A stretch of DNA of 63,541 nucleotides, the filler included, from Octopus bimaculoides (taxonomy: Eukaryota): NCBI RefSeq assembly GCF_001194135.2. It is 8 parts of 7 records of this genome, joined end to end, with 100 filler letters (N's around TTAATTAATTAA, not from the genome) between each part and the next. Parts side by side here need not be neighbours in the genome. Positions count along the whole stretch, not along the records: positions 47,186 to 60,629 come from NC_068983.1; 7 more parts are not named here. One strand, 5' to 3'. The translations under genes and the position numbers were made by a program. The stretch's first letter is position 1. Each line of letters starts with the position of its first letter. This document shows positions 1-63,541 of this stretch, one piece after another. The notes under the pieces were generated by a model. That model ran no database searches. It was given only the letters and a program-made list of their open reading frames with translations, and was not told the origin of the DNA.

Positions 1-26246: not shown

Positions 26247-26835
26247 CACCTCTCTCCCTTTCTCCACACACATACACACGTACACACACACACATACACA
26301 CACATACACACACACGCGTACACACACATGTACACACACACATGGACACATGCATACATACATACATACATACATACATACATACATACATACATAGAAC
26401 CTCTCTCCCTTTCTCCACACACATACACACGTACACACACATGTACACACACACATGGACACATACATACATACACACATACACACATACATACATACAC
26501 TCATACATACATACATAGAACCTCTCTCTCTTTCTCCACACACATACATACGTACACACACACATACACACACATACACACACACGTACACACATGTACA
26601 CACACATGGACACATACATACATACATACATACATACATACATACATACATAGAACCTCTCTCCCTTTCTCCACACACATACACACGTACACACACATAC
26701 ACACGTAGACACACATACACACGTACACACACATGTACACACACACATGGACACATACATACATACATACACACATACACACAAACACACATGCATACAT
26801 ACATACATACATACATACATACATACATAGAACCT
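26247..26835. repeat. Higher-order minisatellite, about 120-170 bp unit x4-5, built from CA/TACA microsatellites
   Basis: The anchor ACCTCTCTCCCTTTCTCCACACAC recurs at about 26247, 26399, 26519 and 26655, with a partial copy at 26830. Confidence 0.9.
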
Positions 26836-26981
26836 CCAGCTTCTATATCCAGACTATGAATTCATATTCATAGCAATAATANNNNNNNNNNNNNNNNNNN
26901 NNNNNNNNNNNNNNNNNNNNNNNNNTTAATTAATTAANNNNNNNNNNNNNNNNNNNNNNNNNNNNNNNNNNNNNNNNNNNN

Positions 26982-27181
26982 TTTATGCATTGCTGGCAGG
27001 TGTTTTAACCAGAAATTGGGGATCTTGTCGTGTCCAGGTGCCTTCCAGTTGCTTAGTCTTTGCAGTGTCTGGGTTACCTCTTCAGTTGTTATAGGGGCCC
27101 AGAGTTGCTCAGGTGCTAAGTTCGTTGTTTTAATGGTCCTTTTCTGGGGTTGTTGCTTCACCGACCATATTTGTTTCCAGA

Positions 27182-27182
<1 letters not shown>
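26982..27182 (-). mobile_element. R4/Dong-like LINE, pre-RT fragment
   Basis: ITTEEVTQTLQRLSNWKAPGHDKIPNFWLKHL is a typical R4/Dong pre-RT KAPG.D motif. Abuts (TAA)/(CAA) repeats and a gap. Confidence 0.8.
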
Positions 27183-27229
<47 letters not shown>

Positions 27230-27233
27230 CATT

Positions 27234-27265
<32 letters not shown>

Positions 27266-27380
27266 AATTATCATTATTAAAATAAATTAAAATGAGTTCT
27301 GCTATTATTCCAATTTTTAAAAAATTAAGATTTACTTGTCTGACAAATAATTTGAACTGAGACCATGTGTTGGAACTTAA

Positions 27381-27672
27381 CCTATTACCTCCCATAATTC
27401 TATTAACTGGAATTTCTTTTTATGAAACTTTGATTTCTAGCATAAAATAGCCTTAGAAACACGCTGGAATGATCAAAATAACATTTCAAAATAACATTTT
27501 AAATAGAAATAAGCGAGATATTGGGTGAAAAATTAGCAAACCTCATTTGAATATCAGAGAAATATACCTAGTAGATATAGCAAAAAGGTTAGATATGTGT
27601 AAATATTGACAGATAATTACGAAATTTGTAATTTTTAAGTGATCTCATATGAGATCACTGGTAGGTAATGGG
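27381..27672. mobile_element. piggyBac-type MITE (TTAA TSD)
   Basis: TTAA|CCTATTACCTCCC ... GGTAGGTAATGGG|TTAA; internal perfect 22-bp palindrome at 27638-27659. Confidence 0.7.
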
Positions 27673-29923
27673 TTAAACGATTACAGCGTGGAAGACATAT
27701 ATCAACCATTCAAAAACGCGCGAGAACTTTTAACTTCACTCAAAAACACTGTTACAGTGGAAGTCTGTTAGTGACCAGCTCGCAGTTAGCGCCACGAACA
27801 ATTTGACACCAATAAATCATTGTGTCAGTGAAGTTAACAGTCCTGTATTCAGTTTCTGAATGGCCAATACGTGTTTTCCACACTGAATTGTTTTATTACA
27901 TTTAACTAAAGGTACATTGTCCTGTCGAGCAGTAGCAATTTGTCACAGAACCATAATGTTATTTTGGATCTTACTTTTGGAAACACTACACCATAAAGCT
28001 ATATGTTAGTGCTTCTCCTGTCCTGTTTATACAATTAATCATTAAATTAATGGTTTAACGAATGTAATTTGGCTTCTATTTTTAGGTTTGTAGTGTTTCA
28101 ATAAATGTATTTCCTATGTAAAGTAACTGACATAGGGTTGCAGCGCATGAAACAGTTTAAGAAAGACATTATTGACACTTAGCAATTTATATAAAATAAG
28201 TTAAGTAAAATTATATTAGTATATGGTGACCACAAAGGTAATTTACCATTGGAGCAATAATAAAGTTGTAATGAATATCATCAGTCAAAGGCTGAAGCAG
28301 AGTCAGCATAGAAATTGGATATAAAAGTGGTAAAAGCTGTGATCGTAGTTAAGAAAATCGACTGCCACAAGCCAACAAAAGAACCCTCATATGGTGGTTT
28401 GATCTGCTAAACGTAGCAGCCAAATCTTTCTTAAATTACACCCTGCCTTTGATAACATACACTTATTGTATGTTAAGGCCTGGAAGAATATTGAGGGCGA
28501 GATAGTGAGGAAGTTACTGTATGTCAGTGAGATAGTCTTTATGAACTAGGGAAAGTGGCTATGGGCCACTCAATGAGTTAGGAGGGAGACTCAATGAGTT
28601 AGGAGAGCTATCGAGTAGCTCCTTTAGCTATCGAGGAAACGTCTATAAACGAGTGAGGGAAAAACAGTAAAAGAGCCTGCATAAATTAGAATGGGAGCCT
28701 CTGAGATTCATTTCAGTGGAAGAACATACAAGTGTTAGTGAGTGAGTCTATGAACTTGAGAGAAAGTTTGTAGGAGCTAGTGTTGGAGCCTCTATAAACC
28801 AACAAGGGAGCCATTATGAATCAGGGAGGTAACCTCTATAAGCGAATGGGGATTTCCTATAAAATACGAGAGAGCCTCTATGAGTCATCACGGTTTGTGC
28901 CAATTGTGTTTTTATTTATTTATTTGTATGTATTTCAGAAACATCTAAGAACCTCTAGATATTATCAAAAACTATAAGCGTGCGAAGTAACCACCGTAAG
29001 CCATCGAGAGGACCTAACTGACTCGGTCATGATCAATGAGAACTTCATTGATCACTAGCGTGAATCAGTGGCGTTTTCTCTCTCTGAGTTGGCGATAAAG
29101 CTTGCATGAGCCAGCGAGTAGACCTGTAGTTGTCGGCTTACCTGCTAGAAATAGCAAAACTTTCCTCGTGATACTTTATTCTCTTATAAGAGAAGGTATG
29201 GTCACGGATTAAATGCCTTTGTTCATACGTCATAGGTCTGCTTATTCAGGGTTGGCCTGGATTTAGATAACACCACCAACAACAGAATAACAACAGCAAC
29301 ATCAATAACCGAAACTATTGACTTTCCAACATGTTAGCAGAAACGTATTTCATGTTTGGATTTTGAAATATAAAGGGAGGGCAATTGACATTCAGTAACA
29401 CATCACCATCGATAATAACATTGTAAGCAAACGTTGCAGACTTTACCAGGGTGACTGGATCGATTTCATCATATGATGGAGTTCGTTGTTTTCAAAAAGC
29501 ATCGGATCGTGTCGGGAAGCACACAAACACGCACACACTCACATACACGCACACACACACATACACACACACGCACACACGCACACACGCACACACACAC
29601 ACACACACACACGCACACACGTACACACACACGTGCACACACACATACACACACATTAACGCACACGCACACATACACACACACGCCCACAGATACACAC
29701 AAACAATAGAGATTAACGTTTGACGGAACTGAAGTTAAACAACATCATAAGGAAAATATGTCATGCGCACCACTGGATCACGAACGTTTTTCTATGAAGC
29801 AAATACGCAATAGATCTTTTTCAATAGACATAGTGCAGTCTATGCTTAGCTATCCTAAGTGCTAGAAGAGAAACCAAATCCTCCCTTAAATCACCCACTG
29901 CCATTTAAAAGGAACGCAACAGA

Positions 29924-31834
29924 GCACAATGTAGTTCTACTCAGTGATGTCTTAAAGCTTGGACAATCTAGCAGCTACCCGGGGTCCTTATGTGTGAGGT
30001 CCACCGGGTAGCTGCTATCTATACTGTAGCATGCTGGCAATAGATAAATGGTATAAAGTCCAGTGCAGTGAGTTGCCCGGTGACATGATTTTTTATAGAA
30101 TTACTCATATTTTCTAGTGGAAATTACCACCCGTACAAGAAACTTTGGAACACCTTACCGTTATACATAAGGACTGTAGCTATCAGCAGAACATAAGGAA
30201 TTTAAGCGTGTATGAAATCGTAAGAAATTGATTCCCAATAAATGTTTATAAAAGGAACACAAACGGAAACGTCTGAGAATGTCAGAGGATTCTGTGAATC
30301 ACCAAGTACAACGAAAATATTGTATATTTATGCAGTCGTGAAGTAGCGAACATCGAAATTATTGGAAAGTCGTATTATATAATGAAGTTATTGGTAATAT
30401 ATCTAACGCAGAGAGAATTAAAACACTAACTAGAAATAAATATGCGACGAAGTATGGTTCTACATGTGTTATTTCTAACAGAAAAAAAGTAAAACGCAAT
30501 GACTACGGCTGAAATATTCGTAGGTTTGCTCGTTTAGACTGAAACTAGGGTTAAACAACTACAACAGCAGCAGCAGCAGCAGTAGCAGCAACAACAACAA
30601 CAGCAGTATTAGCAATGCGCTGGCACTCTATGTCATTTGCCTACAAATTGATTAATTACTGGATTTCACCACTTTCAAGCAGATAATACAAGAATAGAAA
30701 CCGAATTGCGGATTCCGTTCACAGGAAGCACTTACCACTTTCATTATTGCACTGGCTACACGTAGTATAAACACAAATAGGAAGGAATATCGATTTGAAT
30801 ATTTTTCATTAAAACCACCTGAGCATTCATCGCAATAACGTAATCAAATAAACGCTGAAATAAAAATGATATGTCACCCGATGTTGTCTATGCGCATGGG
30901 TATATGTGTAAGTGTAATTATGTACGAGCTTGTATGTGTGCGCGAGTATATATGCTAGCATGTATGAACGTATGGATGGATGTGTGTAGCTAAGTGATAT
31001 GTCGAGAGAAGAAAAATCGTGTGTGAACAAGTGCTGAAGTGCAGGTGTGTCAAATAATATGGTTTAATATATATGTTTCAAGTATTTGTAAATGTGTGAG
31101 TGATATTTCCTGTTCATAGTATTTCGTTAAAAAGCTAATCTACGTATATATATGAGTGCAGTTATTTCTATGTATGTATGTATGTATGTATGTATGTATG
31201 TGTTTGCACGAATATATGTCTGTCTGTGTCTAAATGAAAGCGAGATGTTTACTTTAAGTTGAGTATATTTCTGTGCACGTGTGTCACAACGTTTCAATTT
31301 GGTGGTATGTGTAAGATAAATTTTCTTCAAGTGGAGACCAAATTGAAATATTCTATTGAGAGCCACAGTTTTAATTATTTTTTATATTCTTTTTTATAAA
31401 TATTCATATAATATATTGTTTTATGTTTTGTTTTGTGCCAATCGTGTTTTTATTTATTTATATGTCTATCTTCTCTTCATTTGCAATGCTGAATTGAAAA
31501 TTATTGAAAATTCCCGATTGGTTTAATAAATATTCTAATCATTTGAACGGCCACTCGTTTTAAAGAATTTCTCGTATATTTTGAAACAGGCCTTGGTCAA
31601 TATCTGAAAATGTTTACACATGGAAGTAAACAAGTTTGAATTGTGTAGCATGATTATGAACATTGCAACAAGCAATAACTGTGTTGTTGTTGTGTGTTTA
31701 CACATGAGTATATTTGTACGATTATGTATGTGTATAAATATGTATATGCATATAATTCATACATATACACGCATACATATATNNNNNNNNNNNNNNNNNN
31801 NNNNNNNNNNNNNNNNNNNNNNNNNNNNNNNNNN

Positions 31835-31866
<32 letters not shown>

Positions 31867-33281
31867 TGTTTCTTCATACAATGTGGTTTGAGGCCTTTAT
31901 TTTCTTTATTATTTGTTCTGATAGCAATGTTATAAATATTTATATTATTGAGATCGAAGCAATAGCAAAATAGAAGTATAAAAAATAAATAACTGGATTA
32001 ACCTTGCAGTACTTAGTTTTATACCGATTTATTCTGATTTCGAATCCCGCTGGGAAATATTTCGTCACATCGCTGCAATAAAGCACCTGTAGCACTGTCA
32101 ACTGCTCCTACACCTATATCTTTCTGAGATGTAAGGAATCTATAATTATAAAACCAGTAAAAGAAAAAAAAAAATCTATTGAAAGTGTAAAAATTTGGTA
32201 TTTTTAAAAAATGATTTTGTAAAAATACTTGAAGTCGAGTTATCAGTTTGTGGCTGGAGGATGTTTCAAGATTTAAATTTGGTTGCAGTCTGGTAAAGAA
32301 GCTCTTCAATGATCTTATCAAGAAATGTATCAAGAGTTTCTTTAAAATGTTGCGATCAGAACTGTTTTAAAATTACTTTATAGTTAACTAGTTAAAATGT
32401 AGATGACTTCTAAAAGAAAGGAGACTAATTTCAAAAGTATTATATTACTTACATTGTGCATACAGATATAATAAATATTTAGCAGTCTTCGTTTGAATAT
32501 ATTGTAATATTTGTAGTTTTCAGAAAGACATTTCAATATTAAGTAGTTTTATTATATTTTAATTACGTTCATTTTGTAATTAAATTATTTATTTATTCTC
32601 TGTTGTAGTTTTACACGAAATAATTTTATTTTTCCTTACACCAAGTGTACTGTCTTTTATTACTATTTCGAGAATTATGTGACGTCTATGCTTTACTGAT
32701 GAGATCATACATCCGGAGTTTTACCCCGTATTTGTCGAAATAATTAAAATAATAATATTGTCTAATATTCTTTTTTGTTTTACTTCGTCACATATTTATT
32801 TCTAGTTAGTGTTTTAATTCTCTCTGCGTTAGATATATTATCAATGACTTCATTATATAATACGACTTTCCAATAATTTTGATGTTCGCTACTTCACGAC
32901 TGCATAAATATACAATGTTTTTGTTGTACTTGGTGATTCACAGAATCCTGTGACATTCTCAGACGTTTCCGTTTGTGTTCTTTTTATAAACATTTATTGG
33001 GAATCAATTTCTTATGATTTCATACACTCTTAAATTCATTATACTCTGCCGATAGCTATCGGCATGTATGACGGTAAGGTGTTCCAAAGTTTCTTGTACG
33101 GGTGGTAATTTCTACTAGAAAATATGAGTAATTTTATAAAAAAATCATATGTCACTGCACTGGACGCTATACCATTTATCTATTGTCAGCATGCCACAGT
33201 ATAGATAGCAGCTACCCGGAGGTCTTCATACATGCGGATTGTCCAAGATTTAAGACATCACTGAGTAGAACTGCATCGTGC
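29924..33281. repeat. Long inverted repeat pair: arms 29924-30454 and 32781-33281, about 2.3 kb spacer (foldback-like)
   Basis: The arms align in reverse complement over about 500 bp with scattered substitutions and small indels (e.g. GAAATTACCACCCGTACAAGAAACTTTGGAACACCTTACCG). No TSD found. Confidence 0.9.
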
Positions 33282-34353
33282 AAATAGAAATTTATAGTGG
33301 CATTAAATCGAATTAAAAGTTATAAACAGTTTGTTCTTGACCTTCATCTATGTATGGTTATTCATTCCACGAAAAACTGCAAGCCTACTACTTATCCGCA
33401 TGTTTTATTACTGATAATAAAATACAGTTTTTCATTCAAAACGTCGCTCTACCTCAGACCAGCTTCGATAAAACTGGCCTTGCTAAATTCAACGGCTTCA
33501 CATTACAGGGGTTTAGGCATAAAATTGTATCGAAATAGAAGGAATTTTGCATTAGTATCATATTAGGCATATTTAATCCGTATGATAGTGGGTTTAATTT
33601 TCTTGAATCCGAAAGTTTTAAGGAGTAAAGGCCTCAAGATAAAAGATAACATTTAAGAATGTCAAGCTACATAAAATGAATCCCCATCTTAATTCTTTTA
33701 TTCACAGAATGTATAAAGTCTTAATAGGTAACGATCAGTATCCTTGAGCGATACTGTTTTATTCCTTTTAGGAATCGTTTCAGGCGGCATTATGATTCCA
33801 TTCAGCGAGAAGACTTGCATACTGTAGCATATATGCAAATAACTATATAGGATTTCAGTAAACGAGATAATATAATTTGCTAAAGGATATATCGCTACAT
33901 TTCATGTGAAACTGTGAAAGATAATTTACAAAGTTTGGTGAATAGGAATGTAAAAAAAATATGAAGACCGTTAAATACGAAGCATACCCTTTACGCCATT
34001 TACAAAGACTTGTAATTCAGTGACGACTGCTTAGTATGCTGCTTGATAATATCATGTAACCACAGCAACAGTTCATACGATCTCGTTTTCCTTCAAACTC
34101 AGATACATAGATACATAGATAAATGGAAACAAACGCAGGCATATATATATATACGAGAGCACGATAAATTCAGCATTAGTGTTCAGAAAGAATGAAAACA
34201 TTTACTATTCGTTAATACGAAGCAATCTTTCCTGCTATATTCTTCTCAAATCATGTGTCTTTCAAAGAAATGAGATGATACGATTTAAATAATCTAAAAA
34301 CCTCATATAAATAGTCATAAAGGTTTGACAGAGGAGATGATATAAGACTATAG

Positions 34354-34416
34354 TTTATTGTTCTAAAACGAAGAGGCGATGATATACACGTTGCCGCTTA
34401 GGTTTAGAACAATAAA
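34354..34416 (+). ncRNA. Pre-miRNA-like hairpin candidate
   Basis: Perfect 14-bp basal stem (TTTATTGTTCTAAA/TTTAGAACAATAAA), a CGAAG/CTTAG partial stem, a GGCGATG/CGTTGCC stem with G-U pairs and a 7-nt loop; about 63 nt. No known miRNA recognised. Confidence 0.2.
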
Positions 34417-34739
34417 ATGATTTGTAAGAAGCAGCCATATTGAATATTATAACTATTAATGAATGGACATTAAACAGCTTTTATGATACTTACTCTGATT
34501 CGAAATTGTAAATCACATGTTCTCAATATTGGAACCAATATGCTAAGGCATAACAATAAGTGAACTAATAAAATAAATACTTTTATTCATACTTGATTCT
34601 AGCTCGCATTTGTAATATATATTTAAAGATGAGGTAAGCTATAGAGAAGCATGTAGCTAGTTCTGTTGCTTAGTTAATGTTTATTTATCAATAAATTCTA
34701 TCCAAACAGTTTTAGTCTCCATTATATCATAGGTGTATG

Positions 34740-35700
34740 TGTCAAGTCCCTACTCACTGGCACTCCATCTGGGGTTATGCAGTTGAACAGCAATTCTGCA
34801 TAGTTTGATGTTACAATGGCGGGTGTCAAGCGGGGCTGCGTGCTGTCACCCATTATTTTTACAATATCTGACACCACTACTCGTGTAGATTTTCTGCAAA
34901 TTCAATGAAAGTATATACGCACACATAACAATTGATGTCAACCTATTTAAAACGCAACGTCATAAAAGCTAACACTGAGACTTCGAGAGAGAAATACAGT
35001 CAGCTGGCGACTGTGCCATTGCCTCATGTAGCTCAGAGGATATATAGAGTCTGGTGGATGCTTTTGGTGTCGTAGTTCGACTCCAATATGAAACTGATGC
35101 AAGCTAAGTGGCAAAACCTGTATCCATCATCATCGAAAGGCGAAAGCTGGTACGGGCAAAGTGTTTTGCCTATCTGTTAAGTACAATCAGGAGTGATGGT
35201 AAACTCAGTGAAAATGTAGATCGTAAAATCAACATACAAAATGCCAAGTCGGCATTCGGAATGGTAAGACAACTCAGGGACGACAACCTCATTATAGACT
35301 AAGTAAAGTACAGTCTATTGTGAGCAATTATCCACAATACTTTAGAGAGCTCAGGTATGGGCATTAAATCGTAAATAGATAATAAGTGATTGCATGCATT
35401 TATGAGGAAACACCTGAGAGAATTAATGGATATTATCTGTAAAGATGTGTTCAGAAATCCCTCATCCTGGGAAATGCTAAAATCCATAGCATATAAGAGA
35501 TATTGGTGCAGCGAAGCTTCCGCTGGCTGTGATACGTCCAAAGAATGGAGAAAACTCTTATCCAGACTAAAACTATTTTCACAGCTGAAAAGTGGTGAAA
35601 GAAATAAGGTAAAAGTTTCACTTAAAAACTGAGCCCACAACAAAAACTCAAAAGACAAAGAACCATCATTCCCTCCATCCAGACTCAAGTGAAAGGTTTC
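34740..35700 (+). mobile_element. RTE/BovB-like LINE RT remnant
   Basis: GVKRGCVLSPIIF at about 34820, a degenerate ADDCA motif at about 35005, and FAYLLSTIRSDGKLSENVDRKI..AKSAFG. Confidence 0.75.
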
Positions 35701-36486
35701 TAGAAGAGTTCTAAGCAAGTTATTGATGAAACTTATCTTATATATATCCGCTAAATTGTGCCTTGAAGGACTAGCAAAACAGAACTATTTCTCCTCCTCT
35801 TCTCTTTTACTAATTATTTTCTCGTTTTCGTTAAGCTGTTTATTGTTTAATTTACATAAATTCAATGTTTTATAAGAACAAAAATTTCAACAATTGACAA
35901 TAGTTAAATTTTATTTAGCTGCAGCTGATGCCCAGTGCTTCAGGCAAGAACGAAACAATACATTTCTTTAAAAAATTCTAATTGAATACTTTAACAAATT
36001 TACTGATGCATATACCATTCGATTTCTTTAGACATGTACAGGAATATATTTAATATCCTTATTAGGTAAAACTGTCAAGCTCCATTGACCGCAAGCACCT
36101 GCAAACAGATTGAATAGTAACAAGAAACTTGTGTTTTTTCTCTACTTCAAACTGGCTGTCTGCCATTGCACTGTTTCCGTTTTATGAAAAAGGTGGTAAC
36201 TTAACGTCTGCATCATATTTAATATGTGTACACAATTCTTGCAAATACATAAATATACACAAATAACTCAGTAAAAAAAATCACACAAAGATACATTTAT
36301 ACACACACATACACACACACATACACATGAAGATATACAAATAAACATCGTCACACATATATACTCACACGCAAACACATACATACTGAAAAAGAAAACG
36401 CGTAAGCCAGTGATCACACATGAATATATACACAAATGCACTCATAAATGCAATTACACATACACAAACGTATAAGCACACACACG

Positions 36487-36527
<41 letters not shown>

Positions 36528-36627
36528 NNNNNNNNNNNNNNNNNNNNNNNNNNNNNNNNNNNNNNNNNNNNTTAATTAATTAANNNNNNNNNNNNNNNNN
36601 NNNNNNNNNNNNNNNNNNNNNNNNNNN

Positions 36628-36667
<40 letters not shown>

Positions 36668-37019
36668 ATATGTCTGTGTGTGTGTGTGCATATTCAAATA
36701 CGTGTGATTGTACGTGTGTACGAATATGCGCATGTGTGTGTGTGTGTATATACTCATTAGGTTTTTACTGGTTCCAGCCAGTTGATTGCAGTTGTACACA
36801 AATACTGCCATTAACTACGGCATACACTTTGTTCTGAGTTTTATATTTTGTGAATGAGGGCTGGGGCAGGGGCAGTTTGATGTCATTGTTCATCCGGTAT
36901 CTCGCACAATACAAGCTACAAGTATTGCTTGAATGCAAATACACTCTGCGTTGTTTTATAATGACCACCATTCCCATAATACTCACGCAGGTTATTGAAA
37001 GACTGGGGAGTCACCGACA

Positions 37020-37210
37020 TCTTTTATCTTCTATCTTTTGTCCGTTAATTGTTTCGGCCATTAGACTGCGGCCATGCTGGTGCACCGCCTTCAAGAGTTT
37101 TAGTCGAACTAATCAACCACAGGCCTTTTTTTTATTTTTATAAAGGCTACTACTTATTCTATCGTTTTCTGTTTTTGTTTTTTGCCGAACCACTCAGTTA
37201 CAAGGGTAGA
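37020..37210 (+). mobile_element. Short interspersed repeat (ACTGCGGCCATGCTGG family)
   Basis: Inverse copies at about 40270-40380 and 44470-44560. Confidence 0.6.
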
Positions 37211-37278
37211 AACTAGCGAACACCTGATGTCAAATGTAGTGGGTTCAAACACAGACACAGACACACACACACACACAG

Positions 37279-37321
<43 letters not shown>

Positions 37322-37377
37322 CGCACGCACGCACGCACACGCACACATACATGTATGTACATATACATATATATATA

Positions 37378-38248
37378 CGAGGTTTGATCAATAAGTATCC
37401 AGACTGTTGCCATAGTAACGAAGCTTAAGCACGCAAAGTGTAGCCTCTTACTACAGATTGATATTGAACTCTTCTGTGCATGCGCACTTAGTTTTAACGT
37501 TCTAGTTCACATCCACTGTTTACAGCAGTGCTTGAAAGGAAGGTGCGTAGCGTGTGATCGTCGCATTCACCATGACAGAGAAAGTTGTAATGATGATATC
37601 TCCTCAGCGACACACACAAAATTATATGGCGAAGAGTGTATGAGCCGCACACAAATGTACGCGTGGATTAGACTTTTCGAAGATGGCCGAAAAAATGTCG
37701 ATATTGACAAACGTTTTGGGAGACCCGTAACCAGTAGAACTAAAAAAAACATCGCAGCTGTGAGAGGAAATCGTCGAATCACCGTCTGTGAGTTATCAGA
37801 AGATTGCAAATTAGTTACGGTTTACTTCAGTCCATTGTCACTGCCGATTTGGGTATGAAACTGGTGTCTGCTTAGTTTGTGTCCAAACTGTTTTCAGCCG
37901 ACCAAGAAGACATTCGGGTTTCATTTGCACAAAATCTCCTTGATTGTGTCGTGAACGATGAAAACATTTTGAAAACTGCGTAAGCCCGTGAGCAGGTATC
38001 ACCAAGCTTTCGGCAAAATTCGATGCAGAATATTTGCTCAGCTTTCTCTGTCATGTACAACGCGACGATTACACGCTTCACACCTTCCTTCCAAGCACTG
38101 CTGTAAACAGTGGAAGTAAGCTAGAACGTTAAAACTTAGTGCGCATGCACAACAGAGTTGAAGGTCAATCTGTGCTAAGCGGCTTTACTCTGTGTGCTTT
38201 AGCTTCGTTACTATATCAGCAGTCCGGATACATTGTGATCGGACCACG
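37378..38248. mobile_element. Mariner-derived element with two inverted 5' ends (about 200-bp arms), TA flanks
   Basis: 37378-37582 is the inverted counterpart of about 38030-38248; both arms run into the transposase start (MTEK). The plus-strand interior encodes YGEECMSRTQMYAW..FEDGR..GRPVTS..VSA.FVSKL. Confidence 0.85.
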
Positions 38249-38293
<45 letters not shown>

Positions 38294-38619
38294 NNNNNNN
38301 NNNNNNNNNNNNNNNNNNNNNNNNNNNNNNNNNNNNNNNNNNNNNNNNNNNNNNNNNNNNNNNNNNNNNNNNNNNNNNNNNNNNNNNNNNNNNNNNNNNN
38401 NNNNNNNNNNNNNNNNNNNNNNNNNNNNNNNNNNNNNNNNNNNNNNNNNNNNNNNNNNNNNNNNNNNNNNNNNNNNNNNNNNNNNNNNNNNNNNNNNNNN
38501 NNNNNNNNNNNNNNNNNNNNNNNNNNNNNNNNNNNNNNNNNNNNNNNNNNNNNNNNNNNNNNNNNNNNNNNNNNNNNNNNNNNNNNNNNNNNNNNNNNNN
38601 NNNNNNNNNNNNNNNNNNN

Positions 38620-38662
<43 letters not shown>

Positions 38663-38699
38663 ACAGATAGATAGATACATACATACATTCATACATACG

Positions 38700-38850
38700 A
38701 CGGGCTTCTTTCAGTTTCCATCTACCAAATTGACTTGCAGGGCTTTGGTCGGCTCGAAGCTATAGTATAAGACACTTGTCTGAGGCACTGCTCAGTAGGA
38801 CTGAACCAGGAACTGTGTGGTTGAGAAGCAAACTTCTTACCACCCAGCCA
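38700..38850 (-). mobile_element. tRNA-derived SINE, third family (fragments also at about 90-190 and 19680-19790)
   Basis: Minus ATAGGCGCAGGCGTGGCTGGGTGGTAAGAAG..GGTTCAGTCC..GACAAGTGTCTTATACTATAGC. Confidence 0.75.
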
Positions 38851-40419
38851 CGCCTGCGCCTATCTAACAAATCCCTTTTAAAATTAGTTCAAATCCCGCA
38901 ACGGCCGATTAAGCTGACAGACTTAAACCGTCCCCCAGTTAAACCCGAACGCCTGGGGCTCTGGTTACCAGGAGGTGGTAGTTGGACAGAATTCATTCTG
39001 CTGCAAGTATTCGGGTCATCTCTCTGGTTCTAGGATATCCCCGCCCTCCGACCTGAATCAGATGCTTAGTAAAGCGTCACAGTTACTGGCTTCCTTCCTG
39101 ATTAAGACATAAAGTATAAAAACAAATCCTTCTTCTTATTTTTTTGTACGTGTGTTTCTGAATATGCGATGACTAATAGGGTTGTACTTGATATGGCCAA
39201 CAACGGAACAACATGGTGTCTTCATAAAACGACTTTCACATGACATTGAAGTTTTACTGTAGTTTGGTAGTTGATATCATAAGGTTTCATGATTACTTTT
39301 GAATGCTTTTGATATCGTCCATTTTAGGTAGTAAAATTGGCTGGTCGACTTGTTTTCTATTACCACTAAAACTATGCCACAAACCTAGTTTGTGTGTGAC
39401 AACGTAATTAAGATTGAAGATACAATGGTGGTTTGCAGCAGGGCTTTTTCGTTTTCCTGTCAGTACAGAAGATGAAACACTTTTGTTAATGCATTTCTGC
39501 AGCTGATATGTTTGTCAGTACATGCGTTTACAGAAACCCCTTGCATCTGACTTTATTGAATGTGACAAGGTCTTTCAAAATAGGGGATTTTATTGATACT
39601 TTTACTCACTGGCAAAATATTCCCTGACAAACAGTTAATAGAACAGATGAGAAATAAGAGGTGGGGATGTGCGTTAGCCATAATGGCGATGTATGTGTTA
39701 GCCATACTTCTTTGTTTGTCGTCATCGCCTTTGCTGTTGTTGTTATTGCTGCGTTTGTTTGACCCAGGTCAGATTTGAACCAGCAGATCAATGATCAAAC
39801 ACTTCTCAACTGTGACCATCGTGCCTTCCTGTTTCCGAAATTGGACTTCATTAATCAATGTGTCCTTATGTTTAGTAGAGCAAGGTAATATTTGTGAAAG
39901 ATTCGGCTGTTATTTCCAGCAGTTCGTAGAGAGCAAATATGCCGGGTTATTATTTAGATTGAATTTTGACCATCCTCTATGTGGACGTTCAACGTGCACG
40001 AAATAGCAACCAGCTTCCCTCAGCTGACAGACGTGATAAAAAGAAGGCAAAAACAAGATGATTACATCATAAATATAATCCAATTTTTGTAGATTCTGCG
40101 CGTCTGAGCTCTTCATGTCTTCGCCACGTGATCATATTAATTGGGTTTGTATTCAGCATTAAGGGTTTTAAGCGGAAGCCAAAAGAGACACAACAGGGAT
40201 TATAAGAGTTAACTTAGCGGTTCGGATTTAGAGTTCGATAGAATAATTACAAGACTTTAAAAACAAAAACAAAAGGTAAGTACTGGGGTCGATTCGTTCG
40301 ATTAAAACCGTTCAAGGAGGATACTCCAGCATGACCGCAGTTCAGTGATTGAAACAATTTAACGATAAAAAGATGAAGAGAGCAACAACAGACCCTAACA
40401 TCCTTAGCGCCAACAGTAA

Positions 40420-40518
40420 CAGCGCGAAGAAGAAGAAGAAGAAGAAGAAGAAGAAGAATAAGAAGAGAAAAAGGAGGAAGAAGACAAGAAAGGAGAGAAA
40501 GAAGAAAAAGTGAATGAG

Positions 40519-40550
<32 letters not shown>

Positions 40551-41060
40551 GAAGAAGAAGGAGAAGAAGAAAGAGAAGAAGCGGAAGGAGAAGAAAACGG
40601 AGAAGAAGAAGGAGAAGAAGAAGGAGAAGAAGACGAAGAAGAAGAAGAAGACGAAGGAGAAGACGAAGAAGGTGAAGAAGAAGAAAAAAAGAAGACGAAG
40701 AGGAAGAGGAAGAGGAAGAGGAAGAATAGGAAGGAGAAGAAAACGAAGGAGGAGAAGGGGAAGAAGGAGAAAACGAAGAAGAAGAAAAAGACGACGACGA
40801 CGAAGAAGAAGAAAAAGAAGAAGAAGAAGAAAAAGAGGAAGAAGAAGAAAAAGAAGAAGAAGAAGAAGAAAGAGAATAAGAGGAAGGAGAAGAAAACGAA
40901 GAAGGAGAAGAAGGAGAAGAAAACGAAAAAGAATAAGAAGAGGAAGGAGGGGAAGAAAAAGACAACGAAGAAGAAGAAGAAGAAGAAGAAGAAGAAGAAG
41001 AAGCACGAAGAAGAAGCAAGAAGAAGAAGAAGAAGAAGAAGATGATGATGATGAGGAAGA
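40420..41060. repeat. Compound (GAA/GGA/GAC)n purine-rich tract
   Basis: Direct inspection. Confidence 0.95.
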
Positions 41061-41656
41061 AGAAGAACAACAACGACAATAACACCACCATTATGAGCGG
41101 CAGCGGCAGCAGCGGTAGCAGTAGCAGCAGCACAACGGCAGCAGTAGCAAGGATGGTCGCAGCAATAACTATAACAAAACAGCAGCAGGAACAGTAAGAG
41201 CAACGACATTAACAGCGTGGGAAACAACAACAACAACAACAACAACAACAGCAGCAGCAGCAGCAGCAGCAAAGTTGACAGTATCAAAAACATCATTAAC
41301 TGGTTAAAACCTGCGTCGACAGAAGATATTTCTTTTTTTTTTATTTCATCAATTTCTGTTATGACAATTTAATTGACTTGAGATAATTACTTACAATTTA
41401 GAAATAATTAAAAACTCCAGCTGACAGATGTACAGCGAACATAGTCACGTGATTCTTCAACAACACCGCCCGNNNNNNNNNNNNNNNNNNNNNNNNNNNN
41501 NNNNNNNNNNNNNNNNTTAATTAATTAANNNNNNNNNNNNNNNNNNNNNNNNNNNNNNNNNNNNNNNNNNNNGAGGGTGGGTATAAGAGAGGGAAGGGGG
41601 ATTGAGAGATGGGGAAGGTGGGTATGGGGGGAGAAATAGAGGAAGAGAAAGAGAGG

Positions 41657-41807
41657 GCAGTATTTGGTGTTAGTGTATACGCAGATTTGTATGTTTGTTT
41701 TATGGATGCGTTTTTATGTCTAGATGCATGCATGTGTATTTATGTGCTAAATTTTTGGAAAGTTTTACATATCTTTACAGTTCCATTGATGGTTTGAATC
41801 TGTAGTC

Positions 41808-41810
<3 letters not shown>
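41657..41810 (-). mobile_element. Apparently identical copy of the terminal 154 bp of the REL LINE at 42530
   Basis: Base-for-base match by eye to 42530-42683. Confidence 0.85.
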
Positions 41811-41855
<45 letters not shown>

Positions 41856-41974
41856 AGATATAGATATAGATATATGTATATATATTTACGTATGTATGTA
41901 TGTGTGTGTATATACATACATGCATACATACATACATGCATGCATACATACATACATGCATGCATGCATACATG

Positions 41975-42005
<31 letters not shown>

Positions 42006-42018
42006 GCATACATGCATA

Positions 42019-42215
42019 TAGGAGGGGTGCTGAAAAGTTCCTGGCTTTGGGTAAACGGAAATACAGGAGGATTAGTCATCTATGATTTTATACAACATAT
42101 TCTTCTCTTAGATTCACACACTTATTGCAGCGGTCCTTCAATTTTTCTAACCCCTGTAAAAGAACACGGAAGTTTGGGCCTCCAGCCATACCTTTCACGA
42201 TATCCTGAAAGCACC
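42019..42215 (-). mobile_element. Mariner 3' end fragment
   Basis: TA+GGAGGGGTGCTGAAAAGTTCC TIR; minus GLEKLKDRCNKCVNLREEYVV* (cf. GI.KL..RW.KC....GEYVE). Confidence 0.8.
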
Positions 42216-42529
42216 GGAAATTTTCATTAACCACAGAAATATAACAGAAATAGAGAGCCCGCCTCATAAGTATGTATGTCACTATTCACTTTATTTCAGG
42301 ATCTCTTACTAATAGAGAAAGAGCCGGTTTCTAACCTAGATCCAAGACTCCAGCATTGAAATTTCAACATCAACAACAGAGTATTTTTCTATGTATGTTA
42401 TCAATCAGTTTCATTTCTGTATTTCTTGTCCATAGAGAAAGAGCCGGACTCTAACATAGATTCAAGGCTCCTTCATTGGAACTTTTATCAACATCATCTA
42501 GGTATTTGTGCATATGTGTGTGTGTGTGT

Positions 42530-42995
42530 GCAGTATTTGGTGTTAGTGTATACGCAGATTTGTATGTTTGTTTTATGGATGCGTTTTTATGTCTAGATGC
42601 ATGCATGTGTATTTATGTGCTAAATTTTTGGAAAGTTTTACATATCTTTACAGTTCCATTGATGGTTTGAATCTGTAGTCTTCTAATCAGCCTTTTTCTT
42701 TCAGGTTTTGAGAACCCTAATTTTTCCAGGTTTTTGTTGAGGCAGTTTGTTACATATCCCAATGCCCCAACAATCACGGGTATGAATCTGAACTTGTAGT
42801 CTGGGTGGAGTATCTGCAAATTTCTCAGTAGCTCGGCGTAGTTGTTCTCTTTTTCTCTAATCTTTAGTGGGATGTTGACATCCGCAGGACAGCTGATTTC
42901 TACTACTGTACAGAGTTTCTCTTCTCTGTCCCAGATTACTATATCCGGTCTATTATGTCTGCACTTTATTGAGGTTTTTATTGGGATATTCCAAT
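42530..42995 (-). mobile_element. Restriction-like endonuclease (REL) LINE 3' end (R2/R4/NeSL/CRE group)
   Basis: WNIPIKTSIKCRHNRPDIVIWDREEKLCTVVEISCPADVNIPLKIREKENNY..FIPVIVGALG contains the PD-(D/E)xK-type RPD..E motif; stop codon and 3' UTR follow. Confidence 0.9.
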
Positions 42996-43249
42996 GTATG
43001 TATGTATGTATGTATGTATGTATGTATGTGTGTGTGTGTGTATGTATATATGTATGTATGTATGCGCGCAAATTTGTATGTTTCGTTTTATGTATGTCTT
43101 CTCATGCATATACTTGCATATCTAGACACACTCATATACACTTAAATTACACTGAACCGCAAAAGAAACGCGATTTTTTCAAATGTCATTTTTATATGGT
43201 AAATTCTGAAACTTTATTGCAGGGATGTAAGTGTAAATATTTGAAGACA

Positions 43250-43760
43250 TGCTAGTTTATACTCTCCTCCAGACAGCTTGGTACGTAACATGTTGTTCCA
43301 ATGATAATAGGTATAAAGCTGAAAGTGTATCTTGGGTACTAGATTTGCAAATTCCTCTTGCATTTTTCAAACCACATTCGTGTCCAGGAGGCATCTGATT
43401 TCCTCAGCAGTACATACTTTTCTCCTTGTGGTCCAACACAACAATATCTAGTCGGTTGTGTTTTAATTTGGTGGCTGTTTTAATTTTTAAGTTACATCAA
43501 TATTATTTTGGCGTATCGGTCTGTATATAGTCAACATCGTCCTTAGGATTCCTTTCTTTTTTTTTTTTTTTGTTTTGTTATCCTGTGCCTCATAGGAAGA
43601 TAATATCTGGAAGACATTCTCTTGCAGTTTGTCGATGCCTTGCACAACCTACACTTGTCTGTCAATGGTTTCAACCTTTCTTGCTGTGGGTACTTGGCTG
43701 GGTTCTCTTGAAAGAAAGTAGCTTTCGAAGTGGCATATCATAAACATGCCGGTAGTCCAT
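43250..43760 (-). mobile_element. Older, degenerate copy of the same REL LINE family
   Basis: Minus HNRLDIVVLDHKEK..NLQI.YPRYTFSFIPIIIG across frameshifts. Confidence 0.55.
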
Positions 43761-43898
43761 GATCAGTTCCTAGAGTGTATGTATGTGTGTGTGTATGTCG
43801 TTATTCAGATTTATTTCAAGATTTCATAACAAATGTATGCAATTACGTATGCTTGTATATATGTATGTATGTATGTATGTATGCATGTATGTATGTAT

Positions 43899-44312
43899 AA
43901 GCAGATGTTCTATGGAGAACTTGTGAATGGAAGGAGATTCCGGCAGAAACCAAGGCTGCGATTTAAGGACTGTGTCAAGTCCTCATTAAAGGCTTGTGAA
44001 ATACAGGACACTGACTGGGAGAACAATGCCTGTCATCACCACAGATGGAGGAAGCAGGTTAAGGAGGCGATCACATTTTTGAGAGAGCACGTATGCAGCA
44101 TGAAGAACTTAAGCGTGCTGTGCGAAAGCGAACGGCTCGTATAGTGAATGGGGAAAGCTTGGTCTGCAATGTTTGCAGTCGTGTATGCTTGTCAAGAGCA
44201 GGGCTCATTAGCCACCAATGGAGCCGCAAATGCAAAATATAAGTTAGTCCTAAAGCGCACAATGTTCCTGAAAGTCGGCAATGGTCTTCCTCGGTCACGA
44301 GTGGACGGCCAT
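43899..44312 (+). mobile_element. RTE/BovB-like LINE 3' end
   Basis: QMFYGELVNGRR..KPRLRFKDCVKSSLKAC..WENNA...WRKQV, then a C2H2-like LVCNVCSRVCLSRAGLISHQWSRKCKI*. Flanked by (TGTA)n on both sides. Confidence 0.9.
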
Positions 44313-45230
44313 CATGTATGTATGTATGTATGTATGTATGTATGTATATATGTACGTACATCAGTGTATGTGCGTACATCTCTGCTTGACAACCGTTATT
44401 GGTTTACTTATAGCTCCCTGTCTTGGCTATTCTGCAAAAAGAAACTGAACTGATATAATAAGCGTTAGACTCAAATAAAACTGCAGTCGATTTTAACGGC
44501 TAGAGACTTTGAAACAGTGTTCTAGTATGACCGTAGTACAGTGCCAGAAACAAGTAAAGCAATACAGATTAACTAAAGGGAATAAAAGAAGAAATAGAAA
44601 AGAGGAAAAAAAGTTAAAAGCAAAATATAAACGATCCTAAAAGCCTTTAGTTTGGTAAAAGATTTTAAAATTTTAGGAATTCTATAAATTGATTGTAGGA
44701 AAGAATTGAGATGCTGGCTATCAAATGTTGTCTCAACATTCTAATGGCAAAAATACAGAGATATCCTTTTCTGACAACATACACGTATAATAAATTTTCA
44801 TAGAGTTTGAAGGTACATTCCTAAGACACTTCTGCATGTAGTGTAGTAATTCGAAAGAGCTCTTGGGAATACTTAAATAACTATTTCAGAATTCCTACAC
44901 GAAGGCACTTGAGAAATCTTGCGAGTAGAATATGAAGCAAAATGTATTTTTAAATGAGTTCTCTGGTGGAAATGAATATATATCTTATTTTATCAATGTC
45001 TCATTGAATTCTTCAAAGATTTCATGGCTCTTCTCTTTTTTTTTTCTTTTTTTTTTTTTGATGGAAATTATTTATGCAATGTATGTTTCAACAGATATAA
45101 AGAAATATGTATGTGTATTAGGTTGTATTTGTGTATCTGTAACTTGCATGTGTATACATTAAGCAATTTATATTAACATGTAACTTATAGGCTTAAACAC
45201 ATCCATTTCACACACACATATACGCATGAG

Positions 45231-45291
<61 letters not shown>

Positions 45292-46062
45292 GCATATATA
45301 TGTATATTCATTCATATGATATATTTATGTATATATGTTCATATGTTTTATTCGTTTAAGTCCAAAGGCTGCGGCCATACTCAACCATTTTTTCTCTGTG
45401 AGTTGTGAGTTGTATTGTTGTATCAGTCCTCTTTAGCCCATTTGGAATAATAATGTTCCAAAATTCCTCTTTATAAACATTTCAAAACTGTCTCAGCCTA
45501 ATCGTCAGGATGTGGAGCGATGTTTGCTTACGTAGTGCTTTGTTTAGAAAGAGCAGTTTATATTTATTCAGGCTTTACAGCTAGTATTCTGTTTCAATAG
45601 ACATTATTAGTACTTGATCATTAGAATGTTTGATTTACGTCATCAGATTTGCACATTTCCGTTAGATTTCCACATCACACAATTCGTATTTTGGCCTTAG
45701 AACTTCACGTTGCTGGCGAACTGTTTATCTTGTGTGCGTCGTGTGTATGTCGCGTTTTAATTGTAACTGTGTGCTGTGATATGGATATTGGTTCCATAAT
45801 CAATCGTATTTTTCTGAAGATTTCTACAAAATATGAATGTATTATATAAATGCTTTTCTGCCTGGCTTCGTTTTACGGTGTGTGATATAGTCTGTTGCAA
45901 TGTACTCTTGTTCTAAATACATCGTGAGTTTCCAAAGGAATGTTGTGCTTGTATGGCCGAAGTATCAGTCAGAATCCTTAAGTTTATGATCTTTTCATTT
46001 CAGATCTGATACGTAGCTACCAAAGAAACGCGCGTGTGATGATGATGATGATGATGATGATG

Positions 46063-46100
<38 letters not shown>

Positions 46101-46686
46101 GTAATAATGGTAGCATGGATATTCTACTTAGATGCGTGTAACTTAACTCCAACTGCAATGTCTTCTCTACTAACCCCACCACCAGCACATAAGCCATCTT
46201 CGCACCACCATTTTCGCTAGTGACTAACACCCCTGCGAATACCACCCAGCAGCTAACACTGCATCAGCACCATCACTACGATTAGAACCACTACCGCGAA
46301 TGCCATGCCATAACAATCATCTAACTAGTCACCATCACCATTGCCGTCAGTACTATACGCACCAACGCCTTCCTTGCCCATCTAATATCAATCTTACTGT
46401 GACATGACTAGCACCAACATTACTAGCAACAAAAAACAACAATAATACCATCAATAACACAATTATCAACGACACCATCACCACCACCACCTCCACTTGC
46501 ATTAACTCAACCACGCATCCTATCACCCCTACAACCACTGCTACCAATTCTTCACCTTCAATAGGATTATAATGGTTTCCTTGCCATTAAAAATGTCACC
46601 AAAATCTTTATAATACAAAGAGAAATATATACGTAAATACATACACACATACATATAGATATATATATACATATATATGCATATAC

Positions 46687-46722
<36 letters not shown>

Positions 46723-47208
46723 ATAATGTGTGCGTGTATACATATATATGGCTTGTGTATGTATAGTACACGCATAATCACACATACACACACACACATA
46801 TATAGAGGGAAAACAAACAAAATCCTTTAAAAATAGCTTGATAGTTTTAAAGGCTTTATTTCTCCTTGTTACAGGATTGTCGTAAAACGGGGTTACACAT
46901 AAGGTTAGGTGAAAAGCAACAACAACAACAAAAACAACAAGTTAGGAACGAAACATAATGTGTTTGTGCTCTTTTATTAATTCCTATGGTTTATGGAGTT
47001 AAAAGCAGTGGTTAGTGCTGTCACACATAAACACACACACACATATACACACATAGATGTACATATATATATATATATATATATANNNNNNNNNNNNNNN
47101 NNNNNNNNNNNNNNNNNNNNNNNNNNNNNTTAATTAATTAANNNNNNNNNNNNNNNNNNNNNNNNNNNNNNNNNNNNNNNNNNNNATATATATATATATA
47201 TATATATA

Positions 47209-47505
47209 CCGCCTGACTGGCCTTGTAGGGTTTTCGAGCGAGATCGTTGCCAGTGCTCCTGGACTGGCTCTTGTGCGGGTGGCACATAAAAGACACCATT
47301 TTGAGCGTGGCTGTTTTCGTGCGGGTGACACGTAAAAGCACCCACTACACTCTCTGAGTGGTTGGCGTTAGGAAGGGCATCCAGCTGTAGAAACTCTGCC
47401 AAATTAGTTTGGAGCCTGGTGTTGCCATCCGGTTTCACCAGTCTTCAGTCAAATCGTCCAACCCATGCTAGCATGGAAGGCGGACGTTAAACGATGATGA
47501 TGATG
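47209..47505 (+). mobile_element. SINE / non-autonomous retroposon with RTE-type 3' tail
   Basis: Ends ...GTTGGCGTTAGGAAGGGCATCCAGC...CCCATGCTAGCATGGAAGGCGGACGTTAAACGATGATGATG. A degenerate copy of the same tail lies at about 9660-9745. Confidence 0.75.
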
Positions 47506-48575
47506 TGCAAAGTTAAGGTGAATGAATGGTTAATATTCTCAGAAAGTTTAACACATTCCTGAGTAGGAGCCTCAGAAATATGCTAAAAATTAGATATCCA
47601 GAAATTTTGGCCAACAAAGACCTCTCAAAGCCAAGCAGAAACCCATCAGCTAAAAATAAAGAGACATGTGATTATGGATAGGCCATATGCTAAAAGAGTT
47701 GTTTGGTTTGGCAAGCTTAGAGTGAAACCCAGAAAAGGAAAGGAAGCAGGATATCCAAAGATCAGCAGAAGAGGAACTGAAGACGAAAAGCATAAGACAA
47801 CACATTAAGAAGACTACTGTGAGAACCTACATTCTGCCTGAAATCCAAACAGGCCTTAATAATAATAATAATAATAATAATGTACATTATTTTTTTTGTT
47901 GAAGAAATGTCATTAATTTTCAATATTCTTTGTACTATGCTGCCCAACACTGTCTCTGATAGTCACCCACACTCCTTTCACTACTGGGCCATACCACCCA
48001 TGTAATAAGAGATAACACTGAACCCAGTCAAGCCAAACTGATCAAAACATTGTGTAAGTATAAATATGTATTGTGAAAATAAAGTTTTTCATCTGGGAAA
48101 TTATTACTCAATAGTCAAAAAACTCTTCATACTAATAGTCAACATATTCTCCCTCATCCTCTCCAACTCCTTCAACCCAATGTCTCTGAGTCTTGTCATA
48201 TAACTGTTCTCTTCAGTGATGATAGGAAAAACTAGGGTGTACACATCCCACTTTCTTCTGTCGTCACTATCTGCAATTCAGTCTCCTGCTCACACTGCAC
48301 TGAATGAACAGACACAATATAGCTTAGAGTAAGGCCTAGTATTAGAGGGTAGAAGGCAACCTCAACAGTGCTGGTGCCATGATAAAATGCACCCAGTACC
48401 CTATAAACTGGATAGTAAACAGAGATAGCATAGGATCGAGAGGACCCGTTCGTCTTGTTGATTTCATAAACTCTGTAGTGCTGATACCATGATAAAACAT
48501 ACAATCCACTCTGCAAGGTGGTTGGTATAGGAAGAGTATTCAGCTAAGGAAATCAAGGTAAAATTAATCACATAC

Positions 48576-48597
48576 AATTCATAGTCCTCCAATTCAT
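48576..48597 (-). CDS. Candidate 22-nt microexon of an unidentified minus-strand gene
   Basis: Minus strand reads gtttgttcttatttggatttgttgcccttttag|ATGAATTGGAGGACTATGAATT|gtatgtg. Open frames are (D)ELEDYE(L/F) or MNWRTMN. Phase-compatible with 55564-55589. Confidence 0.4.
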
Positions 48598-48999
48598 CTA
48601 AAAGGGCAACAAATCCAAATAAGAACAAACACTGGGATGAACAAAAATGGATGTCAAGCAAATTTAATCTATGCTATTTAGTTCCATCTTGGATACACAT
48701 TTGGACTGTGTGGAGCTAGCTGTTAGAAGATGGGGTGTGCAAAAGCCTTGCAAACCTGCTCAAACACTTTCAGTTGTCTGAGAAGTACTGACTGGGTTTT
48801 CCAAATGTACCAGTGTAGACATGGACAAACTACAAGTCATATCTAGATATAATATTTTGCAGACCAAATAGATAAGGATGGTATAAGTTGTCCACTTTTT
48901 AAAATTGACAGCTACACAGACCACAAATTTGTGATCTACACAGTCAACTTAGACTTCAAAGGAGGGATCTGGGTACTGGAGGCTGAACACATCATTCCT

Positions 49000-51430
49000 G
49001 ATGTGCCAAACTTACAGAGACCAAATTAATTAAGTTGGCATTGGCGGCTCAGTTGTCAACAACAAATGGTGTGTTAGAAAGGAATAAAATAGAGGGAAAC
49101 TTAGAAGTGGTACTTAGGAAAGGCATTGCAACTGATGTGCTGGTGGTGATTCTTCAATGCTGGACCAATTCTTCAATGCTAAGTATGAAGGATGCATTGT
49201 CAGAGCTAAGGTGCATGCTTAAGAAACAAGAGAGCGAAAGCCGCTTGATGGGCCACAATAGCAGAGGTCCGTGACAACAAAACCACAATTCAGTCTTTGG
49301 TGGGCCAAAATGGTTGCATGGTACTTGAGCTTGAGTAGATGTGAGCGGCATTTTAACAGCATGGACTTCAACAGCTAGTTATGACATTCTTAGCAAGCGG
49401 GTATGAGACATTGTGACATGCCAATAACAGCCAAGGAAATATGAGAAGCAATGATGAGCTTAATGGTGGGTAAATCACCTAGTTTGGATGGTCTGCCCTA
49501 CGAACTTTACTTTTATATGCCAGACTTGTTTGTTGACCTCTTAGCAGACATCTACTATAATTAGCAACAGAATGGGAAAATTCTTAGTTCTGTGAGTTGA
49601 GTAGTGGCACTACTGAGAAAGGATCCAAACAAAGGGGATCAATTAGAAAGTTGATAATTAGAAAGCCCATAATGTTGCTGAATGCAGATTTAAAAATCTG
49701 GGCCAAGATGTTCACAAAGAGGTTGATGTTTGTTGTCAAAGTATTGATTGGTGATGCACAAACATGCACCATCCCAAGCATATCCATCCATGGCAACCTC
49801 CACCTCATGCAATGTATCAAAGACAGGGTGGGTAAAGGACCTGGCATGGGTAGGGCCTTGATAAGTTTGAATCAATCTAAAGCCTGTGATAGGGTCAACT
49901 ACTAATACTTGGCAGCTGGTTTTGGTCGCATTTTCTGTGGGTGGATCACCACAATGTACAGCAACATCTGCTTGGTAGTTTGAGTGAAATGTTACCATTC
50001 AGTATCATGCACTCAGTCCATCAAGGGTGTCTGCTCCCATCTCTTCTGCATATACAAGTTCTAGAGCAAACTACTGCAGAAATTGGAGGTGCTGAGAGGC
50101 ATCCTGTGCAAACTAGGGTGTGGGAGAACTGTGTCAACACAGGCAGATGACCTCACCATTATAGTGTTCAACACTAGGCTCTTAGGCCTAGTTGGCACTG
50201 CTTTAAAGGAATACATTGCAGTGACAGGAGAAAAGTCAGTGGACCTTCAGCTTAGCACCTGGAGAGACAGGTCCATGCTATCCAATAAGGTGGAATGCTG
50301 GACAGAGAGACTGGTTAAATTGCTCAGGGTCTGGTTTGATCTGAATTTCCAGCTGGAGGAGAACTTGGATGAGGTGATGAGCAAAATAGCCAATCTAACC
50401 TAGAAATGGGCTTAGAGAAAACTATCCCTGAAAGGTCAGGCAGAGGTGGCGAATGCATACATTGCCTCCATTATATATTACCACCTGACCATTGTGCCTT
50501 AGCCTAGTTTATGTCTGATCGAACTGGAATGCACACTCTTCCATTCTACTGGTCAGGCACTCCATGTGAATGGAGGGACTGACATGCTGCAGCTGCTGAT
50601 GCACTGAGGCTATGACATCTCCAGCGCTTCCTTGATGGTGAGCAGGTATGGTCACTGTTTGTCAGGATTTTCCATGCCTCATCTCTTTGACTGAGCTGCA
50701 ATCTTGGATCATGCAAAGACTGAAGCAAGGTACCTAGCATCTAGAGTGTTGTCAGGCACTCACAGTCCTCTATCAGTTGGGCAATGCAATTAGTAGAAGT
50801 TGCAATTTGGCATTCTGTAGAAGGTTAGTGGTAGGTAAGTATAATAACATTCTTGGAGAGGCTCTGGGTGCCAATGAGAATCAACTGGTTGGTCTGTACT
50901 GGAGGCCAGGGACTATGAATAATTTCTAGAAATTCTTAACCTGACAGTGCTACTGGAGGGTATTGCCACTTGGGATAGTCTTTACAGGCATGAAAGTGAC
51001 ATCAGCCAGGCTTACCTGAGATGCTTGCAGAGCAACAAAACTGTTCTGCATACTCTCATCCAAGCATTGCTGACTGGTGGATGTATGTTGAACACCTGCT
51101 GTTATGAGCAGGATGGATCCAGCTATTAGCTGAGTCCATTGTGAAGATAATCCTACAGCCTTCCTTTGGCCAGAATGGACAGACAATATTTCTTTGACTG
51201 GTGACCTTAAGCAAAAGAGGTTATGTGGTGGACCAGATTGAAAGGGCTAAAGACAAATATGTTCCTCTTTGGTCAAGCCCCCATCAACTTTTTCAAGTTT
51301 CACTTGAAAAGAAGAGTGAGAGTAGAGAGGGAAGTGTTGCCTCCCAGCACTTTGGTTGAAAGGTGGGTGAATGTTGTAAGAATGGCCAACTCTAAGCATG
51401 TGCCTGTTGGTTGAAGGAGGATGATGTGGA
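49000..51430 (+). mobile_element. Tx1/L1-like LINE ORF2 remnant, copy 1
   Basis: Fragments KSPSLDGLPYELY, RKPIMLLNADLKIWAKMFTKRL..IGDAQTCTIPSISIHGNLHLM, QGCLLPSLL and STQADDLTII are RT motifs of Tx1-type elements; frameshifted, with stops. Confidence 0.85.
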
Positions 51431-51969
51431 GACGGCACTTAGCCTAGTGGTCAGAGCAGCCATACTTTTGTGGGATCTCCATGAGCAGCCCTAGGAAGTC
51501 TCCATCTTTTGGGAAATTATTCATTGTTACAATTTTATATTGTTACTATATTTCAACTTTTTAGGTGCCTTTTATATAAGCCCACATTGTATTATCCTGT
51601 ACTGTCCCTAGTGTCTTGTTTTGTGAACCTTTAGTAGTTAATAAAGAAAACATTATTATTATGGCTACCATTTTGGAAAGACTTGAAGTTCCATAAGTTG
51701 TGTTTTTAATCCTTTTGACCTTCTAAGGCTCTATTCTTTCATTTTTATTGTCATCACCTTGTTTCTGACATTGTCTGGACTGCACTGATAGTAGTTTTGT
51801 TTAGAAACACGCCCTGTTTTGCAGGAGGTGCACATCAATATTTTTTAAACTTTCACCAACTATTGGAAAAAGCAAATACTTTGCTAGTTTCCATATATAT
51901 TGAATGGCTGATAAAAAAGTAATCATAATGTTCGATGATGAGATGCATTTCGTGTAGGAAAAAACAGAG

Positions 51970-52570
51970 AATACTGGCGTAGCATTGACTACAGTAAATG
52001 ACGTCACCGCCATGCCAGCAAAAACAAAAACCGAGTCTAATACATTTTCATCTCTAAGCAATGTCAAAACTGTAAAGCAGCAACTTTCTAACACATTTGA
52101 TGATGACAACAACAACAACAGAAACATCAACAATACCAATATTGAAGTGAAACCTAGAGAAAGAAATATAAACAAAGAAAATTCTGAAAGCAACACGAAC
52201 ATGACCACTGCCACCAATACTACCTCCACTGCAGCTGCTAAAGTAGCTACAGCCATGGTGACAAGGGATGCCGGAAAGGGGATTTCTTCTATGAATGTTA
52301 TAAGAAATCTGGAAGATTTCCCCATAGACAAAGAAGTGAAACTAGCCAGAAGATTTGCAAAAAAAAAAAAATGGAGGGATAGTAGTCCTCAACCCTCCAT
52401 CTGATGTGATCAAAAACATCTTGAGATGCATGGTTACATACCGCTGCATCAGAATAAAATCACATCGGATGGAAAATCCTTCCGAGAACCAAATCCAAAA
52501 ATGCCTTGGGTGCATGTGGGAACACAAGGCCCACATGTGTGGTAGTTTGGTTGGGGAAGTGATGGCTTGA
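51970..52570 (+). mobile_element. Probable ORF1 (gag-like) remnant of Tx1-like copy 2
   Basis: N/T-rich low-complexity ORF 51985-52404, followed by degenerate zinc-knuckle-like YRCIRIKSH and CLGCMWEHKAHMC, directly upstream of the RT remnant. Confidence 0.45.
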
Positions 52571-52599
52571 CGACCGTAGAAGACTTTATTTTGTACCTG

Positions 52600-54620
52600 G
52601 GTGACCTACACAGTTCTCAGCAGTGAACATAAAATTCTGCAAAAAGCCAATGATGACCATTGAAATACAGGAGACGATGAGTGATTTCATAAGTCGCAAA
52701 TCACCTGGCTTGGATGGTCTGCCCTATGAATTCTATGTAATCACGCCAGATTTGTTTGGCAGCCTCTTGACAGATGTCTACTGTAACTGGGAGCAGAACA
52801 GGAGAACTCCTAGTGCTATTTGCTGGGATGTAGTAACACAGTTGAGAAAGGATGCCAAGAATGGGGACATGCTAGAGAATTTTTGGCCCATAATTCTGTT
52901 AAACACAGAATTCAAGATTTTGGTTTATGTGTTAGCAAAAAGGTTGGTGCTTGTCATTGGAAGTCAGGTTGGGGATGTGCAAACATGCACAATCCCAAAC
53001 AGGTCTATCCATGACAACCTTCACTTTATGTGACATATTGTAGAGATAAAAGCTGGCTTTGGTGGGGTTCTGATCAATTTAGCATTTGAAAGGGTTAACC
53101 ATTGTTACTTGGAAGCTCTCCTAAAAGTGGCTGGTTTTGGAACCATTTTCAGAAGCAATGCAGAGCAGCCCCTGCTCAGTGGTCAAAGTAAACAGCCACC
53201 TATCGGAACCATTTTGCATTGCATGTTTGGTCCATCAGGACTTCCCACTGCCACCTTTTCTGTATGTGCTGGTTCTCAAGTCAATGCTGTGGCAGTTGAA
53301 ACAGTTGAGGGCATACCTTTTGAACTGGGACTCAAGAGGGCAGTGTCAGCGTATGCAGAAGATGTTACCATCATGATGTCAGATGCTTCCAAAGTAGAGA
53401 TGGTTGGCTTCATTGCAAAGGAGTGAGTCAGTTGCGGGGGTCAAAATCAATGCTGACAAGTTAGTGAGCTTGTGAAGGAGCACTTAGAGAGGCAGATCGA
53501 TGCCATAAGATGGTGTTGTCAGACACTGGACTGACAGACCAGTTAAACTACTTGAGGTTGGGTTTGGTCCCCACCTCCAGGTGGATAAGAACTGGGACGA
53601 ACAGGATGGCCAGTCTTACCCAGAAATGGGCAAAGGTGGTGAATGCCTACATTGCCTCCATCATCATTTATTGCCTGATCATTGTGCCTTGTCCCAGTTA
53701 TTGTTTGATTAGCTTGGAGCATCTCCTGTTTATTTTCTTGTGGAAGGAATACATTCCACTGGTCAGGCAGCCAATCTAACGTCAGCACCTGTTGCATGGT
53801 GGCTTAGGCATGCCATGGCTTCTGATGTGCAGACATGTGCTCAGGTTGCACCACCTGCAATGATTTCTTGACGCTGAGCATGTATGAGCTCTATTTGTGA
53901 GACACATCTTTCTGCAGCTCATCTCTTAGACAGGGCTGCAGTCTTGGGTGAAGGATTGACTGAGACTGGGTGCCTGGCACCTAGAATGTCATCAGGCACT
54001 CACTTTCCTCAACCAGTCAGGCAATAGGATCAGTGGATCTTCCACTTTAGATACATATAGAGGATTAGTGGCAGAGAAGTGCAACAACATCCTCGGGGAG
54101 ACCCTGGATGTTGATGAAAATGAACAGTCTAGTCTGTTCCAGTGAACTTTTCGGTCAGGGACTACTATAGATAATATTCAGATGTTTTTGGCCAGGCAGT
54201 GCTATCAGTTCAGGATAAACTTCATAGGCACAGATGTGCTGTCAGACAGGCTTAACCAAGGTGTGTGCAGAGTGACAAAACAATCCTGCATGCCTTCATT
54301 CAGTATCTGGGCATTGAAGGCTTGTGGAGTTATGTTGAACAGCTGTTGTCACATGCGGGACAGACCCTTCTGTCAGCTTATAGTGATGATTGCTCCGCTG
54401 CCCTCCGGCAGTTTTCCTTTTTTTTTTGGTGGTTGTGGCAGAAGAGATTTTCTGGTGGACAAGGCTGAAAGGAATGAGGACAGAGACATTCCTATATGGT
54501 AGAGCCCACATCAACTTTTTCAAGTTTCACTTGAAAAGGAAAGGGTAGAGAGGGAGATGTTGCCCTCGAATGAATTTATTAAAAGGTGGATGAAAGTTGT
54601 GAAAATAGCTAGAGTGGATG
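52600..54620 (+). mobile_element. Tx1/L1-like LINE ORF2 remnant, copy 2
   Basis: KSPGLDGLPYEFY..ENFWPIILLNTEFKILVYVLAKRL..QTCTIPNRSIHDNLHFM and VSAYAEDVTI; colinear with, but diverged from, copy 1. Confidence 0.85.
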
Positions 54621-55563
54621 GTACCACTCTAAGTGTAAACTTGTGTATACGTAGTTAAAAACTTTAAGACTTGTATAAGTTGGCTGTTGTGAATGCTTTT
54701 TCTGCAACCACTATCATCACTTACTACATTGTCAAAAGTCAACCAAAAATATAGATATAAACTCTCGTTTTATCTTTTTGGAGTTTATGTTCTATTTTTA
54801 CAGCATCAGTAGTGTCTTCTACAATGTTACCTGTGCAAGTATGGAAGAACAGAGGTAAAAATGAAGGCAATGATGATGATAATGAATCTGTTTGGAAGAA
54901 GGAGGAAAAGAAGCAGTAGAAAACAAGATATGATTATTTGGCCACACTTTACATAAAAAGAGTATTATTTTTAGATCAGGTCATCTCATATTCACATCAC
55001 TGGCCAAAGTCAGTGTTTATCTATTAGTTCTGCAATCGCCATTCTGATCTTCAAATTTTCAACCTGGAAAAGACAAACCAACATTGTATAAGGATTTCTT
55101 TTGACTATGGAAGCAAGATGTCAGCAAATTAAGCTTTTAGATAAATATATTTAAAGTTTTTATATAAGTAAAGAGGACAGTATCACAAATAACTGAGTAA
55201 ACAGAATGTGAACCTATAGATGAAGGTTTGTAACAGCTACTATGTTTCTCTAAAAGAAAAAGAGATACTTAACCTTCAATGGCCAAGTTGATCAAGCTGT
55301 TAACTGATACTATAAGGAGCCAAAGTTCACAGAGTGGAAGCATTGCTTAATATGTATAGAGGTAACTTGTTTCACTAACCACAAATTCTCTTATTGTCAA
55401 GCAACAATTACAGTACATTTTTGTTCAGTCACTATTTGAAACTGAAGTTTATAATGATGTCCCAACAACACAAATAGAATTAGAGCCACTCAATGAATGT
55501 TACCTCAAATTGATGGAAAGACAAAACAAAGTAATTTTGTTTATGTTAAAATGTTTTGCTTAC

Positions 55564-55589
55564 CTGACAACAGATTATCAAAAATACTT
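55564..55589 (-). CDS. Candidate 26-nt microexon of an unidentified minus-strand gene
   Basis: Minus strand reads ttttgttttgCTAACatcattggcttcag|AAGTATTTTTGATAATCTGTTGTCAG|gtaagc: branch point, acceptor and strong donor, in non-repeat sequence. Open frames are (R)SIFDNLLS or (x)VFLIICCQ. Confidence 0.4.
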
Positions 55590-55989
55590 CTGAAGCCAAT
55601 GATGTTAGCAAAACAAAATCCCACTTTATTCCTCAGTTACCTTTTTAACTTTACAAAATGTCTCCTTAGAAATTTATTTTCTTTAATTAGGGGTTATTAT
55701 TAAGGAATTCTACAAATAGATTTATCTACATTACAGCTCTCTTTTCTTGAAAATGGTTCTATTATTTAATTTTTTTTTAATATAGGGATATCGTAGATAC
55801 ATTATAGGCATGCATTTGACAGTTCAACATGACCTGACTAGCCAGAAAGCTGCATTGGGCTCCAACATCTGCTTTGGCAAGGTTACTAGTTGGATGTTCT
55901 TCTTAACACCTGACTAGTTAACAGGGTGTACTGAGTTAGGGGGTTTTTTTTTTGGCACCAGCACTAATGAGGTCACCAAGTAACTTGCT

Positions 55990-56420
55990 AAACAAAACTT
56001 CTTGACAAAATGGAGGTACAAGTTAAGGGATGTGGCTTTGTATCAGATATTGAGAGATTAAAGAATGATAGGGGAACAAGAATAGATATCTTGCTCTAAA
56101 GGAGGTGAGGGAGAAAAGATGGTGGAAATGAGATACCGTGGCATACCTTCAAAATACAAGAAGGAGAATAAATAGGGAACAGGAAAAGAGAATTGAGGAT
56201 AACTGGGTGGGCATATTTGCGAGAGTGTGAGTGGAATATGACAGATGGTAAAAATGAGGATAGAAATGAATGCAGTGAATAATGAACATGGGTAAGGAAA
56301 ACAGAGGTGGGTCAGAAAGGAGGAGGTAAAAGGTGGGCTGAAGACCAACAGTATAATAAAACCATAGATAGATGAGAAATAGGGAGAAGAGTGTGGTGAA
56401 GAGGGAAGAGGTACAGCAAT
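55990..56420 (+). mobile_element. Old RTE-like LINE 3' fragment
   Basis: Degenerate similarity to the RTE C-terminal LR W.GH...RIEM...G.GK.RW segment; many stops. Confidence 0.4.
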
Positions 56421-56689
56421 AGATACAGAGATTTTTGGCACACTGGCTGGATATAGTGAATTACAATAAAAGAGATAAGTGTTGATGACAGACATGAGAA
56501 AGTGTTCAGGGAAAGGGGGCATTCAACGTAAATATAGTGGCAAGGGAAGTAGTTCCAAGATGAGGGAGTGCTTGTGGCACTGAAGTTGGGTTGGAATATG
56601 TGCAGCTCTGCTTTCATACAGCTACAGCAGCTGAAGAAATAGAGCTAAAGTCGAGGGGTGAAAGATGGATAAATGTTAGAAAAATGTGT

Positions 56690-57052
56690 TGTGGAAGACA
56701 CATACAAATTGGATGTGAAGGAAAAGATATGATATGCTTTTCAGACATCCTCTTTTGCTGAGATGGATGGGTTTTCTCAAGTTCAGCAACTTGTGATTTC
56801 ACTTGATCCTTTGTCATCTCTTTCTATGAGGCCCAACAACATGAGGTCAGTGTTCACTAATTCATCTCATATTTTCTTGGGTCCTCTTCTTCCACAGATT
56901 CCATCTATATTTAGCTATTGGCACTTCCTTTGTCCTCATCCAAATGCATCACATGACCATATTAATGCAGTTCTCTCTCTTGCACACTACATCAGATGCT
57001 TCTTATGCTTAACTTTTCTCTCAAAACATTTGCACTTTGTCATACATGCACA
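56690..57052 (-). mobile_element. RTE-clade LINE, 3' part (left of the hAT insertion)
   Basis: Minus translation gives decayed VHV..VLREKL..RSI..VQER.L..YGH and RGRPKKIWDELVNTDL..LGL, the typical RTE ORF C-terminus. Confidence 0.75.
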
Positions 57053-57909
57053 CAGGGCTGGATTTATAGGGGTGAGGAGGGGCAATTGCCCCAGGCATCT
57101 AGATATTGGTGGGGAGCCCCTACTAGGAAAGGTATGTAGCATTCAATACAGGAACCCCCCCACTCCCAGCAATCTGGCATAATGAAGCTCTTTTTCAATA
57201 TACAAATGTATCTTGACTTCTTAAAAAATGTAATGGATTCTCTTTTGTGATAAAAACCTGTAATAATTCGACCGTGCGAACCAAAGGAGATGGCGACGTA
57301 GACGGAAAAGGCTCCTTTTTACCATGTCGCATGGTCGAACACAAAATAAGATAGAAGGCTCGTCATGAGAGATACAAGCCATAGTGCCAGTAAAAGAACT
57401 TAGGACAGACAACCGATATATATATATATATAGAGAGAGAGTAAGTTTATTAACATAGTGAAACTGTTTGTGTCTGTGTGTACGTGCATGCGACATATAT
57501 AATTAACACAGTGGATAAGTCAGGCCTTCGTGTACAAGAGAATGTATACAACAATGTGAAGTAACGGACAGTCGTATAAGCAATAGTGTGTGTACAATAC
57601 ATGAGAGTACAAGTGTGCGTGTGAATGAGAGGAAACACAGAACATAGAAAGAGTGTCTGTAACATAGACTGTAAAAAGTCTTAAAACACTGAGATAGAGA
57701 AATACCAGTTCGTATTAGAGTTACACAAGGAGATAGAATGTTCATACGCAGGAAGTTGTGGCTAAGTAGCAGAGCTGTGGTATCACAATATGTGTGTTGT
57801 GCGTCGAATGCTGTGACCGTTTACCTAATACGGAATATTCTCGCGTGGTGGAAACAATCCACTCAAACAGTGTCGATATAAAACCGAGTGTGTTGATATT
57901 GGTGTGTAC

Positions 57910-57938
57910 CTGGTGGTGGGGTTGCTGGCACACGACAT
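57910..57938 (-). CDS. Candidate first coding exon (MSCASNPTT-R) just downstream of a TATA box
   Basis: acaATG TCG TGT GCC AGC AAC CCC ACC ACC AG|gtacac; ends in phase 2; the donor is only moderate. Alternatively it is a 37-codon uORF whose TAG stop sits just before a gtaaac donor near 57826. Confidence 0.22.
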
Positions 57939-57949
57939 TGTGGTAGACA

Positions 57950-58120
57950 ATACGACTACTGTCATTGGATTGGGCTTATTTATAGTTGAAATAGGGCTCA
58001 CCGGAAACCCAGAAAAACTCTCTTTCACGTGACCTTATCTCAAGGCCATGATTGGATGTAATGCCCCCTTAGCAAGCAGAACATGGGGACAATTGCCGCG
58101 CAAATAAGAACCAATCAGGA
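57950..58120 (-). promoter_or_regulatory. Pol II promoter-like module: TATA box, CCAAT boxes, E-box, ETS-like site
   Basis: Minus-strand TATAAATA at 57984-57977; CCGGAA at 58001-58006; GTCACGTGA (USF/MiT-type E-box) at 58033-58025; CCAAT at about 58050 (minus) and 58110 (plus). Lies in a visibly CpG-rich patch (about 57240-58100) within CpG-poor flanks. Confidence 0.55.
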
Positions 58121-58366
58121 TGGTGGACAGAAGGGTCCAAGGCAGCCTAAGGCTAGATGTTAGCAGCTTCGTTATCATTTATGATTGAATGCCTGAGAGA
58201 GAGGTTTCACTACAAAGCCATAGATTTTTACCACTTTTTTTTTACCACCAAATAATTCAATCAAAAAACAGTTTATACCCAGTTCCAAAGCAGTTACAAT
58301 TCCCAGAGGAATTGTAGCTGCTGTTGGGGCAGAGAAAAGGGAAATAACAGAACACTCCTGAAACTC

Positions 58367-58407
<41 letters not shown>

Positions 58408-59981
58408 GTATAAATGTATATAATGATTCATAAAAAAATATTGTCTCTGGGCCAAATTAAGCCAAATTTTTTTTTCAACACATGACTGAGCTTGATCTTG
58501 GCTTCACCAATAGCAGTTAAAGGCATACACACACACACATTTCTACTTCCAAACTTATTTCAGTGGGGATTTGAAAACTGTTCTTATTTTATGAAGCAAG
58601 TAAATAAAGAAAACTTTTGAATTTAGTTTTAATTATAAAATTACATCTCTCAACAGCTAAAAGCATTCTTTTTCAGCTTTAGAATTATTGTATATATATT
58701 CAAATGTTTCATTAAATCGAACCTTTTTTCTTTTTCATTTTTTCATATATTTTATGTCATTCTGTCAAAGACTTGGAAGTGGGGCAAAAATGATAACTGT
58801 GTCAAAATGAATAATTTCTGATTTCTTGTTATTTTCTCTCATTTTGTACCATTACATCATCTTTGGATGTAAAATTTGGTCAGTATAGTTTACATAGTTG
58901 TTGTTGAAGTTGAGAGTTTGAAACATAGGTGACAGGTACTATTTTCAAGAAACTTTTTCTCAATTTTGACCCAGTTGTAATTGTGGTAGCTAATAAAATA
59001 TCTGGATAATTTTTGGTGAAGAAGCTATAAAGAATATTTTATGTTGAGTTTTTAGATTTAGCATGAGTTTCATTAATTTCATAGTATGTACTATTTTTCC
59101 ATAATCCTCTTTCATTTGACCAAGATATTTTAAATTTTGCTGTATTTCTGATATCTAAGAATGGATATATATGTGTATGACCCTTTTTCCAAATTTTATT
59201 TTGGAAAAATGGAAGGGCATATTTAGCTTGTCTTGTCTTACCCATATTTCCCTGCCTAAATTTTATTTTATAAGCTCAAAAAGAACAGTGATAATTTTCT
59301 GAAAGTGTTCTGAATACATTATAGGTTTTACTGTGTTTAGAGAAGATCTTTACTTCGCTGCTATAGTTTTGGCAAGGCAGTGTACATTTGTAAAAAAATA
59401 TATATACTTCAAAGTAAAAAATGTAGTAAATATTATTCATTGTGTCCCACTTACCCCTACTGGAAACTGGAAAAGCAGACTTTTGGAAACAGCTATTTGA
59501 ATTTCCCGTTTTTGTTTCTACCCCACCTCTCTCTCTCTCAAATACACACACACACATACACACACATCATGCCTTTGGAGCAGCAAGAACAAAAAAAAAA
59601 AGGATGTTTTGTTTGTAATTTTCTGTCATTTTATCTTATTCTACATTCTAAAACATTTGTAATTTGTAACTCACATTAAAAGAAAAAAAACTCTTACCCC
59701 ACTCTTCTCTCCTTCATTGTACTTTTCACAATGAAGGAAAAGTCAAACACCACAAGTGGTTGTGTGGAAAACAAAATTTGAATTTTGAGAAATGTATCTA
59801 TAAAGCGACATTTTCACTCATTTATTTAAACTTTCTCTGCTAACTCATCAAATTCAATTACATGAAATAGATGGGGCTTAAGATTTAAATTTGGTAATTT
59901 TCTAAGATTTTAATTCTTGTGTATAAAAGGCCCATCGAACTCAAAGTGCCCCAGGAACCCCATGGTTTAAATCCGGTCCTG

Positions 59982-60340
59982 CATGTACACTGACATTGCA
60001 CATCTGGGGGAACATGCTGACTTTATTTCTTTCTAATTTTCACATGTCCTCTACATTCACAGCCTACATTTCACAACCGTGTAGCACTGGTATTCATACA
60101 CAAGCATCAAACAATCTATCTTTTACTCTTACAGAGAAGGTTTTTTTTTTTCAGCACATCCTCCTCTGACTAACAGAAACTGTTGTGCTATCTCCAAAGT
60201 GCTTCCAGGACATTAAAGAAAATCTATTTCTTGTGCATCCTTTGTGTTTGTTGATACTGTAAAGCTTCCACAAATACTACACTACTTTTGCTGTTAATAT
60301 TTTGGAATTCCACTGCACTTCTTGCATATCCATTGTGTGG
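59982..60340 (-). mobile_element. RTE-clade LINE, upstream part (right of the hAT insertion)
   Basis: Minus translation gives decayed ..WICKKCSGI.. , RVKDRLFDACV..VLHGCEM.. and ..MCNVSVH, continuing into 56690-57052. Confidence 0.7.
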
Positions 60341-60629
60341 TGTTATGGGCTGTGATGAGCTATGTGTTGTGGTGGAGAGGGGTGAGGCAAACAGAGGTGA
60401 AGCCAGACCGGAAGGGCCAGACTGGAAGGGTCAGATCGGAAGTGTCAGACTGGAAGTCGGCGACACGCGGTCGAAGGCTAGCACGTGGGGCCAGTGAGAA
60501 AACAGCGACATTACGAGAAAGACGTGTTCTGATTAGGAGCGATCGTGTACCCCGCTGCGGTCGGCAAGGTAAGGTCCAACGCTTCATTCTGTCCTTTTAC
60601 TTCTTGTTGTCTTCTTCCTCCATCACACC
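60341..60629 (+). other. CpG-rich LTR-like or promoter/first-exon segment with 4 x 14-bp tandem repeat
   Basis: Begins TGTTATGG exactly where the RTE similarity stops. Repeats CCAGACCGGAAGGG/CCAGACTGGAAGGG/TCAGATCGGAAGTG/TCAGACTGGAAGTC at 60403-60458. CACGTG near 60482 and donor AAG|gtaagg at 60569. Truncated by a gap. Confidence 0.35.
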
Positions 60630-61179
60630 NNNNNNNNNNNNNNNNNNNNNNNNNNNNNNNNNNNNNNNNNNNNTTAATTAATTAANNNNNNNNNNNNNNN
60701 NNNNNNNNNNNNNNNNNNNNNNNNNNNNNCCGATCTACACATATATATATATATAACACATATACATATATATGCATACATATATATGCATACAGGCATA
60801 AACCAACGAATAGACGTACACTCCATCATTCACATCTCCCTTATCTATACACACACACATACACATTCACACACACATACTCGTAAATACAAACACTTAT
60901 ACCGATACACCGCGATATTCTAACAGGAACATACACAGCCATATTTTAGCCTATCATTCACAGCCATTGCCCACAGTTTTTATGGCAAAACCCATATTGC
61001 AGCGAAAACCATCTATTCCATCTTAACAAAAGTGTCCTTTATTTCGTCTTTCTGTCCCCCTCATGTTATTATTTTTTTCTCTTACTCTTCTTCTGTCGTA
61101 CATTTAGGCTACTGTCGCCTTACGTTTCTCTATCCACCACATCTTGAACACCAGATCTGGTCGTTGTCTAAATGGTCTT

Positions 61180-61460
<281 letters not shown>

Positions 61461-62042
61461 CATGCACGTATGTATAAATACATGTTTATTTGTATGGCTA
61501 TATATGTAAATTATTTAAATATACTTATGTAACTCTTTATCCACTGCTGTGATAAGTAGATGTCTATTCATCTTTGAATTGATTTCTCTCTCTGTGTCTA
61601 TATATGTACACACTCACAAACACGCACTACATATATATGTGTGTGCATGTGTGTATATATATATATATGTATACAGATGTGTGTGTAAACACACACTCAC
61701 ACACACACACACGCATACACACACACACACTCACATACACAGAGGCATGTACATGTCAAAGTTGCTAGCTATTTTGCATCTAGGCCAAACATTATTTTAA
61801 CCATAATCTCGGGTCGACCCAGGAGTTGGGAATGAAAGAAATTTACTGAACGGAAATTGTGTGGAAGCTCTCAGACTTGTAATTTTAACCAAGGGATCCC
61901 AATCAACTCAAGCCCCATGTTACGCTATTGCATTCTGGGCACACGTGTCTGTGGTGTACTCAACCACTTTACCTTCATATATGTGATCGAACAATTGGAA
62001 TTGTTCATTTAAGACATATGTGTGTGAGAGAGAGAGAGAGAG

Positions 62043-62104
<62 letters not shown>

Positions 62105-63541
62105 NNNNNNNNNNNNNNNNNNNNNNNNNNNNNNNNNNNNNNNNNNNNNNNNNNNNNNNNNNNNNNNNNNNNNNNNNNNNNNNNNNNNNNNNNNNNNNNN
62201 NNNNNNNNNNNNNNNNNNNNNNNNNNNNNNNNNNNNNNNNNNNNNNNNNNNNNNNNNNNNNNNNNNNNNNNNNNNNNNNNNNNNNNNNNNNNNNNNNNNN
62301 NNNNNNNNNNNNNNNNNNNNNNNNNNNNNNNNNNNNNNNNNNNNNNNNNNNNNNNNNNNNNNNNNNNNNNNNNNNNNNNNNNNNNNNNNNNNNNNNNNNN
62401 NNNNNNNNNNNNNNNNNNNNNNNNNNNNNNNNNNNNNNNNNNNNNNNNNNNNNNNNNNNNNNNNNNNNNNNNNNNNNNNNNNNNNNNNNNNNNNNNNNNN
62501 NNNNNNNNNNNNNNNNNNNNNNNNNNNNNNNNNNNNNNNNNNNNNNNNNNNNNNNNNNNNNNNNNNNNNNNNNNNNNNNNNNNNNNNNNNNNNNNNNNNN
62601 NNNNNNNNNNNNNNNNNNNNNNNNNNNNNNNNNNNNNNNNNNNNNNNNNNNNNNNNNNNNNNNNNNNNNNNNNNNNNNNNNNNNNNNNNNNNNNNNNNNN
62701 NNNNNNNNNNNNNNNNNNNNNNNNNNNNNNNNNNNNNNNNNNNNNNNNNNNNNNNNNNNNNNNNNNNNNNNNNNNNNNNNNNNNNNNNNNNNNNNNNNNN
62801 NNNNNNNNNNNNNNNNNNNNNNNNNNNNNNNNNNNNNNNNNNNNNNNNNNNNNNNNNNNNNNNNNNNNNNNNNNNNNNNNNNNNNNNNNNNNNNNNNNNN
62901 NNNNNNNNNNNNNNNNNNNNNNNNNNNNNNNNNNNNNNNNNNNNNNNNNNNNNNNNNNNNNNNNNNNNNNNNNNNNNNNNNNNNNTATATGTATGTATGT
63001 ATGTTTGTATGTATGTAAGTGTGTATGTATATATATATATATATATCCATACACTTACACACATGTATATAAGTACATACTGTTTATCTATGTTTTTTTG
63101 TGTGTATGTATGTATGTATATTTGCATGTATGTACGTATGTATGTATGTACGTATGTATGTATGTACGTATGTATGTATGTATATTTGTATGTATGCATG
63201 TATGTATGTATCTGCATGTATGTATGTATGTATGTATGTATGTATTTATGTATGCATGTATGTATGTATGTATGTATGTATATACGTATGGCTGCATGTA
63301 TGAATGCACATTCGTATGTTTGTAGTGATGTATCTATCTGCTTAAATAAACGTAAATATATCTTCATATTACATTTTTACCGTAATTTCCCTATGTCAAT
63401 TTCCTCTTCTCTCTGGCCATCTCACTACCTCACATTTCTGTTACCATTTGTCCAGCTCTCTCTCTGACTCCTTTTCCCTCTCTCCTTCTCAGTGCATGTG
63501 TCTTCGTGTGTTTGTGTGTGTATATATATATATATATATAT

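What the first reader, a model, noticed from the sequence alone, without database searches (positions are those of the whole stretch)
57053..59981. A promoter-like module carried inside a hAT transposon that is itself inserted in a LINE
Seen: TIRs, an 8-bp TSD (7/8 match) and the rejoined RTE frame fix the element boundaries. Inside lies a canonically ordered minus-strand set (CCAAT about -95, GTCACGTGA about -75, CCGGAA about -50, TATAAATA about -30, good-context ATG and a donor). That part of the element is CpG-rich, while the element's right two-thirds and the flanks are CpG-poor. Established: in molluscs, germline gene-body methylation erodes CpG while active promoters escape it. Inference: this TE-borne promoter has stayed unmethylated and may have been exapted as a (possibly alternative) start site for a host gene downstream on the minus strand. 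Its insertion postdates the RTE, so it is evolutionarily young.
Basis: partly seen in the sequence, partly recalled or inferred. Interest (0 to 1): 0.8.

Follow-up and report, generated by a model that had tools for sequence, protein, structure and literature searches.

The report
Promoter-like block inside a hAT transposon
A 2.9-kb defective hAT-type DNA transposon sitting in a decayed LINE carries a roughly 1-kb CpG-undepleted segment with a textbook RNA polymerase II promoter layout; it looks more like a separately acquired, LTR-like mobile-element unit than a proven host-gene start site, so it is an ordinary nested-repeat structure until expression data say otherwise.

Summary
TIRs CAGGGCTGGATTTA/CAGGACCGGATTTA match 12/14. 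The 8-bp TSD CATGCACA/CATGTACA matches 7/8. A LINE C-terminal frame continues across the excised element. A unique minus-strand CCAAT / GTCACGTGA / CCGGAA / TATAAATA / ATG / donor series is present. CpG o/e is 0.84 in the block (57269-58171), against 0 and 0.14 in the two arms.

The same TIR with an 8-bp TSD-like flank bounds a 336-bp MITE in an unrelated metagenome contig, which supports a real hAT-type terminus.

The functional inference (unmethylated, exapted for a host gene, young) could not be tested, because no cephalopod genome, RNA or methylation data were reachable. The sequence offers an equally good or better alternative:
- The block shares nothing with the hAT ends.
- It has one TGT...ACA-bounded solution (57259-58214, flanks AAACC/AAGCC).
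- It carries its own AATAAA about 500 nt downstream of the predicted start, a U3-R-U5-like layout.
- CpG retention is weakest at the promoter itself (0.47) and strongest downstream (1.05).
- A SINE-like insert in the same CpG-poor locus is equally CpG-rich (0.80).
- No coding exon is detectable in the 10 kb downstream on the minus strand.

Best reading: a foreign, LTR-like Pol II unit nested in, or taken up as filler by, a non-autonomous hAT. Interest is low to moderate.

The parts
57045..57052 (.). Left copy of the 8-bp target-site duplication (CATGCACA)
   Evidence: matches 59982-59989 (CATGTACA) at 7/8; the TIR plus TSD combination is rare in shuffles (mean 0.1 per piece).
57053..57066 (+). 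Left terminal inverted repeat CAGGGCTGGATTTA (YARNG-type start CAGGG)
   Evidence: 12/14 match to the reverse complement of 59968-59981; the same 20-mer terminus bounds a 336-bp MITE with 8-bp TSD-like flanks in metagenome contig L001.
57053..57258 (.). Left arm of the non-autonomous hAT-type element; no CpG
   Evidence: 0 CpG against 9.3 expected, with TpG/CpA near expectation (1.11/1.03).
57259..58214 (-). CpG-undepleted block, 956 bp. Candidate nested LTR-like unit or filler segment with ends TGTAATAA...TCACTACA and flanks AAACC/AAGCC.
   Evidence: CpGs span 57269-58170, o/e 0.84; this is the only TGT...ACA solution with a TSD-like flank (4/5), but 13% of shuffles do as well; no similarity to the hAT ends above the null; no other copy in the piece.
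57416..57441 (.). Compound microsatellite (AT)8.5(AG)5 inside the block, just downstream (minus strand) of the AATAAA
57446..57451 (-). The only AATAAA on the minus strand of the block, followed by the microsatellite and a GU/U-rich stretch (CGGTTGTCTGTCC...GTTCTTTT)
   Evidence: About 500 nt downstream of the predicted start. A single hexamer in AT-rich DNA is not significant on its own.
57910..57960 (-). Predicted first exon. Start is about 57954-57960 (CAGT Inr-like at 57961-57958). ATG at 57938-57936, then 9 codons MSCASNPTT plus 2 nt, then donor CCAG|GTACAC (intron from 57909).
   Evidence: The donor is moderate (GTAC, no G at +5). The unspliced ORF is only 37 codons. No protein homologue was found.
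57977..57984 (-). TATA box TATAAATA
58001..58006 (.). ETS-type core CCGGAA
58025..58033 (.). Palindromic E-box GTCACGTGA (USF/TFE-type)
58051..58055 (-). CCAAT box. A second, NF-Y-consensus CCAATCAG lies on the + strand at 58111-58118.
58215..59981 (.). Right arm of the hAT-type element: AT-rich (GC 0.31), CpG-poor, with microsatellites
   Evidence: 6 CpG against 43.8 expected (figures computed for 58172-59981); compound (TG)n(GA)n at 58367-58408 and its inverted counterpart at 59515-59566.
59968..59981 (-). Right terminal inverted repeat (reverse complement CAGGACCGGATTTA)
59982..59989 (.). Right copy of the target-site duplication (CATGTACA)
56790..57052 (-). 3' part of the interrupted, decayed LINE ORF2 C-terminus (...RERTALIW..., ...GRRGPKKI*DE...)
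   Evidence: the frame is continuous with 59990-60350. CpG o/e 0.00, TpG/CpA o/e 1.6/1.9. Clade not determined.
59990..60350 (-). 5' part of the same interrupted LINE fragment (...GCEC...SQHVPPDVQCQ|)
   Evidence: CpG o/e 0.06.

Best explanation
The 2929-bp unit 57053-59981 is a non-autonomous hAT-type DNA transposon that cut-and-pasted into an old LINE fragment, making an 8-bp duplication.

Its CpG-undepleted block of about 0.95 kb (57259-58214, minus orientation) is not hAT sequence. It is a separately derived segment with the anatomy of a self-contained Pol II unit:
- a U3-like part of about 260 bp with NF-Y (CCAAT), E-box, ETS and TATA sites;
- a start near 57955-57960;
- an AATAAA at 57451-57446 followed by a GU/U-rich stretch;
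- an additional tail of about 170 bp.

It is most likely a solo LTR, or another retroelement terminal unit, that inserted into the hAT later. Less likely, it is filler DNA picked up by the hAT.

On this reading the promoter module is the mobile element's own. The CpG contrast reflects a different origin and a younger age than the CpG-poor arms and LINE, not demonstrated protection from methylation. If the unit is transcribed, the default product is a short (about 0.5 kb) non-coding polyadenylated RNA that ends inside the block, not a host mRNA.

Shown: the boundaries of the hAT, the motif cluster, the CpG contrast, and the lack of similarity between block and arms. Inferred: the LTR identity, the relative age, and the transcript.
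For: hAT part:
- TIR 12/14 with a YARNG start and an 8-bp TSD at 7/8.
- The defining features of hAT are given in PMC3014272.
- The same terminus with 8-bp TSD-like flanks bounds a MITE in L001.

Block as foreign sequence:
- CpG changes sharply at both edges: 0 CpG in the 216 bp to the left and 0 in the 195 bp to the right, where 9.3 and 6.4 are expected.
- Alignment of the block to both hAT ends scores at the null median.

LTR-like layout:
- There is one TGT...ACA solution, 57259-58214, with terminal TGTAATAA/TGTAGTGA (6/8) and flanks AAACC/AAGCC.
- The TATA box lies 230 nt from the 5' end, and there is a single AATAAA about 500 nt after the start.

Promoter module non-random: it is unique among 59 TATA-like sites, and 0 of 2000 simulations reproduce it.

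Age or origin explains CpG as well as protection does:
- A SINE-like insert at 47208-47505 in the same CpG-poor locus has o/e 0.80.
- The promoter itself is the least CpG-rich part of the block, 0.47 against 1.05 downstream.

Precedent: non-autonomous hAT (Ds) elements commonly carry unrelated filler DNA and nested LTR elements (PMC3260210).

Coding: no coding capacity or homologue for any block ORF, no Rfam family and no tRNA.
Against: - The LTR-like boundaries are not statistically secure. 13% of shuffled flanks give an equally good TGT...ACA plus TSD solution. Other direct repeats, such as the 8-mer AATAATTC at 57262/58251, compete.
- No second copy of the block could be found or looked for in any cephalopod genome, so repetitiveness is unproven.
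- An R region of about 525 nt would be long for an LTR.
- One AATAAA in AT-rich DNA is expected by chance at roughly 0.3-0.5 per 500 nt (my estimate).
- The short ATG-bearing first exon with a donor is more gene-like than LTR-like.
- LTR elements are a minor repeat class in octopus genomes.
Confidence: 0.4

Rival explanations
1. The promoter module is an active, methylation-protected start site carried by the hAT. It has been exapted as a possibly alternative promoter of a host gene lying downstream on the minus strand. Transcripts start near 57955 and splice from the donor at 57910.
For: - The motif order and spacing are canonical and non-random.
- The ATG has A at -3 and is followed by a usable GT donor.
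- The block is CpG-undepleted within a locus of o/e about 0.15.
- In octopus, methylation is concentrated in gene bodies and is absent from promoters of one class of methylated genes (MP2, PMC9476566). An unmethylated island inside a methylated body would therefore be meaningful.
Against: - No expression, chromatin or methylation data were reachable.
- CpG o/e is lowest at the promoter (0.47) and highest in the supposed intron (1.05).
- An AATAAA lies on the same strand 500 nt downstream.
- The ten longest minus-strand ORFs in the 10 kb downstream match no Pfam family. That DNA is mostly LINE copies in the opposite orientation.
- The donor is only moderate.
- A stronger candidate host promoter faces the other way at 60400-60568.
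- An equally CpG-rich SINE-like insert shows that CpG richness here need not mean a promoter.
Confidence: 0.12
2. The block is host genomic DNA captured as filler by the hAT during gap repair (transduplication). It would comprise a promoter, a short first exon and part of intron 1 of some gene. It is CpG-normal because it was copied from an unmethylated promoter region relatively recently. It may be inert at its present site.
For: - The gene-like 5' end has TATA, CCAAT, E-box and ETS sites, a 5'UTR of about 20 nt, an ATG in good context, a 9-codon exon and a GT donor.
- There is no similarity to the hAT ends.
- Ds-type hAT elements carry filler DNA that occasionally comes from genes, with introns (PMC3260210).
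- No convincing TSD flanks the block.
Against: - Gene capture is described as rare for hAT elements.
- No protein with this N-terminus or ORF was found, though 9 codons are too few to search with.
- The donor gene could not be looked for.
Confidence: 0.2
3. The block belongs to the hAT family itself, for example as the 5' regulatory region of the autonomous element's transposase gene retained in an internal-deletion derivative. All family members would then carry it.
For: - Non-autonomous hATs often arise by internal deletion (Ds-del class).
- A GGGG(A)CAATTGCC motif at 58086-58099 resembles GGGGCAATTGCCCC at 57079-57092 near the left TIR.
Against: - That resemblance is at chance level (score 21 against a null median of 20).
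- The promoter lies about 2 kb from the upstream (right) TIR.
- No transposase-coding remnant exists anywhere in the element.
- The arms and the block differ sharply in CpG although they would be the same age.
- The MITE with the same TIR in L001 has no such block.
Confidence: 0.13
4. The motif series is a chance cluster in a CpG-normal stretch of unknown origin and has no promoter activity at all.
For: - The motifs are short.
- The motif set and the window were chosen after seeing the sequence.
- The start site is assumed, not observed.
Against: - 0 of 2000 simulated pieces and 0 of 2000 simulated blocks contain a TATA site with all three upstream motifs.
- None of the other 58 TATA-like sites in the piece has even two of the three.
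Confidence: 0.08

Closest known systems
Non-autonomous hAT elements with unrelated internal DNA (maize Ds2 / Ds-like-4 type; animal hAT-N families)
   Same: - 8-bp TSD.
- Short TIR starting YARNG (CAGGG, as in Ac C/TAGGGATGAAA).
- No transposase.
- Termini enclosing unrelated 'filler' or nested repeats.
- Inserted in repetitive DNA.
   Different: - The autonomous partner and the family consensus are unknown.
- The only other instance of the terminus that I could find is a 336-bp MITE in an unidentified metagenome contig.
- Whether the block is filler or a later nested insertion is unresolved.
Solo LTR of an LTR retrotransposon (Ty3/gypsy-like, BEL or similar)
   Same: - About 1 kb and non-coding.
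- TGT...ACA ends with a short imperfect terminal inverted repeat.
- A possible 5-bp TSD.
- U3-like promoter with CCAAT and TATA 230 nt from the 5' end.
- AATAAA downstream, then a U5-like tail.
- Younger-looking than the surrounding DNA.
   Different: - The TSD is only 4/5 and the boundary solution has p of about 0.13.
- No second copy or internal gag-pol partner could be examined.
- The inferred R region (about 525 nt) is long.
- It contains an ATG plus donor, which is not typical of LTRs.
TE-derived alternative promoters of host genes (for example LTR-driven transcripts in mammals)
   Same: A Pol II promoter sits inside a transposable element, in an orientation from which it could drive flanking DNA.
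   Different: - No transcript, chromatin mark or spliced host exon is shown here.
- The nearest plausible host promoter (60400-60568) points away.
Unmethylated promoter islands within methylated gene bodies in invertebrates (octopus MP2-type genes, PMC9476566)
   Same: A local patch of normal CpG content lies in a strongly CpG-depleted neighbourhood.
   Different: - CpG retention is centred downstream of the promoter, not on it (0.47 against 1.05).
- The same signature is shown by a SINE-like insert in the piece.
- The methylation state itself is unknown.

Membership tests
hAT superfamily (non-autonomous member) | 8-bp target-site duplication | tested here: met
   CATGCACA / CATGTACA, 7/8, directly abutting the TIRs. 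Rare in shuffles together with the TIR. Definition from PMC3014272.
hAT superfamily (non-autonomous member) | Short terminal inverted repeats beginning YARNG | tested here: met
   CAGGGCTGGATTTA and CAGGACCGGATTTA, 12/14. Both start CAGGG/CAGGA.
hAT superfamily (non-autonomous member) | hAT transposase (BED/RNase-H-like/hAT dimerisation domain) in the element or in a related autonomous copy | tested here: not met
   - No ORF over 112 aa in the element.
- The block ORFs have no homologue.
- This is expected for a non-autonomous element.
- An autonomous relative could not be searched for, because no host genome was available.
hAT superfamily (non-autonomous member) | Other copies sharing the termini (a family) | tested here: inconclusive
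   - There is one unrelated contig (L001 1180-1515) with CAGGGCAGGATTTA...TAAATCCAGCCCTG and flanks GACACGGA/GCCATGGA at 6/8.
- No copies from the source genome could be examined.
Solo LTR | 5'-TG...CA-3' ends with a short terminal inverted repeat | tested here: met
   57259 TGTAATAA ... TCACTACA 58214. The terminal octamers match 6/8 as an inverted repeat.
Solo LTR | 4-6-bp target-site duplication | tested here: inconclusive
   AAACC / AAGCC, 4/5. 12.6% of shuffled flanks give an equal or better solution.
Solo LTR | U3-R-U5 signal order (promoter, start, poly(A) signal) | tested here: met
   CCAAT, E-box, ETS and TATA at 58118-57977. Predicted start about 57955. AATAAA at 57451-57446 followed by a GU/U-rich stretch. 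These are consensus matches only.
Solo LTR | Homology to LTRs flanking a gag-pol element elsewhere in the genome | not testable with these tools
   No cephalopod genome is in any searchable collection.
Pol II core/proximal promoter in use | Sequence elements in canonical order (CCAAT, TATA at -30, Inr-like start) | tested here: met
   The site is unique in the piece, and 0 of 2000 simulations reproduce it.
Pol II core/proximal promoter in use | Transcript 5' ends, open chromatin, hypomethylation | not testable with these tools
   No CAGE, RNA-seq, ATAC or bisulfite data are accessible.
RTE-clade LINE (the host of the insertion) | RT/APE phylogenetic placement in RTE | not tested
- Only ORF2 C-terminal-type motifs are recognisable, which is my own reading.
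- The two + strand LINE copies at 49.0-51.4 and 52.4-54.6 kb are a different family.

The most novel reading that the evidence does not exclude
The most novel reading not excluded has three parts. First, a DNA transposon delivered a complete NF-Y/USF/ETS/TATA promoter with a mini first exon into a germline-methylated octopus locus. Second, transcription-factor occupancy has kept about 0.9 kb free of methylation, preserving its CpGs. Third, the host now uses it as a new or alternative start site. That would be a dated, sequence-resolved case of promoter birth by transposition in a cephalopod.
Probability: 0.1. Interest if true: 0.55.

Novelty: new member of a known kind. Interest (0 to 1): 0.22.

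Why it matters
If the block turned out to be an active start site protected from methylation, it would give a concrete, testable example of how transposons seed promoters in cephalopod genomes. TE load and TE expression are high in these genomes, and methylation is confined to gene bodies.

As the evidence stands, it is a nested-repeat structure: a LINE, a hAT inserted in it, and an LTR-like or filler segment inside the hAT. Its main practical lesson is methodological. In a CpG-depleted locus, a CpG-normal patch marks sequence of a different age or origin as readily as it marks a protected promoter. The SINE-like insert in the same piece shows this directly.

Tried and rejected
1. Using ORFs of the block as proxies to fish other copies out of the 5.8-billion-protein collection: no hit at all.
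2. The same approach with the rejoined LINE frame: no hit.
3. A LINE RT query, to locate the source genome or annotated neighbours: only three short metagenomic or Logan contigs at 46-55% identity, so no cephalopod genome is present.
4. Exact-protein look-ups of two window ORFs: not on record.
5. DNA pattern scans:
   - The block 23-mer gave nothing in metagenomes.
   - A degenerate TIR pattern gave nothing in prokaryote genomes.
   - A SINE-like 21-mer gave nothing in viral or prokaryote collections.
   - Only the TIR 20-mer hit one contig.
6. Full-text search for four diagnostic k-mers in papers: nothing.
7. Rfam and ARAGORN over the region: no snRNA, tRNA, hammerhead (which would suggest a Penelope-like element) or histone 3' element.
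8. Other nested-TE signatures:
   - A TG...CA plus exact TSD scan gave only a low-complexity AAAAA and a 4-mer.
   - My first candidate, 57207-58209 (TACAAA), is out of register and was dropped.
   - The 8-mer AATAATTC at 57262/58251 has no TIR or tail at the implied ends.
   - Helitron ends (5'-TC, CTRR-3' before T) were not found by eye.
   - No poly(A) tail lies at either edge.
9. Similarity of the block to the hAT ends, to the SINE-like element or to anything else in the piece: at null level.
10. Pfam on 20 ORFs of both strands: no domain.
11. The bacterial-type promoter/terminator scan is irrelevant to a eukaryote.
Full report
Scope. I worked only on the piece 47186-60629. No cephalopod genome, transcriptome or methylome is reachable with the tools. 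The conclusions therefore rest on the sequence itself, on one informative metagenome contig and on the literature.

**1. The transposon boundaries are real**

- The left end (57053) reads CAGGGCTGGATTTA. The reverse complement of the right end (59981) reads CAGGACCGGATTTA, a 12/14 match. A weaker GGGG...GGGGCA subterminal similarity follows.
- The octamers directly outside are CATGCACA and CATGTACA, a 7/8 match.
- I scanned the whole piece for any 14-nt TIR at 12/14 or better with an 8-bp TSD at 7/8 or better, at a spacing of 200-5000 bp. The scan returned this pair and one other. Twenty composition-preserving shuffles averaged 0.1.
- An 8-bp TSD and a YARNG terminal motif are the structural hallmarks of hAT (PMC3014272).
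- Independent support came from a scan of JGI metagenome contigs with the terminal 20-mer. It hit one contig, L001. There the 20-mer is the right end of a 336-bp MITE. Its left end is CAGGGCAGGATTTA and its flanks are GACACGGA/GCCATGGA, matching 6/8. So this terminus is a genuine transposon end that makes 8-bp duplications.
- The element has no transposase remnant. It is non-autonomous.

**2. The host of the insertion**

- I removed the element and one TSD copy. One minus-strand frame then runs through the junction without a shift...GCECRGHVKIRKK*SQHVPPDVQCQ|CACMTKCKCFERKVKHKKHLM*CARERTALIWSCDAFG*...GICGRRGPKKI*DELVNTDL....
- From my own knowledge, this order (YGCE.W-like, ...R.L.W.GH-like, G.R.RGRPKK.W-like) is that of a LINE ORF2 C-terminus. 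The many C and Q residues where R is expected fit CpG decay of Arg codons.
- The frame has 11 stops in 199 codons. The flanks have CpG o/e of 0-0.06 with a strong TpG/CpA excess. The fragment is old.
- I could not confirm the RTE clade.
- The flanks are unrelated to the two + strand APE-type LINE copies at about 49.0-51.4 and 52.4-54.6 kb.
- 'Postdates the LINE, so young' therefore does not follow.

**3. The promoter-like module is present and non-random**

- On the minus strand, upstream to downstream (+ strand coordinates), the series is:
  - CCAATCAG at 58111-58118, written on the + strand;
  - CCAAT at 58055-58051;
  - GTCACGTGA at 58033-58025;
  - CCGGAA core at 58001-58006;
  - TATAAATA at 57984-57977;
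  - a CAGT Inr-like site at 57961-57958;
  - ATG at 57938-57936, with A at -3;
  - nine codons (MSCASNPTT);
  - CCAG|GTACAC, with the exon ending at 57910.
- Among 59 TATA-like sites in the piece, this is the only one with CCAAT, CACGTG and CCGGAA all within 130 nt upstream. No other site has even two of the three. None of 2000 Markov-simulated pieces or blocks produced such a site.
- The motif definition was chosen after seeing the site. Even so, chance is an unlikely explanation.

**4. The CpG contrast is real, but its shape matters**

- CpGs in the element run from 57269 to 58170.
- CpG counts and o/e:

| Region | CpG observed | CpG expected | o/e |
|---|---|---|---|
| Block 57269-58171 | 33 | 39.5 | 0.84 |
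| Left arm | 0 | 9.3 | 0 |
| First 195 bp of right arm | 0 | 6.4 | 0 |
| Whole right arm | 6 | 43.8 | 0.14 |
| Rest of the piece | | | 0.15 |

- Within the block, the promoter part (57912-58171) has only 0.47. The 640 bp downstream of the donor have 1.05, and the last 154 bp have 1.27. A methylation-protected promoter would be expected to keep its CpGs best around the start site.
- Two other CpG-normal patches exist in the piece.
  - One is at 47208-47505 (o/e 0.80). This element is about 300 bp and ends in (GAT)n. From memory I recognise it as an abundant octopus SINE; I could not verify this.
  - The other is at the right edge, 60390-60629 (o/e 0.96).
- The first patch shows that, in this locus, a later insertion is CpG-normal simply because it is of different origin or age.
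- Published octopus methylomes show that fewer than 10% of CpGs are methylated, clustered in the bodies of a subset of genes. TEs on average are CpG-dense and little methylated (PMC9476566). The depletion seen here may therefore be a property of this locus or of these particular TE families. Either way, the block's CpG content does not by itself indicate protection.

**5. What the block is**

- It has no similarity to either hAT end above the null (scores 18-21 against null medians of 20-21).
- It has no similarity to the SINE-like element, nor to anything else in the piece.
- It has no Rfam family and no tRNA.
- Its ORFs have no homologue.
- On the minus strand it has a single AATAAA (57451-57446). 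This is followed by (CT)n(AT)n and a GU/U-rich stretch, about 500 nt after the predicted start, and then about 170 nt more.
- I searched the CpG-defined edges for TGT...ACA ends with a 4-6-bp flanking repeat. There is exactly one solution: 57259-58214 (956 bp), TGTAATAA...TCACTACA, with flanks AAACC/AAGCC. However, 12.6% of shuffled flanks do as well.
- The layout is promoter 230 nt from the 5' end, then start, then poly(A) signal, then tail. That is U3-R-U5-like.
- Non-autonomous hAT (Ds) elements are known to contain unrelated filler DNA and nested LTR retrotransposons. Only rarely do they contain captured gene fragments (PMC3260210).
- I therefore favour a foreign-origin, LTR-like unit nested in the hAT (0.40). 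Filler captured from a host promoter is next (0.20), since the short ATG exon with a donor is gene-like. Family-intrinsic sequence (0.13) and a chance cluster (0.08) follow.

**6. Exaptation**

- Nothing testable supports it.
- The ten longest minus-strand ORFs between 47186 and 57000 match no Pfam family. That DNA is largely LINE copies in the opposite orientation.
- The same-strand AATAAA would terminate unspliced transcripts inside the block.
- The donor is moderate.
- The best candidate host promoter in the piece lies 2.5 kb away and points the other way. It has 3.8 tandem 14-mers carrying (C/T)(C/T)GGAAG, a CACGTG at 60482, no ATG, and a strong donor GGCAAG|GTAAGG at 60568/60569.
Activity of the module as a TE promoter, without host use, is more likely than that.

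**7. Novelty**

All of the following are known phenomena: a hAT-type MITE-like element nested in a LINE, carrying a further foreign segment; TE-borne promoters; TE-derived host promoters. Even the most favourable reading would be a new cephalopod example of a known kind. The decisive tests are copy census and empty sites in octopus genomes, CAGE or long-read RNA, and germline bisulfite sequencing. They are straightforward and are listed separately.

Noticed in passing
window 60390-60629 (cut by the piece edge): This is a CpG-normal island (o/e 0.96). It has 3.8 tandem copies of CAGACCGGAAGGGT (ETS-like GGAAG cores) and a CACGTG at 60482. It has no ATG. A strong + strand splice donor GGCAAG|GTAAGG lies at 60568/60569. 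It looks like the promoter and non-coding first exon of a + strand host gene running off the piece, 2.5 kb from the block and divergent from it.
   Followed up: partly
window 47186-47505 (cut by the piece edge): An (AT)11 run is followed by a CpG-rich element of about 300 bp (o/e 0.80) ending in (GAT)4. From memory it resembles an abundant octopus SINE. It serves as an internal example that later insertions in this CpG-poor locus are CpG-normal. The identity was not verifiable with the tools.
   Followed up: partly
L001 1180-1515 (JGI metagenome contig Ga0209365_1043251): This is a 336-bp MITE with the same terminus as the window's element (CAGGGCAGGATTTA ... TAAATCCAGCCCTG). It has 8-bp TSD-like flanks (GACACGGA/GCCATGGA) and shares subterminal CCTGGGG/CCCCAGG motifs. 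The source organism is unknown.
   Followed up: partly
window 48900-51450 and 51800-54650, + strand: Two decayed copies of related APE-type LINEs lie in tandem orientation (66-79% nucleotide identity over their 3' halves). An RT is recognisable (KSPGLDGLPYEFY..., AYAEDV). The second copy has a somewhat CpG-richer 5' region at 51786-52785 (o/e 0.44) and an N/T-rich ORF at 51958-52401. They are a different family from the minus-strand LINE that hosts the hAT.
   Followed up: partly
window 48572-52736: This is the second TIR plus 8-bp TSD candidate from the scan (ATACAATTCATAGT; TTAATCAC/GTAATCAC). Its right end falls inside an uninterrupted LINE ORF (52605-53030), so it is probably a chance match.
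   Followed up: no
window 58367-58408 and 59515-59566: A compound microsatellite (TG)10(GA)11 and a reverse-complement-like (TC)n...(AC)n lie 1.1 kb apart in the right arm of the hAT (48 nt, 79% complementary). This could mark yet another nested unit, or it could be coincidence.
   Followed up: no
window 55800-56790: This is a strongly strand-asymmetric, purine-rich tract on the + strand (64% A+G; GC skew up to +0.59) immediately left of the LINE fragment. It gives long low-complexity ORFs on the minus strand with no Pfam match.
   Followed up: no
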